DNA of 64,000 nucleotides from Escherichia phage vB_Eco_NR1. Position numbers and translations under genes: made by a program. The stretch is taken from the sequence record LR990704; one strand, given 5' to 3'. Positions 1-64,000 of this stretch are shown here, one piece after another. The notes below the pieces were generated by a model. It saw only the letters and a program-made list of their open reading frames with translations. It did not search any database and was not told where the DNA came from. Within the stretch, counting starts at the first letter, position 1; each line of letters opens with the position of its first letter.

Positions 1-111
1 ACGAACCGATGTTTCAGGAAATCGTTCAGAAACCTTATTTACCAATTCCTGCGCAAATAGTTTAACTTTTTCTTGGAATTCTTTAACAGTAATTGGTTTT
101 TCACTTAGCAT
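1..111 (-). CDS. hypothetical protein, partial (N-terminal 37 codons; C-terminus lies beyond window start)
   Basis: ATG at 111..109 preceded by GAGGAAA SD; open frame runs to position 1 (MLSEKPITVKEFQEKVKLFAQELVNKVSERFPETSVR); not in ORF track because under 60 aa within window. Confidence 0.4.
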   Translation of the reverse strand, partial: MLSEKPITVKEFQEKVKLFAQELVNKVSERFPETSVR

Positions 112-134
112 TTTGTTTTCCTCATTTGTTTTGG

Positions 135-180
135 TAGAGCTATAATATCACAACTCTACCATAAAGTAAACTGTTAAATT
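135..180 (-). promoter_or_regulatory. early (sigma-70) promoter
   Basis: minus strand GTTTAC, 17 nt, ATATTAT. Confidence 0.45.
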
Positions 181-479
181 GCCTTGAATTCTGATGTCTG
201 TGATTCAAAACGAATATCGCCTTTGATGACTAGCTCAGCATCAAGACCAAATACGACAATGATATGCGCGGAACCTGGATACAACGTAATGGCAATAGAA
301 TCCACCTGGTCTGGAAGCAAAGTGTTCAATACATGAGTCACTTGAGCATGGATTCGAAGCTCGGCTGCGTTATCAAGCTTTTCAAACATATTATTAGCGA
401 TAATTTGACTAAACACTACTTCTACGATTTTAGAATAAGTCGGAAACATATTTACCTCACATAATTTTCTTCGAGCCAA
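174..479 (-). CDS. hypothetical protein (101 aa), T4 cd-pseT region small ORF
   Basis: ORF track; same strand and tight packing with pseT operon. Confidence 0.6.
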   Translation of the reverse strand: MARRKLCEVNMFPTYSKIVEVVFSQIIANNMFEKLDNAAELRIHAQVTHVLNTLLPDQVDSIAITLYPGSAHIIVVFGLDAELVIKGDIRFESQTSEFKAI

Positions 480-513
480 TTAATAATATCCCAAGTTTCA
501 TGATGCCACGCCA

Positions 514-1739
<1,226 letters not shown>

Positions 1740-1973
1740 TTATTTTTTCTCAACTAATGATTGAATATAATCATGTAGGTCTTTAGATGCTTTACCCCAC
1801 TTATTTTGATATTCATTTTTGAGATTAGCACGTGATTGAGCTAATAAAACATCATTAGTTGGAGGTAAAGATTCTAATCGTTGAATCTGACGTCCATAAA
1901 TCATTGCTGCCATCTCGGATTCATAAATCAATCCTTTGAGATGTTCAAATTGATGCCATGAAATCATTTGCAT
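1740..1973 (-). CDS. hypothetical protein (77 aa)
   Basis: ORF track; contiguous with neighbours on minus strand. Confidence 0.6.
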   Translation of the reverse strand: MQMISWHQFEHLKGLIYESEMAAMIYGRQIQRLESLPPTNDVLLAQSRANLKNEYQNKWGKASKDLHDYIQSLVEKK

Positions 1974-2263
1974 TTATCCTCTTTTAACTCTTGACGATAA
2001 TAACATATCATAGTTTTCTGATCATGTACATATCGTTTTACATCATTAAGCCAAATACGAAATTCCTGAGAATCTTCAAATGGCATACCGACCCAAGCTT
2101 TACCATCAATAACTTTAACTTGCCAAGATAGTTTAGCTTCGTCATATGACTTTATTTGCACAGGCCAATTAGGATGAACTGTTTCTTTCTTTACTTCTAG
2201 AGGCTTTGTAGAACAACCAACTAGAAGACCAATAGATAATATTACTGCTGATAGTTTAATCAT
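1964..2263 (-). CDS. putative lipoprotein (99 aa)
   Basis: N-terminal signal peptide with lipobox LLVGC (MIKLSAVILSIGLLVGCSTK). Confidence 0.65.
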   Translation of the reverse strand: MIKLSAVILSIGLLVGCSTKPLEVKKETVHPNWPVQIKSYDEAKLSWQVKVIDGKAWVGMPFEDSQEFRIWLNDVKRYVHDQKTMICYYRQELKEDKCK

Positions 2264-2613
2264 TTAGAAAGGTCCTGGATGTCTTCTGCGAACTTGTTGA
2301 AGGAATTGTTGATTTGTTTTTCAACCAATCCTGGCTTACGAGCCACCACATCCGCCTTCTTTGCGTCTTTGCGCAGCTTTTCATTTTCACGCTCAATAGC
2401 AGCAATTGCCTCACGATTTTTAGTATTCATCGCATCAATATAATTATACTGAATTCGCAAATTATTTAATGCTAAAGCGTTTTCATTGGCTGTTTTTGTA
2501 ATTTCAGTAACTGATGTTTCTAATCTTTCTACCTTATTTTTTAAAATAATAGATGTTCCGCCAAATGCTATTACAAGTAATAGCAATCCAGCTGTTGTAT
2601 TACTTAATTGCAT
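2260..2613 (-). CDS. hypothetical membrane-anchored coiled-coil protein (117 aa)
   Basis: N-terminal hydrophobic helix (AGLLLLVIAFGGTSIIL) followed by charged helical region. Confidence 0.6.
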   Translation of the reverse strand: MQLSNTTAGLLLLVIAFGGTSIILKNKVERLETSVTEITKTANENALALNNLRIQYNYIDAMNTKNREAIAAIERENEKLRKDAKKADVVARKPGLVEKQINNSFNKFAEDIQDLSK

Positions 2614-3110
2614 AAAGTTTTAATAACCTCTATAATATCGTCTTGAGAAAGACCGTTAATTAAAATATGATGTTCAGCCGGAGATTTAGAAATTTTAAAG
2701 CATGCCTCAACATCTTCTGCCATATCCGATGCACTACGATTTGGATTACTAATTCCAAGACGATGCTTTCCAGTCAAAGGATTAACGATGATATAGCATT
2801 TGCAGCTATTGATATGAACATTAGGCTGAGTCTGATTAATGAACACTTCGCAATCATACTTAGCGAGTTGATTTTCTAAAAAGACTTTCATCTCTTCAAC
2901 CGCATCAGGAAGCATATCACGGGCTTGCTCAAGACGACGATTTCGATATTCTTTAATGGTCGTTTTCCGCTTGACTTGCTTAGCTAAATCTTTCTTAAGA
3001 TCGGTGATATATCCAACTCGACGATTTCCTTTGAATACAGAAATCCCATCTGTAGTATCACCGTATGCTTCAACGACCATTTCAGTAGTAATAAGTTGTA
3101 AATCCATCAT
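2604..3110 (-). CDS. alc: Alc, inhibitor of host transcription elongation on cytosine-containing DNA
   Basis: 168-aa ORF (T4 Alc 167 aa); position between pseT cluster and rnlA as in T4; sequence matches recalled T4 Alc. Confidence 0.85.
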   Translation of the reverse strand: MMDLQLITTEMVVEAYGDTTDGISVFKGNRRVGYITDLKKDLAKQVKRKTTIKEYRNRRLEQARDMLPDAVEEMKVFLENQLAKYDCEVFINQTQPNVHINSCKCYIIVNPLTGKHRLGISNPNRSASDMAEDVEACFKISKSPAEHHILINGLSQDDIIEVIKTLCN

Positions 3111-3171
3111 AAAGTCCTCATGTTATGTCAGTAAGACTACTGTAACACAACACGAGGGACTTGTAAACAGC

Positions 3172-4759
<1,588 letters not shown>

Positions 4760-4786
4760 AATAAAATGGGCCTTGCGGCCCACTCC

Positions 4787-5965
4787 TTAAAAGTATTTTT
4801 TAAAACTCATCATAACTTTATCATCAACATCATTATCAATCTGTGCAACAAGGTAAGATGACAGTTCTACTTCTTGTGGCGCGGATTGAACATTATCAGA
4901 ATTAAGATATTCACGAATCCAAGGATATGGATGTTTAACCGGAGCATCGGTAATCGGGCATGGAAGACCACACTGTTTCATACGAGATACAGTTAAGTAA
5001 TCAATAAAGCTCCACATGCTATTTGTATTTAATCCAGGAACATCGCCATCTTTAAATAAATGAACTGCCCAATCTTTTTCTTGGCGGTTAACTTCCATGA
5101 AAATATCAACTGCTTCTTGTTCACACTCTTGAGCAATTTTAACCCATTGATCGCCATCAGTACCAGATTGAAGTTGACGAATAATATATTGGGTGCCTTT
5201 AAGGTGAAGCTGTTCATCGCGTGCAATGAACTTCATAATCTTGGCATTACCTTCCATGATTTCCATGTTCTTATGGAAGTTAAAGGTACATGCGAAAGAT
5301 ACATAAAAACGAATAGCTTCCAATGCGTTAATTACATGCAAACAGAGGTAAAGAGATTTCATTAGCTCACGCTTCCAATATGTCTCATGCTCAATAGCAT
5401 CTTCAATAACGTCTTCGTCTGCATTAATTTCTTTTTGGTATTCGATATCAGCTTTAGCGTTTTCCCAATAACGAGTTTTAATCAGAACATCATCATAATA
5501 ACGTCCAATGGATTCAGCACGTTTCATAATAGCTTCATCTAATACAATTTCATCAAATACCTTCGATGGATCAGTATAAAGATTTCGCATGATATGTGTA
5601 TATGAACGGCTGTGAATAGTTTCACTAAAAGTCCATGTAGCAACCCATGTATCAAGGCTTGGGTCTGAAATTAATGACATAAGTACAGCAGATGGCGCAC
5701 GACCCTGAATGCTATCCAAAAGTGATTGATACTTCAGGTTATTAGTAAAAATATTTTGCTGATACTGAGGAAGCTTGTTAAATTGTGCAGCATCCATCAT
5801 TAAGTTTACTTCTTCAGGACGCCAGAAAAATGACAATTGCTTTTCGGTTAAATCTTCAAAAACTTTATGGCGTTGAATATCATAACGCGCAATACCAAGA
5901 CCTGAACCGAAGAACATAGGTTCTTTTAAAACATCAACTGGATTTGTATTAAAAACTGTAGACAT
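4787..5965 (-). CDS. nrdB: ribonucleotide reductase class Ia small (beta) subunit
   Basis: 392 aa continuous ORF; di-iron R2 fold motifs; no intron or I-TevIII-like ORF interrupts it. Confidence 0.95.
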   Translation of the reverse strand: MSTVFNTNPVDVLKEPMFFGSGLGIARYDIQRHKVFEDLTEKQLSFFWRPEEVNLMMDAAQFNKLPQYQQNIFTNNLKYQSLLDSIQGRAPSAVLMSLISDPSLDTWVATWTFSETIHSRSYTHIMRNLYTDPSKVFDEIVLDEAIMKRAESIGRYYDDVLIKTRYWENAKADIEYQKEINADEDVIEDAIEHETYWKRELMKSLYLCLHVINALEAIRFYVSFACTFNFHKNMEIMEGNAKIMKFIARDEQLHLKGTQYIIRQLQSGTDGDQWVKIAQECEQEAVDIFMEVNRQEKDWAVHLFKDGDVPGLNTNSMWSFIDYLTVSRMKQCGLPCPITDAPVKHPYPWIREYLNSDNVQSAPQEVELSSYLVAQIDNDVDDKVMMSFKKYF

Positions 5966-5999
5966 ATTATTCTCGCTTATTATGGTTTAAATTATTTAA

Positions 6000-6791
6000 T
6001 CACATATTGTGTATAAGCACTTCGGTCTGAAATGATGCACCCTTCTTTTGCTTCCTATACATGGTTTCAAAATATTCAATTTTGAAATTATTAGAAAGGG
6101 CCCAATCTTTTAAAATATAATTATTAATATCGTCTGATAGATTATTAGTGATAATAAATTTAGACTTCGATTGTTTAATTTTGTCTAATAATTCTAATTC
6201 ATCCTTTTCTTCCCAGCCTGAATATTTAAATTTAGTAGAAAGATACGGCGGGTCAATGAATAAATTTTTGTTTTCAAAATCCAAATCTCTGAATGATTTA
6301 TTACTAAATGTAAATCGGTGCTGTCTATTTTTAAATTCAGAAAATTTATCCTGCTGAGACTTATTAAAAGAAGTTCTGGAATACTTGGCTCTATTGGCGA
6401 AAGCCGCGTTATAATTCCCATTACTAGAAAATCGGATTAACGAACTGAATGAAAATAAATGTAGAACATAAAGATATAATCCGTTTTTGGTTTTATCGTA
6501 TTCTTTTGACAGATTATAAAAAGGTGCTGAATCTTTGTCATTCAAATTAAAATCTTCAATAATTTTAACTATATCATTAATTGAAGATGATTTCATCTTT
6601 TTATACATGTCTATAAGAGGAGTATTAATATCATTACATATAACATCTCTCTGACAATTCATAGAAAATCCAAGACCACCACAAAAAGCATCCAAAACAG
6701 GCTTATCGTCAAAGCGGTTTGAAAATTGTCTAATAAATGGCATATACTTATGTTTTGCACCTGGATATGTTATGGCAGGTAGGTCTTTCAT
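6000..6791 (-). CDS. DNA N6-adenine methyltransferase, Dam family (divergent)
   Basis: 263 aa; motif I DAFCGGLGF and catalytic motif IV FIDPPYL in alpha-class order; N-terminal YPGAK and segment YVLHLFSFSSLIRFS resemble T4 Dam; very AT-rich coding sequence. Confidence 0.8.
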   Translation of the reverse strand: MKDLPAITYPGAKHKYMPFIRQFSNRFDDKPVLDAFCGGLGFSMNCQRDVICNDINTPLIDMYKKMKSSSINDIVKIIEDFNLNDKDSAPFYNLSKEYDKTKNGLYLYVLHLFSFSSLIRFSSNGNYNAAFANRAKYSRTSFNKSQQDKFSEFKNRQHRFTFSNKSFRDLDFENKNLFIDPPYLSTKFKYSGWEEKDELELLDKIKQSKSKFIITNNLSDDINNYILKDWALSNNFKIEYFETMYRKQKKGASFQTEVLIHNM

Positions 6792-6834
6792 ATTATTTCT
6801 CGTTGTTGGTGACTCGTCCGTGAGTCAAATTATA

Positions 6835-9099
6835 TCATAATTTACAGGATGAACAATCTTCAGCTTTTGGAGTTTCTATTTCATAATCATCAGTACCAGA
6901 ACCATCACGGGTATTATGATAATAGAAATTTTTTCCGCCAAAATACCAAAAGTACAAAAGGTCATCAATCATTACAGACATTGGAACCTTTCCTTTTGGA
7001 AAAATCTGCGGGTCATAATATGTATTTGCTGAAGCTGATTGACATACCCATTTAAGCATAATAGCTACCTGCGTAAGATAAGGTTTATTACCTTTCTTAG
7101 CTAATTTCCATGTATAATCATAGAGGTCTATGTTATGCTCAATATTGGGCACGACTTGATTAAAGGAGCCCTCTTTTGATTCTTTAACAGAGACTGGTCC
7201 ACGTGGAGGCTCGATACCGTTTGTACTGTTAGAAACTTGGGAAGATGACTCACATGGCATAAGTGCTGATAATGTGCTATTACGGATGCCAAAGAGCTTA
7301 AGGTCTTCCCGCAGCGACGACCAGTCACAAACGTATTTTGGAGCTGCGATTTGGTCAATCTTTTTATTGTACCAGTCGATAGGTAATTCGCCTCGAGACC
7401 AACGAGTGTCTGAATAATATTCGCAAGGTCCTTTTTCTTTGGCGAGCTTAATGGATGCTTTAATGAGTCCATACTGTAATCTCTCAAATAGTTCATGTGT
7501 TAAATCGTTAGCATCTTCATAAGAAGCAAAGTTACTTGCCAGCCAAGCTGCATAGTTAGTAACACCTACACCGAGGTTACGACGCTTTTTAGCTTTTTCT
7601 GCTTCAGGAACTGGATATCCTTGGTAATCCAAAAGATTATCAAGAGCACGAACTTGGACTTCTGCCAATTCATTAATTTTATCTTGGTCTTGCCAGTCAA
7701 AATTATCCAGTACGAATGCAGATAACGTACACAATCCAATTTCAGCATCAGGACTATTCACATCATTTGTTGGAATAGCAATTTCACAACACAAGTTACT
7801 CTGACGAATAGGTGCCTTTTCACGAATAAACGGAGTATAGTTATTCGTATTATCAATGAACTGTACATAAATCCTTGCTGTTCCTGAACGTTCAGTCATG
7901 AGCAATTCAAATAGTTCACGGGCTTTAATACGCTTTTTACGAATATTAGGGTCTTTTTCTGCTGCTTCGTATAATTCACGGAAACGGTCTTGGTCTTTAA
8001 AATAAGAATAATAAAGCTCTCCACCCATTTCATGTGGACTGAACAAAGTAATGTAATCGTTCTTTCCAAATCGTTCCATCATCAAATCATTCAGCTGAAC
8101 GCCATAATCCATATGACGAATGCGGTTTTCTTCTACGCCTTTGTTATTTTTCAAAACGAGAAGATTTTCAACTTCCAAATGCCAAATAGGATAATAAGCA
8201 GTAGCAGCGCCGCCACGAATTCCACCCTGTGAACATGATTTAACTGCAGTCTGAAAATGTTTCCAAAAAGGAATAACACCAGTATGACGTACTTCACCCA
8301 TGCCAATCTTAGAACCTTCAGCACGAATCATACCAACATTAATACCAATTCCAGCGCGTTTAGAGATATATTCAACAATTGAAGCGGAAGCCTTATTGAT
8401 AGACTTCAATGAATCACCTGCCTCAATAACAACACATGAACTAAACTGTCGAGTTGGAGTACGGCAACCAGCCATAATAGGAGTTGGCAATGAAATCTGT
8501 CGAGTAGATACTGCTTCATAAAAACGGATAACATGTTTTAATCTATCAACAGGTTCATCTTGATGCAGTGCCATTCCAATAGTCATAAATGCAAACTGCG
8601 GAGTTTCATAAATTTGACCAGTGGTTTTATCTTTAACTAGATATTTTTCTTTTAATTGCATCGCACCGGAATAAGTAAATTCCATATCCCGCTCGTGCTT
8701 AATTTTTGATTCTAAAAATGTAATTTCTTCTGCTGAATATTTTGACAATAATTCAGGGTCATATTTACCTGCATTTACACAGTAAGAAATATGGTCAATA
8801 AATGAACGCGGTTCATACTGCCCGTAAACATGCTTACGAAGAGCAAACATTAAACAGCGTGCAGCTACATATTGATAATCAGGCTCTTCAACCGAAATAG
8901 AATTCGCAGCAGCCTTAATTACAATAGTTTGAATGTCATCAGTGGTCATTCCATCACGGAGATATGATTTAATATTTTCATATAATTCATAAGGATCTAC
9001 AGATGTTCCTTCAGCTGCCCAAGATAAAACTTTAATAATTTTTTGTGGGTCAAAGCTCTGAGAAACACCACTACTTTTGATAACATTAATTAATTGCAT
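6835..9099 (-). CDS. nrdA: ribonucleotide reductase class Ia large (alpha) subunit
   Basis: 754 aa (T4 NrdA 754 aa); ATP-cone N-terminus, catalytic NxCxE (SNLCCEI) and C-terminal CSSCKL tail. Confidence 0.97.
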   Translation of the reverse strand: MQLINVIKSSGVSQSFDPQKIIKVLSWAAEGTSVDPYELYENIKSYLRDGMTTDDIQTIVIKAAANSISVEEPDYQYVAARCLMFALRKHVYGQYEPRSFIDHISYCVNAGKYDPELLSKYSAEEITFLESKIKHERDMEFTYSGAMQLKEKYLVKDKTTGQIYETPQFAFMTIGMALHQDEPVDRLKHVIRFYEAVSTRQISLPTPIMAGCRTPTRQFSSCVVIEAGDSLKSINKASASIVEYISKRAGIGINVGMIRAEGSKIGMGEVRHTGVIPFWKHFQTAVKSCSQGGIRGGAATAYYPIWHLEVENLLVLKNNKGVEENRIRHMDYGVQLNDLMMERFGKNDYITLFSPHEMGGELYYSYFKDQDRFRELYEAAEKDPNIRKKRIKARELFELLMTERSGTARIYVQFIDNTNNYTPFIREKAPIRQSNLCCEIAIPTNDVNSPDAEIGLCTLSAFVLDNFDWQDQDKINELAEVQVRALDNLLDYQGYPVPEAEKAKKRRNLGVGVTNYAAWLASNFASYEDANDLTHELFERLQYGLIKASIKLAKEKGPCEYYSDTRWSRGELPIDWYNKKIDQIAAPKYVCDWSSLREDLKLFGIRNSTLSALMPCESSSQVSNSTNGIEPPRGPVSVKESKEGSFNQVVPNIEHNIDLYDYTWKLAKKGNKPYLTQVAIMLKWVCQSASANTYYDPQIFPKGKVPMSVMIDDLLYFWYFGGKNFYYHNTRDGSGTDDYEIETPKAEDCSSCKL

Positions 9100-9416
9100 A
9101 AGTCCTCAACTTGAAAATCGTCTTTAAACAATCGGTTAACTATATGAGCTATTATATCACCATGACACGGCTTTGGTTTACATGTGCATCCTAGCCTCAT
9201 TCCACGTAAAGGCTCTAAATGTGCTTTAGTTATTTCTCCGGATTTAATTCGACGTATAAAATCTTTTTTGAATAATTCAATGGCAGCCTCCCGGCTGCCA
9301 GCATCTTTACCGACGTAATTTCCCCAAAATGTACCACGGTGAATATTAACATCAAAGTCGGATTTGTATTTATTCACTACCCGGCATAGACGGCCCACGC
9401 TGGAATAATTCGTCAT
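9090..9416 (-). CDS. DUF4326-like protein (108 aa); start uncertain
   Basis: motifs RVVN..KSDFDV..IHRG, WGN, and [13 protein letters not shown] resemble the DUF4326 family; ATG at 9416 lies 47 nt inside upstream ORF, GTG alternatives exist. Confidence 0.6.
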
Positions 9417-9633
9417 ATTGTTTTTCCGTTAAAACAGTAATATCGTAGTAACAGTCAGAAGAAGTTTTAACTGTGGAAATTTTATTATCAAAATACTCAC
9501 GAGTCATTTTATGAGTATAATATTTTTTACCATAAATGATAATAGGCTGTTCTGGTCCTGGAACTTCTAACTCGCTTGGGTTAGGAAGTGTAAAAAGAAC
9601 AACGCCAGAAGTATCTTTAAATCGTAAAATCAT
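9370..9633 (-). CDS. hypothetical protein (87 aa), translationally coupled to td
   Basis: start ATG overlaps td stop as ATGA (aaa atg gca atATGAttttacg). Confidence 0.6.
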
Positions 9634-10490
9634 ATTGCCATTTTCCCTTTAATTGCTGGATGCGATTCATAATTTTCAAGGATAAAATCTTTCGGTTTCA
9701 TGTATTCAGTTAACCAGTAAAGCTGTGTTTCGGTGTCACAATTTCCAAACTCTATAGGCCAATCAATTTTAAGTTCACATAGTTCTTTAGGCTCACGACG
9801 TAAAATTTCTTTACATTGCTCAGTATGATTCATATAGATGTGAGTATTACCACCAGAAAATATCAAATCTCCTGGGATAAGATTACACATCTTAGCCACA
9901 ATATGCGTCAAGGCAGCGTACGAGGCAATGTTGAATGGCAATCCCAAGAAAACATCTACACTTCTTTGGTACCATTGTAAATCAAGATAACCATTACGCA
10001 CATTAAACTGATAGAACATATGACAGGGCGGTAATGCCATTTGATTGATTTCAGCTGGATTCCATGCTGAAACGATTTGACGTCGATCAGTTGGTAATTT
10101 TTTAATACGATCAATAGTTTCAACTAATTGATCCACACCACCGAAATCACGCCATTGTTTACCGTATATAGGACCAAGTTCACCACTATGATATCCTAGG
10201 TCTTTAGCCTGGTTTTCATAGTTATCGTCCCAAATAGTTTTGCCTTGAATAAGACTACCATGAGTGCGAAGACGTAAATCATTAACATTGGTAGAACCGG
10301 AAATAAACCATAAAAGCTCAGCAATGCATGCATTCCAGGCGAGCTTCTTAGTTGTTACTGCAGGAAAACCTTTACTTAAATCCCAGCGTAATTTAGTACC
10401 GAACAAAGCAATTGTTCCTGTGCCCGTTCGGTCATCGGTTTCATAGCCATTTTCAAAAATGTCTTTAATTAAATCTTGGTATTGTTTCAT
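9630..10490 (-). CDS. td: thymidylate synthase (intron-free)
   Basis: 286 aa continuous ORF; ThyA motifs (catalytic PPCH in [11 protein letters not shown]); matches recalled T4 Td exon-joined length. Confidence 0.97.
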
Positions 10491-10535
10491 TTAGTACCTT
10501 ATATAAATTATAATACATTTTATGAAGCTAAATAA

Positions 10536-10883
10536 TCAATACGGTTTAGCATCAAATTTTCTCTCAATTTCAGGCGTGAAATATAATTCTTTACCGCGTT
10601 TGGAAAAGCGACCAATAATATGATAATTATTCTCATCAAACGTGATATTACCAATATCCATAGCTTTCAACCAAATATCGATATTTCTATCCAACTTTAT
10701 GTCAAAATTCCAATACGGAGAACTATTACCGAAAATACTGCAAGCGGATTCAGTAAAACAACTACTATAAATCTTGTCTTTAGGAACTACTAATTGATAA
10801 ACGCCTTTAATAAACTGAGGACCCTGCCACTTTGGCTGTTTCTCATCTTTTTCTAATAGAATAGGGTAATAATTAAAATTCAT
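10536..10883 (-). CDS. hypothetical protein (115 aa) inserted between frd and td
   Basis: ORF track; fills the 412-bp frd-td interval; weak SD GGCGGAAAT upstream. Confidence 0.6.
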   Translation of the reverse strand: MNFNYYPILLEKDEKQPKWQGPQFIKGVYQLVVPKDKIYSSCFTESACSIFGNSSPYWNFDIKLDRNIDIWLKAMDIGNITFDENNYHIIGRFSKRGKELYFTPEIERKFDAKPY

Positions 10884-10902
10884 ATTTCCGCCACGCGTTA
10901 TT

Positions 10903-11729
<827 letters not shown>

Positions 11730-11739
11730 ATTATTTTCC

Positions 11740-11982
11740 TTAAACAGACTTTTTCACAATTTTCCAATCGGCTTTAAACTGCTCGACGTCAGAATGGTAA
11801 ATCCAAAATCCTGCGCTTTCACCGTCTTCATAAAGCGGACACCCATCACATTCATCTTCCCATCCCATGCCACGTAAAAGGTGTTCAGCTTTTTCAACAA
11901 GTTCAGAATCTTTACCGATGATATTAAAATACCATTTACCTCTAACTTCCGAATCTTTGATGCTCTGACGTTGTAATCTCAT
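11740..11982 (-). CDS. hypothetical protein (about 80 aa)
   Basis: ORF track 11740..12039; start moved to ATG 11982 with AAGGAG SD 7 nt upstream; upstream part overlaps an early promoter. Confidence 0.55.
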   Translation of the reverse strand: MRLQRQSIKDSEVRGKWYFNIIGKDSELVEKAEHLLRGMGWEDECDGCPLYEDGESAGFWIYHSDVEQFKADWKIVKKSV

Positions 11983-11994
11983 TTTATTCTCCTT

Positions 11995-12045
11995 AGTTGA
12001 TAAGGCTATAGTATCATTACCATAGCCCGTTGTAAACAATTATTT
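11995..12045 (-). promoter_or_regulatory. early promoter
   Basis: GTTTAC -35 and TGGTAATGATACTATA -10 region on minus strand. Confidence 0.5.
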
Positions 12046-12300
12046 TTGAATTTTATCGAGCCACTTACCAAGCTTAATCATTTCTTTAGTAGCCTTTTCC
12101 ATACTTCTGAACTTGACCAATAGAGGATAGGTATCGACACCCATAACTAAACTGGTTACAAGACTGTGTTCACCCACAAGCCATAACGAATACGTTTGAA
12201 TATCGAGCCCGTAATTTCTGTCTTTATGGACCCGTACACCCATCACTTCAAATTTCTCACTAGCTTTTTCTACCGCATCCAGGAAATCATCTTTAGTCAT
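12040..12300 (-). CDS. hypothetical protein (about 86 aa)
   Basis: ORF track 12040..12342; internal ATG 12300 (MTKDDF) abuts stop of upstream ORF and has AAGG SD. Confidence 0.55.
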   Translation of the reverse strand: MTKDDFLDAVEKASEKFEVMGVRVHKDRNYGLDIQTYSLWLVGEHSLVTSLVMGVDTYPLLVKFRSMEKATKEMIKLGKWLDKIQK

Positions 12301-12301
12301 A

Positions 12302-12682
12302 TTAGGCCTTAAAAGTTTTTCGCAAAAGTTCAATGATTTCATCTACATTGTTTTCATCTACAATGCAGTGAATTTTTGTTACGCCAGAAACCTTGTCTTT
12401 GACTTCATCTTCTTCAGAAGTCGGTTCTTTATACTCACGAAAACAATGAAATTCATCTTCGCAAATTTCTAAAAGTCTATCTTTGAGGTAAAAATGCTTT
12501 CCATTTGCGCATTCAATGTGTTTTACTGCTTTATATCCATTAGCGACGGAAACTTCTTTAACTTCAAACCATCCGCCATTATCTCGAATAGCTTTAACGA
12601 TTGATGAATTAGAACGTGGGCTATAATTAATAAATGTATCAATAAGTCTTGGAACAAGTTCATACTTTTTACCGGTATACAT
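12302..12682 (-). CDS. hypothetical protein (126 aa)
   Basis: ORF track; Cys/His-containing acidic protein. Confidence 0.6.
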   Translation of the reverse strand: MYTGKKYELVPRLIDTFINYSPRSNSSIVKAIRDNGGWFEVKEVSVANGYKAVKHIECANGKHFYLKDRLLEICEDEFHCFREYKEPTSEEDEVKDKVSGVTKIHCIVDENNVDEIIELLRKTFKA

Positions 12683-12726
12683 TACGGTTTCCTCATTTTA
12701 ATAGGGGCTTGATAGCCCCTTGATAA

Positions 12727-12957
12727 TTATTGTTCAATCAGTCCCATGTAAAATTCTGCGTCTTCAGAATCCATGCCATCACAATATTCATTAGCCATAA
12801 AGCGGGTAAGGTCTTCAAGAGGACCTTCAATGACAATAGAAAAATTGCAATAATTGGGATCATCGTGAATACTTGTGATACTAAGTTCAGGATAACGATT
12901 ACGAATAATTTCTTCGATATATTCAAAATCAACGATGTCAATATCAACTTTAGCCAT
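12727..12957 (-). CDS. hypothetical acidic protein (about 76 aa)
   Basis: ORF track 12727..13083 trimmed: upstream part runs through a terminator and a promoter; ATG 12957 (MAKVDIDIV) has AAAGAGGAAA SD. Confidence 0.6.
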
Positions 12958-12994
12958 ATTATTTTCCTCTTTAATCATCAGCAGTATTGCCGAT

Positions 12995-13050
12995 AGTTGT
13001 ATAGTACCATAGAAGGACAAGGATGTAAACCATTTTGTGAAAAAATTTTT
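12995..13050 (-). promoter_or_regulatory. early promoter downstream of gene 32 terminator
   Basis: minus strand GTTTAC, 18 nt, TACTAT with upstream A-rich UP element. Confidence 0.6.
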
Positions 13051-13053
13051 GAA

Positions 13054-13081
13054 ATAAAAAAAGGGGACCCTAGAGGTCCCC
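13054..13081 (-). terminator. rho-independent terminator downstream of gene 32
   Basis: minus strand GGGGACC-ucuag-GGUCCCC then U7. Confidence 0.75.
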
Positions 13082-13103
13082 AATTAATTAGTAATATAAT
13101 CTA

Positions 13104-14012
13104 TTAAAGGTCATTCAAAAGGTCATCCAGGTCCGTGTCATCAGCACTAGATGAACTGCCAGAGCTTGAGCTCATAAAATCATCTTCAGTTTTTGTATTG
13201 AAGTCATCAACATTGAATGCATCCAAATCATCAGCAACTTTATCAGCTTTCTTAGCGGCAGTTGCAGCGGCACCGCCCATCACAGCAGTTCCCATAACTT
13301 GACCGAATTTAGTGCTCAGTTCTTCAAATGATTTGAATTTATCTTTAGAAGTCATTTCAGAAAGGTCAACCATTTGTTCGAACAGTTCTTTCTGGAAAGA
13401 TTCATCGTCAATGTTTGGAATCGCAGATTGATTCAGGAATTTAGATTCATCGTAGTTACTAAATCCAGAAACCTGTTTAACTTTCAGTACAAAGTTAGCA
13501 CCTTCCCACGGACAAGTTACATCAACCGGAGTTTCACCCATTTCAACATCAACCGCAATCATCGCGTTGATTTTATCCCAGATTTTCTTACCGAAACGAT
13601 ATTTAAATACTTTACCTTCATTTTCTGGAGCAGCTGGGTCTTTTACAACAAGGATATTAGCCCAGTAAGAAGTTTTACGTTTAACAAGACTGTACTCTTT
13701 ATTGTCAGTGTTGTACAGATCATTTTTACTGATGTATTGACATACTGGGCAAGAATCGTAATCACCGTGGGTAGATGAACAATTTTCGATATACCATTTA
13801 CCATTTTTCTTGAAACCGTGATTTACAAGAATTGCGAATGGTGCTTGTTCATCATTTTTAGACGGAAGAAAACGAATTACTGCTTGACCGTTACCCGCAT
13901 TGTCGAGTTTCAGTTTCCACTCGCCTTTATCTTCAGAAGAAAAACCACCTTTATTTCCAGCCAGTTTAGCCATTTGTGCAGCGAGTTCAGCAGTAGATTT
14001 ACGTTTAAACAT
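13104..14012 (-). CDS. 32: single-stranded DNA-binding protein gp32
   Basis: 302 aa; Zn-binding [11 protein letters not shown] motif, acidic Ser/Asp-rich C-terminus; matches recalled T4 gp32. Confidence 0.97.
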
Positions 14013-14090
14013 TTTTATTTCCTTTTTAATTTAATTAACAGTTGGTGCTATGACGATGTATGACCTCATAGCTGGTCAGTGAGATAATTA
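14013..14090 (-). promoter_or_regulatory. gene 32 translational operator (pseudoknot plus AU-rich unstructured region)
   Basis: leader reads ...UGACCAGCUAUGAGGUCAUACAUCGUCAUAGCACCAACUGUUAAUUAAAUUAAAAAGGAAAUAAAAAUG, matching the known T4 gp32 autoregulatory leader. Confidence 0.7.
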
Positions 14091-14095
14091 TAATC

Positions 14096-14103
14096 TATTT
14101 ATA
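14096..14103 (-). promoter_or_regulatory. late promoter TATAAATA upstream of gene 32
   Basis: reverse complement of tatttata is TATAAATA, in gene 32 leader. Confidence 0.6.
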
Positions 14104-14111
14104 ATAAGCAA

Positions 14112-14765
14112 TTAATATTTGCAAGATTTCACAGTTTCAATAAAAACACTTTTAGCTTTCTGTGAATCAATATTTAAAATTTTTCTATAAGCCTTTAACT
14201 TTATAGAATAATTATTCCAGACTAAATTATCAGTCTGTTCATCATGTTTATCAATTATATTTAAAAATGAATCAAGCAAGATAAACGTCTCAAACGAAAT
14301 TATATTCGATTGAAGTAGTTTAAAAATATAACTTGATTGAACTTTTGGATTATACTCAAAGATTTCTTTAAAAGCAGAAACTTCAACTTTTTTACTAAAA
14401 TAATAGATATTCCTAATATCTTCTTCAAATTTAAATTTAACTTGCTTTAAGCGACCGATATATTCACGATAAAACACAAGTGCATCAGCGTCAGAGATAT
14501 CACCAATCCAAGCATCTTGGTTAGCAACCAAATTGCTTATAAAGATTAAAGCAAGTTCCTTTAATTTATATTTTTCTGATAACTTCTGGAAAAAATACTT
14601 ATCCCTTCGCTTTTGATAAGCAGCATCAGACACCCGCATGCACCAATTATACTTAATAACATCATACTTTCCATTCATATGCTGTTTTATCATTAAGTAT
14701 AATTTATAAACTGATTTACCATCAATGTATCTTTCACCACCAGCAGGCATGCGGAGTTTAATCAT
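14112..14765 (-). CDS. 59: helicase loader gp59
   Basis: 217 aa, same length and position as T4 gp59. Confidence 0.9.
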   Translation of the reverse strand: MIKLRMPAGGERYIDGKSVYKLYLMIKQHMNGKYDVIKYNWCMRVSDAAYQKRRDKYFFQKLSEKYKLKELALIFISNLVANQDAWIGDISDADALVFYREYIGRLKQVKFKFEEDIRNIYYFSKKVEVSAFKEIFEYNPKVQSSYIFKLLQSNIISFETFILLDSFLNIIDKHDEQTDNLVWNNYSIKLKAYRKILNIDSQKAKSVFIETVKSCKY

Positions 14766-15100
14766 AGCAGAAAATCTAATGTATTAGTTTTTTCACAACG
14801 AACAACAGAAGGACGTAAAAGATTTTCGTCAATAGCTTCTGACTGAATTTTTTCAATTATACCCGAAGGAATAAATTTAGCAAATTGAGTTTCAGGAATA
14901 GAATTTTCTTCCAAGAATGCTGTTGTAGCTTCAAGATAACTCATTCCAAACTCTTCTACCATTTTTTCAATAATAAATCCGTTTTCTTGACGATCAAGAA
15001 GCTTTGCTATTTCATCCTTTTCTTTCTTGATTGAAAGTTCTTTTTCTGAAAGACCGGTCTCATCGACCGGACGAATATCATTTAGAGAAAACTGTGTCAT
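14762..15100 (-). CDS. 33: late transcription co-activator gp33
   Basis: ORF track 14762..15109; MTQFSLNDIRPV start gives 112 aa as in T4 gp33. Confidence 0.9.
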   Translation of the reverse strand: MTQFSLNDIRPVDETGLSEKELSIKKEKDEIAKLLDRQENGFIIEKMVEEFGMSYLEATTAFLEENSIPETQFAKFIPSGIIEKIQSEAIDENLLRPSVVRCEKTNTLDFLL

Positions 15101-15347
15101 AAAGTTCAACTACCTCTTCAGTTTCAGCTTCAAACACATCACGGTTATCTTTATGATACAAAGCTAATAGACGATTAAACATCTTACCATCAACGCCAAG
15201 TTCATCTTTGGCACGAATTCGAATATCTTTAATCAGTTCATTATAACCGGAAATTTTCAGTTTATGATCAGATGCTTCTTTAATAAATTTAGCCAAGTCT
15301 TCGCCATGGATAGCTTCATCAAATTCAACCATTTCTTTTTTAGCCAT
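15078..15347 (-). CDS. dsbA: double-stranded DNA-binding protein DsbA
   Basis: 89 aa; matches recalled T4 DsbA; position between rnh and 33. Confidence 0.9.
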   Translation of the reverse strand: MAKKEMVEFDEAIHGEDLAKFIKEASDHKLKISGYNELIKDIRIRAKDELGVDGKMFNRLLALYHKDNRDVFEAETEEVVELYDTVFSK

Positions 15348-15355
15348 TATTCACC

Positions 15356-16273
15356 TCAAAATTCATTAATGCTATTAGTTAATTTAGAAAGACCCGCTTT
15401 TACAAAATATGAATAAATTTTGCCACGCGGTGGTAATTTATATGAATTATAGTAATTCACAATGTTTGAAGCAATATTATCAGGAATATAATCAAAATCA
15501 ATTAGAACTAAATTTTCTTTATAACGATTATATTCAGATTCAGTGAGAAGCACTTTAGCTTGCTCACGGTCATTAGCAATAGCTTCAACGATTGAAGTTT
15601 TCATTGAAGGAGTTCGTTCACCTTCAACTCTGGTAAACCAAAAGTCAGATCGTACTTTAACTGAAGCAACGTTGTCCTTTTTGTCGCCTTTAAGGATTTT
15701 AGTCATACAGTCAATTTCAGCAGAACCGCTTTTAATTTTAACCCATTTCTTATGCATCGGTGACCATTGCTTAACATTTGGGTATTTATGAAGCTGTGTA
15801 AAGTCACCATCCGATGAAATGATTAAAATCTTGTGTCCTTCTAAAGAGAACTTTTTAACAAGAACAGCAATGTGGTCATCTGCTTCATACTTATCAATAT
15901 CCATAACAATGTATGGCATATAAGCTTTCAATTCATCTATAACTTTATGACTGGATTCAAAATAACCTTCCCAGTCCCAAGTCGATTCTTCTCGTGCTTT
16001 TCCACGGTTTTTCTTATAATAATAAGCGAAATCACGACGCCAGTATCCAGATTTCGCGTTATCAATACACAGTACAATTTTAGTGTATCCAAGCGTTTTT
16101 GCTTTTTTGACATTAAACTTAATTGAGTTCAATATCAAATGACGAACCATTGATAAATTAATTTTTTCTTTATCTGGGAAGTTTACCAGAGCAGTTGAAA
16201 GCGCAATTTGACTAAAGTCAATAAAGCAAATTCCTTCTTTGTAATCTTCATCCAGCATCATTTCTAAATCCAT
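15356..16273 (-). CDS. rnh: RNase H (5-prime to 3-prime exonuclease, FEN family)
   Basis: ORF track 15356..16288; start trimmed to MDLEMMLDEDYKEG (305 aa) as in T4 RNase H. Confidence 0.93.
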   Translation of the reverse strand: MDLEMMLDEDYKEGICFIDFSQIALSTALVNFPDKEKINLSMVRHLILNSIKFNVKKAKTLGYTKIVLCIDNAKSGYWRRDFAYYYKKNRGKAREESTWDWEGYFESSHKVIDELKAYMPYIVMDIDKYEADDHIAVLVKKFSLEGHKILIISSDGDFTQLHKYPNVKQWSPMHKKWVKIKSGSAEIDCMTKILKGDKKDNVASVKVRSDFWFTRVEGERTPSMKTSIVEAIANDREQAKVLLTESEYNRYKENLVLIDFDYIPDNIASNIVNYYNSYKLPPRGKIYSYFVKAGLSKLTNSINEF

Positions 16274-16335
16274 ATGAACCTCGTTCAATTAGTGAGATTT
16301 CTATTATATACCATCCGAATCTTAAAGTAAACAAG

Positions 16336-16343
16336 TATAAATA
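16336..16343 (+). promoter_or_regulatory. T4-type late promoter TATAAATA for gene 34
   Basis: exact TATAAATA 35 nt upstream of gene 34 ATG. Confidence 0.75.
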
Positions 16344-16377
16344 CTTATTATTGAAAACACAATAGGAGCCCGGGAGA

Positions 16378-19300
16378 ATGGCCGAGATTAAAAGAAAGTT
16401 CAGAGCAGAAGACGGTCTGGACGCAGGTGGCGATAAAATAATCAACGTAGCTTTAGCTGATCGTACCGTAGGAACTGACGGTGTTAACGTTGATTACTTA
16501 ATTCAAGAAAACACAGTTCAACAATACGATCCAACTCGTGGATATTTAAAAGATTTTGTAATCATTTATGATAACCGCTTTTGGGCTGCTATAAATGATA
16601 TTCCAAAACCAGCAGGAGCTTTTAATAGCGGACGCTGGAGAGCATTACGTACCGATGCTAACTGGATTACGGTTTCATCTGGTTCATATCAATTAAAATC
16701 CGGTGAAGCTATTTCGGTTAACACTGCAGCTGGAAATGACATCACGTTTACTTTACCATCTACTCCAATTGATGGTGATACTATCGTTCTCCAAGATATT
16801 GGAGGAAAACCTGGAGTTAACCAAGTTTTAATTGTAGCTCCAGTGCAAAGTATTGTAAACTTCAGAGGTCAACAAGTACGTTCAGTACTAATGACTCATC
16901 CAAAATCGCAGATAGTTTTAATTTTTAGTAATCGTCTGTGGCAAATGTATGTTGCTGATTATAGTAGAGAAGCTGTAGTTGTAACACCAGCAAGTCTCTA
17001 TCAGGCGCAATCTAATGATTTTATCGTACGTAGATTTACTTCTGCTGCACCAATTAATGTTAAACTTCCAAGATTTGCTAATCATGGCGATATTATTAAT
17101 TTCGTTGATTTAGATAAACTGAATCCACTTTATCATACAATTGTTACTACATACGATGAAACGACTTCAGTACAAGAAGTTGGAACTCATTCCATTGAAG
17201 GCCGTACATCAATTGACGGTTTCTTGATGTTTGATGATAATGAGAAATTGTGGAGATTGTTTGACGGGGATAGTAAAGCACGTTTACGCATTATAACGAC
17301 TAATTCTAATATTCGTCCAAACGAAGAAGTCATGGTATTTGGTGCGAATAACGGAACAACTCAAACAATTGAGCTTCAGCTTCCAACTAATATTTCTGTT
17401 GGTGATACTGTTAAAATTTCCATGAATTACATGAGAAAAGGACAAACAGTTAAAATCAAAGCTGCGGGCGAAGATAAAATTGCTTCTTCAGTTCAATTAC
17501 TGCAATTCCCAAAACGCTCAGAATATCCACCTGAAGCTGAATGGGTTACAGTTCAAGAATTAGTTTTTAACGGTGAAACTAATTATGTTCCAGTTTTACA
17601 ACTTGCTTATATAGAAGATTCTGATGGAAAATACTGGGTTGTACAGCAAAACGTTCCAACTGTAGAAAGAGTTGATTCTTTAAATGATTCTACTAGAGCA
17701 AGATTAGGCGTAATTGCTTTAGCTACACAAGCTCAAGCTAATGCCGATTTAGAAAATTCTCCACAAAAAGAATTAGCAATTACTCCAGAAACATTAGCTA
17801 ACCGTACTGCTACTGAAACTCGCAGAGGTATTGCAAGAATAGCAACTACTGCTCAAGTGAATCAGAACACCACATTCTCTTTTGCAGATGACCTTATCAT
17901 TACTCCTAAAAAGCTGAATGAAAGAACTGCTACAGAAACTCGCAGAGGTGTTGCTGAAATTGCTACGCAGCAAGAAACTAATGCAGGAACCGATGATACT
18001 ACAATCATCACTCCTAAAAAGCTTCAAGCTCGCCAAGGTTCTGAATCATTATCTGGTATTGTAACTTTTGTATCTACTGCAGGTGCTACTCCAGCTTCTA
18101 GTCGTGAATTAAATGGTACGAATGTTTATAATAAAAACACTAATAATTTAGTTGTTTCACCTAAAGCTTTGGATCAGTATAAAGCTACTCCAACACAGCA
18201 AGGTGCAGTAATTTTAGCAGTTGAAAGTGAAGTAATTGCTGGACAAAGCCAAGAAGGATGGGCAAATGCGGTTGTAACGCCAGAAACGTTACATAAAAAG
18301 ACATCAACTGATGCAAGAATTGGTTTAATTGAAATTGCTACGCAAAGTGAAGTTAATACAGGAACTGATTATACTCGTGCAGTCACTCCTAAAACTTTAA
18401 ATGACCGTAGAGCAACTGAAAGTTTAAGTGGTATAGCTGAAATTGCTACACAAGTTGAATTCGACGCAGGCGTCGACGATACTCGTATCTCTACACCATT
18501 AAAAATTAAAACCAGATTTAATAGTACTGATCGTACTTCTGTTGTTGCTCTATCTGGATTAGTTGAATCAGGAACTCTCTGGGACCATTATACCCTTAAT
18601 ATTCTTGAAGCAAATGAGACACAGCGTGGTACACTTCGTGTAGCTACACAGGTCGAAGCTGCTGCAGGAACATTAGATAATGTTTTAATAACTCCTAAAA
18701 AGCTTTTAGGTACTAAATCTACCGAATCGCAAGAAGGTGTTATTAAAGTTGCAACTCAGTCTGAAACTGTGGCTGGAACGTCAGCAAATACTGCTGTATC
18801 TCCAAAAAATTTAAAATGGATTGCGCAGAGTGAACCTACCTGGGCAGCTACTACTGCGATAAGAGGTTTTGTTAAAACTTCATCTGGTTCAATTACATTC
18901 GTTGGTAATGATACAGTCGGTTCTACCCAAGATTTAGAACTGTATGAGAAAAATAGCTATGCAGTATCACCATATGAATTAAACCGTGTATTAGCAAATT
19001 ATTTGCCGTTAAAAGCAAAAGCTGCTGATACAAATTTATTGGATGGTCTAGATTCATCTCAGTTCATTCGTAGGGATATTGCACAGACAGTTAATGGTTC
19101 ACTAACCTTAACTCAACAAACGAATCTGAGTGCCCCTCTTGTATCATCTAGTACTGCTACGTTTGGCGGATCAGTTTCGGCAAACAGCACATTAACTATT
19201 TCTAATACTGGAACGGCAACTCGTCTGATTTTTGAGAAAGGACCTCAAACTGGAACTAACCCAGCGCAGACGATGACTATCAGAGTTTGGGGAAATCAGT

Positions 19301-20247
19301 TTGGTGGCGGTTCAGATACAATGCGTTCTACTGTATTTGAAGTTGGTGATGAAACGTCTAATCACTTTTATTCTCAACGCAATAAAGCTGGGAATATAAC
19401 GTTTAGTATCAATGGTACTGTAATGCCAATAAATGTTAATGCTTCGGGTTCTTTGAATGCGAACGGCGTTGCAACATTTGGTAGTTCAGTTACTGCTAAT
19501 GGTGAATTCATCAGCAAGTCTGCAAATGCTTTCAGAGCAATAAATGGCGACTATGGATTCTTTATTCGCAATGATGCTGCTAACACCTATTTTATGCTTA
19601 CTGCATCGGGTGATCAGACTGGCGGATTTAATGGATTACGTCCTTTAGCTATTAATAATGCATCTGGTCAAGTAACGATTGGTGAAAGCTTAATCATTGC
19701 CAAAGGTGCTACTATAAATTCAGGTGGTTTAACTGTTAACTCGAGAATTCGTTCTCAGGGCACTAAAACATCTGACTTATATACCCGTGCGCCAACGTCT
19801 GATACTGTAGGATTCTGGTCAATCGATATTAATGATTCAGCTACTTATAACCAGTTCCCAGGTTATTTTAAAATGGTTGAAAAAACTAATGAAGTGACTG
19901 GGCTTCCATACTTAGAACGTGGCGAAGAAGTTAAATCTCCTGGTACATTGACTCAGTTTGGTAACACACTTGATTCGCTTTACCAAGATTGGATTACTTA
20001 TCCAACGACTCCAGAAGCACGTACCACTCGCTGGACACGTACATGGCAGAAAACCAAAAACTCTTGGTCAAGTTTTGTTCAGGTATTTGACGGAGGTAAC
20101 CCTCCTCAGCCGTCTGATATCGGTGCTTTACCATCTGATAATGCTACAATGGGGAATCTTACTATTCGTGATTTCTTACGAATTGGTAATGTTCGCATTA
20201 TTCCTGACCCAGTGAATAAAACGGTTAAATTTGAATGGGTTGAATAA
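16378..20247 (+). CDS. 34: long tail fibre proximal subunit gp34
   Basis: 1289 aa (T4 gp34 1289 aa); repeated IATQ/ETRRG beta-helix motifs; TATAAATA late promoter 35 nt upstream. Confidence 0.97.
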   Translation: MAEIKRKFRAEDGLDAGGDKIINVALADRTVGTDGVNVDYLIQENTVQQYDPTRGYLKDFVIIYDNRFWAAINDIPKPAGAFNSGRWRALRTDANWITVSSGSYQLKSGEAISVNTAAGNDITFTLPSTPIDGDTIVLQDIGGKPGVNQVLIVAPVQSIVNFRGQQVRSVLMTHPKSQIVLIFSNRLWQMYVADYSREAVVVTPASLYQAQSNDFIVRRFTSAAPINVKLPRFANHGDIINFVDLDKLNPLYHTIVTTYDETTSVQEVGTHSIEGRTSIDGFLMFDDNEKLWRLFDGDSKARLRIITTNSNIRPNEEVMVFGANNGTTQTIELQLPTNISVGDTVKISMNYMRKGQTVKIKAAGEDKIASSVQLLQFPKRSEYPPEAEWVTVQELVFNGETNYVPVLQLAYIEDSDGKYWVVQQNVPTVERVDSLNDSTRARLGVIALATQAQANADLENSPQKELAITPETLANRTATETRRGIARIATTAQVNQNTTFSFADDLIITPKKLNERTATETRRGVAEIATQQETNAGTDDTTIITPKKLQARQGSESLSGIVTFVSTAGATPASSRELNGTNVYNKNTNNLVVSPKALDQYKATPTQQGAVILAVESEVIAGQSQEGWANAVVTPETLHKKTSTDARIGLIEIATQSEVNTGTDYTRAVTPKTLNDRRATESLSGIAEIATQVEFDAGVDDTRISTPLKIKTRFNSTDRTSVVALSGLVESGTLWDHYTLNILEANETQRGTLRVATQVEAAAGTLDNVLITPKKLLGTKSTESQEGVIKVATQSETVAGTSANTAVSPKNLKWIAQSEPTWAATTAIRGFVKTSSGSITFVGNDTVGSTQDLELYEKNSYAVSPYELNRVLANYLPLKAKAADTNLLDGLDSSQFIRRDIAQTVNGSLTLTQQTNLSAPLVSSSTATFGGSVSANSTLTISNTGTATRLIFEKGPQTGTNPAQTMTIRVWGNQFGGGSDTMRSTVFEVGDETSNHFYSQRNKAGNITFSINGTVMPINVNASGSLNANGVATFGSSVTANGEFISKSANAFRAINGDYGFFIRNDAANTYFMLTASGDQTGGFNGLRPLAINNASGQVTIGESLIIAKGATINSGGLTVNSRIRSQGTKTSDLYTRAPTSDTVGFWSIDINDSATYNQFPGYFKMVEKTNEVTGLPYLERGEEVKSPGTLTQFGNTLDSLYQDWITYPTTPEARTTRWTRTWQKTKNSWSSFVQVFDGGNPPQPSDIGALPSDNATMGNLTIRDFLRIGNVRIIPDPVNKTVKFEWVE

Positions 20248-20255
20248 GAGGTATT

Positions 20256-21371
20256 ATGGAAAAATTTATGGCAGAGTTTGGACAAGGATATGTCCAAACG
20301 CCATTTTTATCGGAAAGCAATTCAGTAAGATACAAAATAAGTATAGCGGGTTCTTGCCCGCTTTCTACTGCAGGACCATACGTTAAATTTCAGGATAATC
20401 CTGTAGGAAGTCAAACATTTAGCGCAGGACTTCATTTAAGAGTTTTTGACCCTTCCACCGGAGCATTAGTTGATAGTAAGTCATATGCTTTTTCGACTTC
20501 AAATGATACTACATCAGCTGCTTTTGTTAGCTTCATGAATTCTTTGACAAATAATAGAATTGTTGCTATATTAACTAACGGAAAGGTTAATTTTCCTCCT
20601 GAAGTAGTATCTTGGCTAAGAACTGCAGGAACGTCTGCTTTTCCATCTGATTCTATATTGTCAAGATTCGACGTATCATATGCTGCTTTTTATACTTCTT
20701 CTAAAAGAGCTATCGCATTAGAGCATGTTAAATTAAGTAATAGAAAAAGCACAGATGATTATCAAACTATTTTAGATGTTGTATTTGACAGTTTAGAAGA
20801 CGTTGGAGCTACCGGGTTTCCAAGAAGAACGTATGAAAGCGTTGAGCAATTCATGTCAGCGGTTGGTGGAACTAATAACGAAATTGCGCGATTGCCAACT
20901 TCAGCTGCTATAAGTAAATTATCTGATTATAATTTAATTCCTGGCGATGTTCTTTATCTTAAAGCTCAGTTATATGCTGATGCTGATTTACTTGCGCTTG
21001 GAACTACGAATATATCCATTCGATTTTATAATGCATCAAATGGATATATTTCCTCAACACAGGCTGAATTTACCGGGCAAGCTGGATCTTGGGAATTAAA
21101 GGAAGATTATGTAGTTGTTCCAGAAAACGCTGTAGGATTTACGATATATGCACAAAGAACTGCACAAGCTGGCCAAGGTGGCATGAGAAATTTAAGCTTT
21201 TCTGAAGTATCAAGAAACGGCGGCATTTCAAAACCTGCTGAATTTGGCGTCAATGGTATTCGTGTTAATTATATCTGTGAATCTGCTTCACCTCCGGATA
21301 TAATGGTACTTCCTACACAAGCATCGTCTAAAACTGGTAAAGTGTTTGGGCAAGAATTTAGAGAAGTATAA
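20256..21371 (+). CDS. 35: long tail fibre hinge (knee) protein gp35
   Basis: 371 aa; position and size as T4 gp35; SD AAGAGG. Confidence 0.93.
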   Translation: MEKFMAEFGQGYVQTPFLSESNSVRYKISIAGSCPLSTAGPYVKFQDNPVGSQTFSAGLHLRVFDPSTGALVDSKSYAFSTSNDTTSAAFVSFMNSLTNNRIVAILTNGKVNFPPEVVSWLRTAGTSAFPSDSILSRFDVSYAAFYTSSKRAIALEHVKLSNRKSTDDYQTILDVVFDSLEDVGATGFPRRTYESVEQFMSAVGGTNNEIARLPTSAAISKLSDYNLIPGDVLYLKAQLYADADLLALGTTNISIRFYNASNGYISSTQAEFTGQAGSWELKEDYVVVPENAVGFTIYAQRTAQAGQGGMRNLSFSEVSRNGGISKPAEFGVNGIRVNYICESASPPDIMVLPTQASSKTGKVFGQEFREV

Positions 21372-21377
21372 ATTGAG

Positions 21378-21400
21378 GGAGCCTTCGGGTTCCCTTTTTC
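21378..21400 (+). terminator. rho-independent terminator after gene 35
   Basis: GGGAGCC-TTCG-GGTTCCC followed by TTTTT. Confidence 0.7.
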
Positions 21401-21403
21401 TTT

Positions 21404-21411
21404 ATAAATAC
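21404..21411 (+). promoter_or_regulatory. T4-type late promoter TATAAATA for gene 36
   Basis: exact TATAAATA 23 nt upstream of gene 36 ATG, just after the gene 35 terminator. Confidence 0.75.
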
Positions 21412-21433
21412 TATTAAAATAAAGGGGCATACA

Positions 21434-22096
21434 ATGGCTGATTTAAAAGTAGGTTCAACAACTGGAGGCTCTGTCATTTGGCATCAAGGAAATTTTCCAT
21501 TGAATCCAGCCGGTGACGATGTACTCTATAAATCATTTAAAATATATTCAGAATATAACAAACCACAAGCTGCAGATAACGATTTCGTTTCTAAAGCTAA
21601 TGGTGGTACTTACGCCGCGACTGTTCGATTTAATGGAGGCGTACATGTTCCTACTATAGGTAGTAGTCAACAGTGTGGTGTTTATCCAGGTAACGGTGAT
21701 GCAGCTACTTTTGCTATGGCAAATATTGACATCGTTTCGTGGAATGGTATTGGTTTTAAATCATCACAAGGTTCAGCAGACCGAACTGTTGTAATTAATG
21801 CACGTAATGGTGATATTAGTACAAAAGGCGTTGTGACAGCAGTAGGTCAAATAAGAAGTAATGCAGTTTCTCCTGTATCAGCAAATGACCTTACTAGAAA
21901 GGACTATGTTGATGGAGCAATAAATACTGTTACAGCAAATGCGAACTCTAGAGTGTTGCGTTCTGGCGACACTATGATAGGTAATTTAACCGCGCCAAAC
22001 TTTTTCTCACAGAATCCTGCATCTCAACCTTCACATGTTCCACGATTTGACCAAATCGTAATTAAGGATTCTGTTCAAGATTTCGGCTATTATTAA
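21434..22096 (+). CDS. 36: long tail fibre distal connector gp36
   Basis: 220 aa; own late promoter TATAAATA at 21404..21411; size and position as T4 gp36. Confidence 0.93.
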   Translation: MADLKVGSTTGGSVIWHQGNFPLNPAGDDVLYKSFKIYSEYNKPQAADNDFVSKANGGTYAATVRFNGGVHVPTIGSSQQCGVYPGNGDAATFAMANIDIVSWNGIGFKSSQGSADRTVVINARNGDISTKGVVTAVGQIRSNAVSPVSANDLTRKDYVDGAINTVTANANSRVLRSGDTMIGNLTAPNFFSQNPASQPSHVPRFDQIVIKDSVQDFGYY

Positions 22097-22104
22097 GAGG
22101 ACTT

Positions 22105-25100
22105 ATGGCTACTTTAAAACAAATACAATTTAAAAGAAGCAAAACCGCAGGTGCACGTCCTGCTGCTTCAGTATTAGCCGAAGGTGAATTGGCTATAAAC
22201 TTAAAAGATAGAACACTTTTTACTAAAGATGATTCAGGAAATATCATTGATTTAAGCATTTCCACTGGCGGTAATATCAGTGGAAATATCACTCAAACTG
22301 GAGATTATTTACAGAACGGTACATATAATCTCAATGGAAATCAGTTTGTTTATGCAGGAAAATATATTGAATTTTTACCTAAAACTGCAGGTAATGGCGC
22401 TTGGGCAAATCAACACCTAAATAAAGCCCCTATTTTTACAGATTTAAGTTCAACTACTTCTACTTCAGAATACCATCCGCTAATTAAACAGCGTTATAAA
22501 GATGGGACTTTTTCTGTTGGTACGCTAGTAAACGAAGGAAGTTTTAAAATTCATTATATCAATGAATCGGGAACTTCAAAATACTGGACATTTCGTAGAG
22601 ATGGTGGATTTGTTGTTGATACAGGAAGTTTGACAGTAACAGATGGAAATATTTCTGCTTCTGGTAATATTAATTCGGCTACTGGGGTAGTTTCTGCGCC
22701 ACGTGTCAACACAAAAAATATTAACATAAGCACGAAAACCTTTATCCCGAATAATGACGCGGGTTATGACATTGTTTCTTTACCTACCTGGGTTTATAAC
22801 CCACCGGCCGATGGTTCCGACAATACTACAAATGGATTGAACTATTTGCGTAAATTACGTGCATCAAGCGCATCAAGTATTTTCCATGAAATTGTTGATT
22901 GTCGAAAAGGTAAGCCGCAAGAAATTTCTTGGTGGACTGGTGTAGGACCTTCGTCTTTCCAGTGGGCGTTTGATACCTCTGGACGTATTACTGCAGGTAA
23001 ATCTATTTCTGTAGGTCTTCCTGATAGTGGTACAAATGGTCGTTATCCTTTAGATTCTGCAATTTCTATTGGTATTGCGATTGGCGATAACGATACCGGT
23101 ATTAAATGGGTCCGCGATGGCGTTTATGACCTGATGGCTAACGGTATTTCATCTGCTACCATTTTGAATAATGGTATTAATAGTACTAAAAAATTGATGG
23201 TTGGTTATAGTCGAGATTCCGGTTCTACTTGGGATTTCCCAAATAATAACCAAGCAATGTTTACTGCGCGTACCGATGTTGATGGTAATAATAACGGCGA
23301 TGGACAGACTCATATCGGATATAGCAGCAATGCTAAGATGTATCACTATTTCCGTGGTACAGGTCGTATGTCCGTTAGTATGGGTGATGGGCTTCTTGTT
23401 GAGCCTGGCATTTTAGATATTAAAACCGGTTCTAATAGCGTTGCTATTAGAGCAGACGGAACAATTAACTCCACCCAGCGTATTTCTATGCGTACGGGCT
23501 TGTTTTTAAATGGTGATGATAATACTAATGCTTTATCGTTTAAAGCTCCTTCCGGTGTAGATGGTACCAAAACCATTAACTGGGATGCAGGTACTCGTAA
23601 TGGTCAGAATAAAAATACCGTAACCATTAAAGCATGGGGTAATTCATTTAACGCTGAAAAGGGTAATAGAGAAACTGTATTCGAAGTTTCAGATTCACAA
23701 GGTTATTATTTCTACGCTCAACGTACTAATCCTGCGTCAGGTCAAACAGTAGGTCCGGTTAACTTTAAATTTAACGGAACTGTCGAAACAGGCCATATCA
23801 TAGGCCTTGGTAATATAAGTGCCTCCGGTACAGGTTCTTTTGGTGGCAATGTTACTATGTCTAACGGTTTGTTTGTCCAAGGTGGTTCTTCTATTACAGG
23901 CCAAGTAAAAATTGGTGGAACAGCTGACGCATTAAGAATTTGGAATGCTGAATACGGCGCAATTTTCCGTCGTTCTGAAAGTAACTTTTATATTATTCCA
24001 ACTCTTAAAGATGCTGGAGAATCAGGTGGTATAAGTAATCTTAGACCATTGATAATAGAACTGAACACCGGCACAGTTAAAATGTCGCATGATGTTCATT
24101 TAGGAGATTCTGGATCTGGTACAGGATTATTACAAGTAAGTAATAGTCTTAAAACTATTAAAATGATATGTCCAGTAACTATTAATGAACGTAATGCAGC
24201 GCTTACTCTAGATTCTCCTTCATCTTCTTCTGCTAATTATTTACAAGGTTCTAAAGCTGGAATTAGATCGTGGTATGTTGGTCTTGGTGGCGCTGGAAGT
24301 GATTTATCGCTTTATAGTCAATCATATGGACACGGTCTTGTTATAAGCGATAATTTCGTGTCAATCAGTAAACCTCTTAAAGTCGGAAATGCCCAACTAG
24401 GAACTGACGGTAATATTACCAACGGTTCTGGTAATTTTGCTAACTTAAACACCACGCTAAATCGTAAAGTTAATTCTGGATTTATTACTTATGGAGCAAC
24501 TGCTGGATGGTATAAGTTTGCAACAGTAACAATGCCACAATCCACTTCTACGGTCTTCTTTAAAATAGCCGGTGGTTCTGGATTTAATAGTGGATTATTC
24601 ACACAATGCAATATTGCTGAAATTGTTTTACGTACTAGTAATGAAAGACCTGCTGACTTAAATGCTGTATTATACACAAGAACAATTGCAGCTGCATTTA
24701 AAAATATTGCAGTTAATAACGTCTCTGGAGATACATATGACATTTATGTTTATGCCGGAACATATTGCAATCAATTAACTTGTGAATGGTCATGTACCGA
24801 AAATGCTACTGTTAGCGTTATTGGTATTAACTCATCTACCCAATCACCTGTGGATGCTCTTCCAGATACAGCAGTTGATGGGCAAGTTGCTAATGTTCTT
24901 AATAACTTGGTTGATCGCGGCAAAGTTAAGCGTTATGAAGCCGATTCTGAAATAGCTATTAATAACCAAACTGGTATTCGTATTAGAAGCAACAGCGATA
25001 AAACTGGTTCTGTTGCTACAATGCTACGAAATGATGGCAGTAGTTTTTATATTCTGTTTACAGATAAAAATGCCACCGATGGCGAAGCAACTGTTAACGG

Positions 25101-25905
25101 TGATTGGAATAGTAAGCGTCCTTTCGCAATTAACTTAACAACAGGCGAAGTATTAATGAATAACGGCATAGCTGTTCGCAGTGCTGCTTTATTCTATAAT
25201 AGCATAAATGTCAAAGATAATGGTTCTATTAACTTTGATAAGTCTGGTGCTAACCCAAGAAATATGAGAATATTTCATGCTGGCGATGCTTCTCGTGGTA
25301 ACCGTATTGAAATTGCCGATGAAACTAACTATATTGCTTACTTTGAAAAAGCTCCAGGTGGAGCTAACCGCTTTGTAGTAAATAATGCTACTGTAGCTGG
25401 TGTTAACCAAATGAATTCATTTGGTATTAATATCAATAACGCACTTGGTGGAAATAGTATAGCATTTGGTGATAGCGATACTGGTATTAAGCAAAATGGC
25501 GATGGATTATTAGACATATATGCGAACAGCGTACAAGTATTCCGTTTCCAAAACGGTGATTTGTACTCATATAAAAATATAAATGCTCCAAACGTTTATA
25601 TTCGTTCTGATATTCGCTTAAAATCTAATTTCAAACCTATCGAAAATGCACTTGATAAAGTTGAAAAACTCAATGGTGTCATTTATGATAAAGCTGAATA
25701 CATCGGTGGAGAGGCAATTGAAACTGAAGCGGGTATTGTAGCTCAAACGTTACAAGACGTTTTACCAGAAGCCGTCCGTGAAACAGAAGACAGCAAGGGT
25801 AATAAAATACTCACTGTTTCTTCTCAAGCCCAGATTGCTCTTCTGGTTGAAGCTGTGAAAACGCTTTCTTCTCGTGTAAAAGAACTTGAATCTAAACTTA
25901 TGTAA
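22105..25905 (+). CDS. 37: long tail fibre distal subunit gp37 (T2-type, with C-terminal intramolecular chaperone-like domain)
   Basis: 1266 aa; N-terminus MATLKQIQFKRSKTAGARPA as in T4 gp37; C-terminal about 100 aa carry an S74-like motif SDIRLKSNFKPIENALDKVEKLNGVIYD. Confidence 0.95.
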   Translation: MATLKQIQFKRSKTAGARPAASVLAEGELAINLKDRTLFTKDDSGNIIDLSISTGGNISGNITQTGDYLQNGTYNLNGNQFVYAGKYIEFLPKTAGNGAWANQHLNKAPIFTDLSSTTSTSEYHPLIKQRYKDGTFSVGTLVNEGSFKIHYINESGTSKYWTFRRDGGFVVDTGSLTVTDGNISASGNINSATGVVSAPRVNTKNINISTKTFIPNNDAGYDIVSLPTWVYNPPADGSDNTTNGLNYLRKLRASSASSIFHEIVDCRKGKPQEISWWTGVGPSSFQWAFDTSGRITAGKSISVGLPDSGTNGRYPLDSAISIGIAIGDNDTGIKWVRDGVYDLMANGISSATILNNGINSTKKLMVGYSRDSGSTWDFPNNNQAMFTARTDVDGNNNGDGQTHIGYSSNAKMYHYFRGTGRMSVSMGDGLLVEPGILDIKTGSNSVAIRADGTINSTQRISMRTGLFLNGDDNTNALSFKAPSGVDGTKTINWDAGTRNGQNKNTVTIKAWGNSFNAEKGNRETVFEVSDSQGYYFYAQRTNPASGQTVGPVNFKFNGTVETGHIIGLGNISASGTGSFGGNVTMSNGLFVQGGSSITGQVKIGGTADALRIWNAEYGAIFRRSESNFYIIPTLKDAGESGGISNLRPLIIELNTGTVKMSHDVHLGDSGSGTGLLQVSNSLKTIKMICPVTINERNAALTLDSPSSSSANYLQGSKAGIRSWYVGLGGAGSDLSLYSQSYGHGLVISDNFVSISKPLKVGNAQLGTDGNITNGSGNFANLNTTLNRKVNSGFITYGATAGWYKFATVTMPQSTSTVFFKIAGGSGFNSGLFTQCNIAEIVLRTSNERPADLNAVLYTRTIAAAFKNIAVNNVSGDTYDIYVYAGTYCNQLTCEWSCTENATVSVIGINSSTQSPVDALPDTAVDGQVANVLNNLVDRGKVKRYEADSEIAINNQTGIRIRSNSDKTGSVATMLRNDGSSFYILFTDKNATDGEATVNGDWNSKRPFAINLTTGEVLMNNGIAVRSAALFYNSINVKDNGSINFDKSGANPRNMRIFHAGDASRGNRIEIADETNYIAYFEKAPGGANRFVVNNATVAGVNQMNSFGININNALGGNSIAFGDSDTGIKQNGDGLLDIYANSVQVFRFQNGDLYSYKNINAPNVYIRSDIRLKSNFKPIENALDKVEKLNGVIYDKAEYIGGEAIETEAGIVAQTLQDVLPEAVRETEDSKGNKILTVSSQAQIALLVEAVKTLSSRVKELESKLM

Positions 25906-25908
25906 AAG

Positions 25909-25926
25909 AGGGCTTCGGCCCTCTAA
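25909..25926 (+). other. stable UUCG-tetraloop hairpin between genes 37 and 38
   Basis: AGAGGGC-TTCG-GCCCTCT; no following U-run, so likely RNA structure or stability element rather than strong terminator. Confidence 0.5.
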
Positions 25927-25935
25927 GGATTTTTA

Positions 25936-26721
25936 ATGGCAATTGTAGGTGTTCCTGGCTGGATTGGTGAATCTGCCGTGAATGAAACTGGACAGCGTTG
26001 GATGGATGCTGCGATGAGAGCAGTTCGTGTTTCAGTTCCTGGTTGGATGAGCTCAATGGCTGGGCAATCTAAAGAAGTATATTATAGCATTGGTGCTAGC
26101 AATTCTTACAATAAAGACACACTAATAAATTGGATAAAAGCCCAAGGAAGTACTCCTGTTGTTATTACTATTACAGGAAATATCGTTTCTTCATCGACAG
26201 GTCAACCATGCTTAGATTTTCCTAGCTCATTAACTAATGCATACGTGACACTTAATATCAATTCAGGCGTGCATGTTTGGGGTCGCGGCGGGAATGGTGG
26301 AAATAACTCTGCTGGCGGAGCAGGAGGAACTGCAATAAATAACGGAATTGGAACTAGATTACGTATTAATAACAATGGTGTTATCGCAGGTGGCGGTGGC
26401 GGCGGTGGCGGCGGATACTACTCTCCTTTTTCACAAATGAGATTGACTTTTGGCGGTGGAGGTGGTCGTCCATTTGGTGCTGCTGGTGGGTCTGCTAATA
26501 TGGAACAGGGTGCTACTGCTGGTACTATTTCTGCGCCCGGTAAAGGGTCTGTCAATGGTATCTATAATGGCGGGAATGGTGGTGATGCCGGTGCCGCAGG
26601 AGGTAAATGTAATATTCGCGGTCAAGGATCAGAATATAACGGCGGCGCTGCTGGTAAAGCTGTTACTGGTAATGCTCCAACTTGGACTAAAGTTGGCACA
26701 ATATATGGTTCAAGAGTATAA
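25936..26721 (+). CDS. 38: receptor-recognising adhesin gp38 (T2-type, glycine-rich motifs)
   Basis: 261 aa with multiple poly-Gly motifs (GGGGGGGGGYYSPF, FGGGGGRPFGAAGG, GGNGGDAGAAGG); T2/T6-type rather than T4-type (183 aa). Confidence 0.92.
   Translation: MAIVGVPGWIGESAVNETGQRWMDAAMRAVRVSVPGWMSSMAGQSKEVYYSIGASNSYNKDTLINWIKAQGSTPVVITITGNIVSSSTGQPCLDFPSSLTNAYVTLNINSGVHVWGRGGNGGNNSAGGAGGTAINNGIGTRLRINNNGVIAGGGGGGGGGYYSPFSQMRLTFGGGGGRPFGAAGGSANMEQGATAGTISAPGKGSVNGIYNGGNGGDAGAAGGKCNIRGQGSEYNGGAAGKAVTGNAPTWTKVGTIYGSRV
26389..26415 (+). repeat. GGY codon tract encoding nine consecutive glycines in gp38 (glycine-rich motif)
   Basis: ggtggcggtggcggcggtggcggcgga. Confidence 0.8.
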
Positions 26722-26753
26722 TTTTTGAATAAATATCCTTAAAAGGAGGGTCT

Positions 26754-27410
26754 ATGGCAGCACCTAGAATATCATTTTCGCCCTCTGATATTCTATTTGG
26801 TGTTCTAGATCGCTTGTTCAAAGATAACGCTACCGGGAAAGTTCTTGCTTCCCGGGTAGCTGTCGTAATTCTTTTATTTATGATGGCGATTGTTTGGTAT
26901 AGGGGAGATAGTTTCTTTGAGTACTATAAGCAATCAAAGTATGAAACATACAGTGAAATTATTGAAAAGGAAAGAAATGCACGCTTTGAATCTGTCGCCC
27001 TGGAACAACTCCAGATAGTTCATATATCATCTGAGGCAGACTTTAGTGCGGTGTATTCTTTCCGCCCTAAAAACTTAAACTATTTTGTTGATATTATAGC
27101 ATACGAAGGAAGATTACCTTCAACAATAACTGAAAAATCACTTGGAGGATATCCTGTTGATAAAACTATGGATGAATATATAGTTCATTTAAATGGACGT
27201 CATTATTATTCTGACTCAAAATTTGCTTTTTTACCAACTAAAAAGCCTACTCCCGAAATAAACTACATGTACAGTTGTCCATATTTTAATTTGGATAATA
27301 TCTATGCTGGAACGATAACCATGTACTGGTATAGAAATGATCATATAAGTAATGACCGCCTTGAATCAATATGCGCTCAGGCGGCCAGAATATTAGGAAG
27401 GGCTAAATAA
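26754..27410 (+). CDS. t: holin T
   Basis: 218 aa; single TM segment near N-terminus, large periplasmic domain; matches recalled T4 holin; SD AAGGAGGG. Confidence 0.95.
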   Translation: MAAPRISFSPSDILFGVLDRLFKDNATGKVLASRVAVVILLFMMAIVWYRGDSFFEYYKQSKYETYSEIIEKERNARFESVALEQLQIVHISSEADFSAVYSFRPKNLNYFVDIIAYEGRLPSTITEKSLGGYPVDKTMDEYIVHLNGRHYYSDSKFAFLPTKKPTPEINYMYSCPYFNLDNIYAGTITMYWYRNDHISNDRLESICAQAARILGRAK

Positions 27411-27683
27411 TTATTTGTTCGTATACATCTCTAGATATCGATATACACCCTCAAAACCCTCGTTGAATTCGTCGATGAGGGTTTTCTTATCTTCTTGAGT
27501 TAATTCAGAAACAATTTTACGGAATGAATTCTGATTTAATTTTCTACCTTCATGCGTTACTCCAATCTCATTCAGAAATGCAATAAAATTAGCACGATTC
27601 TCAACAATATCTTCTCTGGAAAATTTAATCAAAATAGACGCAACAGTAATAATTTCACGAACTGTATCAATATTTTTATTCAT
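27411..27683 (-). CDS. asiA: anti-sigma-70 factor AsiA
   Basis: 90 aa; matches recalled T4 AsiA. Confidence 0.97.
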   Translation of the reverse strand: MNKNIDTVREIITVASILIKFSREDIVENRANFIAFLNEIGVTHEGRKLNQNSFRKIVSELTQEDKKTLIDEFNEGFEGVYRYLEMYTNK

Positions 27684-27844
27684 TAACTATACCACTCAAT
27701 TAGTTGACTTTGTTATAATATCATCAGACGCTTGATTTGTAAACTGGTCTGTGTTATTTTCTTCAAAAATTTTTTCTACGAATTCCTTGAACGACTTACG
27801 TTCCTGAGCTACATTATGCTCGATTACCTTTTCAAGATTATGAC

Positions 27845-28123
27845 TCATTCGAAATAATCTTCAATTTCATAATCATGGACATAAATCATTATAGTTTTTA
27901 ATACATCATCGATACTTTTTCCTGGAGCTGGAATTACGTAAAAATATCCTGCTTTTGAGAGGTCTTTATAAGTTCCAATCAAGAAATCATTATTCTCGAG
28001 ATGTAGTTCTTCAACTAATTCATTAACAATTGAGTGGTATAAATTTGGTAGAAACTTATATAGCTTTTCTAGAATATCAATTTTGATTGTGTATTGAACC
28101 ACGGATTGAGAATCAATAATCAT
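27845..28123 (-). CDS. arn: anti-restriction nuclease Arn (McrBC inhibitor)
   Basis: 92 aa, acidic; size and position as T4 Arn. Confidence 0.85.
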   Translation of the reverse strand: MIIDSQSVVQYTIKIDILEKLYKFLPNLYHSIVNELVEELHLENNDFLIGTYKDLSKAGYFYVIPAPGKSIDDVLKTIMIYVHDYEIEDYFE

Positions 28124-28206
28124 AGACCTTCCCCTTATGTTTCTGTTTGCGATTAGATTCTTTAAACGCTTTCTTCTTATCCTTATGGACAGAAGCTTTA
28201 TTAAAA

Positions 28207-28425
28207 TTATGTTTTGCGACTAAATTGTTCATAGTGCTGAATTACCTCTCTTAAACACTTGCATGTGAATGAAAACTTTTTAGCTACACCACATTCAAAT
28301 ATATGTTCTCTTAAATCGCGTGTATCAGTATATCCCATCTCAACAATAAAATGCCGTATTAGATTTTTATCTTTATCATTGAGAGAATTAAAATAATCAG
28401 ATTTTGAATTAATTTCCCTGGCCAA
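28207..28425 (-). CDS. hypothetical protein (72 aa)
   Basis: ORF track; arn-motA interval small ORF. Confidence 0.55.
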   Translation of the reverse strand: MAREINSKSDYFNSLNDKDKNLIRHFIVEMGYTDTRDLREHIFECGVAKKFSFTCKCLREVIQHYEQFSRKT

Positions 28426-28705
28426 ATTGAATCACCTTCAGTTGACGTTTTAACTCTTTTATCATCTCTTCGTTCATCGCAATATAAAGATCGCGTAGAG
28501 CAGGTTTTAGCATTCCATTTACCGGAGAACTAAATGGGCATACATAATCTTTTCCTACAAGCTTTTTGGTGAATTCCATATTACAGAACTTAAATCCCGG
28601 CTCATTGGTATAAATTCCCCAATTAGTTGACATCATTTTATTAGCATATTCCAGCGCCTGGATTTGATTCATAATTCCATCAATTTGAAACTTTTTAATA
28701 TTCAT
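28409..28705 (-). CDS. hypothetical protein (98 aa)
   Basis: ORF track. Confidence 0.6.
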   Translation of the reverse strand: MNIKKFQIDGIMNQIQALEYANKMMSTNWGIYTNEPGFKFCNMEFTKKLVGKDYVCPFSSPVNGMLKPALRDLYIAMNEEMIKELKRQLKVIQFGQGN

Positions 28706-29166
28706 TAGTAAAGGTCCTCAGAGTAAAGCTCTTTTTCATTACCACCACGTTCAATACGTACTTGTCCAGCGTAAGTTGCAATAATCATTGCTTCTTCACG
28801 CGTCCAATAATTACTATATTGATCAATAAACCCTTGGTCATCATCACAAACTTGTTGAGTAACTAATTGAGGTTTAACTACATCTAAAACTTCTGCCATA
28901 TCTTTAGAATAATGACGAGCACCTGGAATAATAAGAGTTCGTCCATCTTTTAATTTAAAACGATTAGCTGCACAGACAATTCGTCGTTGATACTTTTGGT
29001 TTTCATCCCAATACACAGTCTGCCAACAGATTTCAGGAACTTCATCTAAAACATTTTGTTCTGTATATTCACCACCGTAAGAAGCTAATTTAGCAGCCAG
29101 ACTTTCCGGAGTCTCACGAGATAAAGCTTTATCTAACAGAGCTAAACGTTCTTTAAAAGTTTTCAT
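28705..29166 (-). CDS. hypothetical protein (153 aa)
   Basis: ORF track; stop/start overlap with neighbours. Confidence 0.65.
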
Positions 29167-29492
29167 TTAAACCATCCTTTAATACGTTGCCACAAAGTTT
29201 TCTGTTGAGCTTTGTTAACACCAATTGAACGAATAACCGGTTGAGATTCCTGGAATTCTTTATAATCGGCAAGGTAAATTTCGTAAGCTGCATCTGTAAA
29301 GGAACTTATCGCTGCCATGAAATTATTGCGAATACCTACTGGAGCATCTTTACTTTCACGAATAATCATGTATTTACCAGTCTTAATCTTTACGATAGTT
29401 CCAAGATAAGCTCCGTGGTACCAGATGTCCCAACCCTCTTGAGTAGGTTCTGCACAACGACGAAGTTCATTAACAATTTCTAACTTGTTCAT
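29163..29492 (-). CDS. hypothetical protein (109 aa)
   Basis: ORF track; ATGA-type overlap with downstream ORF. Confidence 0.65.
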
Positions 29493-29502
29493 TATTTATT
29501 CC

Positions 29503-30138
29503 TCACAGTTCAGATGCTACAGTGATTACTGCTTCAATGTTTTCTACCGAGCGTTTAATGTCAAGATACACATTACCGTTTTTAGCGATTTTACATGACA
29601 TTCCGATGTCAGTAAATTTCTGAATATGATGTTCCATCATTTTGTATCCAAAAATTCGCATGTTTCCATTGTTGTTAATTTCAAAATTACGAATTCCGTG
29701 AGTGCGTTTTTCTAAAATGGCAAGATAATTACTACGATAAGTTTCAACCTTTTTAAGAACAAATCCATTTTCATCTAAAAGTTTTAACATGAGGTCTTTA
29801 TCTTCTTCCATATCGGAAGTAATCTCGCGAGCTTTACGAGTTGCTCGTTTTTTCAGTAGTTCCGGAGCATTTTCCTGTGCATATAAAGTTGCTGCATTTG
29901 AAATAATATCCTGAGCTTCACCAGTAATGATTAATCCATCACCAGATTTCTCCACCAGGCCTTTTTTAATCAATACCCCAATATTACTATTAACTACTGC
30001 GTTACCTAAATCTGGATGCACCTCACGAACTTCTGCAGCTGTAATGAAATCTTTCTTAGCAATAGTAATTAAAATCGCAGCAGTTTTTTCATTCAGAACA
30101 TCGTTAGAAGCTTTGATGATGTAAGTTACTTTAGACAT
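29503..30138 (-). CDS. motA: middle-transcription activator MotA
   Basis: 211 aa as in T4 MotA; early promoter and terminator immediately upstream. Confidence 0.95.
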   Translation of the reverse strand: MSKVTYIIKASNDVLNEKTAAILITIAKKDFITAAEVREVHPDLGNAVVNSNIGVLIKKGLVEKSGDGLIITGEAQDIISNAATLYAQENAPELLKKRATRKAREITSDMEEDKDLMLKLLDENGFVLKKVETYRSNYLAILEKRTHGIRNFEINNNGNMRIFGYKMMEHHIQKFTDIGMSCKIAKNGNVYLDIKRSVENIEAVITVASEL

Positions 30139-30169
30139 TTTCTAATCTCCGTAATTCTGTATCAGTAGT

Positions 30170-30225
30170 TGATAGTTGTATAGTACCACAGTATGCTTTG
30201 GTTGTAAACCGTTTTGTGAAAAAAA
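30170..30225 (-). promoter_or_regulatory. early promoter for motA
   Basis: minus strand GTTTAC, 18-nt spacer ending in TGG, TACTAT, A-tract UP element; shares the conserved leader CAACTATCAACTACTGATACAG. Confidence 0.6.
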
Positions 30226-30235
30226 AAAAATTTTG

Positions 30236-30265
30236 AAATAAAAAAGGGAGAGCCTCGGCTCTCCC
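30236..30265 (-). terminator. rho-independent terminator downstream of 49-aa ORF/gene 52
   Basis: minus strand GGGAGAGCC-gag-GCUCUCCC then U-run. Confidence 0.75.
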
Positions 30266-30270
30266 TAAAA

Positions 30271-30420
30271 TTACTGCATGACTGTGATAACTGTCATGAT
30301 AACACGTTGAATGCCGAACGCAAGAAGACCTCCTGCTACGGCTGGAACAACACCTACCCCCGCTAGTAAAATGCTACCAGATACTAATGCAGCGCTTGTA
30401 ATACCAATGAATGGACTCAT
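30271..30420 (-). CDS. small hydrophobic protein (49 aa)
   Basis: manual translation MSPFIGITSAALVSGSILLAGVGVVPAVAGGLLAFGIQRVIMTVITVMQ; ATG overlaps gene 52 stop (ATGA); followed by a terminator. Confidence 0.55.
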   Translation of the reverse strand: MSPFIGITSAALVSGSILLAGVGVVPAVAGGLLAFGIQRVIMTVITVMQ

Positions 30421-31745
30421 TTGATTTCCTCTAAATCTTTGGTGTATTCGGTAACTACATCAGTAGTTTTCCAATATTCGTTTTCTTCTTTTTTAGCTTT
30501 AGCTTCTTCATCAAGTTTCTTTGCTTCATCGGAAGTCATATGAAAAATATTCATTCCAACTAGTTTATCAACATAAGAAGAATACATATCGATTTTCGAA
30601 AGTTCTTCGGTCAGTTCTTTACGAGTTTTACCCTGTACAACGATTTCACCTGAAATTACTTTCTTAATGAAATGTGCTTTGGCAAAGGCTAAACGAAAAG
30701 CTGACTCAGTTTCTTTAATTTTGTTATCAATTCGTTTTTGGACATAAGTTTTACGAACTTCAACAAAGTCTTTAATTAAATCAACTACGTTATCGTAAAC
30801 TTGTAGTTTTCCTTTCTCATTAATAACCGTAATATTCTGAGAACGACGCTCAATCAACCCGAAGTCTTTCATAATTTTTGCATGGCGTTCTTCTTCGTTA
30901 TCGCCCAAAGAGTATTCTTTGCGGAATTTAACTTTGAAGCCAAAACCGTGCTCACCGCAAGCATCATCCCATGTAATGAAGCCTTTATCTTCAAGTGGGT
31001 CTAAGATTTTACTCACGTAAGTTTCACGATCATACTTATATGGAATCTCAGTGATATGCATTTGAGTTCGTGAAGTAAACTTATATGTTCCACGAATTTC
31101 ATACTGCCCATCAATTTCAACGACTTCACCACGAAATTCTGGGAATTCTACCTTCGGTTTAGTTACTTTCTTTCCTTGAAGAGCTTGCAGTACAGCTTTC
31201 TTGACAGAAGAAACACTATGAGGAAGAATGTAAGTTGCATAACCAGTTGCAATACCGGAAACACCATTAAGAAGAACAGTAGGAATAATAGGCAAATAGA
31301 AAGCAGGCGGAATGTGTTCTTTATCTTGATGTACCGGAGCATATTCAGTATCTTTATATACGTTATAGAAATTTTTACTTACACGAGCAAAAATATAACG
31401 ACTAGCTGCTGCCTTTTGGACAGTACGAGAACCGAAGTTTCCTTGACCATCTAACAAAGGAAAGTTATTATTCCAAGTATTAGCCATCAAAGCCCCTGCA
31501 TCTTGTGCAGAGTTTTCACCATGGTGATATCCAAGGTCCGCTACACCACCTGCAATAGAAGCAAGTTTGTGAAACTTATCTTTATTTCCTCGTGCCAAAT
31601 CAAGAGCTCGAGCAATAACAAATCGTTGAACTGGCTTAAATCCATCAATCATATTTGGAATAGCACGATTTTCAACCGTGTACATAGCATAAGCCAATGC
31701 TTCATTATCAATGATACTTTTTAAATCGCGATTATTCAGTTGCAT
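30417..31745 (-). CDS. 52: DNA topoisomerase II medium subunit gp52 (GyrA-like)
   Basis: 442 aa as in T4 gp52; breakage-reunion domain with GFKPVQRF-containing N-terminus. Confidence 0.95.
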   Translation of the reverse strand: MQLNNRDLKSIIDNEALAYAMYTVENRAIPNMIDGFKPVQRFVIARALDLARGNKDKFHKLASIAGGVADLGYHHGENSAQDAGALMANTWNNNFPLLDGQGNFGSRTVQKAAASRYIFARVSKNFYNVYKDTEYAPVHQDKEHIPPAFYLPIIPTVLLNGVSGIATGYATYILPHSVSSVKKAVLQALQGKKVTKPKVEFPEFRGEVVEIDGQYEIRGTYKFTSRTQMHITEIPYKYDRETYVSKILDPLEDKGFITWDDACGEHGFGFKVKFRKEYSLGDNEEERHAKIMKDFGLIERRSQNITVINEKGKLQVYDNVVDLIKDFVEVRKTYVQKRIDNKIKETESAFRLAFAKAHFIKKVISGEIVVQGKTRKELTEELSKIDMYSSYVDKLVGMNIFHMTSDEAKKLDEEAKAKKEENEYWKTTDVVTEYTKDLEEIK

Positions 31746-31749
31746 AAAT

Positions 31750-31890
31750 TTACCATACTAGTGAATGTAGTGCCATAATAACATCAGAAATGAAAAGCAC
31801 GACTTGAATCAATCCGAACATTACTCCATAATATAGTGCTACTAATAAAGTAGCAAGGGCTAATGAATAGCCCAAGATTTTCTTAATCAT
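31750..31890 (-). CDS. small hydrophobic protein (46 aa)
   Basis: manual translation MIKKILGYSLALATLLVALYYGVMFGLIQVVLFISDVIMALHSLVW; start embedded in stop of upstream ORF (AATGATTAA). Confidence 0.45.
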   Translation of the reverse strand: MIKKILGYSLALATLLVALYYGVMFGLIQVVLFISDVIMALHSLVW

Positions 31891-32041
31891 TAGTAGATAA
31901 CAACACAAATGTTAAATATGCACACATACCCTGAGCTAAAGCTTGCGAAAACACACTGCTAGCATCGATACAGATAGTTAAAACACATGCTACTATCCAA
32001 CAAATAAATGAAATAACTCCTAATAATTTTGCAATATTCAT
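31883..32041 (-). CDS. small hydrophobic protein (52 aa), position of T4 ac/stp locus
   Basis: manual translation MNIAKLLGVISFICWIVACVLTICIDASSVFSQALAQGMCAYLTFVLLSTND. Confidence 0.45.
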   Translation of the reverse strand: MNIAKLLGVISFICWIVACVLTICIDASSVFSQALAQGMCAYLTFVLLSTND

Positions 32042-32128
32042 ATTTTCCTCACTGGCGTCCGAAGACGCCTTTAGTTTTAAGATTATTACGATAGAACTGC
32101 ATCACGTGTTCGTTGTGGAAATTACTCA

Positions 32129-32587
32129 TTAATATGCCTGCAAAACGAATTTAAAGTTATCAGCCAACATACGGTTCATTTCTTCAAGTGTTTGATACTC
32201 GGAATGATGATTACGGGTAAACGCCAAAGCTAACTGACCTTTACCAAATCCTGTCGTCAGAGGTTTCATCTTAGAAGCAGGCAGATAAAATACTGTGTAT
32301 ACCATATTGTTATTTGCAATAGTACGTGCAAGCTGAGACCGACGTTGACGAATATGACTTAGAACTGCACTGAATCCTTGCTTAGAACGCTGATTACCTA
32401 CATAAAATCGTGCAGACACACATGGATTACTAAATGGACGACCATCTAATTTACTTACTAAAAAGTAAAATCCAGGTTTAGATAAAATATCTTTATGCGG
32501 AGTTCCTAAAAACCATTCACCACCCTTGATTGTACCAATAACAGTAGCGCCTGCATCATTTAGATCAGTAACAGTCATATATTTCAT
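32129..32587 (-). CDS. ndd: nucleoid disruption protein Ndd
   Basis: ORF track 32129..32635; start trimmed to [10 protein letters not shown] (about 151 aa) as in T4 Ndd. Confidence 0.88.
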
Positions 32588-32647
32588 ATTAATTTCCTCT
32601 AAATTATTTTCTACTCCAAGGCCGCATGAATACACGCGGCCATTAAA

Positions 32648-32863
32648 TTAATCGTCGCAGTCGACGCTCAATTCCCAGAATTCTTCTACGGTATAAGTTT
32701 CAGTATCATTTTCAATACAAAAACGTTCATTACTGTTATTTGCTAAAGTAGCATTAACTGTCGGTTTCTCGCTAGTGCTCTTAAGAGGTGAAATGCGAAT
32801 TAACTGATCACCGTTATCTAAACAGAAAATTTCACCAACTTTTACATCTTTAAAACTTTTCAT
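32648..32863 (-). CDS. hypothetical protein (71 aa)
   Basis: ORF track. Confidence 0.55.
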   Translation of the reverse strand: MKSFKDVKVGEIFCLDNGDQLIRISPLKSTSEKPTVNATLANNSNERFCIENDTETYTVEEFWELSVDCDD

Positions 32864-32978
32864 AATTCACCTCAAGGAGTATAAAATCCAAATGCAGTTG
32901 TTGACCATCCCATCCAATATGGAAAATTTGCACCAATGTAAAACATAAGAATATAAAACCAAATGTTTAGTAAATTCA

Positions 32979-33197
32979 TCATTTTACACCATTCCAAATT
33001 GTTTCAACTACGGATTTTAAACCATTTTGATGAATATCCATTCCGACTACCGCCATCAAATAGATTCCAACTACAACTGAACCTAAGGCAAAAATAAGCA
33101 TGAAAATGAATAAAGCCGGAAAAATATTATCGAAAAACCATTCAATAAATGTAAAAGCACTGCGTTTACGCTTCATATTTTCCTCACATAAATCCAA
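32979..33197 (-). CDS. small membrane protein (72 aa)
   Basis: two hydrophobic segments (FPALFIFMLIFALGSVVVGIYLMAVVG). Confidence 0.55.
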   Translation of the reverse strand: MDLCEENMKRKRSAFTFIEWFFDNIFPALFIFMLIFALGSVVVGIYLMAVVGMDIHQNGLKSVVETIWNGVK

Positions 33198-33314
33198 AAT
33201 AAGCGTTTAACATATCAATCATTAAAACGATTGGGAATATACTCAAAACTATTAGTATTATAACTACATTCCATATAGCTTTAACAATCTTTTTCATTTT
33301 CTGTTCCTCCGTAG

Positions 33315-33375
33315 TTGATAGGGTAATAGTACCACGGAAGAACAGTCCTGTAAACAACTTTTTTAAAAATATTCG
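33315..33375 (-). promoter_or_regulatory. early promoter
   Basis: GTTTAC and TGGTACTATTAC on minus strand. Confidence 0.55.
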
Positions 33376-33540
33376 TAATAAATGTGAATACCAACTACTA
33401 CCGCTGAAACCTGTGCAACCCACCACGCACAAGCAATAAGTACAGAATTCAAAATTTTCATAATAACCTCATTACAAAAGTAAATGTTAAACAAATTACT
33501 GGAATACTAATTAACCAAACAAAACACCACCATAGTGAAC

Positions 33541-33816
33541 TCATAGCTCAATCTCAGCGATTTTCATTTCATTACTATTAATAGCTGCTTTAAGACTATC
33601 TGAAAGAATTACATTCCAGTGGTCATTCATATGACCATTAACTAAGCGTGTAATTTCTTCGGGAGTTGAAAAATAAGGCGTATCAGACTCCCAATGCGAT
33701 AGTCCCAAGCGAGTATAAATCATACCTTCATCATCGCTAGAATATTCAACTGACACAAACTCATCAGTTATTTTATGTTTAGCGTAATAAAATTTAAATT
33801 TCATTTTATTCTCCAA
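33541..33816 (-). CDS. hypothetical protein (91 aa)
   Basis: ORF track; early promoter immediately upstream (33830..33890). Confidence 0.6.
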   Translation of the reverse strand: MENKMKFKFYYAKHKITDEFVSVEYSSDDEGMIYTRLGLSHWESDTPYFSTPEEITRLVNGHMNDHWNVILSDSLKAAINSNEMKIAEIEL

Positions 33817-33829
33817 ATCCGTATCAGTA

Positions 33830-33890
33830 GTTGATAGTTGTATAATACCACGGTCCTTGTGGTATGTAAACCGTTTTGTGAAAATTTTTA
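33830..33890 (-). promoter_or_regulatory. early promoter
   Basis: GTTTAC, spacer, TGGTATTATAC plus conserved leader. Confidence 0.6.
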
Positions 33891-34445
33891 AATGGAAAGA
33901 TACCAGCCGTTGTAGTTGCTTTTTCTTACAACCTTACGAAGGTCTTCTCTATCACCAATGAACTTCGGAGTGTACTGGATGACACCTGGATGAATTTCTT
34001 TAGTGTTGAATATAATTATACAGTCCGCGACTTGATGATTTAGAATGGGCCCTAGATTTATTCCAGAACCATATGGATACTCTCCGCTGCATCCCGTTGT
34101 TACCGAAATCCAACGCGAGTCAGTTTGATGTGTCTTAACTTCTACACGGAGCCCACAGTATTTTGGATGTGCCAAAACATCCCATGCATATGTGTACGGA
34201 TCATCGACATCTTCTTGACCTTTGTTAACATATCCACTCAACCAATCTGCTACCACATACTCGGCATACACAGCGATACGGCATCTTTCGATAACTTCTG
34301 CCTTATCCTGATTTGGATTTTGTTTTAAAGAGTATCTTGCTGTATCAGCAATTTTGACCTTCATTTCACTAGTCAAGTCACTGTTCGATAGGGTAAATGT
34401 CGGAATCTGAAATAGTCTCTGTAAACCCGGATTCGTTTTCTGCAT
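33888..34445 (-). CDS. denB: endonuclease IV (DenB)
   Basis: 185 aa as in T4 DenB; position between ndd cluster and rIIB. Confidence 0.88.
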   Translation of the reverse strand: MQKTNPGLQRLFQIPTFTLSNSDLTSEMKVKIADTARYSLKQNPNQDKAEVIERCRIAVYAEYVVADWLSGYVNKGQEDVDDPYTYAWDVLAHPKYCGLRVEVKTHQTDSRWISVTTGCSGEYPYGSGINLGPILNHQVADCIIIFNTKEIHPGVIQYTPKFIGDREDLRKVVRKSNYNGWYLSI

Positions 34446-34501
34446 TAAACTTTCCTTTTACGTCGGAATCACTGATATTCATACAAAATCATAGTTTCCC
34501 T

Positions 34502-34523
34502 TAAAACAAAAGGGCCGAAGCCC
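34502..34523 (-). terminator. hairpin terminator (GGGC-UUCG-GCCC plus U-rich tail)
   Basis: minus strand GGGCUUCGGCCC followed by UUUUGUUUU. Confidence 0.55.
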
Positions 34524-34527
34524 TTAT

Positions 34528-34722
34528 TTATTTGAATTGTGCAATTCTTTTCTCTAAACATTCAGCATAAGATTTCATTGAGATGAACTGTGAAAGTAGC
34601 AGTTCTTGCTCAACTGCACTAACCGTTAGAAACTTTGTGCTTTCTAAAAATTTACTCAGTGCATTAATTTTGAGCATTAATTGATCGTATTCTTCTTTTA
34701 CTCGTGCTTGATAACCTAACAT
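34528..34722 (-). CDS. hypothetical protein (64 aa)
   Basis: ORF track; flanked by GGGCCGAAGCCC hairpins. Confidence 0.55.
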   Translation of the reverse strand: MLGYQARVKEEYDQLMLKINALSKFLESTKFLTVSAVEQELLLSQFISMKSYAECLEKRIAQFK

Positions 34723-34750
34723 AATTTTCCTTAGTTAAGGGCCGAAGCCC

Positions 34751-35689
34751 TTATTTAAATTGTTCAGTAACGTCTTCAACTACTTCGTATTGGCAGGTAC
34801 GCATTTTAGCATCGTTGTAATCAATCGGAATTGATACTACATCGCGTGGATGTACTTTAACTTTTACAACTCGGCTGGTTGAACCACCGAAGTGACGAAT
34901 ATAAGATTTAGAACACACATGCAGACCACGAGAACAAGTTTGTGTATCATCGTCATTCACACGAGTACGCGGCATTTTAACTACTTTACCCGGACTGTTA
35001 TCAAAGGTGTTTGAGTGACAGTCAAAGTAATTGCTGCGAACTACTTTCCAAGCATAGAAGTAACCATCTTCTGTAATTTCAATATCGTTTGCTACCAAGA
35101 AATCAAAGAGTCGAGATACCGCTTTTTGGCTTGGGTTTTCCAGCAGATTTTCCAAGAACGGAAAATAAAATTCAAAGTTTTCGCCTTTTTCCATCGAATC
35201 AAGAATACGATCAACTAAACCAGACCGCAATTCAATATTTTGATAGAACAAGCTTCCACCTTCAATTCGAACATCGCCGGAAATATATTTTTCAACAGCG
35301 CGACGAACATTAATTTTTTGTGCAGCTTCTTCCAGCTTATCTGCTACAAGCAGATTAAGAATTTCTTGGAAGTTTGAATGAGTATTAGGAGTTGCGTTAT
35401 AAGTTACACCGTCAACAGTAATTGAAATGAATTTTTTAGATGCATTCCAAATAATGTCAGATTTAGCAACTGGAGCAATAACTGCATCGTTATTAACTTT
35501 AACTGTAATATCACCACTAATAGTAACTTTAGGGCGTTTAGCTTCTTCAGCATTTTTCAAAACACGACGGATTGTGTCAACCGATACATCCTTCCAATAA
35601 GCTAATTCCTGCTGAGTGTAATTACCACTTGAATACAGTTTAACAATTTCAGCTTGTTCGTTTTTGGTCAGGCATTTAATATTGTACAT
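34751..35689 (-). CDS. rIIB: rIIB protein
   Basis: 312 aa as in T4 rIIB; N-terminus MYNIKCLTKNEQAEIVKLY. Confidence 0.95.
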   Translation of the reverse strand: MYNIKCLTKNEQAEIVKLYSSGNYTQQELAYWKDVSVDTIRRVLKNAEEAKRPKVTISGDITVKVNNDAVIAPVAKSDIIWNASKKFISITVDGVTYNATPNTHSNFQEILNLLVADKLEEAAQKINVRRAVEKYISGDVRIEGGSLFYQNIELRSGLVDRILDSMEKGENFEFYFPFLENLLENPSQKAVSRLFDFLVANDIEITEDGYFYAWKVVRSNYFDCHSNTFDNSPGKVVKMPRTRVNDDDTQTCSRGLHVCSKSYIRHFGGSTSRVVKVKVHPRDVVSIPIDYNDAKMRTCQYEVVEDVTEQFK

Positions 35690-35700
35690 AATTTTCCTTA

Positions 35701-37878
35701 TTAGGCCGCAAGGGCCTTCATAGTTTTAGCGATTTGGGAAACTTCATCATCACTTAAAGAGTTGCGATAACCGATGAAGTCGGAAACAATACGGAATTTC
35801 TTGGTAAACTCAGCAACCATTTTATCACTATTTTTTGAAGCATTACGTGATAATTCATCAAAAAGATTAGTTACCGTCCAGATGTCATGACCGATGGTAT
35901 CTTTTCCACCATTAAAATATACACCGCGCAATGAACTAACTATATTAGCGAGTCGTGTATATTCTTCAGAAACTTCATCTGTACTGAAGTACTTCATCAT
36001 AAAATCTAGTTCAGGATGCTTGATAATTTTATCAATATATCGTTGAGCTGAACTTGAATAACCTACATACTTATCATAATCTACATCATCAAAAGCATCT
36101 ACATATAAATCACGCAAAGCTTCAAAAATACATTGGCACTGACCGAGCTCTTTTACCTTTTTCTGCAAAAGCGGACGAATAACATAAAATTCATTAATGC
36201 CAATAAGATTAGCCATACGAATCAAAATATTCATAGATGGATGACAAAGCGATGTAGTACCATCCATAGAGAAAATATCAGAACGATGCATATACGCTAC
36301 ATAACCAGTAATTTCATCTGCTTCTGACGTAAGTGTAAATAGTTCCTCTTTTTCCCATCGCCCATCTTTAATTTCAAATTTAAATGCTGTAGCAGCTTTA
36401 GGACGAGGAGCTTTACTTTTAACTACCTTTGGAATATAGCTTTTAACTAAAGCTTCAATTTCTGACAAATAATGAATGTTAACTTCATCACTTTCAAACA
36501 TCGCCATAATGTCAGGAAGCAAATCAATCTGTGATTCTACTTCCGGATTAATAAACAGAAGACGCTCATTGTGATGAATATTTAAGGTGTTATTAAATTC
36601 ACTATCATCTAATGCACGTGCTAATCCACGGACAATATTAACACGATTTTTAATATTATCAATAACAATATTAATTTTTGTCGTATTAATACCAAACAGA
36701 CGATAACTTGATGCAACGGCTGAAGTTTCATGACTTTGCTTAATACGCTTCAGTCGAGGGTCAAGATTTACTTCATACACCACGCCTGCATTACATAACT
36801 TACTGTCAGGTTCAAACATGCTCTGCATTTTCTTATATGACAGATTTTTAGTCGTGAATTTGACTGAATTACTAATCATATAATCTCGAGCAGAATACCC
36901 CATCTTCATCAATTCACGATATGTATGACGAGGAGATGTAGATTCTTTAAATCGTTTTACATCTTCATTAAATGCTTTCTCACTGAGTTCTTTAACTCGT
37001 TCAATAATATTTTTACGAGTGCGATCATCCAGTGAAAGAGCCTCGCGAGATGGAGCAATATCAAGTGAACCCATTGGAAACTTAATGTAATTCACTTCAT
37101 TACGAATGCTTAGCCAGTTACGGTCTCTAATAACACCATCGATAGGATAAACAATACCACCATAGATAGCATATAATCCACCACGATCAGGCCAGTATCT
37201 TTCTGGATTTACACCGTAATAGTCATCAAAATCCGGAAAATAATCAATTTCGCGGTCAAGACCATTAATGATAGCCAAATCTTTGAACGGTCGCATGATA
37301 TAAGAAACTTCATAAGCAAAGTTTCTAAAGTCTTTTTCTTCAACTGGAACTACGATTTCAATACCAGTTTTATCATCTGGACCCATTTCTTTTACGAATG
37401 TAGGTTTAATTTGTGGACCATCGCCATCCATGTAAGCTACATAACCACGAATTTCACCTTTATGATAAGAAGTAATACTAAATGTATCAGTATAACTAAA
37501 CGGAGATTTAGAACCTAACCCAAATCCGCCAATGAAATCGTTAGATTCAGCCTTAGATGAACTGAAGTATGAATTATACAAACCAGGAGAATTATCATCA
37601 CCCTGAATATCAAAATCACTCATACCCGGACCAAAATCTCGACAAACAAATCGTGGATCTAATCGTCCTGGAACTTGAATGATAAATTTTTCAGGATTTC
37701 CATTAAGTGCATGAGCATCAATCATGTTAGTAATCAATTCACGGACTACTGCGCGAATCTTGTTTGTATACAAATCAGATGATAGAATTTTAAATACTTT
37801 AGGATTTGCTGCGATGCTAAATGCTTTTGATTTAGAACCATTACCAAGAATTGTTTCTTTTTCAGTGGTGATAATCAT
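35701..37878 (-). CDS. rIIA: rIIA protein
   Basis: 725 aa as in T4 rIIA; HATPase-like N-terminal region ([10 protein letters not shown]). Confidence 0.95.
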
Positions 37879-37888
37879 AATTTCCTCA

Positions 37889-38092
37889 TTAATTCATATT
37901 ACGTTTAATAACTTCAGCAACTTCTAGTAGTTCATCTTTAGTTGCGGTGTCGGATTGAATTTTATCTCTAATATCCTTAAAGCGGTTTTTAAATTCTTCG
38001 GCTTCTCCCATATCGAAAAAGCGTTGAATGATTCTATATTCTCGATGAACTGCTTTATCAAAAAGTTCTAAATTTACTTTATATGATTTCAT
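37889..38092 (-). CDS. hypothetical protein (67 aa), rIIA.1-like
   Basis: ORF track; immediately upstream of rIIA, downstream of an early promoter. Confidence 0.65.
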
Positions 38093-38109
38093 TCCAATAT
38101 CCTCATTTG

Positions 38110-38160
38110 CCCAATTAATTATACCACATCCTTGTGGTAAAGTAAACTACTGGCTCATCC
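38110..38160 (-). promoter_or_regulatory. early promoter for rIIA.1/rIIA (overlaps 3-prime end of gene 39)
   Basis: minus strand GTTTAC, 18 nt, TATAAT. Confidence 0.6.
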
Positions 38161-39967
38161 ATTCTTTACGAAGGTCAGCATTATCTCCCATGAGCATTTC
38201 AAAAAGCTCTTTCCAGTTCTCAGGAAGTTTAACAACATCATATACCGGATTTTGAATCATCTCACGATATTCAGATTTTTCCAAAGAGCCAAGTCCCTTA
38301 ATATAACGGATGCTATGTTTAGGTAGAGCATCTTTAGCACTCTCATATTCAGCGACTGTATAAAACCATTCTTGTTTTTTACCGACCTGAGCGATGATTA
38401 CAGGAGTTTTGACAAAGCGAATTCTTCCTTGCTCAAACAATTCTGGCCAATTACTAAAAAATCCGAGCAGAGAAGGATAAATGCTTCCTAGACCATCATG
38501 GTCAGCATCAGTCATAATAGCAATATTGCGATAATTCAAGTTTTCAGCTTTTTCACCAAGAACTAGACCAGTGATTGCGCAAATATCAAATAGTTCTTTG
38601 TTTTTAAGCATATCGGCATATGACATACCCCAGCTATTAAGAACTTTACCGCGCAATGGATAACCACCATGAAGTTCTTTATCGCGAACATCAATAAGAT
38701 ATCCGATAGCTGAATCACCCTCAGTCAAGAACAATGTAGTGTCAGCATCTTTACCGCAAAGATTCGCTTTAATATGTTTATGAACCTTAGCTTTAGAAGC
38801 CTTTTTAGCTGCTTTAGTTTCTGCTGCTTTTTCTGCCGCCAATTTACGAGCCAAAGCAGCTTCAATAATCGGCATCAGAATTGCTTCATTATTTAGAATA
38901 GCGCGTGAAATCTTTTTAGCGTCAAGTTGAATATGACTACGAATTTCGCCAAATGGAGAAGTCAAACGCTCTTTAGTTTGAGAATCAAATCGCATGTTTT
39001 TCATATCACGGACAAACATAACGATAGTCAAACATTCTTTGACACGTGCTTTAGTTACATCAATTTTGAACTTACGTTTGATTTGTGGAATAAGGTCTTC
39101 ACAAATATCATCCATAACACAGTCAATGTGATGGCCACCATTCTTAGTGTGAATGTTATTCACATAAGTTAATTGGCGAAATCCATCCGGTGAACGACCA
39201 ACAGCAATAGAACAATTTTCTTGTTCTTGAACAATAGCATGTTCATCATACTGTCGTGCATATTTCTTAAAATTGCCCTGAACCTTTTTACCATTAAAGG
39301 TAAATTGAATATCAGGATAAACAACAGCAAGTGTCTGGAGACGATCTAGTGTAATGTCAAGATAAACTTGGGACAGCTCATTAGTTTCAAATGACATAAA
39401 ATCAGGAATGAAAGTAACACGAGTTCCTTTCCATTTTCCTGGAATAGTTTCCCATGATTTATTTTCCATGCCATTTGAACAACGAACTACAATATTATTT
39501 TGACCATCGCCAGTTTCACCGACAAACATCACAGAAAAAATGTTAGTTAAACTAGAACCAACACCATTCATACCACCGGTGACACGTTCTTTATCATCAC
39601 CAAAGTTACCACCCGCTTTTGGAATAGTCCAAGCAGCAACTGGACCAGGAATTTCTTCACCGGTAGGTGTTTTAACCATCGCCTGTGGAATACCACGACC
39701 GTTATCTTCAACTGTTACCTGATTATTTTTAATGGTAACATTAATTTTATTCGCGAATTTAAACTTAGTACGAATACCTTCATCGACTGAGTTATCGATA
39801 ATTTCATCAATAAGCTTAACAAGACCAGGTACATACTGAACACTTTCCCATTTACCAAACAGAAAGCGCTCATGCATTTCATTAGCAGAAGAGCCAATGT
39901 ACATGCCGCTACGCTTTTTGATATGTTCAATATCGCTCAGAATTTTAATTTCATTCTTAATCATCAC
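38147..39967 (-). CDS. 39: DNA topoisomerase II large subunit gp39, unsplit (GyrB-like; includes the part encoded by gene 60 in T4)
   Basis: 606-aa continuous ORF with ATPase N-terminus and Toprim-containing C-terminal part; no bypass element or inserted ORF. Confidence 0.95.
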   Translation of the reverse strand: MMIKNEIKILSDIEHIKKRSGMYIGSSANEMHERFLFGKWESVQYVPGLVKLIDEIIDNSVDEGIRTKFKFANKINVTIKNNQVTVEDNGRGIPQAMVKTPTGEEIPGPVAAWTIPKAGGNFGDDKERVTGGMNGVGSSLTNIFSVMFVGETGDGQNNIVVRCSNGMENKSWETIPGKWKGTRVTFIPDFMSFETNELSQVYLDITLDRLQTLAVVYPDIQFTFNGKKVQGNFKKYARQYDEHAIVQEQENCSIAVGRSPDGFRQLTYVNNIHTKNGGHHIDCVMDDICEDLIPQIKRKFKIDVTKARVKECLTIVMFVRDMKNMRFDSQTKERLTSPFGEIRSHIQLDAKKISRAILNNEAILMPIIEAALARKLAAEKAAETKAAKKASKAKVHKHIKANLCGKDADTTLFLTEGDSAIGYLIDVRDKELHGGYPLRGKVLNSWGMSYADMLKNKELFDICAITGLVLGEKAENLNYRNIAIMTDADHDGLGSIYPSLLGFFSNWPELFEQGRIRFVKTPVIIAQVGKKQEWFYTVAEYESAKDALPKHSIRYIKGLGSLEKSEYREMIQNPVYDVVKLPENWKELFEMLMGDNADLRKEWMSQ

Positions 39968-40013
39968 TTATCCTCGTTTGGTTTCGGGAATATTATACTC
40001 CGGTAATCATAAA

Positions 40014-40037
40014 GCTAAAGGCCCGAAGGCCTTTTAT
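40014..40037. terminator. bidirectional-type hairpin AAAGGCC-CGAA-GGCCTTTTATTT upstream of gene 39
   Basis: symmetric A-run / stem-loop / T-run; strand assignment ambiguous. Confidence 0.45.
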
Positions 40038-40303
40038 TTAAAACGAATAGTTGAATCCTTAAAGAACAGCCCAGAACACACGGTTCCTTCTACTTTCTGC
40101 CCAGTAGGTCCAATAGCACGAAATCCAGTATGTTGGAAATCATTTTCAGAACAACCGAACCAATTATATCCAGTGATTTCAATATTAGTAAAACCACTTG
40201 AAGACAAAACTTTGGTTGCATTATCAGCATCAGTACATCCTACTAAAGACACTGCTAATACTAATGCTGCAATAGAACGATTAATATATTTCATAATTTT
40301 CAC
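40034..40303 (-). CDS. putative lipoprotein (89 aa)
   Basis: signal peptide plus lipobox (AALVLAVSLVGCTD). Confidence 0.65.
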   Translation of the reverse strand: MKIMKYINRSIAALVLAVSLVGCTDADNATKVLSSSGFTNIEITGYNWFGCSENDFQHTGFRAIGPTGQKVEGTVCSGLFFKDSTIRFK

Positions 40304-40671
40304 TTAAATTTAATGGCTTGAAGAAGACTAATAATTCTCAAGCGACTTCTTTCATCTTTAACTGTAAAAGAAAGAGGGTCACCAGATTTCATAGTAATAG
40401 TACATTCAAAATCAAAATCTTCGGAAACTTCTTTGAAGAAGTCAAATTCTTCATCATAAATTAGAACATTACTCTGACAACTATGAAGAATTTTTCCATC
40501 ATTTCCAGATGCTGTACTAATCATTGTAACATTATGACCTTTCATATCTTCAACGATAAATTCACTAGTCAATATTACAGCATTAATAGAACTATTCCTA
40601 TTACTAGCAGAAAGTAGATATTTCTGTTCTTCACCTTCACGAATGCAATATTTCTTACCGATTTTAAACAT
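40300..40671 (-). CDS. hypothetical protein (123 aa)
   Basis: ORF track. Confidence 0.6.
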   Translation of the reverse strand: MFKIGKKYCIREGEEQKYLLSASNRNSSINAVILTSEFIVEDMKGHNVTMISTASGNDGKILHSCQSNVLIYDEEFDFFKEVSEDFDFECTITMKSGDPLSFTVKDERSRLRIISLLQAIKFK

Positions 40672-40673
40672 AA

Positions 40674-40850
40674 TTACCCTTTAAGTAAGTCGTAAAAACC
40701 ACCATTCACATGCTTAGGAGCAGAAGGCCGACGAGTAGACAAACGATGACATTTAGGGCAAACATCATTTTCTCGTTCAGAAATCTTTTTAATTTTTTCA
40801 TATTCATGCCCGCAATCTTCGGATTGGCATTTATAATCATACATTGGCAT
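40674..40850 (-). CDS. zinc-ribbon micro-protein (58 aa, FmdB-like CxxC...CxxC)
   Basis: manual translation MPMYDYKCQSEDCGHEYEKIKKISERENDVCPKCHRLSTRRPSAPKHVNGGFYDLLKG; fills gap exactly between flanking ORFs. Confidence 0.55.
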   Translation of the reverse strand: MPMYDYKCQSEDCGHEYEKIKKISERENDVCPKCHRLSTRRPSAPKHVNGGFYDLLKG

Positions 40851-40852
40851 AA

Positions 40853-41278
40853 TTATTCCTTAAAGTGTGCTTTCAGCATTTGATACAAGGACCATGCCTG
40901 TTCATTATTTTTAATAGTAACTTTCATGACAGGAAATTCTGTGAAATCTTCTATTTGTTCTTGCTCTTTCTCTTCCTGCTCTTGCTCTTCAGCTGCCTGG
41001 TATGGATTTTCAACTTCATCAAAGAATTCAGCTTCGCTAGTAGAAAGCCAAATAAAATCTTCATCCAAAATATCTTTACCGGAGGATAATGCCAATCTTC
41101 CAGTAGATGACATAATTTTAGTTGGACGACCAAGATAGTCAATATCTATAACTTTAAAAGGTTCCATACCTAAACGTCGTGCATAAATTCCGTTTTCAGT
41201 ATGGTCTTTAATAAAAGCTTCTTGAGCTTGTTTATTTTTAAATTGATACCATTTATTAACTTCAAATCTAATAGCCAT
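40853..41278 (-). CDS. hypothetical protein (141 aa); position and size of T4 goF (comC-alpha)
   Basis: ORF track; acidic [12 protein letters not shown] tract; identity to goF from position and size only. Confidence 0.6.
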
Positions 41279-41493
41279 TAATAAATTTCCTTCCAGTAAG
41301 TTGTACCGTCTTCAGTGATTTCACGGAATACACCATAAATCGGTTGTTTATCACCAACCTTTTCATACACATAAACCGAAGTCAAGTGAGTAAACTTGAT
41401 GGTGTGTTCCTTTTGAACTACTACCAAATCTGGATCGAATAATACATCTTCAAATTCGTCATTAGTGCAATTCTGAACAATTTTACGTTTCAT
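41278..41493 (-). CDS. hypothetical protein (71 aa); position and size of T4 cef
   Basis: ORF track; identity by position and size only. Confidence 0.5.
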
Positions 41494-41506
41494 TACAATT
41501 TCCTCA

Positions 41507-41788
41507 TTAATTGAACATTGGAGCGATGCGTTTCAGAAGAGTAGCAGCACCTTTGGCAAATTTTACATCATGAAAAACAGTTTCTTCTTCCGTTACAACA
41601 CGAGCTTTAATGTTTTCACAATCCCAATTTTTGCGAACAATCTTCAAAAGCTGCAGTAAATCTTTACATTCAGCAATATCGATAACACATCCACGAGAAT
41701 CTTCCATTATCGCACGATAACCGTAAGCCATACCATAATCATTAAAAGATTGCTCGATGATAATTAAGTTTTCCATTTTATTCTCCAA
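41507..41788 (-). CDS. hypothetical protein (93 aa)
   Basis: ORF track. Confidence 0.6.
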   Translation of the reverse strand: MENKMENLIIIEQSFNDYGMAYGYRAIMEDSRGCVIDIAECKDLLQLLKIVRKNWDCENIKARVVTEEETVFHDVKFAKGAATLLKRIAPMFN

Positions 41789-41799
41789 GTTGTTTTCTG

Positions 41800-41870
41800 T
41801 ATCAGTAGTTGATATTGATATAGTACCATAATCAACTACTGATGTATATAGTTTTATGAAAAAAATTTTA
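41800..41870 (-). promoter_or_regulatory. probable early promoter (degenerate -35)
   Basis: conserved TGGTACTATAT -10 and leader CAATATCAACTACTGATACAG but no clear GTTTAC. Confidence 0.4.
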
Positions 41871-41874
41871 AACT

Positions 41875-42366
41875 TTATGCATAGCGAGCTTTGCTGTAGT
41901 GTTTAATCCAACTTTCAGGAATGACTTTGTATGTTCCTAAAAATACCGCGTTGTATAACTTAACGCCATCTTCTACCCATTGATCAGTAATGTATGCACA
42001 CATAGCGCGAGTACGGTTAACAACACCTTCCTCACCTTCAGTAAATTCAAACTCATAAGGAGCAACGAACTTGATAGCTTGACCGAGTTTCCACTTAAAG
42101 TCTACACCTACATGCGAAGTATCAATCGTTTCAATTCCTTTAGCGGGAACAGCTTTCAAAAACGCAGGCTCAAGAAATTTCCATCGAACATAACCAAACT
42201 GAGGTTTAGACATTCCATCTTTAGGAATGATACGCACTTTTACTTCAGAATCTTCATCTTTAACACCATGTTTAAGCTGAATGCTTACGACTTCAACCAA
42301 TTTTCCTGCTGCCTTAGAACGGGATTTATCAGATACACGAGCAATTTCACCGATATTAATATTCAT
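41875..42366 (-). CDS. motB: MotB-like protein (163 aa)
   Basis: size (T4 MotB 162 aa) and position between cef region and dexA; assignment among three candidate ORFs is by size. Confidence 0.6.
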   Translation of the reverse strand: MNINIGEIARVSDKSRSKAAGKLVEVVSIQLKHGVKDEDSEVKVRIIPKDGMSKPQFGYVRWKFLEPAFLKAVPAKGIETIDTSHVGVDFKWKLGQAIKFVAPYEFEFTEGEEGVVNRTRAMCAYITDQWVEDGVKLYNAVFLGTYKVIPESWIKHYSKARYA

Positions 42367-42439
42367 AATTATCTCTCACTTGTTAAAAAGATTTTATACT
42401 CTGCAGGACCATTATACTCTGGTCCCAAGAGTTTGTAAA

Positions 42440-42946
42440 CTAGCTTACACGAACATTAATCACTGCGCTGCGAGGAACTACGGAGTACTCTCCAGCATGA
42501 ACTACATTAAGAAGTTCAACGCCATCTTCAATCCACTGGTCAGTTACCCAACCGCCGACCGGATTCGCGAATGGACGACGAATGTAAACTGCCTTACACA
42601 ACAAATCAGTCGGGTCTTCAATTTTTTCAACTGGTGCCACATACATAGAAACTAAATCCATATCAATATGGGATTTTTCCTCTTCTTCTTCTTTTTCAAT
42701 TTCTGTCAATAGACTAAAATCTTTTTCATAAATAATAAGCGATGACACCATTCCATAATAGTTTCTAATTTCAATATACATCATGCCGATAAGAATTCCG
42801 CTATTAACACTAATAACAGTAAAAGGATATCCGCCAGTTAAAGCAAGAAGTTCACAAAACTTATTATGAGCTGTATTAGACAGTACCGGAAAATTCTTAA
42901 TTTCATCAAATTTTTTCAATTGATAAACAGCATTATTTTTAATCAT
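42440..42946 (-). CDS. hypothetical protein (168 aa) sharing a C-terminal module with the MotB-like ORF
   Basis: C-terminus RPFANPVGGWVTDQWIEDGVELLNVVHAGEYSVVPRS parallels RAMCAYITDQWVEDGVKLYNAVFLGTYKVIPES of 41875..42366. Confidence 0.6.
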   Translation of the reverse strand: MIKNNAVYQLKKFDEIKNFPVLSNTAHNKFCELLALTGGYPFTVISVNSGILIGMMYIEIRNYYGMVSSLIIYEKDFSLLTEIEKEEEEEKSHIDMDLVSMYVAPVEKIEDPTDLLCKAVYIRRPFANPVGGWVTDQWIEDGVELLNVVHAGEYSVVPRSAVINVRVS

Positions 42947-42956
42947 AATTTTCTCT

Positions 42957-43508
42957 TTAATCTAAGGTAATAAAGCCTTTTAATTCGGCATGCGATTTGC
43001 GGAACATTACTTGATGTCCGCCAATGATAACTTGGTCATCTGGCACTTCATAAATCGCAATGTACATTCCACGTTCTTTTAAGTCTTCACGCTCTTCTCG
43101 AGTGAACCATCTCATCATATCATATTCACTAGCGAAAGCAAAATGATATAATGCAATAAACCATAATGGAATATAATTTTCAATTCGTGAATAATCTTTA
43201 TTCCATTTAGTTTTAATAACATCATTAGCATTTTCAACTAATAACTTATCATCGTGTGGAATAGGAATACTTTCATGGCTTTCATAATTATCGCTATGAT
43301 GATGAAATGATGATGAATTAATACCACAAAATTTTAACCAAGTTCGAGTTTTCATAGAATCAAATCCACGATAAGGAGTTGATTGAACGCATAACTCTTG
43401 CCTAATTTTCATTATACCACTATCATCATTTAATGCACTAAACGATGATTCAACACGATAAATTTTCATTTTATTATCCTCAGTAGCTATGGTGTTATAG
43501 TACCACAA
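42957..43508 (-). CDS. hypothetical protein (183 aa)
   Basis: ORF track; early promoter just upstream. Confidence 0.6.
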   Translation of the reverse strand: MWYYNTIATEDNKMKIYRVESSFSALNDDSGIMKIRQELCVQSTPYRGFDSMKTRTWLKFCGINSSSFHHHSDNYESHESIPIPHDDKLLVENANDVIKTKWNKDYSRIENYIPLWFIALYHFAFASEYDMMRWFTREEREDLKERGMYIAIYEVPDDQVIIGGHQVMFRKSHAELKGFITLD

Positions 43509-43545
43509 CCAACCGAGGAAGTAAACAACTTTTTATCGTTTTGTT
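43485..43545 (-). promoter_or_regulatory. early promoter
   Basis: GTTTAC, 18 nt, TACTAT. Confidence 0.55.
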
Positions 43546-44216
43546 GGAAGAGACAGAGGATCGCAATCTTCCTCTGATGGAGCATCTTCAAGACCCATAG
43601 CATATCGCAAAGCGTACTTCATCATCAGGATGTCTTTCGCACAGTCATGAATAGAATCATGTGCAACGAATCCATCTAAAGTTCCCTTTGGAAGAGGACA
43701 TGTGGTCATATCACGAACAAGCAAAAGTGCTTCAATTCTGGTACGAATATCACGCTGATTCCAGAATTTACACGGTTCTAACTTAAATGTGTCAAGCTCA
43801 TTCTCAGAAACACCATTAAGGCGTTGAATATCACGAATGAGATCGACTAAAATTGGAAAATCAAACGACATTCCACGGCACCAGCCTTGAGATTTCCAAG
43901 GATCGATATTATGTGCATTGATGTAATCATTAAATTTTGCAATACCATCGATAGTGCTTACATCTTCATCGGATGGTGCAATATTTTTTCGAGCTTCAGG
44001 AGATTGATTCTTCCACCATTCGATAGTGCTTTTAGTAAAAAGACGATGTCCTTTTTGGCTTTTTAAATCAAATTTGATTTTAATGCCACGTGAAACTAAT
44101 TCATCAAATGTTTCAACTACTTCTGGATTAGGGTCAAAGGCAATAACAGCCAAATCAATAACAGCTGCTTTTTCACCGCTTCCCATTGTTTCAAAATCTA
44201 TAATAAAATCAAACAT
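43533..44216 (-). CDS. dexA: exonuclease A (DexA, DEDDh 3-prime to 5-prime exonuclease)
   Basis: 227 aa as in T4 DexA; N-terminal FDFIIDFETMG acidic exonuclease motif. Confidence 0.9.
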   Translation of the reverse strand: MFDFIIDFETMGSGEKAAVIDLAVIAFDPNPEVVETFDELVSRGIKIKFDLKSQKGHRLFTKSTIEWWKNQSPEARKNIAPSDEDVSTIDGIAKFNDYINAHNIDPWKSQGWCRGMSFDFPILVDLIRDIQRLNGVSENELDTFKLEPCKFWNQRDIRTRIEALLLVRDMTTCPLPKGTLDGFVAHDSIHDCAKDILMMKYALRYAMGLEDAPSEEDCDPLSLPTKR

Positions 44217-44473
44217 TAAATTTTCCTCGCTAAATCACGAATTTGACCTACAGTATAGTCTTGAATATAAACTTTATTGATAGGCTCATCAATAAATTTT
44301 GCCATAGATTCAATGTCTTTTTGTATTTCTTCAAGACTGTATACTATCTTTAAAGCTTTTTCGCGAATAGTAACATTATCAGGTCCTGGATTTTCTTCAA
44401 TGACAGCTTTAACATTTGTCATAAGAGATTTAAACTGGTACCAACTCAACTCAATCATTAATAATCGCCTCAT
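44216..44473 (-). CDS. hypothetical protein (85 aa)
   Basis: ORF track. Confidence 0.55.
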   Translation of the reverse strand: MRRLLMIELSWYQFKSLMTNVKAVIEENPGPDNVTIREKALKIVYSLEEIQKDIESMAKFIDEPINKVYIQDYTVGQIRDLARKI

Positions 44474-44711
44474 AAAGATAGCTAATTTCGCCTAAAACGT
44501 AATCATTGATTGTAACAGTTTTCACTTCACCGCAAAAGAATTCTAACGCAATTAAATCTCGTTCAATTTCTTCTAATTGAAGCATCAACTTATTAGATTC
44601 AATTTTTACAGTTTCACGATTTTTACCATGAGCAATTTCATAAATTTCGCTCACTTTATCTTGAAGCAGATAAAACTGATCTTTAGTTATTTCCACGAAT
44701 AGCTTCCTCAA
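44451..44711 (-). CDS. hypothetical protein (86 aa)
   Basis: ORF track; start may be downstream of listed one. Confidence 0.55.
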   Translation of the reverse strand: MRKLFVEITKDQFYLLQDKVSEIYEIAHGKNRETVKIESNKLMLQLEEIERDLIALEFFCGEVKTVTINDYVLGEISYLYEAIIND

Positions 44712-44943
44712 ATTTAATTAGTAATTTACAGACACTTTCATCTAGTGTAATTACCGTATCTGTATTACTGTGATATGATTGTTTTTCAATTCGTTTAATT
44801 GCTAATATAGTATCACTTATAAGATAAAGCTTATGAAGGAGCTCAGCTCCTGTTACCATAACATCGAGATTATCTTGCTTATTAGTATGCTTCCTTATAC
44901 CATCTATTAGACGATTTAAATATTTTGAATTGATGTTAATCAT
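44683..44943 (-). CDS. hypothetical protein (86 aa)
   Basis: ORF track. Confidence 0.55.
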   Translation of the reverse strand: MININSKYLNRLIDGIRKHTNKQDNLDVMVTGAELLHKLYLISDTILAIKRIEKQSYHSNTDTVITLDESVCKLLIKFEEAIRGNN

Positions 44944-44949
44944 ATAGCC

Positions 44950-46269
44950 TCACACATAAAATACATCATAACGACCACGAGTTACACCAACATAAAGAAG
45001 TTGTTGGGCCAATTCAGCATCTGCATAATGAATACAAGGCGTATAAATGAAAGCACGGTCTACAGACATGCCCTGCGCTTTATGGAATGTTGATGCAGGA
45101 AGTGCTTTCACTTTACTAAACTGTGATTTAGCATCCCAAAAATCACTCCACGGAGCTTTTCCGCCTTTATTCCAATTTTTATAAGTTTCTGCAGTTTTAC
45201 CTAAAAATAGGTTAAACTTATACAATTCTTCATCAGATGAAATTATTTTAATCTTTTCACGATAATATTCATCATCGCCGTAAGTTTCTACTGTTAAATC
45301 CCAATGACGAATTAGATATTCCCCAGGAACACCACGAGCTTTAACAAACGTTGATGTATACTCTGCTTCTATAATACGAACTAATTGTCCGTTATTAAAA
45401 ATAATTTCTGATACAGGCTTTCCATCAATTTTATATGTTTTAATTAATGGTTCCTGCATTACAATAATTTCACCGACAATAAAATCTTTATCAGTTTCAA
45501 AAATCTTTTTACGAATAATGCTATTTAACTTGTCAACAGATTTATTCGTAAATGCCATTACACGATTTTCAAACAAATCATCTAGTGATTTGACGATTGA
45601 AAAATAATTTACCATAAAATCGCGTAAAGCGGTATCACCAGTAAATCCACGTACTCCATGCCCGTCAACAACTTTATCATAAATCCACTTACCGTTACGA
45701 ACGTCAGTAGCTACATCAATAATAGGAGCATTACTGCGTTTAACTTCAGTAAGTTCACACTGATAAAAATCTTTGTGTGTAAAAAATGGACTGATATAAG
45801 CAGTATTTTCTCCTGGATCAACAGGTCTAATTTGCTTATTATCACCTATTCCAATTATAGTACACCAAGGTGGAATAGTTGAAAGCAGAATTTTAAATAG
45901 CTTTCTATCATACATTGACACTTCGTCGCAGATTAATACCCTGCATTTAGCTAAATCTGGTACTTCCTTCTGCTCAAAAAGAACATTTTCTTCATATGTT
46001 ACTGGGTTAATTTTAAGAATACTATGAATAGTACTTGCTTCTTTCCCTGATAGTTTTGAAAGAATCTTTTTAGCTGCATGAGTAGGAGCTGCTAAAATAA
46101 TACCAGTTTCGCCTGTTGATATTAAAGCTTCAATGATGAACTTAGTAAGAGTAGTCTTACCGGTACCGGCAGGTCCATTAATAGTTACATGGTGTTTCTT
46201 TTCTTTAATAGCCTTCATAACAGTGTTAAAGGCATTTTTCTGGCCTTCTGTCAAATCATCAAATGTCAT
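44950..46269 (-). CDS. dda: Dda DNA helicase (SF1B)
   Basis: 439 aa as in T4 Dda; Walker A GPAGTGKTT, Walker B LICDEVSM. Confidence 0.95.
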   Translation of the reverse strand: MTFDDLTEGQKNAFNTVMKAIKEKKHHVTINGPAGTGKTTLTKFIIEALISTGETGIILAAPTHAAKKILSKLSGKEASTIHSILKINPVTYEENVLFEQKEVPDLAKCRVLICDEVSMYDRKLFKILLSTIPPWCTIIGIGDNKQIRPVDPGENTAYISPFFTHKDFYQCELTEVKRSNAPIIDVATDVRNGKWIYDKVVDGHGVRGFTGDTALRDFMVNYFSIVKSLDDLFENRVMAFTNKSVDKLNSIIRKKIFETDKDFIVGEIIVMQEPLIKTYKIDGKPVSEIIFNNGQLVRIIEAEYTSTFVKARGVPGEYLIRHWDLTVETYGDDEYYREKIKIISSDEELYKFNLFLGKTAETYKNWNKGGKAPWSDFWDAKSQFSKVKALPASTFHKAQGMSVDRAFIYTPCIHYADAELAQQLLYVGVTRGRYDVFYV

Positions 46270-46577
46270 CGGAAAGTCCCTGCAATTGGAATACTAACAA
46301 TACGCCCAGTATCTAAAATTCGTTGATATAATCTTCGTGTATCTACGTCAGGCTTAACATGTTTAACTTCTATTTTATTAAACCAAAACTTGCGTGGAGT
46401 CTCAACTAGTCTTGGAATTCCCATACCTAAAGCTAGTTTATATTGGTCTTTGAGAGTAGTAAAAACTCTATCAGCAATCTCTCTTTCAAAAAACACAGCA
46501 GGACGATGTTCATCAAGTGGAACTGGCGCCGTAAATCCGTCTTTGTCTCGGTAAACTATCGCATATACATAAACCAT
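46266..46577 (-). CDS. hypothetical protein (103 aa)
   Basis: ORF track; ATGA-type overlap with dda. Confidence 0.6.
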   Translation of the reverse strand: MVYVYAIVYRDKDGFTAPVPLDEHRPAVFFEREIADRVFTTLKDQYKLALGMGIPRLVETPRKFWFNKIEVKHVKPDVDTRRLYQRILDTGRIVSIPIAGTFR

Positions 46578-46578
46578 A

Positions 46579-47325
46579 TTATCCTCGGATAAGTTTAAAA
46601 ATTGAACAATTTAGCGGGTATCCTCTTTTCAGTTTAAGTTTATCAATAAAAGACAAGTTTTGATACCGCTCTACACCTTGAATAATTTTATCACACATAT
46701 CATATTGCATTTCTGCTTCTGACAACTTTTTCACAATTTTCCAATCCGAGCCTTTAAGAAGAACGTTCAGTTTAACAACTTCAGCGCCTTCTGCTATGCG
46801 AGAACCATCAATACGAGCTTTAAGTGCTATAATCCTTAGCTTAATGTCAGAGGTCTGTTTTGATTTAGAAAGCTTAGAAATGTGTTCAATTCGATTTTCA
46901 CGTTTTTTCTGTATAGCTTTAATTTGATTATAAGTCTTTTTGATTTTAGCCCATTTCTTTTCATCTAAATTTAGTTTATGAACTTTTTTCGCAGATGAAC
47001 GACCAATTCGCAAAGCAAACAAATCACGTTTTTCAATTAACTCCTCTAAAGTATAATCAGAACGAAATGTATTATACTTTTTCTTTACTGCAATAACATT
47101 CCCTTTAATGTATCCAACGTTATTATCAAAACGTTCTAATGATAATTTCTCTCCTTCAATACGATTATCAAAAGGTTCTCCTGAATAGGCACAAACTTTT
47201 TGATCTAAAATATTCTTAATGTAATTGAAGTCTAAGTTAAAATCTTTAGAACGTCTTTTTGCAGATGCCTGAGTGTGCTCTAAACGACGTTTAATTTTAC
47301 GAATTTGATTATTAGACAGCTTCAT
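46579..47325 (-). CDS. basic protein (248 aa) at the position of T4 srd; contains an HNH_3-like motif
   Basis: position between dda.1-like ORF and modA; segment KVCAYSGEPFDNRIEGEKLSLERFDNNVGYIKGNV resembles HNH_3/AP2-type endonuclease signature; Lys/Arg-rich. Confidence 0.5.
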   Translation of the reverse strand: MKLSNNQIRKIKRRLEHTQASAKRRSKDFNLDFNYIKNILDQKVCAYSGEPFDNRIEGEKLSLERFDNNVGYIKGNVIAVKKKYNTFRSDYTLEELIEKRDLFALRIGRSSAKKVHKLNLDEKKWAKIKKTYNQIKAIQKKRENRIEHISKLSKSKQTSDIKLRIIALKARIDGSRIAEGAEVVKLNVLLKGSDWKIVKKLSEAEMQYDMCDKIIQGVERYQNLSFIDKLKLKRGYPLNCSIFKLIRG

Positions 47326-47349
47326 ATTTTTCTCACATCTTACGGACGG

Positions 47350-47410
47350 TTAACTACTTATACTATAACATTTTTACTTTAACTTGTAAACAACTTTATG
47401 AAAAATGCTT
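47350..47410 (-). promoter_or_regulatory. early promoter upstream of srd-position ORF
   Basis: GTTTAC and TATAGTATAAG on minus strand. Confidence 0.5.
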
Positions 47411-47447
47411 TAAAACTTTCATGGTATAATGAATCTAAGTCCTTCCA

Positions 47448-48050
47448 TTATAGATTAAATCCTTCAAAATCAAGAGTATAGATAGTGTATGTTGAATACT
47501 TTTTGTATTCATATCTATCTGCAATTCTAAATACACTTCCAGCTGGTATCATTACTTCTTGTTCATCTGAAACTAATTCCATATTACGATAACGATGGCT
47601 ATCCGGAAACTTAAAGTTTGGATTGTATTCTTTACAGCGTAGAGCTTTTATAGCATACTCCTGGAAATTGAATACCATAGGAGCTTTGAATTCAAAAATA
47701 ACCTGTGTGTTATACTCTAAACCGGAAGCAAAATGTAGAGCTATATTTTTATCATATGAAGCTGATACGACTTTATCAAATGTAATAATATCAATTCCTT
47801 GATTTAACACCTGCTTAGTCTCGACTGGAACACCTCTCCAAAGAGGTTTATCGTTTGGAACCAAACGAGATTTGATTATTTCATTTAACCAAGTATGGTC
47901 ATCTGGCTTATTAGTAATACAATGAATTAAAAGTTCAATTTCAGATAAATTAAACCCTTCAGAAAGTAATTCTTCACGAATAGAAGCACGCACCGATGCA
48001 TCCATTGATTTTATTTTAAAATCTTTTAGTTGCATTACTGAGTATTTCAT
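47448..48050 (-). CDS. modA: ADP-ribosyltransferase ModA
   Basis: 200 aa as in T4 ModA; R-S-EXE type signature (WRGVP, SAS, EQEVMIP). Confidence 0.85.
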   Translation of the reverse strand: MKYSVMQLKDFKIKSMDASVRASIREELLSEGFNLSEIELLIHCITNKPDDHTWLNEIIKSRLVPNDKPLWRGVPVETKQVLNQGIDIITFDKVVSASYDKNIALHFASGLEYNTQVIFEFKAPMVFNFQEYAIKALRCKEYNPNFKFPDSHRYRNMELVSDEQEVMIPAGSVFRIADRYEYKKYSTYTIYTLDFEGFNL

Positions 48051-48670
48051 TTAACTACCTCAATATCATAAACTTTAAATGTTCCAAATGAATCGTGTAA
48101 TTTTTCTTTTGAAATAGAAGTTATTTTATACTTTCCAATTGGAATCATCCATTCTTGTTCATGCACAATCATCATTAAGTTATCAGTACGCTCTGAATCT
48201 AACCCATCAGTATCTTCATATGTATACTTAAACTCAGTATTAGGAGAAGAAAGTATAATATCGCTGATATGGTCAGAGTAATTAAAAGCTTTATCAGTTT
48301 TTAAACGAAGTATTGTTTCAGTGAAATATTCAGCATAAGAAAAAGAACACGCTGTATGCAAACTAGTAGTAAATGAATCTACCCTGTTCGTTGAAAACAC
48401 TTCTCCAACCTGTAAATCTTTAATAAGTTCTTTTGTCGATTTTGATATACCACGATATAATTGATAAGGTGATTTAGTTAAATGCTTTTTAACGATTTTA
48501 TTCAACTGCCGATGAAGAGCTTCATTCTTTTTAGCTTCCATACATTGCCAAAGAACAGACTGCTCGAAGTCAGTAAATTTTTCACAGACTTTTTTATACA
48601 TATCATATTGAAAATCAACGCTTTCAGCTTTTATAGATAACTGTTCAACATCTGCAGGATTAATAATCAT
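48047..48670 (-). CDS. modB: ADP-ribosyltransferase ModB
   Basis: 207 aa as in T4 ModB; YRGIS, STN, EQEWMIP motifs; ATGA-type overlap with modA. Confidence 0.85.
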   Translation of the reverse strand: MIINPADVEQLSIKAESVDFQYDMYKKVCEKFTDFEQSVLWQCMEAKKNEALHRQLNKIVKKHLTKSPYQLYRGISKSTKELIKDLQVGEVFSTNRVDSFTTSLHTACSFSYAEYFTETILRLKTDKAFNYSDHISDIILSSPNTEFKYTYEDTDGLDSERTDNLMMIVHEQEWMIPIGKYKITSISKEKLHDSFGTFKVYDIEVVK

Positions 48671-48689
48671 GATAGCCTCCGTATACTTC

Positions 48690-48745
48690 AGAAGCTATCA
48701 TATCATCGTTAGAAAGGAAAGTAAACAACTTTTTGAATTATTTTG
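48690..48745 (-). promoter_or_regulatory. early promoter for modB-modA
   Basis: GTTTAC, 18 nt, TATGAT. Confidence 0.5.
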
Positions 48746-48920
48746 CCCAGGGAGCCCAAGGCGGAGGGTCAAGATGGTATGAAGCTAGTTCTTCTAGAAG
48801 AGCATCTGGGGCTTCAATTCCATAATTCTGTAATACTATACGGTACTCTTTCTTATAATCACTAGAATCATTCTGGATATTCGTAGAATGATTATCTTCT
48901 AACATCTCAAATAAATCCAT
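48738..48920 (-). CDS. hypothetical protein (60 aa)
   Basis: ORF track. Confidence 0.5.
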   Translation of the reverse strand: MDLFEMLEDNHSTNIQNDSSDYKKEYRIVLQNYGIEAPDALLEELASYHLDPPPWAPWAK

Positions 48921-48928
48921 ACTAATTC

Positions 48929-49399
48929 CTAGCGATAAAAACCAAATTTACGATTAGTTTCAATGATCTTTCTTTCTTCTTCGGACATTCTCCAGCGTAG
49001 TCCAACATCAAAATGAGCCCAGACCATCCTAACAAATGCATTTATATCTTTAATATCTTCAATAATGAATGTTTTACTTTTAGAAGGTTGACTCGCTAAT
49101 TTAACTTTATCGTCTTCAAACATGTCAAAAAGACCATATTCATGAGCTCTTTTATAGCCTTTAATAGTTAAAGCTTCAGAAGAAGAAAATGGTGAATCTG
49201 TATTCTGCAAAATATCTTCAGTATGCTTTATAATTAGAATAACATTTTCTGGATATTTTCTTTCTTTTATATCTTTAATTAAAATATCCGGATTTTCTGC
49301 TAAAGGAATAATTAACGAGCATTTTTTATCAAGTGTATTTACTGATTTACCTTCTTTAGACATAAATTCTATTGAATAATGTTTTGCTACTTCAATCAT
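48929..49399 (-). CDS. hypothetical protein (156 aa)
   Basis: ORF track. Confidence 0.6.
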
Positions 49400-49552
49400 G
49401 TGATTTCCTTTTGCCTACTAATGGACCATCAGGAATTTTGTTTTCCTGGATATATTTCTCATTTTCTTCCATCATTTTACTGCCAATTTTAAGAAGCAAA
49501 TCCAAGGCTTCATTTGCTTTAGCCTTTGCCTCTTCTAACGTCATATCTTTGG

Positions 49553-49756
49553 TCATGATTTATCACCATAGATGTCTCTCATCAATTTAAGCGCTGAGCG
49601 TTCTAATTTCTTTTCTTTCTCAGCACTAATCATTGATTTCATCCATTCTTCTGACTCGTTCTGTATTTCTTTATTTGCCTGTTCAACCCAACCATCATCA
49701 ATATACATTGAGTTTGGTCTATTGAACCATTCAAGAATCTTCTTGAGAGCTTTCAT
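49553..49756 (-). CDS. hypothetical protein (67 aa)
   Basis: ORF track. Confidence 0.5.
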
Positions 49757-50228
49757 TTATTTTACCTAAAACAATAGTAGGAGCATCGTCAAATTTATGA
49801 ATTTTTAGTAAATTTGGATTTAAATTATTCCATAAAGAGGTAATAAAATATGATAGCGCACTTTCGTCCGTAATTATAAATTTATTTCCTTTATCTATTT
49901 TCCAATCATATATTGAATCATATGAATAGAAGGATAACGGTTTATTATTATAATATGCTTCACTAACATCAATATAGTTAGATTTAGTAAATGCTTGAAT
50001 TGCCATAAATGGAGAATTTTGTACAGTTTCAATAATTCCGATCTTTTTAAGTTTTATTTCAACATCTTCTGGAATTGGCATTGAAATAAAATCTTCTACT
50101 AGATACATATTATTGTCATATCTTTTATCAATCATTACTGCTACGGTAATTGGAACATCCTTAACAAACGCCATACTAATACTATTGATAGACATTTCAA
50201 ATAAAATTGCTTCCATAATTTTCCTCAA
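49731..50228 (-). CDS. hypothetical protein (165 aa); position of T4 mrh
   Basis: ORF track; identity by position only. Confidence 0.55.
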
Positions 50229-50566
50229 TCACAAGATGTAGATGAACAACTAGAATCACAAGAACTTCCACATGAATCGCCCGTCCATACATGAACAGGA
50301 ACATTAGTATCATATGAATCAGAACTAGACTGTGTTTTCTGTGTGTTAGATGATGTAGTAGGTACTGACCAGCGCCAAGGATTTTTATAATATTCTTGGG
50401 CTTCTTCATAAGTCATAGTAACTGCTTCTACTGTTCCATCTCCCATATAAACATACTCAACTACAGTTAAAGGAAGGTAGTCATTTGAAATAGGAACTAC
50501 ACCTTCTCCGGGAGTTGTAGAGAAAAAATCTGTAAAGAAACTTTTAAACCAATTAAAGATAAACAT
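50225..50566 (-). CDS. hypothetical protein (113 aa) with Cys/Ser-rich C-terminal tail
   Basis: C-terminus [18 protein letters not shown]; N-terminal hydrophobic segment. Confidence 0.55.
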
Positions 50567-50772
50567 TACAAAAAGCCTCTCTTGAATTCGACTTGCTTTT
50601 CGCCATAATCATATCGAATCTCTGCATTAAATTCGACAGAACCATCTGCGTACATCATAAATGAATGAACAACAACTTCTGTAGACCATGGTTGCAGTTC
50701 ATATTTCTTCATTACATGCCGTGAAATGATAATATCTAAATCTTCATTTGGTTTAATCCAACGATTTAACAT
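50566..50772 (-). CDS. hypothetical protein (68 aa)
   Basis: ORF track; early promoter immediately upstream. Confidence 0.55.
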   Translation of the reverse strand: MLNRWIKPNEDLDIIISRHVMKKYELQPWSTEVVVHSFMMYADGSVEFNAEIRYDYGEKQVEFKRGFL

Positions 50773-50789
50773 AGTGCTCTCCTCTATAA

Positions 50790-50837
50790 GATAATTCTAT
50801 TATACCATACTCATTTTGGAAAGTAAACCATTTAAAT
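50790..50837 (-). promoter_or_regulatory. early promoter downstream of soc terminator
   Basis: GTTTAC, spacer, TGGTATAAT. Confidence 0.55.
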
Positions 50838-50862
50838 GAAAAAAGGACTCCCGAAGGAGTCC
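50838..50862 (-). terminator. rho-independent terminator downstream of soc
   Basis: minus strand GGACUCC-uucg-GGAGUCC then U6. Confidence 0.75.
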
Positions 50863-50868
50863 TTGAAT

Positions 50869-51114
50869 TTATTCACCAGTTACTTTCCACAAATCTTCAT
50901 TTGCAGCAATCCATTCAGTACGTTGATTTTCTTCATATACTGTAGAATATGCTGCTTTTTCTGAAGGGAATGTCTGGTAATGTGCACCAGAAATTTTGTG
51001 AACGTCAGAATAAAGAGGGAAAGCTACGGAAATTTCCTTTCCTTCAATTTTCTTATTTCCATCTAATTTCTGCTCAAATGTTTTGATATTAACATAACCG
51101 CGAGTACTAGCCAT
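50869..51114 (-). CDS. soc: small outer capsid protein Soc
   Basis: 81 aa matching recalled T4 Soc; late promoter TATAAATA upstream and terminator downstream. Confidence 0.95.
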   Translation of the reverse strand: MASTRGYVNIKTFEQKLDGNKKIEGKEISVAFPLYSDVHKISGAHYQTFPSEKAAYSTVYEENQRTEWIAANEDLWKVTGE

Positions 51115-51144
51115 GTAATTCTCCTTTTATTTAAATTACATGAT

Positions 51145-51152
51145 TATTTATA
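51145..51152 (-). promoter_or_regulatory. late promoter TATAAATA for soc
   Basis: TATAAATA on minus strand about 30 nt upstream of soc ATG. Confidence 0.65.
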
Positions 51153-51197
51153 ATAAATTCTCGCGGCTTTTAAGTCGTCGTTTATTTAAACGAGCTA

Positions 51198-51716
51198 TTA
51201 ATAGCCTCGGTCTTGACGAGCGAAATTTTCAGCATTTTTCAGATAATAAAGTTTAAATATTTCTTCAGCTGACATTCCAAGAGCAATAAATTTATTCATG
51301 AAAAAGTGAAATTGGTCAATCAGTTCAAATTTAATTTCAAGCTGATCTTCAGGAGATAAGTCTTGAATTTTCTTGGATTGCATTTCAGAATAACGTTTCT
51401 TCCAAGGTTTCCATACGGCAGAAGCTTCTTTTTCACCATTACTCATACCACCAAGAGAAGTATATAGTTCGCGAGTTTCATCTGCGATATAATCGTCTTG
51501 GTTTCGCAACCAAGCAAGAACTTCTCCTGCAGTTTCAAGTGAATCAGGATGACGATTTGTTTCTGGTTTATCATTAGCCAAACGAATCTGTAAATGCCGC
51601 TGCATATCAAGCATAACCTGCAGTGGGTCAATATTGTGCATAATATTCTCAGCATATGCACGATTTGCTTTATCAACACCTTCGATCAAATGAGCACATT
51701 CATTAAAGTAAGCCAT
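51198..51716 (-). CDS. 56: dCTP/dCDP pyrophosphatase gp56 (MazG-like)
   Basis: ORF track 51198..51809 trimmed to MAYFNECAHLIEG (172 aa; T4 gp56 171 aa); upstream part overlaps a MotA-box promoter. Confidence 0.85.
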   Translation of the reverse strand: MAYFNECAHLIEGVDKANRAYAENIMHNIDPLQVMLDMQRHLQIRLANDKPETNRHPDSLETAGEVLAWLRNQDDYIADETRELYTSLGGMSNGEKEASAVWKPWKKRYSEMQSKKIQDLSPEDQLEIKFELIDQFHFFMNKFIALGMSAEEIFKLYYLKNAENFARQDRGY

Positions 51717-51775
51717 TATTTTTCCTTTCAATTCATGGGTTAGTAGATTAATTATACAATAAATATATAAAGCAA
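51717..51775 (-). promoter_or_regulatory. MotA-dependent middle promoter upstream of gene 56
   Basis: minus strand tTGCTTtA, 11 nt, TATAAT. Confidence 0.5.
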
Positions 51776-51787
51776 TAAGGAGGACAT

Positions 51788-51988
51788 ATGGTACAAAAAT
51801 TAATGGCACTTGTTAATGCCATAAAAGGTAATAAAAAACGTATAGCTTTTACTATTTCTGCTATGGTAGGAATTTTACTCTGGAACTTTATTCTATCACC
51901 TGTTGCAATTGCGCATGGTATTAATATTCCAGTAGTTACTCTTGATACATTTGTAGATTTAGCATTTGCTTTAGTTGGGTTGATTTAA
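51788..51988 (+). CDS. putative small membrane protein (66 aa) on opposite strand between 56 and 61
   Basis: AAGGAGG SD 4 nt before ATG; two predicted TM segments; ORF fits the 56-61 intergenic gap exactly (4-nt overlap with gene 61 end). Confidence 0.4.
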   Translation: MVQKLMALVNAIKGNKKRIAFTISAMVGILLWNFILSPVAIAHGINIPVVTLDTFVDLAFALVGLI

Positions 51989-53013
51989 ATCTTAGCATAT
52001 TTAGATAGCCGCATTTTAGCCATCAACCCCTGGGCAATATTATTTTTCATATATTCCATAATTTGTTCAGGGGTTGCACCTTCCTTTCTAATCATATCAT
52101 TGACATCTTTTGATTTCCAGGGAGATTTATCCCAAAACATAACCCTTTCTCCTGCATCAACTAATTTAGTCATTCGTTTGATAGTGTCAGGGTGACGAGG
52201 TTCATTATCTAAAACCCACACTCGTCTATCTTTAAATGGAACAACTTCTAGGTCTAATTGACCACCTGTAATAGCTATACCATTTTCAATAAAAAGTGAA
52301 TCTATAGGTCCTTCTAGAACATATACATCACCATCTTTAACTCGTTCAACACCGTAAATTTTTGTTGCCTCAGGATAAGCTTTAATGGTGATATATTTTT
52401 GAGGAGCATCTTTCTTTAATGCACGTCCTTGAAAAGACTCAGCTTTTCCATTAGCATTATAAATTGGAATAACAAGACGAGGCTCAGAAATTTCCTTTTT
52501 GTATGTTCCCGGTGCTATGCTATTAACTAATTTAGGCCATTCGGTTGTAAACCAAAGATATTTCCATTTATCCTTTGGAATACAACGAGCTTTTACATAT
52601 TTTATAATTGGATGGTCTTCCGCCAGTTTATCTAATCTAACACATGACGGAAGAGATTTAATTATTTTCTTCTCAGGTTGCTTAGGAAGTTCTTTAGGTT
52701 TTTCTACTGGACGACTTTTACCTTTTTCTTTTCTTATTTCAAAGATATACTCACGATATAAATCGGGTTCAAACTCCTTTAAATATATTCCGATTGGTGC
52801 ATGATAGTTACAGTTATAACAATGAATATTTCCTTCATTATTATCACCATAATACCATCCACGAGCTTTATTCTGGTCGGTTTTTGAATCTCCACAAACA
52901 GGACATCTAAACCGCAATTTAAAAGTTGAACTATTATTTACTTGTGTGAATTTAGGTAAATGAGCCAATGCACGGTATGCAAACTCATTATCAATCCAAG
53001 GTATTGATGACAT
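51985..53013 (-). CDS. 61: DNA primase gp61
   Basis: 342 aa as in T4 gp61; N-terminal zinc ribbon CPVCGD...CYNCNYH and Toprim region. Confidence 0.95.
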   Translation of the reverse strand: MSSIPWIDNEFAYRALAHLPKFTQVNNSSTFKLRFRCPVCGDSKTDQNKARGWYYGDNNEGNIHCYNCNYHAPIGIYLKEFEPDLYREYIFEIRKEKGKSRPVEKPKELPKQPEKKIIKSLPSCVRLDKLAEDHPIIKYVKARCIPKDKWKYLWFTTEWPKLVNSIAPGTYKKEISEPRLVIPIYNANGKAESFQGRALKKDAPQKYITIKAYPEATKIYGVERVKDGDVYVLEGPIDSLFIENGIAITGGQLDLEVVPFKDRRVWVLDNEPRHPDTIKRMTKLVDAGERVMFWDKSPWKSKDVNDMIRKEGATPEQIMEYMKNNIAQGLMAKMRLSKYAKI

Positions 53014-53180
53014 TTTTACTCTTCTTTTTCTTTAGATTCCTCTTTCTTCTTTTTAGGAATCTGTTCAGGACCTTTATTTACTACAGCACCTGACGTTGTT
53101 CCAGTAGAGATATTTTCAGGATTACCACCTGAATCTCCAGCGACCATATCTTCTTTAATAAATTCTTTATATGTTTTCAT

Positions 53181-53229
53181 ATTAACCTCTATTCATAAAA
53201 GCATTAAAAATTTGGTCATCAATAGATGG
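53181..53229. repeat. 44-48 bp direct repeat, copy 1 (3-prime end of 118-aa ORF)
   Basis: attaacctctattcataaaagcattaaaaatttggtcatcaataga nearly identical to copy at 53539..53587. Confidence 0.8.
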
Positions 53230-53538
53230 CGCAGTAATATTTTCTGCATCATTTAGCAAATCATTAATTTCATCAGATAGCATAACACATGTACCTTTAT
53301 TTCCTGTAATTGTTACTGCACAATTACGAACGTTTTCTTTATCAAATTTTAGGTTAATATTTTCGTAGTGAAAATCCTTTAATGCCGAATATATCTTTAA
53401 AATGAAATTGTCTTTTACTACAATAAACCCAACCTCACTATTAAAACGCGGTTCATGGAAACTGTAATAAACCTTTTCATCTATAAAATCGTATGAAATT
53501 TTTTCCATTTTTAAATATGAAAATTCAGAACTATACAT
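53182..53538 (-). CDS. hypothetical protein (118 aa), paralog of adjacent 210-aa ORF
   Basis: shares VKDN-containing repeat and C-terminal SIDDQIFNAFMN(R/K)G with 53540..54172. Confidence 0.6.
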   Translation of the reverse strand: MYSSEFSYLKMEKISYDFIDEKVYYSFHEPRFNSEVGFIVVKDNFILKIYSALKDFHYENINLKFDKENVRNCAVTITGNKGTCVMLSDEINDLLNDAENITAPSIDDQIFNAFMNRG

Positions 53539-53587
53539 ATTAACCTTTATTCATAAAAGCATTAAAAATTTGATCGTCAATAGAAAC
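53539..53587. repeat. 44-48 bp direct repeat, copy 2 (3-prime end of 210-aa ORF)
   Basis: attaacctttattcataaaagcattaaaaatttgatcgtcaataga. Confidence 0.8.
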
Positions 53588-54172
53588 TTTTACTTTAGGC
53601 TGTTCTTCAAACAGTAATTCATATCCACATATTACAATTTTGTGATCGATACCAAAATACACAGAAGCAATATTATTAATATTATTTTCAGTGAAATCTA
53701 AATCAACATCAATATCTTTTTGACTAACGCTCAAAGGATAATTAATACGAATAATTCGATTATCTTTAACAAAGATTCCACCGACATACTCTGTGCTGCG
53801 TTTAAAGTTTACACGTTTCCTAAATGAAAAATATTCAGGTTCTTTATGGGCTCGACTCATAGGGCTTAAAGTGTATTCCGAATATGAAATATCAAATCCT
53901 ACACCTTCAATATGAGCCAAAGTATCATGATTAAACCAATTATAATCGTATGCCAAATCCATTAAATTGTAATATGTGAAAGGCACCGGATTAACATCAT
54001 ATGTTGTACCTTTAAAATCTGCCCAGGCAACGATTTCGTTATCTTTAACAATTACAAAAATTGTGCCAATAAGATATCCACGGTTATTTTCATCAGGTGT
54101 TATATTATAACATTGTGCATCAGGAAATTTACCGTATTTAAACGGTGGATTTTTGTGCATATAATAAATCAT
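53540..54172 (-). CDS. hypothetical protein (210 aa) with internal VKDN repeats
   Basis: ORF track; repeated motif (GTIFVIVKDNEIV, GGIFVKDNRIIRI). Confidence 0.6.
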   Translation of the reverse strand: MIYYMHKNPPFKYGKFPDAQCYNITPDENNRGYLIGTIFVIVKDNEIVAWADFKGTTYDVNPVPFTYYNLMDLAYDYNWFNHDTLAHIEGVGFDISYSEYTLSPMSRAHKEPEYFSFRKRVNFKRSTEYVGGIFVKDNRIIRINYPLSVSQKDIDVDLDFTENNINNIASVYFGIDHKIVICGYELLFEEQPKVKVSIDDQIFNAFMNKG

Positions 54173-54173
54173 A

Positions 54174-54467
54174 TTATTCGCCTGTGATTTCGGTTACGAT
54201 ATTTTTGTTATTAAAGTTTTTATCGCAATACAGAACATAATTATACTGCATTACACCACCAGACTTAAGTTGTTTTTGCACTTCAGCTTTCATTTCAGGA
54301 CGATCGCGCTCAACGATATTCATAATATCCGCTTCAATTTGAGTTTCAACTTCAGTCTGATCTGCAGTCATAGACCATTCACACAAATCTTTATCATAAC
54401 CTGCCATAGCAGGCTGAGCAGCACAAGAAGCCAAAGTAAAAATTGTAGCAAAAATAAATTTTTTCAT
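54174..54467 (-). CDS. sp: spackle periplasmic protein Sp (lysozyme inhibitor / superinfection exclusion)
   Basis: 97 aa with signal peptide (MKKFIFATIFTLASCAAQPAMA) as in T4 Sp. Confidence 0.88.
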   Translation of the reverse strand: MKKFIFATIFTLASCAAQPAMAGYDKDLCEWSMTADQTEVETQIEADIMNIVERDRPEMKAEVQKQLKSGGVMQYNYVLYCDKNFNNKNIVTEITGE

Positions 54468-54527
54468 GATAATCTCCTCAGTAGTTTATGTTTATATAGT
54501 ATCTCAATTTCCAACAAAAGTAAACAG

Positions 54528-54785
54528 CTATTTTAAAACTTCTGCGTAATCACATGTTACAAACTGTTTCTCTAGCTTAACGATTTTACGAAAATACCTT
54601 TTATACTGACGAATCTGCCTCTTCGTAGGACGTACAGCAAACTTAATAAATTCCACTCGACCAAATGGAGGACTTTCTTCTGCTGGAATATCTAACACCA
54701 ATTCCCACGTATCTACAATAAGTGCTTTGAATTGAGTATTTTTCCTGACGTTATACGGAGTAGGTTTAAATAAAACAATATGCAT
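54528..54785 (-). CDS. hypothetical protein (about 85 aa)
   Basis: ORF track 54528..54827; ATG 54785 with GAGGA SD directly after dmd stop is more plausible than the listed start inside dmd. Confidence 0.55.
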   Translation of the reverse strand: MHIVLFKPTPYNVRKNTQFKALIVDTWELVLDIPAEESPPFGRVEFIKFAVRPTKRQIRQYKRYFRKIVKLEKQFVTCDYAEVLK

Positions 54786-54786
54786 A

Positions 54787-54969
54787 TTATCCTCGGCAAT
54801 CCACTTCGCACACTTTCTTGTCATCAATGAAAGCTTTAACTAATGCTTTATTAACTTCAGCATATTGAGTAGTAGCCCATTGAACGTCATCTTTCATCAT
54901 TGTGATTTCTTTAGTAAACATGCTTTCATTCTTAAACCACCCCATAAAAACTACCTTTACCAATTCCAT
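54787..54969 (-). CDS. dmd: Dmd, antitoxin against host RnlA/LsoA RNases
   Basis: 60 aa matching recalled T4 Dmd (MELVKVVFMGWFKNE...). Confidence 0.9.
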   Translation of the reverse strand: MELVKVVFMGWFKNESMFTKEITMMKDDVQWATTQYAEVNKALVKAFIDDKKVCEVDCRG

Positions 54970-54989
54970 AACAATCTCCTCATTTAACC

Positions 54990-55040
54990 AACAAGACTAC
55001 TATACCATAGTCTTGTCAGTTTGTAAACTAAAATTTTAAT
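54990..55040 (-). promoter_or_regulatory. early promoter for dmd (overlaps 3-prime end of gene 41)
   Basis: GTTTAC, 18 nt, TATAGT. Confidence 0.55.
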
Positions 55041-56455
55041 TCATTTGCCAAAGCATCTAACTGAGCTCGAGTGGATTCATTTCTTTGATAGCGATTCTGT
55101 TCAGCCTGAATCTGTTGTGAACCTGCTACTTCACTCACTTCGGTTGGAGTAGAATCTTGTTCAATTTCTACCCATTTTTGATTTCCTTTTTGAACACCCA
55201 TCAAAAACTTATTCCACTTATTCTTATCACCATATCGTGATTTGATTTGCTTAATAAGTTGTTGTTCAGCAGCTGCCAACTCCTCGGTTTCAATGACCGC
55301 AAGCATAAAATCAGCTGTTGCTGGAAGACCAGCAGATTCTGCGATATCACTCATGTTAACATCGGAAGAGTCCCAAGCTTGTTTACCGACCTGTGCTGCA
55401 GTCCAAAGAACAGTTTCGGTTTCAACAGCCAGAGCACGCAATTCCTCTGCAATAGCTTTAACAGTTGTGTAACTATTTTCTGAATAAACTCTGATGCGGC
55501 AAGATTTACAAATACCTAGATAGTCGACAATAATGATTGTTGGAACAAAATTCTTCTTGAGCTTCAATTCATTCAAGAGAGACCTGAATGTGTTAGCGTC
55601 TGCTCCACCAGTAGGATACTGTTTAACGATTAAACGACCAAGGGTAGATTTCTCACGCCATTTTTCCATTTTTCCTTTATATTCAGCGTAAGAAATATGC
55701 CCATCATCAATGTCATCAAGAGAAACATCAAGCATGTTAGCGTCAATACGCTTAGCACAGACTTCTTCTGCCATTTCCATGGAAATGTAAAGAACATTAT
55801 GTCCGAGCTGCAAATAATCTGCTGCCAATGAACACAATCCTAATGACTTACCAACGTTAACGCCAGCCATTAAAACGTTCAGTGTTCCAGTCTCAGCTCC
55901 GCCTTTAGTAATTTTGTTCAGAATTCTGAGTTTAAATGGAACCTTACGAGCTTTATTCATATAAGATAGCCAACGTGCTTCGTAGTCATCCATCCAATCA
56001 TGACCAACGTAACTATCAAATGAAATTGATAATGCTTGGCGCATGATGTCAGGAATAGCACCAACATCCGGCATTTTCTTATTTCGTTTTTCCGGAGGAA
56101 GTTCAGCATTAGTTTGAATTTCGATTATTTTAGACGTAGCATTAAACATCGCCCTTTGCTGAACATATTTTTCTGTTTCTTTTATTAACCAACTGTGGTC
56201 TTCCGGAGAATCAGCCAGTTTTGAAATAAGTGTTTTTACACCAGAATATTCTGTTTCAGTAAATGAACTATTTTCTAATGCAACATTTAACGCATTAATA
56301 GATGGAACGCTATGATACTCATTGACATGGGATTTAATTAATTTGAATGTATTTTTAGCTGGACCACTTTCAAAATATTCTGAATCCATATATGGCCAAA
56401 CTTTTGAAAAATAAGCTTGATCAAATATGAGATGAGAAAGAATAATTTCTACCAC
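55028..56455 (-). CDS. 41: replicative DNA helicase gp41 (DnaB-like)
   Basis: 475 aa as in T4 gp41; Walker A GVNVGKS. Confidence 0.95.
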   Translation of the reverse strand: MVEIILSHLIFDQAYFSKVWPYMDSEYFESGPAKNTFKLIKSHVNEYHSVPSINALNVALENSSFTETEYSGVKTLISKLADSPEDHSWLIKETEKYVQQRAMFNATSKIIEIQTNAELPPEKRNKKMPDVGAIPDIMRQALSISFDSYVGHDWMDDYEARWLSYMNKARKVPFKLRILNKITKGGAETGTLNVLMAGVNVGKSLGLCSLAADYLQLGHNVLYISMEMAEEVCAKRIDANMLDVSLDDIDDGHISYAEYKGKMEKWREKSTLGRLIVKQYPTGGADANTFRSLLNELKLKKNFVPTIIIVDYLGICKSCRIRVYSENSYTTVKAIAEELRALAVETETVLWTAAQVGKQAWDSSDVNMSDIAESAGLPATADFMLAVIETEELAAAEQQLIKQIKSRYGDKNKWNKFLMGVQKGNQKWVEIEQDSTPTEVSEVAGSQQIQAEQNRYQRNESTRAQLDALANELKF

Positions 56456-56464
56456 ACTTACTCC

Positions 56465-56827
56465 TTAAAAGAATTTAAATTTTTTCTTTGACCTTTTATT
56501 AAATGCATCTTGCAGTTGCATTGTAATACATTTTTCTACATGAGGAGCTAACTCAGCTTTTCTTTCTTGGTCAAGAACAGCAAAGTCCATTACGACTTTT
56601 CCATCAACCCAATCTAATTTTGTCACATACACAATGTGTGTAGAACCATCTTCTAGTTTAATGACAATCTCCTGGATAACATTTTCCATAGCGGATTTAA
56701 TTATCTTAAGAGACTCATTAAAAAGACGTTCTTTTCTTTCTTCTTCCCCCTCCGAAGAGGGGGATTCATCGATAATTTCTAGATCTAAGTCTAAATCATC
56801 TTTATTCATTAAATTCTTCCATATCAC
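56465..56827 (-). CDS. hypothetical acidic protein (120 aa) at the position of T4 gene 40
   Basis: ORF track; lies between 41 and uvsX; identity by position only. Confidence 0.55.
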   Translation of the reverse strand: MIWKNLMNKDDLDLDLEIIDESPSSEGEEERKERLFNESLKIIKSAMENVIQEIVIKLEDGSTHIVYVTKLDWVDGKVVMDFAVLDQERKAELAPHVEKCITMQLQDAFNKRSKKKFKFF

Positions 56828-57983
56828 TTAACTGTTCGAGGTCAGTTTCTAAATCAGCAGCTGATTTACTTTTACTTTCTGGAGATTTAAATTTTTCAAC
56901 CTTTGAGTTAATCAATTCATCAACTTCAGCTTCAACAATTTCATTACTATCAATAGCACCTAATTGATAAGCACGTTTAATAGCATCTCGGAATGGTTGA
57001 TGCTTAAATAAAGGACCCCAGAATGTAGTGCAGTTAGTATCTTTTGCACGCCAAGATTTTTCTTCGCGAATCATCTCGCCGGTTTCTTCGTCAAGAAATT
57101 CACGAGCATACCAACCATTCTTAGGTTTTACTACAAATCCTAATTCTAGAGCCATATCTAACAATCCAGAATAAGGATCGATACCACCGTCAAATTTAAC
57201 ATCAATAAAGAATTTACTTTTTTCTTTAACGGTACGAGATTTTTCTACATTTAGAACAAATTGATACCCCTGAAGATCAGAACCATCTTTAATCTGACGC
57301 TTACCGATAATGAATACAGTATCAGCCGAATACATTACGCCTGTACCACCTGTCATCACGGTTTTACTAAACATTTCAATTGTTTCAATTGTATGGTTAA
57401 CCGCAACACATGGAATATTTTTAATGCTAAAATAAGGAGTAACAATACGGAATAATGACTTCAGTGATTTAGCACGAGTCATATCTGCCACAGATTTTTC
57501 ATTCAAGGCATCTTCCGTTTCTTTCTTAGAAGCCATATTACCGATTGAGTCGATGAATACAATAACCTTTTCACCACGCTCAATAGCTTCAAGCTGGTTC
57601 ACCATATCAATTTTCAGTTGTTCAACTGACTGAATCGGCGTATGAATTACTCGTTCCGGGTCAACTCCCATGGATCGCAAATAAGCTGGAGTAATACCAA
57701 ATTCGCTATCATAGAATAGACAAACCGCGTCAGGATATTTGTTCAAATATGCCGCAACCATAGTCAAAGACATATTTGATTTAAAGTGTTTAGAAGGCCC
57801 TGCGAAAATAGTTAAACCAGACTGCATACCGCCATCAATCGCACCAGAAATAGCAATATTAAGCATTGGAATTTTTGTACGAATTACATCCTTTTCATTA
57901 AAGAATTTAGATGTAGTCAGTTCAGCAGTCATTTTAGAAGTGGAAGCTTTAATCAAACGGGATTTTAAATCTGCAATAGACAT
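56802..57983 (-). CDS. uvsX: UvsX recombinase (RecA-like)
   Basis: 393 aa; RecA fold Walker A GPSKHFKS; matches recalled T4 UvsX. Confidence 0.95.
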   Translation of the reverse strand: MSIADLKSRLIKASTSKMTAELTTSKFFNEKDVIRTKIPMLNIAISGAIDGGMQSGLTIFAGPSKHFKSNMSLTMVAAYLNKYPDAVCLFYDSEFGITPAYLRSMGVDPERVIHTPIQSVEQLKIDMVNQLEAIERGEKVIVFIDSIGNMASKKETEDALNEKSVADMTRAKSLKSLFRIVTPYFSIKNIPCVAVNHTIETIEMFSKTVMTGGTGVMYSADTVFIIGKRQIKDGSDLQGYQFVLNVEKSRTVKEKSKFFIDVKFDGGIDPYSGLLDMALELGFVVKPKNGWYAREFLDEETGEMIREEKSWRAKDTNCTTFWGPLFKHQPFRDAIKRAYQLGAIDSNEIVEAEVDELINSKVEKFKSPESKSKSAADLETDLEQLSDMEEFNE

Positions 57984-58060
57984 TCATTTTTTCCATAGGC
58001 ATCATTATATTTTCCTCACTGGTTAAAGATAGAGTAATTATAACACAATAAATTTAGGCA

Positions 58061-58909
58061 TTAATCAACTGCTATTGGATGAATAGCATTAAACTTATGA
58101 AATGCTTCTGATTTTTCTTTGCGCGAAACACACATGCGAAGAACCTTTAATGGCTCGTCTTCTTCACCCAACGATTTTCGTTTTTCAATATTAGAAGTTT
58201 TCCAACGAGCTTGCTCTGGAAACTCTCTATTGATTTGCTCAAGCGCTCTATTATGTTTAGAATTACTGCGAATTGAACTACACCCACCAGGAGCTTGTGC
58301 TTTTCCAGATACAACCAGATATTTGAACAAGGCCAAATGCGGATAACCTTGATTAATTAAATTGAGAAATGCATACATATCTTCGCACAAATCAATTTTT
58401 CCATACCCAATTTGTTCTGTTGTAAGTTTTCCAAGGTCATACCATGTATTCGTGAATCCATATGAATTTTCACGATAATTACCCCAAGATGAAGTAATTT
58501 TAAAAATTGGTAGACGAGCATGGCCATGATAATACCCGCAATCCATGGCATCTTCGACGTATTGAATCAATTCATAGAACTGTTCACGGGTTAATTGATT
58601 GACTTTATCTACACAACGACGGTCATCTCTTTTTCGCATTGAACTCATACGAATAGTAGTATCATCGTCAATCATCCAGATTCGTTGACCTGCATACATA
58701 TCAGTAATTGCTTTACGAGTACCAGCAATTCCATTTACATCGTCAGGAATAGTTATAATTTTAGCTCTAGACCCATAGGCATCATAATAAGCTTTTTCTT
58801 CATGTTCACGCACTACAATATGGGGTTCATAATTAGTCGGAAACATATCAAGGGCAGAAACTGCCCCGACACGCTGATAACTTGGAATTACGAATTGAAT
58901 CATTTCCAC
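58061..58909 (-). CDS. putative HMC-DNA glucosyltransferase, GT-A fold (T2/T6 beta-alpha-gt-like)
   Basis: 282 aa; N-terminal VIPSYQR and DDD (DxD) motif typical of GT-A glycosyltransferases; sits where T4 encodes GT-B beta-gt. Confidence 0.6.
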   Translation of the reverse strand: MEMIQFVIPSYQRVGAVSALDMFPTNYEPHIVVREHEEKAYYDAYGSRAKIITIPDDVNGIAGTRKAITDMYAGQRIWMIDDDTTIRMSSMRKRDDRRCVDKVNQLTREQFYELIQYVEDAMDCGYYHGHARLPIFKITSSWGNYRENSYGFTNTWYDLGKLTTEQIGYGKIDLCEDMYAFLNLINQGYPHLALFKYLVVSGKAQAPGGCSSIRSNSKHNRALEQINREFPEQARWKTSNIEKRKSLGEEDEPLKVLRMCVSRKEKSEAFHKFNAIHPIAVD

Positions 58910-59640
58910 TCACCTTTATAGTCTTTTTTCACAATATGAGTTTCGCCAGTATTCCACCAATGATCAACCAAGTAAAAATGACGAGAATATACATGAAGAC
59001 TTCCAACATTCCATATAATAGAACCTGCTTTATACTGACGAGTTGAATCGCCTGCATTCAAATCAGATACTAATTTATCTAATACGTATTTTTGCCATGC
59101 ATAATCATTACGGAATCCGAAGACCACGTCATTTGAGCGCATGCTTACTACTGCATTGACTTTCTTATCACGAATCAGGTACTGTACTGTATTAGTACAC
59201 ATGAAATCTGACATACCATCTTTATTGTAGTCAAATTGCATGGATGGACGAGTATAAATCATGATACCACGCCGAGAATCAGGATTTTGACCAAGTTCAG
59301 CTAAACACATATCATACTGGGCATAGTTATCTTCTGACCAAATAGCCCAACCATAATTCGAGTTAATTTCGCCTTTAGAAGATGCTACCTGCTGCCAAAT
59401 CTTTGGTGTTTCACCTGGAATATCTTTAACAAACAAGCTCTTAGATTTATACCATTCAAGTTCGCGCTGAATGTATTCATCATTAAGAGCACCAAAAATA
59501 AACGGTTCATCTGCTACAAATGATGCGCCAATAATTTCAATAGTTTTAACACCAGTTTTATCAACTACGAAATCTTTTTCTTTTAATGCAAGCCCCAAAT
59601 GAAGACGGATTTCTTCAACTGTCATAGAGTCACTAATCAT
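58900..59640 (-). CDS. 42: dCMP hydroxymethylase gp42
   Basis: 246 aa as in T4 gp42; thymidylate-synthase-like fold. Confidence 0.95.
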   Translation of the reverse strand: MISDSMTVEEIRLHLGLALKEKDFVVDKTGVKTIEIIGASFVADEPFIFGALNDEYIQRELEWYKSKSLFVKDIPGETPKIWQQVASSKGEINSNYGWAIWSEDNYAQYDMCLAELGQNPDSRRGIMIYTRPSMQFDYNKDGMSDFMCTNTVQYLIRDKKVNAVVSMRSNDVVFGFRNDYAWQKYVLDKLVSDLNAGDSTRQYKAGSIIWNVGSLHVYSRHFYLVDHWWNTGETHIVKKDYKGEWK

Positions 59641-59647
59641 TTAAACC

Positions 59648-59797
59648 TCAATTGATACATTCATATTTAACTTGTAACAGTAATAAACTCCAACCTAAAA
59701 TAATAGTTGGAATCATAAGAGGAACCGTTACACTATAGTATATACTTATTATAATCATCAAGATTAAAAGCAACACTGCTATAATTTTGCTTTTCAT
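59648..59797 (-). CDS. small hydrophobic protein (49 aa), imm.1-like
   Basis: manual translation MKSKIIAVLLLILMIIISIYYSVTVPLMIPTIILGWSLLLLQVKYECIN; ATG overlaps imm stop (ATGA). Confidence 0.5.
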   Translation of the reverse strand: MKSKIIAVLLLILMIIISIYYSVTVPLMIPTIILGWSLLLLQVKYECIN

Positions 59798-60045
59798 TCC
59801 TTCTCTCTGATGATAATTACCTGATTTGGTTGTGCAGACTTTTTAGTTTCACCCGCAATTGACCAAATAAATGTAATAAACCAACCAATAATTGACCAGT
59901 TAAACAGTAAAGATGTGAAAAAGATTCCTACTGTCGATTTTGACCCACGCATCAAAGCAATAAACCATGGAAGCATGTATATAATAATAGCCAACACACC
60001 TGAAACTAAAACCATAAAAATTGAACCTGCTACTAAAGTTTCCAT
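59794..60045 (-). CDS. imm: immunity protein Imm (superinfection exclusion, membrane)
   Basis: 83 aa, two TM segments; matches recalled T4 Imm. Confidence 0.88.
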   Translation of the reverse strand: METLVAGSIFMVLVSGVLAIIIYMLPWFIALMRGSKSTVGIFFTSLLFNWSIIGWFITFIWSIAGETKKSAQPNQVIIIREKE

Positions 60046-60052
60046 GTTTTCC

Positions 60053-60433
60053 TCACTTAGTCAAATTTTTTACACATGAATTATAAGAATTCACTACATA
60101 CTCCATCGGAGCATTTTTACCAGTACGCCATTGGTAATTATTAGCCCAATTAGCCCAAAGCTCGGCGCAGTAGTTTTCAATTTTTTCTTCGCGTGTAATT
60201 ACATCCGAATTACGATATGCTTGAGCAGATTCATCTGGACGAATAGCTTCGTCAAAATTCGCCTGCATTTGTTCGACTGTTTGCTTTGGAGCTTCTTTAT
60301 AACACTTGACATTAGGATTATAAAATTTGCTTGAACAGTTTACAATTTTTCCTACATCAGACTGATTTACTACCGGTCCTTGAGCTACACAACCAGTAAG
60401 ACCTAATGCAATAACCAAAATAGCGATTTTCAT
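60053..60433 (-). CDS. putative lipoprotein (126 aa)
   Basis: signal peptide and lipobox LTGC (MKIAILVIALGLTGCVAQ); several Cys in mature part. Confidence 0.6.
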   Translation of the reverse strand: MKIAILVIALGLTGCVAQGPVVNQSDVGKIVNCSSKFYNPNVKCYKEAPKQTVEQMQANFDEAIRPDESAQAYRNSDVITREEKIENYCAELWANWANNYQWRTGKNAPMEYVVNSYNSCVKNLTK

Positions 60434-60443
60434 AATAATTTCC

Positions 60444-60692
60444 TCAAATGCAAGTAGTAATTACTCCAGTAGTGCTTATGCAGGTATTACCCATTTGCAC
60501 ACCTAAAGATCCATTTGTATTCACATGAAGATTATCATCAATTTTAACTGATATTTTACCATTAGTGTGAATAACGGTGCTAGATTCAATCACAGGTTGA
60601 GTATCATTTTCAACACTAACAAATGGAACTGCTGCTAATGCAACTAAACAAACTGCTAAGCATCCCATAACAATTTTCATTTTATTCTCCAA
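60444..60692 (-). CDS. putative secreted protein (82 aa)
   Basis: N-terminal signal peptide (MKIVMGCLAVCLVALAAVPFVSVEN); early promoter upstream. Confidence 0.6.
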   Translation of the reverse strand: MENKMKIVMGCLAVCLVALAAVPFVSVENDTQPVIESSTVIHTNGKISVKIDDNLHVNTNGSLGVQMGNTCISTTGVITTCI

Positions 60693-60704
60693 ATCTGTAT
60701 CAGT

Positions 60705-60770
60705 AGTTGATAGTTGTATAGTACCATGGAAGAACAGTCTTGTAAACAGTTTTGTGAAAATTTTTTAGGG
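60705..60770 (-). promoter_or_regulatory. early promoter downstream of gene 43 terminator
   Basis: GTTTAC, 18 nt, TACTAT, A/T-rich UP element, conserved leader. Confidence 0.6.
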
Positions 60771-60827
60771 AATTCTAAATGTCCAGAATCATCTGTTTTT
60801 CATAAGTATAGATTTATATTACTTGTA

Positions 60828-60850
60828 TGAAAAAGGGACCCGGAGGTCCC
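60828..60850 (-). terminator. rho-independent terminator downstream of gene 43
   Basis: minus strand GGGACC-uccg-GGUCCC then U5. Confidence 0.75.
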
Positions 60851-60863
60851 TAGATTTATTCTA

Positions 60864-63560
60864 TCAGCCAAACAGGAAGTCTAACGAAGCTTTTTCTTCA
60901 TAGTCCATACCAGCCGATTCACACATGCCTGCAAGCGGTTTAACAAACGATTTTTGGAACAAAGTTGAGTAGTCAATCCAAGACAGTACGTCAGAACGAA
61001 TTTCTTTTGGAAGTTCTGTACCCGACGGCCAAGCAATGCATTTGTCACCAAATGGATTTCCTTCACGCAATGGAAGAACCATTACTTTATTTCCATCCAA
61101 AATTGGAGCTACACCTAAACCGCTAACAGCTCGACGATAAGTTAGCACACCACGAATATGGAACGGACATTTAAATCCTGGCCAACCTTTATCATCATAT
61201 TTCGCTATATCGTTCGCAGTTTTTACTTCAGCAATAACTTTATAGTCAAGTTGACGATATTCTTTCTCGAAGTTCTTGTAATATTCTTGGACAGACTCTT
61301 CACCTTCCTGAAGAATACGACGAATACTTTCTTCGAGAGCTTCTTGCACTGCCTTTGGTGTTGAACTCTGCTGAGTTTCCATACCCATGATTTTTAGATG
61401 CGGTTCAGCAAATCGCTTATCTTCCATATCATAAACGTTCAGAGCATAACGCTTTTTCGCTTTCCAAAATCCACCAACGCCCTTTGAACCAAGCGGAGGG
61501 CAAGAAATAGCTTCACGGTCCATATGCATCAGATGCTCGCGGTTATTCATATAATCACATAACTCACGATATGCAACATCAATCATAGGTTCCATCTTTT
61601 TCTTACCGAACTGATTCATGAATTCAACTAAATCGTTCTGCTCTTTGAATCGGTCAAGACCAACTTTTTCAATAACTTTATCTACACAAACATATACCGA
61701 ATCAGTATCACCTGCTGCAATGAAATCTTCACCATTAGTTCCGCATACTTTATTCAGATATTCATTAATTTTACGAGCAATCCACTGAATACCAACTTGG
61801 CCGAAAATTGTGATAGCAGTAGCATTTCGCAAATCATAGTAACGGAAATGAATATTACCAAGAGCACCATAAAGACTGTTAATAAGAATTTTACGGTTCA
61901 GCTGATTTGTGTTAGCAAGTGTAGCCGCTTTTTCGCATTCCTCAATCAGACTATTGAGAACAGATTCAGTATAATTCGATAGTTCATTTAAGAAATCATC
62001 ACTGAACTTAACATATCGTTCAACTTCTGGTTTAGTTGAACAGGACCCTGCGCCTTTCATAATAATCTTTTTAATAGCTTCGGCATTCATTTCTTCAGCG
62101 AACATTTTCTTTTTCCAATCTTTACGCTGGAAAAATACTTTAGCGATTTCCTTTGGAATGATACCTTCTTGATGCTTATCATACATCCATCCATTCGGAG
62201 AACAAGAATATTCATCACTCGGTTTAGGAGCTGTTCCTGCGATATATTCATGAATTGGATGAACTTTAAACTGCCCACGAATAGTCTCAGGACTAATGTT
62301 AACCTGACGAATAATGCTCGGATACAGAGACGTCAAGTCAAAACTCATAATATATCGACGAGCAATTGGTTTAGGTTCAAATACAAATGCACCCGGAAAA
62401 CTTTGTTTAACGTGCGAACCTTGTTGAGGAATAACCCTGTGTTCACCTTTCAATGAGTTAAAAATAATAGCATCCCAAGTTTTAATAGGACTCATTACAC
62501 CAGAAAAAGGCATTTTAGCGTAATAAGACATACTTAAAACTAGATCGATAAACCCGCGAATTTTATCAATTGCTTGAACTGATTCTACGTCAATGATGTT
62601 ATAACTAATGTATCGTTGATGATTAGTCTCACGAAGTTTATTAATAGGACCGTCGTATGGTAATTTACCTTTTTTGGTTTCATGTTGAGCAACTGATTCC
62701 AAAGAGAATGACGGCAAATTAGTAAAAGCGAATTTCTTGTACAAATCTAAATAATCAAGAATAGATACGCCATCAATAGAATAAATTTCTTTGCTACCGT
62801 ACATATTTTGAATTAGTTTAGATTTTACTCGACCGATTGGAGAGAAGCGTTTCATACTGCGTTCACCTAGAATCATTTTAACACGATTCATGATATACGG
62901 AACGTCAAACCCCTCAATATTCCAACCAGTAAAAATAGCAGGTCGTTTCTGTTCCCAGAGATTAATATATTCCATGAGCATATCACGCTCATTATCGAAT
63001 GGCATATAAATTACTCGGTCAAGAATTTCTTGAGGAACTTCATCACCACCTTCACAGTCAAGCTTAGCAGCTAACTTTGCATCCCATTTTGATACTGAAC
63101 CGTACATTGAATTCAAAAGGTCGAAAACATAAAAACGGTCATCAATTGAATCGTAATGAGTGATAGCATCAATTTCATATTCAGCTTTCATTGGGTCAGG
63201 AAATTTATCACCAGTAACCTCAATGTCACAGTTAGCTACACGAACAAATTTTCGGTCATAAACAATTTCTGAACCATACGTATCACTGATATAAGCGAGT
63301 TTAAAATCGTTCATACCGAGAGCTTCGAGACCGATGTCTTCCATTCGCTTCATCCAATCTCGAGCATCTTTCATTGATGGAAATTTTTGAGGAGCGCAAT
63401 TTTTACCATAAATGTCTTTGTATTTTGACTCTTCCTTACAATGCCTAAACATAGTCGGAAGATATTCTACTTCACGAGTACGTTCCTTTCCGTTTTCATC
63501 AATATAACGTTCAACAATGTTATTTCCGACTGTTTCAATAGAGATATAAAATTCTTTCAT
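60864..63560 (-). CDS. 43: DNA polymerase gp43 (family B)
   Basis: 898 aa as in T4 gp43; exo and pol motifs (ITGWNIEGFDVPY, YGDTDS). Confidence 0.97.
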   Translation of the reverse strand: MKEFYISIETVGNNIVERYIDENGKERTREVEYLPTMFRHCKEESKYKDIYGKNCAPQKFPSMKDARDWMKRMEDIGLEALGMNDFKLAYISDTYGSEIVYDRKFVRVANCDIEVTGDKFPDPMKAEYEIDAITHYDSIDDRFYVFDLLNSMYGSVSKWDAKLAAKLDCEGGDEVPQEILDRVIYMPFDNERDMLMEYINLWEQKRPAIFTGWNIEGFDVPYIMNRVKMILGERSMKRFSPIGRVKSKLIQNMYGSKEIYSIDGVSILDYLDLYKKFAFTNLPSFSLESVAQHETKKGKLPYDGPINKLRETNHQRYISYNIIDVESVQAIDKIRGFIDLVLSMSYYAKMPFSGVMSPIKTWDAIIFNSLKGEHRVIPQQGSHVKQSFPGAFVFEPKPIARRYIMSFDLTSLYPSIIRQVNISPETIRGQFKVHPIHEYIAGTAPKPSDEYSCSPNGWMYDKHQEGIIPKEIAKVFFQRKDWKKKMFAEEMNAEAIKKIIMKGAGSCSTKPEVERYVKFSDDFLNELSNYTESVLNSLIEECEKAATLANTNQLNRKILINSLYGALGNIHFRYYDLRNATAITIFGQVGIQWIARKINEYLNKVCGTNGEDFIAAGDTDSVYVCVDKVIEKVGLDRFKEQNDLVEFMNQFGKKKMEPMIDVAYRELCDYMNNREHLMHMDREAISCPPLGSKGVGGFWKAKKRYALNVYDMEDKRFAEPHLKIMGMETQQSSTPKAVQEALEESIRRILQEGEESVQEYYKNFEKEYRQLDYKVIAEVKTANDIAKYDDKGWPGFKCPFHIRGVLTYRRAVSGLGVAPILDGNKVMVLPLREGNPFGDKCIAWPSGTELPKEIRSDVLSWIDYSTLFQKSFVKPLAGMCESAGMDYEEKASLDFLFG

Positions 63561-63596
63561 AGATATTCCTTAGTTTATAGCCCGAGTTATTAGGCT
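63561..63596 (-). promoter_or_regulatory. gene 43 translational operator hairpin (gp43 autoregulation)
   Basis: minus strand AGCCU-AAUAACUC-GGGCU (5-bp stem, 8-nt loop) immediately 5-prime of SD AAGGA and ATG, as in T4. Confidence 0.7.
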
Positions 63597-63638
63597 CTTG
63601 ATATATTATACTCCAATTAAGGGGCCGAAGCCCCTTGC

Positions 63639-64000
63639 TTAATTACCAATCGTATATTTAGGAACGAGTTTCCATTCATGTTTTTGTTTAAAAGAAATAA
63701 CTCGGAAGTTATTAGTTAAATCTTTCATAAAAGTTCTTTGACCAGGAACGATTTCAATCAGTCCCCAATCTTCTAATAGCCATGCAATCGAATCACGACG
63801 AACTTCATCTTCTTCTGTCATTTCAACTTGGCGACCATCCATACGAAGCATTTCTTTAAAATGAACGATATAGTATAGTCCTTTTTTCTGAAGAATATGA
63901 CAGGACTGATACAGAACTTTATCTTTATTATTAGCAATTCCCATACGAGTCAAAGTTTCTTTTACTTTCAGAAAATCTTCAGGTTTTTTAAGAGTAATTT
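63639..64000 (-). CDS. regA: translational repressor RegA, partial (N-terminal about 2 codons lie beyond window end)
   Basis: frame stays open to window end and translates to ...ITLKKPEDFLKVKETLTRMGIANNK... matching recalled T4 RegA (122 aa). Confidence 0.85.
   Translation of the reverse strand, partial: ITLKKPEDFLKVKETLTRMGIANNKDKVLYQSCHILQKKGLYYIVHFKEMLRMDGRQVEMTEEDEVRRDSIAWLLEDWGLIEIVPGQRTFMKDLTNNFRVISFKQKHEWKLVPKYTIGN

Follow-up and report, generated by a model that had tools for sequence, protein, structure and literature searches.

Dam of bacteriophage T4 is a textbook enzyme. In the 64,000-nt stretch of Escherichia phage vB_Eco_NR1 DNA analysed here (LR990704; hereafter the window), an ORF predicted to encode a Dam-like protein lies between nrdB and nrdA. 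The locus raises the questions whether this is the ordinary T-even dam gene in another place, whether its product is an active methyltransferase, how it came to lie between the nrd genes, and which DNA site it would recognize.

The gene and its neighbours

The window belongs to a T4-like phage (Tequatrovirus). The genes around the ORF and the other features of the locus are listed in Table 1. As read from the sequence in the original prediction, the ORF fills the nrdB-nrdA interval, with flanks of 34 and 43 nt. In T4 this interval had been described as holding mobE and small nrdA.x ORFs. According to the T4 annotation mobE is indeed there, but its companion in the gap is nrdB.1, and nrdA.1 and nrdA.2 are located beyond the far end of nrdA. 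The description of the gap as an insertion hotspot agrees with documented insertions of homing endonuclease genes (PMC2790892; T4 annotation), and the methylase gene is an alternative occupant of this known hotspot.

The GC content of the ORF is 29.2%, compared with 35.9% for nrdB, 37.3% for nrdA and 35.2% for the whole window. The ORF is AT-rich, as had been pointed out, but not strikingly so: among 43 ranked ORFs of at least 150 aa (one overlapping ORF was omitted) it has only the fourth lowest GC content and is no outlier.

Table 1. Positions of the methylase gene, its neighbours and other features in the window
Feature	Position	Strand	Remarks
rnlA	3172-4332	-	low-coordinate end of the gene order
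denA	4349-4783	-	between rnlA and nrdB
nrdB	4787..5965	-	flanks the methylase ORF; spacer 5966-5999
Cassette	5960..6804	-	~845 nt; from alignment of the junctions at 9-10 filled sites with one empty site
Candidate MotA-type nrdB middle promoter	6000..6023	-	in the 3'-terminal part of the methylase ORF; from allele comparison
Predicted Dam-family methylase ORF	6000..6791	-	263 aa; starts MKDLPAITYPGAK; from ORF listing
Backbone promoter/hairpin region	6810..6834	-	just 3' of the nrdA stop; TATAAT (6829-6834), then hairpin TGACTC-acggac-GAGTCA
nrdA	6835..9099	-	flanks the methylase ORF; spacer 6792-6834
nrdA.1 and nrdA.2 homologs	past nrdA, before td	-	from gene order
td	9630-10490	-	followed by frd
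Gene 56 (dCTPase)	51198-51809		tblastn
Empty canonical dam slot	51810..51984	-	175 nt between genes 61 and 56; tblastn of T4 gp61, gp56 and Dam
Gene 61 (primase)	51985-53013		tblastn; 99.4% identical to T4 gp61

Protein family and predicted fold

Judged by its sequence, motif order and modelled fold, the ORF product is a D12/alpha-class N6-adenine DNA methyltransferase, in line with the original assignment. It matched Pfam family PF02086 (D12 class) with an E value of 5.5e-24 (85.7 bits, cut-off 22) over profile positions 1-251 of 253, and PHROG 56 ('DNA methyltransferase') with an E value of 9e-36. Profile searches thus revealed clear methyltransferase homology, the absence of which had been named as a reason to abandon the assignment. 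The best relative of solved structure was T4 Dam (1yfj; E 4.4e-38, residues 4-252 aligned with 2-251); DpnM and E. coli Dam were much weaker matches (sequence E 1e-4 to 3e-6). The resemblance to T4 Dam had been called loose, and the identity is approximately 34%.

Motif X is represented by Y9-G11-K13, motif I (AdoMet) by D34-x-F36-x-G38-G39, with F36-C-G-G at aa 36-39, and the catalytic motif IV by D180-P-P-Y183. The two signatures on which the original prediction was based, DAFCGGLGF and FIDPPYL, were found at aa 34-42 and 178-184. The putative DNA-recognition hairpin (approximately residues 115-134) lies between the AdoMet motif and DPPY, and the order FxGG, target-recognition region, DPPY is that of the alpha group, as in T4 Dam. 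In the alignment of the clade and its relatives the N-terminal Y-G-K, FxGG and DPPY are invariant.

The AlphaFold2 model of the protein (pLDDT 86.8, pTM 0.87) was compared with solved structures. Its top 24 PDB matches were T4 Dam, E. coli Dam and DpnM (TM 0.70-0.89), with TM values of 0.82-0.89 for the T4 Dam-DNA complexes and 0.70-0.81 for E. coli Dam and DpnM. The part modelled with the lowest confidence is an inserted loop (block 131-140, pLDDT 64). The lengths of the nrd-linked protein and of T4 Dam (M.EcoT4Dam; PDB 1YFJ, 1YFL, 1Q0S) are also similar, 263 and 259 aa. The GATC enzymes E. coli Dam and DpnM (M1.DpnII) share the Pfam family and the fold with the nrd-linked protein, but in structural alignment the identity is only 16-18%.

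The score obtained with the NCBIfam Dam subfamily TIGR00571 was 94.1 bits, under the cut-off of 114.85, and the E. coli Dam equivalog NF008152 scored 33.5 against a cut-off of 441. The sub-threshold Dam score, together with the AT-richness and sporadic occurrence of the gene, could indicate that the gene is decaying or no longer functional, or that the fold serves some purpose besides DNA adenine methylation. We consider this very improbable. Each of the seven independently recovered alleles that were compared has an intact ORF of 263-264 codons, the Y-G-K, FxGG and DPPY residues do not vary, and the model is confident throughout the Dam fold, the DNA-binding hairpin included. Moreover, pairwise dN/dS values between alleles are 0.07-0.17 (with dS up to ~2), which argues that the methylase is functional and under strong purifying selection.

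The PADLOC type II methyltransferase models also matched the protein and the insertion site is a homing endonuclease hotspot (PMC2790892), as would be expected if the gene encoded the methylating component of a restriction-modification system or belonged to a selfish element with its own nuclease. This is the least probable of the explanations that were weighed, and it is already contradicted by the gene content. There is no adjacent nuclease ORF: the nearest genes are nrdA, 43 nt upstream, and nrdB, 34 nt downstream, and all carriers have the same two neighbours. The ORFs on the + strand inside the gene are short (40-69 aa) and unsupported. In the protein itself the D12 methyltransferase domain was the only domain found with Pfam, NCBIfam and PHROG, with no HNH, GIY-YIG or other nuclease domain. 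Because the gene is flanked just by nrdA and nrdB, and because the best PADLOC match of its product is the 'orphan methyltransferase' model (E 8.9e-40), we regard the enzyme as an orphan methylase. In this it would resemble T4 Dam, which is likewise an orphan and comes from a T-even-type phage whose DNA contains hydroxymethylcytosine, and would differ from E. coli Dam and DpnM in being phage-borne and without a tie to mismatch repair or a restriction enzyme.

Relation to the canonical dam gene

In T4 the 780-nt dam gene is located between gene 61 and gene 56 (T4 annotation). In the window phage these two genes are separated by the short empty slot shown in Table 1, and a tblastn search of the 64-kb window with T4 Dam gave no match besides the nrd-linked ORF. 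The nrd-linked protein is ~34% identical to T4 Dam, while gp61 is almost identical in the two phages. Position and identity both disagree, and the nrd-linked methylase is not the ortholog of T4 dam; the possibility raised with the original prediction, an ordinary Dam ortholog at a conserved position, does not apply.

T4 Dam is nevertheless the best characterised relative of the nrd-linked methylase, and the emptiness of the usual 61-56 slot might suggest that the ordinary T-even dam gene had been translocated to the nrd region. This explanation is extremely improbable and is contradicted by what has already been found. Identity to T4 Dam is ~34%, whereas neighbouring genes are 97-99% identical to the genes of relatives. 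The clade shares its insertion, and a closer similarity (40.6%), with a methylase of an Alcaligenes phage. The dam-less 61-56 junction occurs in most relatives and is common in phages free of the cassette: 481 phage records match it over at least 80% of its length, and several of these records, e.g. teqhad relatives and CM8, have the empty nrd site. Finally, vB_Eco_BGP carries canonical dam and the nrd-linked methylase in one genome, so that the separate clade is able to coexist with T4-type dam.

T4-type dam DNA was present in 184 phage records, and ~1/4 of the Tequatrovirus records match it. In whole-genome tblastn searches the four closest carriers, T4_ev240, 236Ecol005PP, ECO07P2 and EP02SG, each had one Dam-like place. 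Since only this quarter of the Tequatrovirus records match T4-type dam, the occurrence of a single Dam homolog in carriers is not statistically significant. Mutual exclusion with canonical dam was considered as evidence for the same function and was dropped: the numbers are too small, ~3/4 of the relatives show no match to T4-type dam, and vB_Eco_BGP has both genes.

Rarity and distribution

Comparison with other phages supports the idea that the gene is an insertion in the nrdB-nrdA interval. The typical relative has a nrdA-nrdB gap of 51 nt, and the methylase insert was found in just seven of the 718 phage records matching the nrdB and nrdA flanks. A protein search of 50,697 phage records yielded eight with a homolog of at least 76% identity; the next match was the Alcaligenes phage protein (40.6%), followed by T4-type Dam proteins (~35%). 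A collection of 5.8 billion proteins contained four 90% clusters with a total of 36 sequences of 76-99% identity, and among the other matches listed all were at or below 33%. An exhaustive search of 1.84 billion representatives of 50% clusters gave one cluster with E<=1e-30, the methylase's own, the next match having an E value of 1.7e-28 and 34% identity. By these sequence comparisons the nrd-linked methylases are a small isolated clade, distinct from T4 Dam.

Nine other loci could be placed, in six GenBank phages and three metagenomic contigs, and in each the gene directly follows nrdA. In eight of the nine it lies between nrdA and nrdB; these are from Tequatrovirus, Gelderlandvirus CF-SP2, the unclassified T4-like phages fDHCT2 and EP02SG, and the three metagenomic contigs. 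In Marfavirus PhiKpNIH-6 the gene comes right after nrdA and the record ends inside it, with nrdB beyond view. Several clade members are labelled 'DNA adenine methylase' in GenBank, others 'hypothetical protein'. A literature search that included the carrier phages found no paper on the nrd-linked methylase. Phage accessory genes of this kind are well known; the clade is rare and undescribed.

Anatomy and exchange of the cassette

In alignments of filled sites with an empty site the inserted segment amounts to ~0.85 kb. It consists of the ribosome-binding region AACGAGAAATAAT, the ORF, the 34-nt spacer with the nrdB ribosome-binding region GCGAGAATAAT, and codons 1-2 of nrdB (ATG TCT), and it takes the place of ~27 nt, TATTAACTAAGCGGAAAATTT ATG AGC, of the empty site. 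Next to nrdA the sequence is TGA-TATAAT-T-TGACTCacggacGAGTCA-CCAAC both in filled sites and in the empty site, after which the carriers continue with AACGAGAAATAAT-ATG of the methylase and the empty site with nrdB. On the nrdB side the 34-nt spacer is kept in all carriers and ends with GCGAGAATAAT-ATG-TCT, where the empty site has GCGGAAAATTT-ATG-AGC. The only repeat at the cassette is a similar ribosome-binding stretch, CGAGAA(A)TAATATG, ahead of the methylase and of nrdB. Repeats or terminators were also considered as bounds of the cassette and were dropped, as there was just this similarity and no terminator-like sites.

The methylase gene and its flanks differ in their histories. Compared with EP02SG, the DNA identity is 97.9% for the methylase gene, 79.6% for nrdA and 85.4% for nrdB, and in 100-nt sliding bins 95-100% identity was reached only in bins covering 5987-6786. 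With vB_Eco_BGP the relation is reversed (nrdA 97.0%, methylase gene 80.0%). The nrdB gene of the window shares 97.5% identity with its counterpart in the empty-site phage teqhad, but only ~90% with the nrdB genes of two carriers, T4_ev240 and ECO07P2. The disagreement between gene and flank identities in the EP02SG and vB_Eco_BGP comparisons indicates that the gene moves as a ~0.85-kb cassette, and the pattern is as expected for cassette exchange by homologous recombination through the conserved flanks.

These data modify the suggestion that the gene was acquired recently. Horizontal exchange of the cassette fits that suggestion, but the clade itself is old, since alleles in the same slot differ by dS values of 1-2.

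Expression signals

The TATAAT sequence and the hairpin just downstream of nrdA were kept in all 11 aligned loci. As they are present in filled and empty sites, they belong to the phage backbone and not to the cassette. According to Wilson and Edgell (PMC2790892), mobE-less phages have their nrdB middle promoter in the gap or at the extreme end of nrdA, whereas in T4 it is located within the 3' end of mobE. By its position, the methylase gene would be directly behind the backbone nrdB promoter. No terminator-like sites were found in 5700-7200. Since the methylase gene is on the same strand as the nrd genes, behind the backbone promoter/hairpin and with no terminator, it would be co-expressed with them; the methylase is most likely made together with the nrd gene products, before and during DNA replication.

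By analogy with the mobE promoter, the 3' end of the methylase ORF may contain a MotA-type nrdB promoter, although our confidence in this candidate is low. The sequence GAAGTGCTTAT in this region is unchanged in nine of nine alleles, four synonymous positions included. In most alleles TGCTT is followed at a distance of 15 nt by TAAAAT. The window allele, with TTAAAT instead, did not match the simple pattern TGCTT-N14-16-TANNNT.

Predicted target site

The contacts of E. coli Dam with its site have been described (PMC4417163; PMC10073500): K9 recognizes the first base pair and R124 the fourth, L122 and P134 contact the third, and Y119 intercalates. The corresponding residues of T4 Dam and of the nrd-linked methylase are given in Table 2.

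Table 2. Equivalent residues of T4 Dam, E. coli Dam and the nrd-linked methylase of the window
T4 Dam	E. coli Dam	nrd-linked methylase
K11	K9	K13
F111	Y119	F115
S112	N120	S116
M114	L122	L118
R116	R124	R120
P126	P134	A130
R130	Y138	R134

In the branch that includes the window protein, alignments show all equivalents of the base-contact residues to be kept save one, Pro126, which is replaced by Ala130. Because all contacts but this one are kept, GATC or a near-GATC sequence is the likely target. In the comparison with E. coli Dam and DpnM, K9, Y119 (as Phe), L122 and R124 have equivalents, and P134 is replaced.

Some features suggest that the site may nevertheless differ from GATC. The Pro126 equivalent is Ala in the window, EP02SG and P0004 and Ser in vB_Eco_BGP, CF-SP2, fDHCT2, P0002 and P0003. 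More distinctive differences from T4 Dam are Ser at the position of Asn118 and Ala at that of Gly128, which in the 148 nearest family representatives are Asn (134) and Gly (140), and a longer spacer after the hairpin. Past the Arg130 equivalent a 6-residue insertion follows the hairpin and creates an 8-residue spacer; in 135 of the 150 aligned sequences (the 148 relatives, T4 Dam and the query) the spacer is 2 or 4 residues long. In the branch that includes vB_Eco_BGP, CF-SP2 and fDHCT2 the Arg reading the fourth base pair (R116/R124) is changed to Lys, a residue found there in three of the 148 relatives.

The D12 class also includes non-GATC enzymes. The exchange P126S, from work of Miner, Schlagman and Hattman in 1989, is reportedly the T4 dam-h mutation, which relaxes specificity, and Ala at position 126 is said to behave alike. 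The enzyme might then be a natural counterpart of dam-h, or have a new specificity, and recognize a relaxed or different site instead of strict GATC, giving protection that canonical Dam does not. We regard this alternative as unlikely. The replaced residue, at the reported dam-h position, is the counterpart of a third-pair contact of E. coli Dam (P134, with L122; PMC4417163; PMC10073500), and the long spacer after the hairpin and the rare Lys of the one branch point in the same direction. That vB_Eco_BGP also keeps canonical dam is a hint of non-redundant roles, and a relaxed or shifted specificity would account for the presence of the nrd-linked gene beside it. On the other hand, the wider family often has Ala or Ser where T4 Dam has Pro126 (Pro in 77 of the 148 relatives, Ser in 28 and Ala in 17), and with 45 relatives having the same residues the substitution had to be discarded as a special signature of the clade. 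The remaining base-contact residues are kept in the window branch, and the window and, by tblastn, its four closest carriers show no second Dam homolog, which, although not statistically significant, fits a simple replacement of canonical dam.

A related idea, which we consider rather doubtful, is that the two branches methylate different sites, in which case the alleles would constitute a plug-in cassette changing which host nucleases are escaped.

GATC is scarce in the window genome (observed/expected 0.30), so a GATC methylase would have few targets. As a clue to the target the depletion was set aside: it is lineage-wide, is seen also in a phage with canonical dam, and is uninformative on the enzyme. 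The possibility that methylation shields nrdB from cleavage by MobE was likewise rejected. The GATC sites of nrdB are at 5149 and 5569, and the conserved Trp placed at the MobE nicking site (PMC2790892) is encoded near ~5824 according to our codon arithmetic.

Proposed role and comparison with known systems

The explanation that we favour, and hold to be quite probable, is that the gene encodes an active orphan Dam-family methylase with a GATC-like target, a member of a small nrdA-adjacent clade of T4-like phages that travels as a cassette. The enzyme would methylate adenines in GATC or GATC-like sites of the phage's own hydroxymethylcytosine DNA and, in the window phage, would stand in for the absent canonical dam. 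The likely benefit is the one usual for phage orphan methylases, namely that m6A shields the DNA from those host nucleases that it blocks. Exposure to m6A-dependent nucleases is the likely cost, and could be the reason for the patchy distribution of the gene. The cassette supplies a replacement ribosome-binding site for nrdB, and possibly a promoter. The mosaic identity patterns show that phages exchange it through homologous recombination in the conserved flanking nrd sequences, in a region already break-prone through homing endonucleases.

Just ~1/4 of the matched T4 relatives carry T4-type dam, a few carry the distant methylase in the nrdA-nrdB gap, and the latter is exchanged among several phage genera. 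Near-identical phages are thus predicted to differ in their m6A marks. Such differences could alter sensitivity to restriction enzymes and m6A-dependent defences and would be relevant to phage therapy and to studies of phage-host relations. If the target differs from GATC, the clade would provide a natural set of recognition-hairpin variants of Dam in which the evolution of specificity could be studied.

With the methylase, a locus previously known for its homing endonucleases is seen to take up non-nuclease cargo as well. Like mobE and other free-standing homing endonuclease genes, the methylase gene is a single-gene insert in the nrdA-nrdB gap that is present in only some phages, and its 3' end apparently carries a replacement nrdB expression signal, as does that of mobE (PMC2790892). 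It differs from mobE in that no terminator was found within or around it, and a methyltransferase, unlike a nuclease, cannot by itself drive the spread of its gene.

The nearest relative outside the clade, the methylase of Alcaligenes phage Afa-NA1 (PV550095), has the post-hairpin insertion and Ala at the Pro126 position. Afa-NA1 is, however, a 78-kb phage that is not T4-like; its methylase gene is located beside topoisomerase genes and not beside nrd genes, and the Phe127 equivalent of its product is Pro.

Canonical dam and the nrd-linked methylase

In T4 the dam gene lies between gene 61 (primase) and gene 56 (dCTPase). The corresponding interval of the window is empty (Table), and the two products flanking it differ in their relatedness to T4: gp61 is 99.4% identical to its T4 counterpart, gp56 only 69%. 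This difference points to a recombination boundary located at the absent dam gene. Phage vB_Eco_BGP has both adenine methylase genes, canonical dam and the nrd-linked methylase. The latter is labelled in GenBank as a shortened, 744-nt 'hypothetical protein', despite which the full 263-codon frame is intact.

Features of the window and of the comparison loci
Feature	Sequence	Position	Strand	Remarks
Conserved stretch GAAGTGCTTAT	window	6000-6023	-	3' end of methylase ORF
T4 nrdA.1 homolog	window	9090-9416	-	DUF4326, PHROG 464
T4 nrdA.2 homolog	window	9370-9633	-	
Empty canonical dam slot	window	51810-51984		neighbours gp56 (51198-51809) and gp61 (51985-53013)
Beta-glucosyl-HMC-alpha-glucosyltransferase homolog	window	58061-58909	-	PHROG 842, E 2.4e-89
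GIY-YIG homing-endonuclease-like gene	L012 (metagenomic carrier)	929-1657	opposite	between td and nrdA
Nrd-linked methylase	L004 (vB_Eco_BGP)	2001-2792		
Canonical dam	L011 (vB_Eco_BGP)	33963-34742		

GATC content and DNA modification

Among all tetranucleotides of the window GATC was the most strongly depleted, with 65 occurrences against 214 expected from trinucleotide frequencies (ratio 0.30). Since the observed/expected ratio was also low in vB_Eco_BGP (0.34; L011, 1-50000) and in the metagenomic relative L013 (0.24), the depletion is lineage-wide and unconnected with the nrd-linked methylase. The window also encodes a glucosyltransferase homolog (Table), and judged from its genes vB_Eco_NR1 probably makes doubly glucosylated hydroxymethylcytosine of the T2/T6 type. 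DNA modified in this way would probably be the substrate on which the nrd-linked methylase must act.

Junction of the methylase cassette with nrdB

In all carriers of the nrd-linked methylase nrdB starts with ATG TCT (window 5960-5965), whereas in the empty-site phage it starts with ATG AGC (L003 1961-1966). The encoded amino acids are identical, but the two serine codons share no base at any of their three positions; the cassette boundary therefore extends into nrdB.

In the 3' end of the methylase ORF, the stretch GAAGTGCTTAT was unchanged, synonymous sites included, at the same position in all nine methylase alleles (that of the window and eight others). It contains the MotA-box core TGCTT, followed in most alleles by TAAAAT. 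On these sequence features, the region is a possible candidate for a middle promoter of nrdB embedded in the methylase ORF.

Comparison of identity in 100-nt bins also revealed a mosaic patch within nrdB (window 5287-5486). Identity to T4_ev240, ECO07P2, vB_Eco_BGP, CF-SP2 and fDHCT2 was 39-59% in the most diverged bin (5387-5486) and 77-81% in the adjoining one (5287-5386); identity to teqhad and EP02SG was 93-99% in both.

Genes upstream of nrdA

The original prediction had placed the nrdA.x ORFs of T4 in the nrdA-nrdB gap, but the nrdA.1 and nrdA.2 homologs were found upstream of nrdA instead. In one metagenomic carrier (L012) this region is replaced by a GIY-YIG homing-endonuclease-like gene, which is another sign of heavy mobile-gene traffic near the nrd genes.

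Follow-up and report, generated by a model that had tools for sequence, protein, structure and literature searches.

The td/nrdA.2/nrdA.1/nrdA locus of a T4-like phage and a predicted enzymatic role for its stand-alone DUF4326 protein

The DNA analysed here, referred to as the window, is a stretch of 64,000 nucleotides from Escherichia phage vB_Eco_NR1 (record LR990704). Positions 9090-9633 lie within the td / nrdA.2 / nrdA.1 / nrdA region on the minus strand of this Tequatrovirus (T4-like) genome (Table 1). Every base between the td start codon and the nrdA stop codon is coding. Successive open reading frames (ORFs) overlap by 4, 47, and 10 nt, and therefore translation of each gene begins within its predecessor. 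The 10-nt overlap of nrdA.1 with nrdA (9090..9099), which is absent from the initial annotation, is common to T4 and Jiaodavirus.

Table 1. Features of the td-nrdA region, in window coordinates
Feature	Position	Strand	Evidence
td, thymidylate synthase, 286 aa, intronless allele	9630..10490	-	ORF list; annotation of near-identical phage R5505; T4 alignment
ATGA stop/start overlap of td and nrdA.2	9630..9633	-	sequence; alignments
nrdA.2 (T4 ORF 'Y'), 87 aa, DUF5496	9370..9633	-	Pfam; T4 annotation
Out-of-frame overlap of nrdA.2 and nrdA.1, 47 nt	9370..9416	-	sequence; haplotype comparison
nrdA.1, 108 aa, stand-alone DUF4326 protein	9090..9416	-	Pfam; phrog_464; tblastn vs T4; T4 annotation; AF2; proteomics
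DUF4326 core, residues 11-90	9147..9386	-	Pfam envelope; alignments, including the 91-sequence family alignment
Hairpin UGGCAGCC-GGGA-GGCUGCCA, nrdA.1 codons 39-45	9281..9300	-	J03968 features; fold
Signature C77-x-C79-x-P81-x-x-C84-H85-G86-D87	9156..9188	-	alignments; model
nrdA ribosome-binding site (GAGGA) and ATG within the last nrdA.1 codons (V-E-D-L-C-N)	9090..9107	-	sequence; J03968 RBS 660-663
nrdA, class Ia ribonucleotide reductase large subunit, 754 aa	6835..9099	-	ORF list; annotations

On the basis of sequence comparison, the two small ORFs are very likely the orthologues of T4 nrdA.2 and nrdA.1, with the identity and anatomy of the locus as given here. NrdA.1 is identical to its T4 counterpart over 108 of 108 residues (tblastn, 100%), while NrdA.2 matches at 86 of 87 (98.9%), residue 32 being I in the window and T in T4. 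DNA identity to T4 is about 99% from the nrdA.2 ATG onward, and nrdA.1 carries only two differences, both synonymous (Y17, TAC vs TAT in T4; R27, CGT vs CGC). T4 NrdA.1 (NP_049846, UniProt P32279, gene T4p235; 142671..142997) lies in the same place between nrdA.2 and nrdA and has the same internal hairpin. T4 NrdA.2 (NP_049847, UniProt P32280; 142951..143214), the ORF 'Y' of the Tseng et al. 1988 record J03968, occupies the same slot after td, and its tail likewise reads into nrdA.1; both the 47-nt and the 10-nt overlaps are as in the window. The nrdA.2/nrdA.1 block is held by 488 (about 490) phage records at identities of at least 95%. Hundreds of T4-like phages share this arrangement, so the original observation, though correct, is ordinary, and the view of the locus as something unusual is not sustained: T4 annotates both ORFs and its geometry is identical, which is the very outcome that the initial annotation had named as refuting it. 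Both T4 genes have had annotations for decades and stand here in their customary order; as a genome feature they are nothing new.

nrdA.2 and nrdA.1 are real, expressed protein genes. Both products have been seen as proteins in T4 infection, NrdA.1 by mass spectrometry (PMC9697503). In the same T4 omics supplement, nrdA.2 is classed as early RNA and middle protein and grouped with td, and nrdA.1 is classed as early RNA and late protein and grouped with nrdA and nrdB (PMC9697503).

The junction between td and nrdA.2 departs from that of T4. The td TGA stop (9630-9632) shares an ATGA (9633..9630) with the start codon of the 87-aa ORF, as the initial annotation had stated, and its parallel with T4 frd and td is also accurate (frd 145109..145690, with td ending at 145112). 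In T4, however, td contains an intron and is separated from nrdA.2 by a spacer of about 20 nt with a GAGGA Shine-Dalgarno sequence, whereas the window combines ATGA with an intronless td, the last ~90 nt of which align to T4 with an identity of just ~65%. The ATGA junction is specific to this allele and is not what T4 has; it is the minority allele, found in 122 phage records vs at least 227 of the T4 type. Because only a distant AAGGG lies upstream, nrdA.2 of the ATGA allele is probably started by termination-reinitiation, while its T4 counterpart would use the GAGGA Shine-Dalgarno sequence.

The nrdA.1 ATG lies 47 nt inside nrdA.2 in a different frame (217 mod 3 = 1), and the nrdA.2 stop codon TAA (9370-9372) falls in the conserved DUF4326 core codons V14-N15-K16. 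What the overlap encodes is the C-terminal tail of NrdA.2 and the N-terminal leader of NrdA.1, neither of which is conserved and both of which are dispensable; Mosigvirus NrdA.2 has no such tail. Among Tequatroviruses the overlap is hypervariable, with 18 of its 47 sites segregating and a π of 0.128 vs 0.073-0.077 at adjoining third codon positions, yet the eight haplotypes found in 21 sequences contain no stop and no indel in either frame.

It could be argued that this overlap is an annotation artefact and that NrdA.1 truly starts further 3′, with the codon-14 GTG as one candidate, so that the genes barely overlap. Phage T6 is annotated with a 95-aa NrdA.1 from that codon, nrdA.1 is left without annotation in ECO4 and NBEco003, the Shine-Dalgarno sequence ahead of ATG 9416 is weak (GGA), and NrdA.1 residues 1-10 are not conserved. 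However, a codon-14 start was rejected since it would drop C11, R12, and V13, which are at least 90% conserved in T4-like homologues (V13, 86% family-wide). Relatives in other genera begin 2-3 residues ahead of C11, and a start even as late as C11 would still overlap the nrdA.2 stop. The alternative GTG at codon 7 was rejected as not conserved. ATG 9416 is unchanged in all 21 sequences, and in none of the eight haplotypes does another start codon occur after the preceding stop and before C11. An artefactual overlap is thus very unlikely, and the out-of-frame overlap described in the initial annotation is upheld as genuine, with ATG 9416 as the start.

The DUF4326-like character claimed for the 108-aa ORF is borne out by a match to Pfam DUF4326 (PF14216) with E 5.5e-22 and 78.7 bits against a cut-off of 25, in which residues 11-90 cover profile positions 1-81 of 82. 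NrdA.1 also matches phrog_464 with E 1.7e-48. All of the motifs quoted at the outset are present, namely RVVN (12-15), IHRG (25-28), WGN (31-33), and the 13-residue motif at 75-87. The protein has every signature residue of the family (V14, N15, D22, R27, G32, N33, L75, G76, C77, C79, P81, C84, H85, G86, and D87), and these are 92-100% conserved among 91 diverse representatives aligned at pairwise identities of at most 50%. In this alignment N33, C77, C79, and C84 are invariant, H85 is conserved at 99%, and D22 and R27 at 97%. The AF2 model of NrdA.1 (pLDDT 86.8) places the Cys/His motif on a strand-loop-helix element. Homologues across many genera are 46-94% identical, and their conservation pattern is protein-like.

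The stretch occupied by nrdA.1 also carries signals of the nrdA leader. The features of the 1988 T4 record J03968, placed on the window by the relation window = 9767 - x, include a late promoter, two stem-loops, -35/-10 elements, and the nrdA ribosome-binding site; one of the nrdA-leader stem-loops is the hairpin at 9281..9300, which in phages L028 and ECML-134 occurs as a loop-inverted allele. Synonymous sites in the nrdA.1 body are unusually invariant, as non-coding constraint would give. As the 1988 record has no ORF here, these observations could be taken to mean that the stretch is merely a transcriptional and translational leader of nrdA and not a protein gene. Coding and regulatory signals can nevertheless coexist, and the DUF4326 match with all family-invariant residues, the protein-like conservation, and the detection of NrdA.1 by mass spectrometry have effectively refuted a leader-only stretch. 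With a z of -1.14 for the RNA fold of the nrdA.1 body, its conservation at the nucleotide level is not accounted for by RNA structure on a global scale. A search of Rfam (E up to 1) over 8800..10000 returned no match, and a sigma-70/terminator scan found sites no more numerous than in shuffled controls.

NrdA.2 matches Pfam DUF5496 (PF17600) over residues 1-87 of 87 with E 1.4e-62 and 208.2 bits vs a cut-off of 27. Its known range is limited to Tequatrovirus (identity of at least 88%) and Mosigvirus (33-38%). Its model is of low confidence (pLDDT 63) and has a beta-grasp-like fold. NrdA.2 is small and may be of the beta-grasp/PB1-like type; a role as an adaptor that binds other proteins is the most plausible suggestion, though a weak one.

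Across the Straboviridae, the two genes follow separate courses. Mosigvirus has nrdA.2 without nrdA.1, and Krischvirus has nrdA.1 without nrdA.2. Karamvirus and Jiaodavirus pair nrdA.1 with an unrelated small ORF, and the ORFs in this slot have no detectable relation to DUF5496. In Slopekvirus nrdA.1 is placed after nrdB, and in Biquartavirus it follows td without nrdA. A rare extra Dam-like methylase was also observed between nrdA and nrdB. By these sequence comparisons, nrdA.2 and nrdA.1 are gained and lost independently among genera. The initial description of an accessory cassette in the nucleotide-metabolism module is therefore fair as to "accessory" at the family level, and its location is right, but the independent variation of the genes argues against a cassette.

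The stronger proposal that nrdA.2 and nrdA.1 form a functional two-gene anti-defence cassette draws on both genes being small, non-core, and early, on the ties of DUF4326 relatives to NAD+/ADP-ribose (ADPr) conflict domains, and on the overlap encoding the NrdA.2 tail and NrdA.1 leader being more variable than adjoining synonymous sites. The independent occurrence of the genes, with unrelated small ORFs filling the slot upstream of nrdA.1 elsewhere, argues against it, and the hypervariable segment is not part of the conserved core of either protein. Neither protein has a match in PADLOC (E ≤0.1) or NCBIfam, nor does the 115-aa frd-td ORF, and no anti-defence phenotype was found in the literature. 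A joint cassette is accordingly improbable, and the two proteins would act independently of one another.

Turning to NrdA.1 itself, it is predicted to be a minimal stand-alone DUF4326 enzyme with the invariant loop C77-x-C79-x4-C84-H85-G-D together with D22, R27, and G32-N33. Burroughs, Aravind, and colleagues have predicted an ADPr- or ribose-phosphate-processing activity for DUF4326 (PMC9503650, PMC7824862). The fusions found here reproduce the published set and prediction. Among 42 multidomain DUF4326 proteins, SLOG-type partners comprise mSLOG (7), YAcAr (6), and DprA-like domains (4), and the other partners include NADAR (5, plus one NADAR-DarT1), Macro (1), and TIR (1). A 2025 preprint additionally describes fusions of DUF4326 to ORF83 homologues, ORF83 being an anti-Avs protein. 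Multidomain DUF4326 proteins come from jumbo phages, giant viruses, and bacteria, and their domain, like that of NrdA.1, spans ~85 residues and has the invariant N33 and the C-x-C-x-P-x-x-C-H-G-D loop. NrdA.1, unlike the SLOG-, NADAR-, Macro-, and TIR-fused proteins, is the bare domain without a partner, and the domains fused to remote family members do not by themselves establish what substrate the lone T4 domain acts on. The leading but tentative reading of the sequence is that NrdA.1 is a small hydrolase or phosphoesterase acting on a ribose-phosphate or an ADPr-derived nucleotide. In infected cells, such an activity could remove immune signals or the products of NAD+/ADPr breakdown.

DUF4326 has been placed in the rhodanese-phosphatase superfamily by a published but not yet detailed sequence analysis (PMC9503650). 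In the NrdA.1 model an invariant cysteine ends a beta-strand and is followed by a loop and the N-terminus of a helix, and NrdA.1 may work like these Cys-phosphatases. The canonical CX5R motif (C-X4/5-R in rhodaneses) is absent, however; the residues six positions after C77, C79, and C84 are P83, H85, and A90, with no arginine. Because this signature is missing, the superfamily placement rests on the unpublished analysis of others. Foldseek returned only E values of at least 1.4, none of them significant, and searches of the PDB, whether by the sequence of either protein or by the DUF4326 profile, reached no E value under 0.4. Identity with the NADAR/YbiA N-glycosidases was rejected, as the profile-profile probability is 0.4% and the NADAR (PF08719) catalytic motifs are absent; NADAR and DUF4326 occur as separate adjacent domains within one polypeptide. 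The literature on nrdA.1, nrdA.2, DUF5496, and DUF4326 yielded no experimental characterisation.

The missing CX5R motif also fits a different role, in which NrdA.1 would assist T4 dNTP synthesis (ribonucleotide reductase, td) as an accessory factor that binds metal or takes part in redox chemistry, with C-x-C-x4-C-H binding Zn/Fe or shuttling electrons. Three invariant cysteines and a histidine look like a metal site, although the further invariant polar residues D22, R27, N33, and D87 suggest an active site. Despite changing neighbours, nrdA.1 is kept in the td/nrdA/nrdB cluster of Tequatro-, Karam-, Jiaoda-, Krisch-, Slopek-, and Biquartavirus, and its product shares a protein kinetic class with NrdA and NrdB in T4. 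This linkage is weak functional evidence because T4-like synteny is largely inherited; moreover, an Ackermannviridae homologue lies near gp46/47-type recombination nuclease genes rather than nrd genes, and Mosigvirus, which keeps td-nrdA.2-nrdA, has no DUF4326 gene there. Across the family, the DUF4326 fusions are to SLOG, NADAR, Macro, and TIR domains rather than to ribonucleotide reductase or redox domains. A dNTP-synthesis factor is therefore rather unlikely. As for the hydrolase reading, a more specific and still less probable version is that NrdA.1 is a minimal Cys/His hydrolase that destroys or recycles an ADPr-derived molecule in T4-like phages, with the hypervariable leader and tail reflecting ongoing host-phage conflict. 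Candidate targets would be an immune signal of the TIR/Thoeris type, or else phosphorylated ADPr arising as a by-product when host NADases or T4's own ADP-ribosyltransferases act.

The DUF4326 membership of nrdA.1 is already in public annotation. The family is very large (10,449 clusters at 50% identity), its domain recurs in fusions with NAD+/ADPr conflict domains, and no member is simpler or easier to work with than T4 NrdA.1. Establishing the biochemistry of this protein would give an annotation to thousands of proteins from viruses and bacteria and would test the published prediction on viral processing of ADPr-derived signals. If the ADPr-hydrolase reading is true, T4, the best-studied phage, carries an unrecognised counter-defence or NAD-salvage enzyme beside its ribonucleotide reductase.

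The 108-aa protein encoded downstream of td in Escherichia phage vB_Eco_NR1 belongs to DUF4326 (Pfam PF14216, E 5.5e-22, 78.7 bits against a cut-off of 25), as the initial annotation had proposed, and the 87-aa protein matches DUF5496 over its full length (PF17600, E 1.4e-62). The corresponding PHROGs families, phrog_464 and phrog_2458, are both annotated "unknown function". The two ORFs are the T4 genes nrdA.1 and nrdA.2, found in the T4 reference genome at 142671..142997 and 142951..143214; there, too, the products are 108 and 87 aa long, the two genes overlap by 47 nt, and nrdA.1 overlaps nrdA by 10 nt. NrdA.1 is identical to its T4 counterpart at 108 of 108 positions, and NrdA.2 differs by one residue. 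A 701-nt query spanning the block matched 514 phage records, 488 of them with at least 80% coverage and essentially all of these at 95% identity or more; all 488 are Tequatrovirus-like phages of Escherichia, Shigella, Yersinia, Salmonella, and Citrobacter. Both genes were already known and annotated in T4-type genomes. The initial annotation holds for the assignment to DUF4326, for the overlap, for the setting in nucleotide metabolism, and, at the level of the family, for the term "accessory"; the pair is not unusual, being highly conserved in T4-type genomes in the same arrangement.

The sequence and ORF list bear out the described geometry throughout. The tetranucleotide ATGA (9633..9630) is common to the td stop codon TGA and the nrdA.2 ATG, nrdA.1 starts 47 nt ahead of the nrdA.2 end in a different frame, and nrdA.1 ends 10 nt past the nrdA ATG. 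Because successive ORFs overlap, the stretch between the td start and the nrdA stop contains not a single non-coding base. The GAGGA Shine-Dalgarno sequence and ATG of nrdA lie inside the final nrdA.1 codons (V-E-D-L-C-N). The nrdA ribosome-binding site, rather than protein function, may impose the C-terminal "EDL" common to NrdA.1 homologues. Aeromonas-type homologues end in "LDFL" or "LNFL" instead (35-sequence alignment), and in Aeromonas phage avDM2, the sole phage of this type whose context was checked, nrdA does not follow the DUF4326 gene.

Features of the frd–nrdB region in the window
Feature	Position	Strand	Basis or detail
frd	10903..11511	minus	ORF list
115-aa ORF	10536..10883	minus	ORF list; phrog_1928
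td, 286 aa, intronless	9630..10490	minus	ORF list
Sharp mosaic breakpoint	9630..9720	minus	exactly at td/nrdA.2 junction
nrdA.2, 87-aa ORF	9370..9633	minus	ORF list
nrdA.1, 108-aa ORF	9090..9416	minus	ORF list
Hypervariable patch	9387..9416	minus	nrdA.1 codons 2-10 / last ~14 nrdA.2 codons
8-bp hairpin in nrdA.1 coding sequence	9281..9300	minus	UGGCAGCC-GGGA-GGCUGCCA
Cold zone	about 9064..9333	minus	nrdA.1 body and first ~30 nt of nrdA
nrdA Shine-Dalgarno and ATG	9090..9107	minus
nrdA	6835..9099	minus	ORF list
D12-class N6-adenine DNA methyltransferase, 263 aa	6000..6791	minus	Pfam PF02086, E 5.5e-24

The 47-nt overlap is genuine, and inspection of ATG and GTG alternatives left ATG 9416 as the nrdA.1 start. 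Alignment of 35 homologues puts the start of the conserved DUF4326 core at C11 (C-R-V-V-N), after a variable stretch of residues 1-10, and in other genera the relatives begin "M-K-x-C". Since the nrdA.2 stop codon falls within nrdA.1 codons 14-16, nrdA.1 cannot keep its core without overlapping nrdA.2. ATG 9416 is present without exception in 21 sequences representing 8 overlap haplotypes and is their sole start codon upstream of C11, and neither frame contains a stop or indel; a GTG at codon 7 was rejected as a start, as it is not conserved across the haplotypes. Mosigvirus NrdA.2, which has no nrdA.1 after it, stops ~8 residues earlier, so the Tequatrovirus tail is a read-through extension. 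Thus, a dispensable NrdA.2 tail is paired in the overlap with a dispensable NrdA.1 leader. Public records annotate the DUF4326 gene inconsistently: in T6 (L014, 757..1044) it begins at an internal GTG, codon 14, with loss of the conserved C11-R12-V13, and it is left unannotated in ECO4 and NBEco003 (L012 and L013, about 718..1044) and in avDM2 (OP380605; L007, 2501..2818).

The sole real difference between the window and T4 lies at the td/nrdA.2 junction. The two align at ~99% identity from the nrdA.2 ATG onward and at ~65% immediately upstream, where T4 has roughly 24 extra nt with a td stop TAA and a GAGGA Shine-Dalgarno sequence 5 nt before the nrdA.2 ATG. Because the T4 junction differs, the ATGA coupling is a property of one td allele, which is intronless with a divergent 3′ end; td of T4, T6, ECO4, and G2540, in contrast, carries the I-TevI intron. 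With a query specific to the junction, 122 phage records proved to have the window type and at least 227 the T4 type. The purine-rich element closest to the nrdA.2 start in the window allele, AAGGG, is 11 nt upstream, so nrdA.2 is likely translated by termination-reinitiation.

Two neighboring slots also differ from T4. The ATGA overlap between frd and td in T4 is broken in the window by the 115-aa ORF, which is shared with phage R5505 and has no Pfam, NCBIfam, or PADLOC match; in other genera this slot holds a homing endonuclease or other small ORFs. Between nrdA and nrdB, T4 carries the homing endonuclease mobE and nrdB.1, whereas the window carries the methyltransferase. This insert is present at 80% coverage or more in 7 of 531 matching phage records (carriers are T4_ev240, ECO07P2, 236Ecol005PP, and EP02SG and, more distantly, BGP, CF-SP2, and fDHCT2) and seems to be an additional, rare Dam-like methylase in a hot spot for mobile elements.

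The proposal that the two ORFs form a cassette does not hold, as nrdA.1 and nrdA.2 move independently across other Straboviridae. The gene order is td, a 68-77-aa ORF, DUF4326, nrdA in Jiaodavirus and Karamvirus, the small ORF being unrelated to DUF5496 (hhalign probability <3%); td, DUF4326, nrdA in Krischvirus; td, nrdA.2, nrdA in Mosigvirus, with DUF4326 absent at the site; nrdA, nrdB, DUF4326 in Slopekvirus; and frd, td, an unannotated DUF4326 ORF, denA in Biquartavirus. Ackermannviridae have a DUF4326 homologue elsewhere, in phage PhiSH19 near recombination nuclease genes. DUF5496 is limited to Tequatrovirus (at least 88% identity) and Mosigvirus (33-38%), and 1,960 phage records contain a DUF4326 homologue.

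Both proteins are produced, since both are listed in the supplement of a time-resolved T4 transcriptome and proteome (PMC9697503), in which nrdA.2 falls into the class of td (early RNA, middle protein) and nrdA.1 into that of nrdA and nrdB (early RNA, late protein). The 1988 T4 record J03968 annotates only nrdA.2, as ORF "Y", and presents the nrdA.1 stretch as the leader of nrdA, in which it places two stem-loops, a late promoter, -35/-10 elements, and an RBS. Such signals and the nrdA.1 coding sequence share the same DNA.

Nucleotide diversity in 15 Tequatrovirus genomes is offered as observation only, because the sample is small and was partly picked for nrdA.2 diversity. Pi is 0.035 in the nrdA.2-only part (0.077 at third codon positions), 0.128 in the overlap (18 of 47 sites segregating), 0.0065 in the nrdA.1-only part (third positions, 0.0135), and 0.0245 in the next 200 nt of nrdA (third positions, 0.073). 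The overlap thus exceeds adjacent synonymous sites, and in an 8-genome subset its variation is even across the codon positions of both frames. Its 30-nt hypervariable patch reaches pi 0.168 with 15 segregating sites, more than twice the adjacent third-position diversity. The nrdA.1 body lies five- to six-fold below adjacent synonymous sites, and the cold zone is near-invariant, synonymous sites included. Global RNA structure does not explain this invariance (fold z -1.14), and Rfam has no match in the region. Possible causes are regulatory signals of nrdA embedded in the stretch or a recent sweep; J03968 places nrdA promoters and stem-loops in the cold zone.

The hairpin exists in a loop-inverted form, GGCAGCC-TCCC-GGCTGCC versus GGCAGCC-GGGA-GGCTGCC in the window and T4, observed in ECML-134, T4_ev151, and one Logan contig (loci L028, 1620..1640, and L030, the ECML-134 record, 340..362). 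The inversion changes R42-E43 of NrdA.1 to L42-P43; within the DUF4326 family, conservation of R42 is 85%. This form of the hairpin is rare and missing from IMG/VR (0 versus 5).

A DUF4326 profile search of 1.84 billion representatives returned 10,449 clusters at E ≤1e-3. Among 91 single-domain representatives, V14-N15, D22, R27, and G32-N33, as well as the motif L-G-C77-x-C79-x-P81-x-x-C84-H85-G-D87, are 92-100% conserved, and window NrdA.1 has all of them, the motif being complete. Its AlphaFold model is confident (pLDDT 86.8) and shows a β-strand ending at C77, then the Cys/His loop and a helix. In 42 multidomain members, DUF4326 is fused to SLOG-type domains (mSLOG 7, YAcAr 6, DprA-like 4), NADAR (5, and NADAR-DarT1 1), Macro (1), and TIR (1), and once each to PolA, RNase H, and RNA polymerase. 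The same associations had been reported by Iyer, Burroughs, Aravind and colleagues (PMC9503650, PMC7824862) and are independently reproduced here. According to a 2025 preprint, amoeba viruses carry DUF4326 in fusions with homologues of ORF83, an anti-Avs protein. A relationship of DUF4326 to NADAR itself is unsupported (hhalign probability 0.4%).

As a tentative best estimate, NrdA.1 would be a small hydrolase that depends on Cys/His residues, probably a phosphoesterase, with a ribose-phosphate or a nucleotide derived from ADPr as its predicted substrate. The published placement of DUF4326 in the rhodanese-phosphatase superfamily (PMC9503650) found no confirmation here: NrdA.1 lacks the canonical CX5R signature, Foldseek gave no match below E 1.4, with PTP domains at E 3-9, and sequence and profile searches of the PDB were empty. 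The main alternative, in which NrdA.1 serves the RNR/dNTP machinery as a metal-binding or redox accessory, would fit the persistent linkage of DUF4326 to td/nrd genes in Straboviridae and the NrdA/B-like protein kinetics of NrdA.1, and is considered unlikely, less probable than the hydrolase. T4 NrdA.1 is a convenient model for DUF4326 biochemistry.

Follow-up and report, generated by a model that had tools for sequence, protein, structure and literature searches.

A conserved gene between frd and td of T4-like phages that is probably ancestral and was probably lost from T4

The window analysed here is a 64,000-nucleotide stretch of Escherichia phage vB_Eco_NR1 (LR990704), and all genes around frd and td within it read from the minus strand. 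Thymidylate synthase (td, 286 aa, 9630-10490) was recognised from the ORF list and Pfam, with a PF00303 match over residues 2-286 (E 4.7e-96), and is free of a group I intron. Dihydrofolate reductase (frd, 193 aa counted from MIKLVF, 10903-11484) matched PF00186 in Pfam (E 8.7e-19) and has the same extent as the frd annotated in slur07. As the initial annotation had described, an interval of 412 bp (10491-10902) containing a 115-aa ORF separates the two genes. It comprises a 45-bp spacer beside td (10491-10535) with the td ribosome-binding site (AAGG) and a promoter-like segment, the ORF itself (10536-10883, minus strand, 348 bp including the stop codon), and a 19-bp spacer beside frd (10884-10902), delimited by sequence and by alignment with Mosigvirus. 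We refer to the ORF as gene X; it belongs to phrog_1928 and to an orphan Straboviridae family with a predicted small beta-barrel fold. The sequence and the T4 alignment revealed a 9-bp direct repeat, TAAATGAAA, on either side of X, with the left copy across the frd stop codon (10901-10909, minus strand) and the right copy across the td start codon (10485-10493, minus strand).

Beyond td lie a DUF5496 ORF resembling nrdA.2 (9370-9633), a DUF4326 ORF resembling nrdA.1 (9090-9416) and nrdA (6835-9099), all on the minus strand. Farther upstream of frd are the 81-aa ORF, frd.1 (DUF5417), a 100-aa ORF, FRD2, FRD3 and gene 32. The region shows 98% identity to that of Escherichia phage slur07, hundreds of further Tequatrovirus genomes match it as well, and on these matches the phage is a Tequatrovirus.

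Several other sites in this neighbourhood also vary. The 81-aa ORF (11484-11729, minus strand) abuts the frd start and has no Pfam match; it is present in slur07, T2, HY03 and EcNP1 and absent from T4, where frd.1 directly adjoins frd; its site is another T4-specific loss or a variable slot. The 100-aa ORF (12040-12342, minus strand), between the DUF5417 (frd.1) and FRD2 genes, likewise has no Pfam match, and the slot between frd.1 and FRD2 varies among the Tequatrovirus records inspected. Between nrdA and nrdB the window encodes a D12-class N6-adenine DNA methyltransferase of 263 aa (6000-6791, minus strand; PF02086, E 5.5e-24).

The homology search of the 115-aa protein matched phrog_1928 at E 3.1e-36, aligning residues 4-111 with positions 2-125 of the 126-position profile. 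This was the sole library match, as Pfam, NCBIfam, PADLOC and PDB sequences gave none for X or for the 71 family members. A family profile built here recovered X at E 8.5e-24 and identified no paralogue elsewhere in the window, where the next best ORF scored E 0.05. An exhaustive profile search found 51 family proteins among 1.84 billion representatives, nearly all of them standalone and 95-150 aa long. From an alignment of 71 divergent sequences, the conserved positions are W19, G27-x-Y29, G91-R-F-x-K-x-G97 and F102, all of which are present in the window protein. The invariant residues (Trp, Gly, Tyr, Phe and one Lys) do not, from their identity, form a catalytic-looking set, and the family is mildly basic with a median pI of 8.6.

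Comparison of X with its copies in T2, KMB39, ECML-123-2, Pu-Krd-SF1 and one Mosigvirus phage gave pN/pS values of 0.01-0.11, with pS reaching 0.48; judged by these ratios, X is under strong purifying selection. A reading of the 115-aa ORF as a frame left open by chance in AT-rich spacer DNA could draw on its small size and its missing annotation in some records, and on nothing more. It is refuted by the pN/pS values, by motifs kept over the 71 divergent sequences and by a confident structure model, and we consider it practically out of the question. In Pu-Krd-SF1 (L024) a 2-nt insertion shifts the X frame, which is unannotated there and is a pseudogene unless the insertion is a sequencing error; the phages concerned have the td intron alongside X.

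The AlphaFold model of X, computed from the 71-sequence alignment, reached a pLDDT of 90.2 and a pTM of 0.84. Its elements run b1-b2-(two short strands)-b3-helix-b4-b5, and its structural matches are weak and OB-fold-like. An earlier model from 28 sequences (pLDDT 75.7) returned the same weak list. The model suggests a small barrel protein for X, non-catalytic and possibly OB-like.

In T4 the frd and td genes overlap, as had been noted: RefSeq places frd at 145109-145690 and the td start at 145112, so that 4 bp (ATGA) are shared, and with that overlap nothing, including the ORF, can lie between the T4 genes. The contrast of the window with T4 (a 412-bp interval against a 4-bp overlap) is therefore real. 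The accompanying implication that the window is the odd one did not survive a survey of other phages. A tblastn search with X matched 563 phage records, 362 of them at >90% identity and 226 at >=99%, and the proteins of the last group (99-100% identical) were already on deposit. A 43-nt probe that can seed only on an intact T4-type junction detected 32 records against the roughly 362 that bear X at >90% identity. These 32 represent T4 laboratory strains and about 12 relatives, namely RB55, RB59, vB_EcoM_112, HY03, SG1, G28, F1, FN, JEP6, FL12, FL18 and G2133. A third state occurs in about 135 Tequatrovirus records such as EcNP1, in which a 68-aa ORF unrelated to X, here called Z, lies between frd and td (>=95% identity), overlapping frd by ATGA and abutting td. 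Z occupies positions 2029-2235 of the locus from Escherichia phage EcNP1 (L010) and also 4670-4879 of a second locus (L013), and it has relatives of 43% identity in Phapecoctavirus genomes. Junction counts in IMG/VR gave 0, 2 and 0 matches, its Tequatrovirus contigs being too few to be useful. Among the GenBank phage records, the window junction is thus the majority Tequatrovirus arrangement and that of T4 the rare one.

Homologues of X also lie directly 3' of frd well outside this genus. They were observed there in Kanagawavirus (Entb_45, PEi20), Jiaodavirus (KpV477), Moonvirus (Merlin, KM16), Gelderlandvirus (UTK0003) and, at 93% identity, in Mosigvirus AlbertHofmann, as well as in Gualtarvirus (Providencia phage PSTRCR_127), which falls outside Tevenvirinae. 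The most divergent family members, from metagenomic contigs, are likewise directly 3' of frd. At the 12 distinct loci examined from other lineages, as in the window, X directly follows frd and precedes td, giving the same position in at least 7 genera, and in the related lineages the stop codon of frd and the start codon of the X homologue usually overlap. The two closest non-Tequatrovirus relatives (63-66% identity) carry another gene after frd-X, and in the longer of these two contigs a complete frd-X-Y-Z-td array is present in which every frame overlaps. By hhalign, Y is related to X as a tandem paralogue (probability 97.8%, E 1e-12), and several lineages carry Y and the 68-aa Z in addition to X. 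The Z of EcNP1-type Tequatroviruses is 81% identical to the Z of this metagenomic array.

Furthermore, percentage identities to the window for X and Td were 63/82, 44/80, 36/76, 34/74, 33/71 and 16/60, with 26/32 in PSTRCR_127, the most distant phage. Across most of the loci compared, X identity drops with Td identity, the pattern expected of co-inheritance. Synteny 3' of frd, the paralogy of Y, the shared Z and this identity trend together indicate that the array is ancestral and that lineages differ in how much of it they lost; they do not suggest that this phage gained an insertion. The X family, as far as it can be traced by sequence, is an orphan family restricted to Straboviridae; it includes Y in tandem and stays attached to the 3' end of frd. 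We conclude from the comparative data that the ORF-bearing arrangement is ancestral across Straboviridae and that T4 carries a derived deletion. An unusual insertion in the window is not supported, and that framing was backwards.

The spacers differ between genera. In AlbertHofmann (L021:231-711) a 2-nt indel causes frd to run through the homologue of the 19-bp spacer and to overlap X by 11 nt, hence the frd-X spacer of the window is homologous to frd coding sequence in Mosigvirus. The X-td spacer of AlbertHofmann measures 13 nt only, and the 32 bp with the promoter-like motif are absent from it.

Pairwise alignment with the T4 junction indicated how the gene may have been removed. Read along its coding strand, the window has GTATA TAAATGAAA TAACGCG at the frd stop and AAGGTAC TAAATGAAA CAATACC at the td start, with the two repeat copies 416 bp apart. 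T4 reads GTATA TAAATGAAA CAATACC, with no intervening DNA and exactly one repeat copy. A 60-nt T4 junction query stretches over 476 bp in X-type phages, so the DNA missing from T4 amounts to 416 bp, the same as the distance between the repeats. Both flanks of this query are 100% identical to X-type phages; in Z-type phages only the frd side is matched (94.9%). Most likely, from this junction, T4 descends from an X-type genome through deletion between the repeats. The repeat alone would fit an insertion with target duplication too, as such an event leaves the same repeat behind, hence the polarity rests on the comparative data and not on the repeat. Insertion is disfavoured by the deep synteny and by the left repeat copy, which is already present in Mosigvirus, there inside the frd coding sequence. 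The repeat may exist merely because T4 gene starts commonly read AAATGAAA.

The form of insertion that has to be weighed is a recently arrived mobile gene, in which X would be a free-standing homing endonuclease spread into the frd/td junction in a subset of T-even phages. X is indeed present or absent among close relatives between conserved genes, as is typical of SegG and MobE in T4, the 9-bp repeat could be a target duplication, and four BASEL-collection records (MZ501066, MZ501089, MZ501047, MZ501050) label X a 'putative homing endonuclease'. The protein, however, has no nuclease domain, catalytic motif or fold of the GIY-YIG, HNH, LAGLIDADG or PD-(D/E)XK type, and its distribution is not sporadic, given the divergence that broadly tracks Td and the constant position across genera. 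We dropped this identity and regard the label as unsupported; that X is a recent mobile arrival is very improbable. Our preferred explanation, in which we have considerable confidence, is that X is a real and conserved gene of most T4-like phages at this position, and that T4 deleted it.

The initial annotation had also proposed that td has its own promoter-like signal, and the elements it named are present on the minus strand of the X-td spacer, in the context TTGA TTATTTAGCTTCATAAAATGTATTATAATTTATATAAGGTACTAA ATG. A pattern search confined the candidate middle promoter segment to 10505-10529 (minus strand), using the consensus and spacing of the published account (PMC2988021). There, the MotA box is given as (a/t)(a/t)(a/t)TGCTTtA, centred near -30, single changes in it are tolerated by MotA, and middle promoters need an excellent -10 element 12 +/- 1 bp from the box (PMC2988021). 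In the window, a MotA-box-like AGCTTCA (10529-10523) belongs to TTTAGCTTCA, which has one mismatch to the consensus, at the T of TGCTT, and a perfect TATAAT (10512-10507) lies downstream of it. The distance between them is 10 bp, however, and thus outside the published spacing (PMC2988021), and at 12 bp from the box stands TAATTT (10510-10505), a poor -10 element. A transcript starting 7 nt past TATAAT would have a leader of just some 10 nt, whose 5' end would fall at the ribosome-binding site.

Sequence conservation in the spacer was similarly two-sided. Over five Tequatrovirus copies, 1 of 45 spacer positions varied against 24 of 115 third-codon positions of X (Fisher p = 0.003), and the motif-bearing 32-bp segment is an indel relative to Mosigvirus, both of which would suit a functional element. 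The 3' flank of frd and the 5' flank of td are equally invariant in the same five copies, and a 54-nt spacer query found 63% of records at >=99% identity compared with 55% for a 54-nt coding control. The window holds 5 occurrences of the relaxed MotA/-10 pattern where 2.26 are expected by chance, a number that 10 of 100 shuffles also reached, and a scan of the window for sigma-70 promoters and terminators detected nothing above chance. Neither spacer contained significant RNA structure (z-scores -0.93 and +1.63). That the spacer is a promoter cassette, repeated or mobile, was likewise rejected, since it occurs once in the window, once per genome and nowhere but at this locus. The signal is therefore present with its spacing off and at a frequency no higher than chance; a td promoter is possible but unproven from the sequence, and would be compatible with an ancestral X. 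That the spacer holds its own MotA-dependent middle promoter, from which td would be transcribed apart from frd in X-type phages, we consider rather doubtful.

With regard to what X does, a literature search for a frd-td intergenic gene or the X ORF found nothing, and our proposal builds on position, selection and the predicted fold. X would be produced from an early/middle polycistronic message common to frd and td. Its product would fold into a beta-barrel of about 100 residues, whose strands 3 and 4 are connected by a helix in an OB-like topology, and would probably act through binding of a partner, protein or nucleic acid, and not through catalysis. It would be useful enough to be held under strong purifying selection, yet dispensable, as whole clades lack X and at least one phage has it frameshifted. 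That X is produced along with DHFR and works by binding, its function being inferred, is a tentative suggestion that we would not put at even chances. The window X is separated from frd by a 19-bp gap and is not translationally coupled to it, hence an argument from frd-X coupling holds for the relatives only. T4-like phages generally keep the synteny of small uncharacterised ORFs well, so the position of X alone is no proof of a functional tie to frd or td.

Many small early T4 genes similar to X are of the host-takeover or counter-defence type. X could be such an accessory protein, unconnected in function with folate or thymidylate metabolism and standing beside frd only by inherited gene order, and we consider this a possibility of some weight though short of probable. 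Its loss from whole clades, the frameshift in at least Pu-Krd-SF1, and its being a small orphan family limited to Straboviridae are all consistent with an accessory role. X has no PADLOC or other defence-system match, however, and it stays directly after frd, usually with overlapping codons, even where the genes intervening between X and td vary. This constancy is greater than that of most accessory genes and therefore counts against such a role.

A more specific suggestion, which we regard as improbable, is that X and Y serve the phage thymidylate cycle as adaptor subunits without catalytic activity, small beta-barrels made with DHFR. They could bridge DHFR and thymidylate synthase, similar to the junction segment of bifunctional DHFR-TS enzymes, or alternatively tether the two enzymes to DNA or gp32 in the dNTP-synthesising complex. 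The only grounds for this are the binder-like predicted fold and a synteny tied to frd, in which stop and start codons overlap, that is kept across Straboviridae. If it were true, T4 would be the exceptional phage that manages without X and Y.

For the window phage itself X matters little, since hundreds of deposited phage genomes already list it as a hypothetical protein and the window is ordinary in this respect. What is added here is the tandem paralogue Y in the family, the anchoring to the 3' end of frd throughout Straboviridae, and the loss in T4. The textbook frd/td overlap of T4 would accordingly be a lineage-specific deletion scar and not the typical T-even arrangement, which makes T4 a poor reference for this locus. 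Frd anchoring and strong purifying selection make the X/Y family a reasonable candidate for an accessory factor of phage nucleotide metabolism, and T2, with X, and T4, without it, offer a ready-made natural comparison.

The phrog_1928 protein between frd and td of T2, RB3, RB18, RB51 (RB32ORF229c), slur07 and others is the same gene as X. The T4 junction has frd 3' and td 5' flanks near-identical to those of the window (97 of 99 aligned frd-side positions), and differs in its single copy of TAAATGAAA where the window has two around X. Through its weak structural matches, X may be compared with OB-fold nucleic-acid-binding domains such as those of SSB, RPA, Teb1, HIN, S1 and the MCM N-terminal domain. 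T4 td is split by the I-TevI intron, whereas td in the window is intact; both td and nrdB (4787-5965, minus strand) are uninterrupted, hence the window phage is without the td and nrdB group I introns of T4 and without I-TevI and I-TevIII. Between nrdA and nrdB, T4 carries mobE and nrdB.1 where the window has the D12-class methyltransferase. The segA-G and mobA-E genes of T-even phages resemble X in being present or absent between conserved genes among close relatives, but X is half their usual size, has no GIY-YIG or HNH motif or fold, and is orthologous and syntenic across genera and not sporadic.

Follow-up and report, generated by a model that had tools for sequence, protein, structure and literature searches.

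What do the proximal and distal subunits of a long tail fibre, gp34 and gp37, have in common, and do the genes encoding them still exchange DNA at the place where the proteins are alike? The question was raised by 64,000 nucleotides of Escherichia phage vB_Eco_NR1 (record LR990704), referred to below as the window. The phage is a T2-type Tequatrovirus, T4-like, and its long-tail-fibre cluster in the window consists of genes 34, 35, 36, 37, and 38. Three of them are needed here.

16378..20247, plus strand: gene 34, long-tail-fibre proximal subunit, 1289 aa, open reading frame
22105..25905, plus strand: gene 37, long-tail-fibre distal subunit, 1266 aa, open reading frame
25936-26721: gp38 adhesin gene, 3' of gene 37, Pfam GP38 match in the open reading frame next to gene 37

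The gp34 protein equals T4 gp34 in length and is 95.7% identical to it, with Pfam matches to Gp34_trimer and Gp34_2nd and PDB matches to 4uxe, 5nxf, 5nxh, and 9x3r. Gene 37 is of the T2/S16 type; its product carries a Peptidase_S74 intramolecular chaperone at the C-terminus and matches Peptidase_S74, gp37_trimer, and Gp34_trimer in Pfam and 6f45 in the PDB. In T4, both proteins form parallel homotrimers and need the gp57A chaperone (PMC3004832), and receptor recognition in such fibres is assigned to gp38 (PMC3157838).

A homologous module common to gp34 and gp37 had been proposed in the original prediction, and it was borne out. All four peptide strings quoted there were found in the two proteins: in gp34, TIRVWGNQ begins at nt 19276 (residue 967) and the string ending in SGQVTI closes at 19680; in gp37, TIKAWGNS begins at nt 23623 (residue 507) and the string ending in TGTVKM closes at 24084. 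The boundaries given, 19265-19690 and 23613-24080, marked the right place, but were 4-11 nt off and out of frame. The best local alignment, which slightly exceeds that extent, joins gp34 952-1105 to gp37 493-664 with 57 of 174 positions identical (33%, BLASTP E=1e-17). The two copies and their parts are as follows.

19231..19692, plus strand: gp34 module copy, residues 952-1105, by BLASTP and Smith-Waterman against gp37
nt 19210-19416, plus strand: gp34 P3 knob, residues 945-1013, most of it inside the module
nt 19417-19518, plus strand: gp34 triple beta-helix turn, residues 1014-1047
nt 19519-19689, plus strand: gp34 P4 knob, residues 1048-1104
23581..24096, plus strand: gp37 module copy, residues 493-664, by BLASTP against gp34 (E=1e-17)
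nt 23581-23784, plus strand: gp37 P3-like part, residues 493-560
nt 23785-23919, plus strand: gp37 beta-helix linker, residues 561-605, with a 12-residue insertion
nt 23920-24096, plus strand: gp37 P4-like unit, called P4a, residues 606-664

The limits of P3, beta-helix, and P4 in gp34 were derived from the beta-helix residue ranges of T4 gp34, the protein lengths being equal; in T4, P3 and P4 are five-stranded antiparallel sheets and residues 1014-1047 form the triple beta-helix (PMC5537660).

Protein alignment of the two copies, the check suggested originally, gave a Smith-Waterman score of 217, well above the background of 40 +/- 7 (maximum 67) in 1000 shuffles (z=25). Both halves carry the signal independently, with z=14.6 for P3 and z=14.3 for P4, and the linker is weaker (z=5.2). 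The flanks of the module showed no similarity on either side (z about 0). T4 (E=1e-13) and AR1 (E=8e-18) have the same pair, and 26 columns are invariant across six gp34 and gp37 alleles. Both proteins pass the curated gathering cut-off of 27 bits of PF21446 (Gp34_trimer), gp34 with 115.3 bits over residues 983-1092 (E=2.8e-33) and gp37 with 39.4 bits in two stretches, the best being residues 517-651. The gp37 copy also matches phrog_1699 (E=1.4e-52).

When all six reading frames of the window were scanned with a module HMM, no module copies came up beyond genes 34 and 37, and one additional unit was placed within gene 37.

24973..25179, plus strand: second, lone P4-type unit in gp37, residues ~957-1025, module HMM domain i-E=1.9e-6

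This unit scores z=9.4 against gp34 P4 and z=10.1 against P4a (BLASTP E=0.006 and 8e-5, respectively), and in six PHROG tail-fibre families the P4 part matches it, the best at E=8.5e-9. A second P3-like unit at gp37 1046-1165 gave BLASTP E=0.003 with gp34 957-1071, but its HMM i-E was 0.47 and its z of 3.0-3.7 lies inside the shuffle range, and we do not claim it. As a separate observation, RB49 aligns to gp37 924-1072 at E=2e-9, and something related to a P3-like unit may be there.

For the structure, the gp37 module was compared with the solved T4 gp34 structures by phmmer, which gave E=1.1e-13 to 1.7e-13 with both knobs covered; query residues 4-168 align with 76-222 of 4uxe and 175-321 of 5nxf. 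The PDB search with the whole of gp37 matched only 6f45, 4a0t, and 4a0u, none of which covers the module copy. An AlphaFold2 monomer of the gp37 module from a two-sequence alignment was all-beta with a mean pLDDT of 47.3 and pTM of 0.45 and was unusable; the fold of the gp37 copy is what we infer from the homology.

We hold it very probable that gp34 and gp37 share, in this stretch, a structural cassette of the trimeric fibre shaft that is homologous and ancient. The cassette consists of two small triangular beta-sheet knobs, corresponding to P3 and P4 of T4 gp34, with a short triple beta-helix between them. Three beads precede the knee in gp34, and the knobs are two of these. The gp37 cassette, whose linker is longer by 12 residues, is expected to make up two beads halfway along the distal half-fibre, and the lone P4-type unit a bead nearer the tip. 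The role of the cassette would be architectural, namely to trimerise, stiffen, and space the shaft, and it would not be the receptor-binding part, which is expected to be gp38 at the tip. The two copies probably split long ago and now evolve separately; given the saturation of silent sites and the occurrence of the pair in T4, AR1, and the present phage, we place the split far back. The cassette appears to be built of units from a tail-fibre domain pool common to many myoviruses, P4 of gp37 belonging to the subtype of P2-like gpH, and P4 of gp34 to that of Winklervirus and Karamvirus gp37, which also matches Mu gpS.

The units indeed recur in other fibres. An identity matrix of P4 sequences resolves two subtypes, with 55-75% identity within and 27-38% between them, and these subtypes cut across gp34, gp37, and P2-like gpH. 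P4a and residues 467-539 of gpH from the P2-like phage P2_AC1 share 50% identity across 74 aa (E=8.4e-17). The P4 of gp34 matches residues 265-332 of protein S of the Mu fibre (5yvq; E=4.8e-21) and is 53-59% identical to a gp37 stretch of Virsaitis27 and EnC15, two phages whose own gp34 is without P4. The unit matches at least 10 PHROG tail-fibre families. These data bear on the alternative of a single duplication in an ancestral T4-like genome, followed by vertical divergence only and with no outside input. The order P3, beta-helix, P4 is equal in both genes, the pair is present in all three of T4, AR1, and this phage, and tblastn of the phage collection returned whole-module matches from T4-like phages only, all of which a duplication would explain. 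However, the P4 unit of gp37 resembles P2-like gpH (58%) more than gp34 of the same phage (35%), and the P4 unit of gp34 is closer to gp37 of Winklervirus and Karamvirus (62-67%), where gp34 has no P4. Moreover, P4 precedes P3 in RB49, P3-only and P4-only halves are found separately in other phages, and among the PHROGs the gp34 module scores better with the profile of the gp37 family than with that of the gp34 family. A single duplication without further input is therefore unlikely, and we prefer the cassette assembled from a wider pool.

Alleles of gene 37 are mosaics whose breakpoints lie within the module and close by it. Exact runs in or beside it reach 53 nt for T4, 74 and 98 nt for a Mosigvirus, and 95 nt for BYEP01, and identity between alleles drops from 70-100% to 10-50% near residues 500, 540, 580, and 660; that is, islands of near-identical DNA with breakpoints at their edges, of the type described by Tetart, do occur between gene 37 alleles. 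In gene 34 the variation is confined to one place.

19138..19680, plus strand: polymorphic block of gene 34, residues about 921-1100, overlapping the module and ending at the P4 end

Within this block gp34 is 62-92% identical to T4 and AR1 gp34, compared with 95-100% elsewhere in the protein, and at least 99% identity to the cassette was found in only 12 phage records vs 550 for the adjacent P5 domain. The rest of gp34 hardly varies; the module copy alone is polymorphic and exchanged by recombination. The dS in the block is 0.53-1.05, 5-7x that of the flanks (0.10-0.17), and dN/dS is 0.15-0.18, which together point to imported old alleles under purifying selection and not to local adaptive change.

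This block sits oddly with a purely structural role for the cassette, and the role, together with the direction and timing of the transfers, is what we infer. The knobs could instead be accessory ligand-binding or contact surfaces, with functional variability, facing surface glycans, the whiskers or the sheath, or serving evasion of host defence or antibodies. The polymorphic hot spot of gp34 and the mosaic state of the gp37 cassette would fit such a role, and knob domains of pyocins resemble a gp34 domain (PMC6116203). However, the substitution rates in the gp34 block are those of old imported alleles under purifying selection, and recognition of the receptor is given to gp38 (Pfam GP38; PMC3157838), and we regard accessory surfaces as improbable. 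In its stronger form, to which we would give only a slim chance, the cassette is a swappable specificity or contact cassette in both half-fibres, and not just a spacer. An equally slim prospect is that allele exchange maintains the polymorphism of the gp34 copy because its knobs touch something variable, be it a surface glycan, the whiskers or sheath of the retracted state, or a target of host defence or antibodies. If true, there would be a hidden second determinant of fibre behaviour besides gp37 and gp38. The structural cassette remains our preferred reading; the polymorphic gp34 block is the only mildly unexpected by-product of the work, and may deserve a look at the population level.

The original prediction also took the module as a substrate for recombination between genes 34 and 37, and here the DNA turned out to be far too diverged. 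In the DNA alignment that had been suggested as a check, aligned codons of the two copies are 48.7% identical, and third codon positions agree in 31% of cases, compared with 34% if composition were the only cause. In register, no identical run is longer than 8 nt, and in any register the copies share at most 9 nt, against a mean of 9.5 for the longest common substring after codon shuffling; for the whole genes this substring measures 14 nt, which equals the shuffle maximum and lies outside the module. A repeat search over 16378-25905 found no DNA repeat in the register of the protein alignment, only short families of about 65-83% identity. Two of these, D8 and D15, join genes 34 and 37 at other offsets and look like chance. 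No modules intermediate between the gp34 and gp37 types were found among 19 alleles, identity between the types always being 28-40%, nor among 12 loci of an IMG/VR scan, which were of either gp34 type (86-92%) or gp37 type (31-33%). Near-identical DNA of the Tetart type was not found between genes 34 and 37. The two module copies are not present-day recombination substrates for each other, because the similarity exists only at the protein level. That they are live partners in homologous or ectopic recombination (gene conversion) inside one genome is consequently very improbable, even though T-even fibre genes are on record as shuffling at conserved motifs (Tetart 1996, 1998, as cited in PMC3157838) and both copies sit in polymorphic or mosaic stretches. 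Shuffling holds in a wider sense, as mosaicism of gene 37 alleles, exchange of the gp34 block, and P4 subtypes, but not for the gp34/gp37 pair; present-day recombination probably joins alleles of one gene from different phages and does not link gene 34 with gene 37. Finally, chance or composition of two glycine/serine/threonine-rich beta-fibre sequences has practically no prospect as an explanation: fibre proteins are biased in composition and several weak off-register gp34/gp37 matches exist (e.g., 957-1071 vs 1046-1165, E=0.003), but the shuffles behind z=25 preserve composition, other gp37 windows score no more than 91 vs 217, and both the 26 invariant columns in six alleles and the match of a curated Pfam model to both proteins speak against it.

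The finding is already known in its elements, since the literature already has the gp34/gp37 similarity in T4, the structure of gp34, and mobile domains in fibres, and it mainly confirms the textbook modularity of T-even tail fibres. The T4 gp34 P3/P4 region (4UXE, 5NXF, 5NXH; Granell et al., 2017, PMC5537660) is the same region as the gp34 copy (E about 5e-84 vs 4uxe, numbering equal). Compared with it, the gp37 copy, 33% identical to the gp34 copy, carries an insertion of 6 residues in its P3-like part and a linker 12 residues longer, and whereas P3/P4 of T4 gp34 lie next to the knee, the gp37 copy lies mid-shaft in the distal half-fibre. The solved gp34 structure can serve as a model for it, and residues about 493 and 664 of gp37 and about 921 and 1100 of gp34 are natural junctions for engineering chimeric fibres. 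Leiman et al. (2010, PMC3004832) report, where they cite their ref. 65, that T4 gp37 486-513 resembles gp34 971-998. This similarity involves the same two genes and falls on the same spot, namely the WGNxF...RxTVFEV motif at the module's start; it covers 28 residues as published, compared with about 155-170 here, including the P4 half, plus the lone gp37 P4. Interchangeable fibrous motifs have been put forward to explain the plasticity of long tail fibres (PMC3157838), and the mosaicism of gene 37 is like that of the T-even distal fibre locus with recombination at conserved motifs (Tetart et al., 1998, as cited in PMC3157838). The mechanism, as cited there, acts between alleles of the same gene, whereas the copies in genes 34 and 37 are without usable DNA identity. 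In the RBPseg atlas, the mobile tail-fibre pseudo-domains D11, D40, and D73 correspond to distal T4 gp34 (PMC12143355). The concept is the same, distal-gp34 domains recurring at varied positions in fibre classes; the atlas is structure-based and the present evidence sequence-based, and D11/D40/D73 are likened to P3/P4 by region, not residue by residue. The fibres of P2-like gpH and Mu gpS (5YVQ, 9KI1) have the P4-type unit in common with those described here (...R..N..YG...R.....Y...T....G....LRP..I....G.V), but without the adjoining P3-like half. One trimeric knob-and-helix block appears to serve repeatedly, in both half-fibres, proximal and distal, as well as in P2-/Mu-like fibres.

ORFs and Pfam domains identified the genes for the long tail fibre of a T4-like phage, clustered on the + strand of the window:

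16378-20247, + strand, gene 34 (gp34, 1289 aa)
20256-21371, + strand, gene 35
21434-22096, + strand, gene 36
22105-25905, + strand, gene 37 (gp37, 1266 aa; Peptidase_S74 chaperone at the C-terminus)
25936-26721, + strand, gp38 adhesin gene

The fibre region was placed in Tequatrovirus by megablast, with slur07, SA20RB and RB18 among the best records at 93-95% identity. Gp34 was 95.7% identical to its T4 counterpart, while gp37 was only 39% identical. The fibre tip is of the T2/S16 type, not a T4-type needle. The Peptidase_S74 intramolecular chaperone occupied gp37 residues 1168-1225, with the adhesin gene (25936-26721) next to it, and gp37 residues ~1106-1266 (nt 25420-25905) had 44% identity to residues 549-646 of P2-like gpH. 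The gp35 knee protein matched the Pfam interleukin-like EMT inducer domain (ILEI, PF15711) at residues 58-127, E=6.2e-9, with 36.7 bits versus a cut-off of 27. In gp34, residues ~468-690 (nt 17779-18449) were encoded by 68-nt direct DNA repeats of 68-72% identity, which code for a recurring motif of the ITPxxL..R.ATE.RRG.A.IAT type. They fall within the rod region, residues 438-797, for which quasi-repeats, found in gp12 too, have been described (PMC3004832).

The original prediction was that a module at 19265-19690 in gene 34 has a homologue at 23613-24080 in gene 37, and the homology was borne out. All peptides quoted in its support were found in the two proteins, at nt 19276-19680 and 23623-24084, so that the module had been put in the right place, although its boundaries missed by 4-11 nt and did not follow the reading frame. 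The best local alignment paired gp34 residues 952-1105 (nt 19231-19692) with gp37 residues 493-664 (nt 23581-24096), with 57/174 identities (BLASTP, E=1e-17). The Smith-Waterman score was 217 versus 40 +/- 7 in shuffles (z=25), and the next-best gp37 window scored at most 91. The two halves were significant separately (z=14.6 and z=14.3), with a weaker linker between them (z=5.2), and the similarity ended at both edges, the flanks on either side showing none between gp34 and gp37 (z ~0). The same pair was present in T4 (E=1e-13) and AR1 (E=8e-18), and a module HMM found no further copy in other ORFs of the window in any frame.

The gp34 copy matched the solved structures of T4 gp34 (4uxe, 5nxf, 5nxh and the full-length 9x3r) with E ~5e-84 to 2e-82. 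In T4 gp34 the triple beta-helix comprises residues 901-944, 1014-1047, 1105-1128 and 1255-1271, interrupted by knobs P3, P4 and P5, and in each knob one five-stranded antiparallel sheet per chain contributes to three sheets surrounding a hydrophobic core (PMC5537660). From the published beta-helix ranges, the shared module in gp34 would consist of P3 (945-1013), a beta-helix segment (1014-1047) and P4 (1048-1104). The gp37 copy matched the same PDB chains with E ~1e-13 over both knobs, and both copies passed the gathering cut-off of 27 for Pfam PF21446 (Gp34_trimer), with 115 bits for gp34 and 39 bits for gp37. Relative to gp34, the gp37 module has a 6-residue insertion in its P3-like part and a linker 12 residues longer; the linkers are shorter in gp37 of AR1 and Kelasse. 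Such length variation is as expected of a beta-helix gaining or losing strands. A PDB search with gp37 returned no experimental structure over its copy, and the AlphaFold2 monomer model of that copy was too poor for use (pLDDT 47). We infer the fold of the gp37 copy from sequence.

The shared module had also been regarded as a substrate for recombinational shuffling between the two genes, and this was contradicted. The module codons of genes 34 and 37 were 48.7% identical in DNA (55%, 60% and 31% by codon position), with third-position identity at 31% versus 34% predicted from composition alone. Identical runs in register reached 8 nt at most. Between the two modules the longest common substring was 9 nt versus a codon-shuffled mean of 9.5, and that of the whole genes, 14 nt, equalled the shuffle maximum and lay outside the module alignment. 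The DNA repeat finder gave no repeat in register between the genes. The 19 module alleles compared came from T4, T2, AR1, Mosigvirus, RB49, a Yersinia phage and IMG/VR contigs; identity between the gp34 and gp37 types was 28-40% in every case, and no intermediate turned up. No trace of recent conversion was therefore seen, and the pair is no present-day recombination substrate.

Alleles of the same gene gave a different picture. Gene 37 was strongly mosaic: gp37 of slur07 was 100% identical to about residue 750 and 39-66% identical beyond it (including residues 800-1050), that of Kelasse reached 96-100% at residues 1151-1266 only, and that of BYEP01 was 92-98% identical for most of residues 1-500 and lower after. 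Within the module, near-identical DNA islands lay amid flanks of ~35-65% identity. T4 shared a 53-nt exact run at residue 581, and BYEP01 shared runs of 20 to 43 nt in the module and one of 95 nt directly upstream of it, at residue 459. Mosigvirus vB_EcoM-172859UKE1 (MZ234025), a phage of another genus in which flanking gene 37 is only ~50-60% identical, matched exactly for 74 and 98 nt at residues 541-598 (nt 23725-23897). Islands of this kind are the classical mark of exchange between alleles at conserved motifs (Tetart 1998, as cited in PMC3157838).

In gene 34, residues ~921-1100 (nt 19138-19680) were the sole strongly divergent part relative to T4 and AR1, with 62-92% protein identity versus 95-100% elsewhere, and the block broke off abruptly where P4 ends, at residue 1100/1101. 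Its dS was 0.53-1.05 versus 0.10-0.17 in the flanks, i.e., 5-7 times higher, at a dN/dS of 0.15-0.18; the block thus represents old alleles swapped by recombination, not local positive selection. Only 12 records of the phage collection had a gp34 module of 99% identity or more and 333 fell into the 80-90% band, while for the adjoining P5 domain 550 records reached 99% or more. This polymorphic cassette in an otherwise invariant gp34 is the one point that merits follow-up. An 87% identical gp34 module was also present in PV654520.1 ("Pseudomonas phage vB_PSGBLB0006", 142 kb), whose host label, P. aeruginosa, is odd for a Tequatrovirus-like sequence.

Gp37 carried one more unit of the P4 type, detected by HMM (i-E=1.9e-6), shuffles (z=9.4-10.1) and matches to six PHROG fibre families:

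24973-25179, + strand, second, lone P4-type unit of gp37, residues ~957-1025

A candidate second P3-like unit at gp37 1046-1165 was not significant by HMM or shuffle z and was dropped.

The units were distributed widely. Against PHROG profiles, the gp34 module matched the gp37 family (E=4.8e-34) better than the gp34 family (E=7.8e-9). Mu fibre protein S matched gp34 P4 with E=4.8e-21. P2-like gpH was 50% identical by BLASTP to P4a, the P4-like unit inside the gp37 module (58% for the unit alone), while P4a was only 35% identical to gp34 P4 of the same genome. A gp37 stretch of Winklervirus Virsaitis27 (Erwinia phage) and Karamvirus EnC15 (Enterobacter phage) was 53-59% identical to gp34 P4 by BLASTP, 62-67% for the unit alone; their own gp34 proteins were only 18-38% identical to that of vB_Eco_NR1 in the P3-P5 region, versus 52-63% in the remainder, and by BLASTP this region matched nothing in their own gp37. 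P4 units fell into two subtypes, FFIRND..TYFMLT and AIFRRSE..YIIPT, with 55-75% identity within and 27-38% between them. Matches to P3 only and to P4 only occurred in other phages. In Krischvirus RB49 (OZ035808.1, 66132-67421) one fibre ORF carried a P4-type unit followed ~100 residues on by a P3-type unit; Tequatrovirus gp34 and gp37 have the two the other way round.

Most probably the cassette is an ancient homologous element of the trimeric shaft, made up of a beta-helix turn and the two knobs that it joins, and belongs to a stock of tail-fibre domains common to myoviruses; this structural role is inferred. Gp34 has it once and gp37 once, the latter with an extra P4 unit, and the two copies in vB_Eco_NR1 are most probably paralogues that parted long ago, today's recombination taking place between alleles of the same gene. 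Of the original interpretation the homology stands, and present-day recombination of genes 34 and 37 does not.

A shared gp34/gp37 module is already known. The published similarity in T4, between gp37 486-513 and gp34 971-998, covers 28 residues (PMC3004832), whereas the extent here is ~155-170 residues. Structures of gp34 domains have been solved (PMC5537660), the RBPseg atlas places mobile pseudo-domains in distal gp34 (PMC12143355), and a likeness of pyocin knob domains to a gp34 domain has been reported (PMC6116203). That interchangeable fibrous motifs explain the plasticity of long tail fibres is a published idea too (PMC3157838). The greater extent, the lone P4 unit of gp37 and the division of P4 into subtypes refine this knowledge and are no new kind of thing.

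Follow-up and report, generated by a model that had tools for sequence, protein, structure and literature searches.

Predicted self-cleaving gp37 tip and chimeric gp38 adhesin in the long tail fibre of Escherichia phage vB_Eco_NR1

Gene content and expression signals of the locus

The stretch of DNA analysed here (hereafter the window; 64,000 nucleotides of Escherichia phage vB_Eco_NR1, sequence record LR990704) represents a Tequatrovirus (T-even) genome, and carries on its plus strand the gene order gp36-gp37-gp38-t, as in phage T2. gp37 (22105..25905) encodes a 1266-aa precursor, which is annotated in related phages as the long tail fibre distal subunit, and matches the Pfam families PF20744 (gp37_trimer) and PF21446, both trimerisation domains of the fibre, as well as PF13884. 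gp38 (25936..26721, stop codon included) starts 30 nt past the gp37 stop codon and encodes 261 aa. Both open reading frames and their sequences agreed between the ORF list and the original prediction. We are highly confident that the locus encodes the module for the distal tip of the long tail fibre in a T-even phage of the T2 type. The biology of a self-cleaving gp37 tip and a gp38 adhesin is already known, and the system is an ordinary, well-studied one of the T2 type; what is added here is a predicted cleavage site between R1167 and S1168 and a chimeric gp38 with Tsx as its predicted receptor. The discovery value is accordingly small, and the module proved to be correctly annotatable from sequence alone.

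The best whole-locus matches in the phage collection, namely JLBYU22, teqhal and FriedrichMiescher, were 95-97% identical, no record in the collection matched the locus over its full length, and only eight records covered at least 80% of gp37. Thus, the window belongs to a known lineage and represents a new isolate of mosaic make-up. Its mosaic status leaves the interpretation of the tip module unchanged.

A T4-type late promoter motif, TATAAATA, lies 31 nt ahead of the gp36 ATG (21403..21410, plus strand), and it likely starts the gp36-gp37-gp38-t late transcript. This motif was assigned by its position, as the count of TATAAATA across the whole window was not above chance, and no further copy was found from there to the holin gene. 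We also sought a separate promoter for gp38; no late-promoter motif was detected between gp36 and t, and sigma-70-like matches occurred at chance level. Folding of the gp37-gp38 intercistronic region gave a hairpin, AGAGGGC-UUCG-GCCCUCU, with a 7-bp stem and a UUCG tetraloop (25907..25924, plus strand; -13.4 kcal/mol, z -2.0), after which comes an AAGGA ribosome-binding site ahead of gp38.

The chaperone domain of gp37 and its predicted cleavage

The original prediction held that the last residues of gp37 resemble the Peptidase_S74 type of intramolecular chaperone domain, and this resemblance was borne out by the Pfam search. PF13884 matched aa 1168-1225 with an E value of 1.8e-15 and 57.4 bits, against a curated cut-off of 22 bits, over the entire profile (1-58 of 58), and the match begins exactly at Ser1168. 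The resemblance, as scored by the profile, is therefore far above chance. The domain consists of the peptide SDIRLKSNFKPIENALDKVEKLNGVIYD...KELESKLM, 99 residues long from aa 1168 (nt 25606) to the C-terminus (aa 1168-1266; 25606..25902, plus strand), so that the extreme C-terminus of gp37, the last 99 of 1266 residues, is the site of the S74 domain. The start given originally, 25600, lies two codons upstream of aa 1168.

The residues predicted to form a catalytic Ser-Lys dyad are intact. Ser1168 (25606..25608, plus strand), the putative nucleophile, and Lys1173 (25621..25623, plus strand), the putative general base five residues past it, are aligned with S587 and K592 of MyRF, respectively. 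S587 is the residue mutated to A in the MyRF structure 7DC3, and the pair S587/K592 has been equated with S911/K916 of endoNF (PMC8326128). Among 34 homologues, which share 35-85% identity with the window fragment, the Ser, Asp and Lys of the SDxxxK motif as well as the GxxAQ and LPEA motifs were invariant.

Sequence matches in the PDB comprised S16 gp37 (6F45_A, E 1.7e-11) and the ICA domain of MyRF (7DC3, E 8e-4), and the search with the chaperone domain alone retrieved neither endoNF nor T5 pb1; the link to endoNF was seen only by fold search. In the AlphaFold model of the gp37 C-terminal fragment (mean pLDDT 81.8), pLDDT exceeded 90 across the chaperone domain, the domain, trimeric in its working form, being modelled as a monomer. 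The top Foldseek matches of this model in the PDB were the MyRF ICA domain (7DC3, E 3e-6, TM 0.62), the endoNF chaperone (3GW6, E 1e-3) and the GA-1 chaperone (3GUD), the 3GW6 matches having a poor rmsd of ~18 A over ~230 columns and a probability of at least 0.98. The model also contains a long C-terminal helix (aa 1240-1265, corresponding to fragment residues 141-166; 25822..25899, plus strand; pLDDT >90), which would be expected to form a trimeric coiled coil, as the equivalent helix drives trimerisation (PMC8326128). On the combined grounds of profile, putative catalytic residues and predicted fold, we assign the gp37 C-terminus as a Peptidase_S74 intramolecular chaperone domain.

Since the domain is assigned on these three grounds, autoproteolytic release of the gp37 C-terminus would be the expected outcome in NR1, as originally proposed. 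The predicted scissile bond is R1167-S1168, in the site NVYIR^SDIRLK, with which the cleavage site of S16 (DLNVS^SDRRIKK; PMC7917993) aligns. Over its last 166 residues, gp37 is almost the same as phage T2 gp37 (82% over aa 1101-1150, 100% over aa 1151-1250 and 94% over aa 1251-1266), and a single residue separates the two chaperone domains. According to Trojet 2011, citing Drexler 1986, gp37 of T2 and T6 undergoes C-terminal proteolytic cleavage, after which gp38 caps it (PMC3157838), the C-terminal processing of T2 gp37 having been reported in 1986 by Drexler, Riede and Henning. The mechanism was established with the S16 structure (Dunne et al. 2018), in which the chaperone assists trimerisation, self-cleavage follows, and gp38 docks last (PMC7917993). 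NVYIR (aa 1163-1167; 25591..25605, plus strand) is predicted to be both the C-terminus and the last beta-strand of mature gp37, and hence the tip on which gp38 docks. Its counterparts in the alignment are DLNVS in S16 gp37 and DVYIR in the fPS phages (PMC7917993), and VYIR is invariant across T2, T6, Bas39 and Solly.

The gp38 adhesin and its predicted receptor

gp38 matched the adhesin family PF05268 (E 2e-71) on aa 47-261 over the full profile (1-218 of 218) and PF21721 (Gp38_N, E 8e-18) on aa 1-42. It could be aligned end to end with S16 gp38 (6F45_D, E 4.6e-49), and also matched the receptor-binding domain of PP01 gp38 (9V85, E 2.4e-32). From these matches, gp38 is a T2/S16-type adhesin, which would be expected, from the S16 structure 6F45 and the genetics of T2, T6 and PP01, to sit at the fibre tip and bind the receptor.

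The N-terminal attachment domain (aa 1-42; 25936..26061, plus strand) contains Trp9, Trp22 and Trp37, and such tryptophans have been described as prongs plugging into the gp37 tip (PMC7917993). Of 113 aligned gp38 homologues, 106 had W9, 105 had W22 and 65 had W37 (Tyr in 28), and none of the three varies between the window, Bas39, Solly, T6 and T2. Glycine accounts for 23% of gp38, with runs at G152-G160 and G173-G177. The glycine-rich receptor-binding region (aa 116-243; 26281..26664, plus strand) was delimited with the entropy profile and the S16 gp38 alignment, and comprises five glycine-rich motifs (GRM1 to GRM5: aa 116-122, 152-160, 173-181, 212-216 and 236-243) alternating with four hypervariable segments (HVS1 to HVS4: aa 123-151, 161-172, 182-211 and 217-235), whose boundaries were drawn by eye on the Trojet scheme. 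The mean column entropy in the 113-sequence alignment was 0.29-0.69 bits for the GRMs versus 1.74-2.68 bits for HVS2-4, while HVS1 was just moderately variable (0.94 bits). This alternation of conserved and variable parts, together with the PF05268 and S16 matches, upholds the T2-type architecture that had been proposed for gp38.

We propose the following course of assembly. gp37 would be synthesised as a 1266-aa precursor, of which S1168-M1266 acts as the chaperone. This domain would trimerise via the helix at its end, and the trimeric shaft of gp37, nucleated by it, would fold from the C-terminal side. After folding of the trimer, the dyad of Ser1168 and Lys1173 would cut the R1167-S1168 bond, and departure of the chaperone would expose NVYIR as the tip. 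One gp38 molecule may then dock there with its N-terminal domain, via the conserved Trp9, Trp22 and Trp37, and gp38 would present its hypervariable loops to an outer-membrane protein on a glycine-rich scaffold, which in S16 gp38 is a polyglycine-II sandwich.

Two other views of the tip have to be weighed against this scheme. The S74-like domain could be a degenerate relic that is not cleaved and stays on the fibre tip, given that cleavage in NR1 is deduced from relatives. We consider this very improbable, as every invariant position of the family, the Ser-Lys dyad included, is intact, the domain is one residue away from that of T2, whose gp37 is processed (PMC3157838), and an uncleaved domain would block the surface where gp38 docks in S16 (PMC7917993). 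Alternatively, gp38 could be an assembly chaperone of the T4 type that helps gp37 to fold and is absent from the virion, in which case gp37 would bind the receptor on its own; several GenBank records indeed name the orthologue 'distal long tail fiber assembly catalyst'. Nevertheless, the GP38 adhesin and Gp38_N families were the only Pfam families found for gp38 at E <= 0.01, with no tail-fibre assembly family among them, and the adhesin that gp38 matches throughout (6F45_D) was crystallised bound to the gp37 tip of S16. In addition, gp37 has its own intramolecular chaperone, and is without the T4-type C-terminal receptor-binding extension, needle or tip domain. The adhesin family matches and the S74 ending of gp37 led us to reject the T4-type identity, to which we give almost no credence. 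The GenBank name has been carried over in annotation, and we flag the widespread mislabelling of adhesin-type gp38 as 'assembly catalyst'.

Returning to gp38 as an adhesin, the identity comparison divides the protein in two. The block from HVS2 to HVS4 (aa 161-235; 26416..26640, plus strand) is of the T6-like (Tsx) type, being 82.7% identical to T6, 28.0% to T2 and 98.7% to Bas39, and the second half as a whole (aa 116-261) is 79.5% identical to T6, while aa 1-115 are 76.5% identical to T2. By this comparison, gp38 is a natural chimera, T2-like in its attachment half and T6-like in its hypervariable segments. The chimera illustrates a known point of modular exchange near gp38 residue 113-115, a junction also used for engineered adhesins (PMC12892980). 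The whole protein is 99% identical to gp38 of both Bas39 and Solly; three substitutions distinguish it from the Bas39 protein (S86Q, Q90V and R169K), one of which lies in an HVS, where the window has the T6 residue. The primary receptor of Bas39 has been typed experimentally as Tsx (BASEL S5 Table), Tsx-type adhesins have one common set of HVSs (PMC3157838), and the receptor is predictable from gp38 phylogeny (PMC12032242). Given this 99% identity to the protein of the Tsx-requiring Bas39, the receptor predicted for gp38 is the nucleoside channel Tsx, for which it is almost certainly specific. The alignment of variable segments suggested in the original prediction, run with T2 and T6, gave the same answer, i.e., T6-like and hence Tsx. 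That gp38 sets the primary receptor agrees with the literature (PMC3157838, PMC12032242). Nevertheless, calling it 'the host-range determinant' was slightly overstated, since short tail fibres, LPS and host immunity also play a part in host range.

A receptor other than Tsx (FadL/OmpF as in T2, or OmpA as in K3, Ox2 and M1), or a second one beside Tsx, appears unlikely but deserves discussion. The homologues include, at 52% identity, M1 gp38 (P0108), an adhesin of the OmpA type. The N-terminal half of the NR1 protein is T2-like, as described above, and a few changes in the HVSs can alter or broaden specificity; PST, which is a few residues off T6, also uses OmpA (PMC3157838). Against this, specificity sits in the hypervariable segments, which are T6-like rather than T2-like, and the Tsx-dependent Bas39 has practically the same gp38. 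Moreover, an engineered gp38 that joined aa 1-113 of T2 to the receptor-binding domain of PP01 gave OmpC-dependent infection (PMC12892980); OmpC being the receptor of PP01, the choice of receptor does not lie with the N-terminal half. A chimeric gp38 with few substitutions may have a secondary receptor besides Tsx, as in PST. It is most unlikely that the released 99-residue chaperone fragment has a second role after cleavage, or that there is an extra receptor besides Tsx, and nothing points to either. Tsx stays the preferred primary receptor, and together with R1167 as the end of mature gp37 and gp38 as the tip adhesin, it makes up a usable prediction for the phage. If the prediction is true, hosts deficient in tsx, e.g., E. 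coli B REL606, would be expected to resist the phage.

Comparison with known fibre tips

Phage T2 shares with NR1 the gene order, a near-identical gp37 C-terminus and the subtype of the gp38 N-terminal half. It differs in its receptor, which is FadL/OmpF as opposed to the Tsx predicted here, with HVS2-4 just 28% identical, and in the length of gp37 (1341 aa in T2 versus 1266 aa), the shaft being mosaic and shorter in NR1. Escherichia phage FriedrichMiescher (BASEL Bas39, MZ501066), a Tsx-dependent Tequatrovirus, is 96-100% identical over gp37 aa ~600-1266, and its flanking genes are ~95-97% identical at the DNA level, whereas aa 50-600 of gp37 are only 34-76% identical, so that an exchange of the proximal shaft has taken place.

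The Tsx adhesin of phage T6 is equal in length (261 aa), and its HVS2-4 resemble those found here. However, its half for N-terminal attachment with the beta-helix is only 46% identical, and the gp37 C-terminus with the chaperone domain is of a different subtype in T6 (44-46% identical over aa 1151-1250). A gp37 C-terminus of the T2 subtype is paired in NR1 with a gp38 N-terminus of the T2 subtype, and this pairing fits the lock-and-key scheme for the two subtypes (Trojet 2011, PMC3157838).

Salmonella phage S16 (PDB 6F45) shares its architecture with NR1: in S16, the chaperone is cut just before the Ser of SDxxxK, and gp38, a monomer, consists of an attachment domain and glycine-rich loops. 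S16 binds Salmonella OmpC and its hypervariable segments differ; the residue preceding the cleavage site is Ser, as opposed to Arg here, and the chaperone domain is reported to have 113 residues versus 99. Finally, endoNF (3GW6), GA-1 gp12 (3GUD), T5 pb1 and MyRF (7DC3) have in common with gp37 the dyad spacing, the fold and the C-terminal helix, and place the chaperone domain after a trimeric beta-structured fibre, as in NR1. In contrast to these systems, the cleaved end of gp37 would serve as the docking site for a separate adhesin, and not merely as the end of an enzymatic tailspike.

The fibre locus and its transcription

The window belongs to the genome of a T-even phage (Tequatrovirus), and its long-tail-fibre genes lie on the plus strand in the T4/T2 order: gp34 (16378-20247), gp35 (20256-21371), gp36 (21434-22096), gp37 (22105-25905, 1266 aa) and gp38 (25936-26721, 261 aa), followed by holin t (26754-27410, plus strand), beyond which asiA and other early genes occupy the minus strand. 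The flanking DNA shares 95-97% identity with the Escherichia phages teqhal, teqdroes, vB_EcoM-101117BS1 and FriedrichMiescher, and no end-to-end match to the fibre locus was found among the phage records searched. In the hinge protein gp35, amino acids 58-127 matched ILEI (PF15711, the interleukin-like EMT inducer / FAM3 fold; E 6e-9, 36.7 bits, Pfam cut-off 27).

The T4 late-promoter motif TATAAATA occurs at 16336-16343 and 21403-21410, 42 and 31 nt before the ATG of gp34 and gp36, respectively. Its presence before gp36 and absence between gp36 and holin t suggest that gp36-37-38-t constitute a late operon, the five copies in the whole window being not above chance. After the stop codon of gp37 and before the ribosome-binding site of gp38 lies a hairpin (AGAGGGC-TTCG-GCCCTCT, 25907-25924), its G+C-rich stem 7 bp long and its loop a UUCG tetraloop (free energy -13.4 kcal/mol, z -2.0); it is similar to the stable C(UUCG)G hairpins found between cistrons in T4. 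Directly downstream of the plus-strand holin gene, within the 3' part of the minus-strand asiA ORF, we also noticed an inverted repeat, AAAACCCTCGTTGA-ATTCG-TCGATGAGGGTTTT (27453-27485), with a 14-bp stem and a subsequent T-rich tail, which may be the terminator of the late fibre/holin transcript.

The C-terminal domain of gp37

The original prediction of an S74-type end on gp37 was borne out by Pfam: PF13884 matched amino acids 1168-1225, and all 58 positions of the profile were covered (E 1.8e-15, 57.4 bits, cut-off 22 bits). The coordinates of the prediction also proved correct: Ser1168 (nt 25606) is the first residue of the quoted peptide, which comprises the last 99 residues of gp37. The region aligned with the crystallised gp37 fragment of Salmonella phage S16 (6F45_A, E 1.7e-11) and with the MyRF ICA domain (7DC3, E 8e-4), in which K592 stands opposite Lys1173, and S587, replaced by alanine in the crystallised protein, opposite Ser1168. 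Both MyRF residues are indispensable for self-cleavage, which occurs N-terminal to the serine, and correspond to S911/K916 of the endosialidase endoNF (PMC8326128). The S, D and K of SDxxxK, G-x-x-A-Q and L-P-E-A were invariant in 34/34 aligned S74-containing homologues (35-85% identity to the window fragment). An AlphaFold2 model of amino acids 1100-1266 built from this alignment had pLDDT >90 throughout the domain; its top PDB fold matches were the MyRF ICA (E 3e-6, TM 0.62) and the endoNF (3GW6, E ~1e-3) and GA-1 (3GUD) chaperones; S16 gp37 matched strands upstream of the domain. All family-defining features testable in silico are present, and by sequence and model the gp37 C-terminus is a Peptidase_S74 intramolecular chaperone.

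According to PMC7917993, the S16 chaperone is cut between both serines (DLNVS^SDRRIKK), and a cut at DVYIR^SDGRLK was predicted for related Yersinia phages. From the alignment with S16 gp37, the predicted scissile bond here is R1167|S1168 (NVYIR^SDIRLK); cleavage would free a 99-residue fragment and leave a mature gp37 of 1167 residues. Amino acids 1151-1250 are 100%, and 1251-1266 94%, identical to those of T2 gp37, the chaperone domains differing by one residue. That T2 gp37 is processed at its C-terminus is stated by Trojet et al. 2011 with reference to Drexler et al. 1986. Owing to this near-identity and the T2/S16 precedent, self-cleavage in vB_Eco_NR1 can very safely be inferred.

By sequence identity, gp37 is a mosaic: amino acids ~600-1266, its distal half, share 96-100% identity with Bas39 (BASEL phage FriedrichMiescher, MZ501066), whereas for amino acids 50-600 the identity with Bas39, T2 or Solly is only 34-76%. 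At the megablast level, coverage of the gene reached 80% or more in only 8 phage records. In the interior of gp37, at amino acids 517-651 (~23653-24057) and 700-819 (~24203-24561), there are matches to C-terminal structures of the T7 fibre gp17 (4A0T and 4A0U, E 3e-5) and to PF20744, as well as a PF21446 Gp34_trimer-like segment, all of which represent domain sharing among fibre proteins. Directly upstream of the predicted cleavage site, amino acids 1100-1150 (~25402-25560, GGNSIAFGDSDTGIKQNGDG) share ~70% identity with many 'phage tail protein' entries from E. coli, Salmonella and Shigella prophages; these entries lack the S74 domain, and a few are mislabelled 'shikimate transporter' in NCBI.

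The gp38 adhesin and its predicted receptor

T4 gp38 is a chaperone, and many GenBank records, including teqhal, RB18, T6 (MH550421) and JSE, label an adhesin-type gp38 'distal long tail fiber assembly catalyst'. We rejected a T4-type assembly chaperone for the window gp38, as no such family matched it in Pfam; the label is a T4 name transferred to a different kind of protein. The protein instead matched PF05268 (E 2e-71) and PF21721 Gp38_N (E 8e-18), and its alignments with S16 gp38 (6F45_D, E 4.6e-49) and the receptor-binding domain of PP01 gp38 (9V85, E 2.4e-32) spanned the entire protein. Glycine makes up 23% of its residues, with runs of G9 and G5. Across 113 homologues, the glycine-rich motifs (GRMs) were conserved (mean entropy 0.29-0.69 bits), the hypervariable segments HVS2, HVS3 and HVS4 highly variable (2.68, 1.89 and 1.74 bits) and HVS1 moderately so (0.94 bits). 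W9, W22 and W37 are present, N-terminal tryptophans reported as plugging into the gp37 tip. The expected T2-type protein with glycine motifs flanking variable segments is thus upheld, and gp38 is an adhesin of the T2/S16 type. One homologue cluster was labelled Bacillus cereus, probably reflecting contamination.

Residues 1-115 share 76.5% identity with T2 and 46.1% with T6. Aligned with T2 and T6, two of the adhesins proposed beforehand for comparison, HVS2-HVS4 (aa 161-235) proved T6-like (82.7% identity to T6, 28.0% to T2). Judged by these identities, gp38 is a natural chimera, the junction of which coincides with the 113-residue boundary used for building functional chimeric adhesins (PMC12892980). 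The T2-subtype gp37 tip is paired with a T2-subtype gp38 attachment half; matching subtypes are required by the lock-and-key rule (Trojet 2011).

Tsx is very likely the receptor, because Bas39 gp38 is 99% identical (three substitutions) and the primary receptor of that phage was determined as Tsx (S5 Table, PMC8594841), Tsx-type adhesins have one HVS set in common (Trojet 2011) and receptors are predictable from gp38 phylogeny (PMC12032242), with the caveat that a second receptor can be acquired through a few changes in the HVSs, as in PST (Trojet 2011). The sole HVS substitution relative to Bas39 is R169K, at which the window has the T6 residue.

The tip module in comparison with known systems

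Judging from motif position, gp36-gp37-gp38-t are probably co-transcribed from the late-promoter motif at 21403. By analogy with its family, the trimerising S74 domain would nucleate gp37 folding from the C-terminus; the Ser1168/Lys1173 dyad, at positions common to endoNF and MyRF, would then cut the chain and the chaperone depart. The exposed tip would receive one gp38, as in 6F45, and the HVS loops would bind Tsx, as Bas39 and T6 suggest. The annotation of gp37 and gp38 is correct, and the biology is known in each of its elements: the processing in T2 was described in 1986, the GRM/HVS architecture between 1987 and 2011 and the structure from S16 in 2018, and an adhesin with 99% identity had its receptor typed in 2021.
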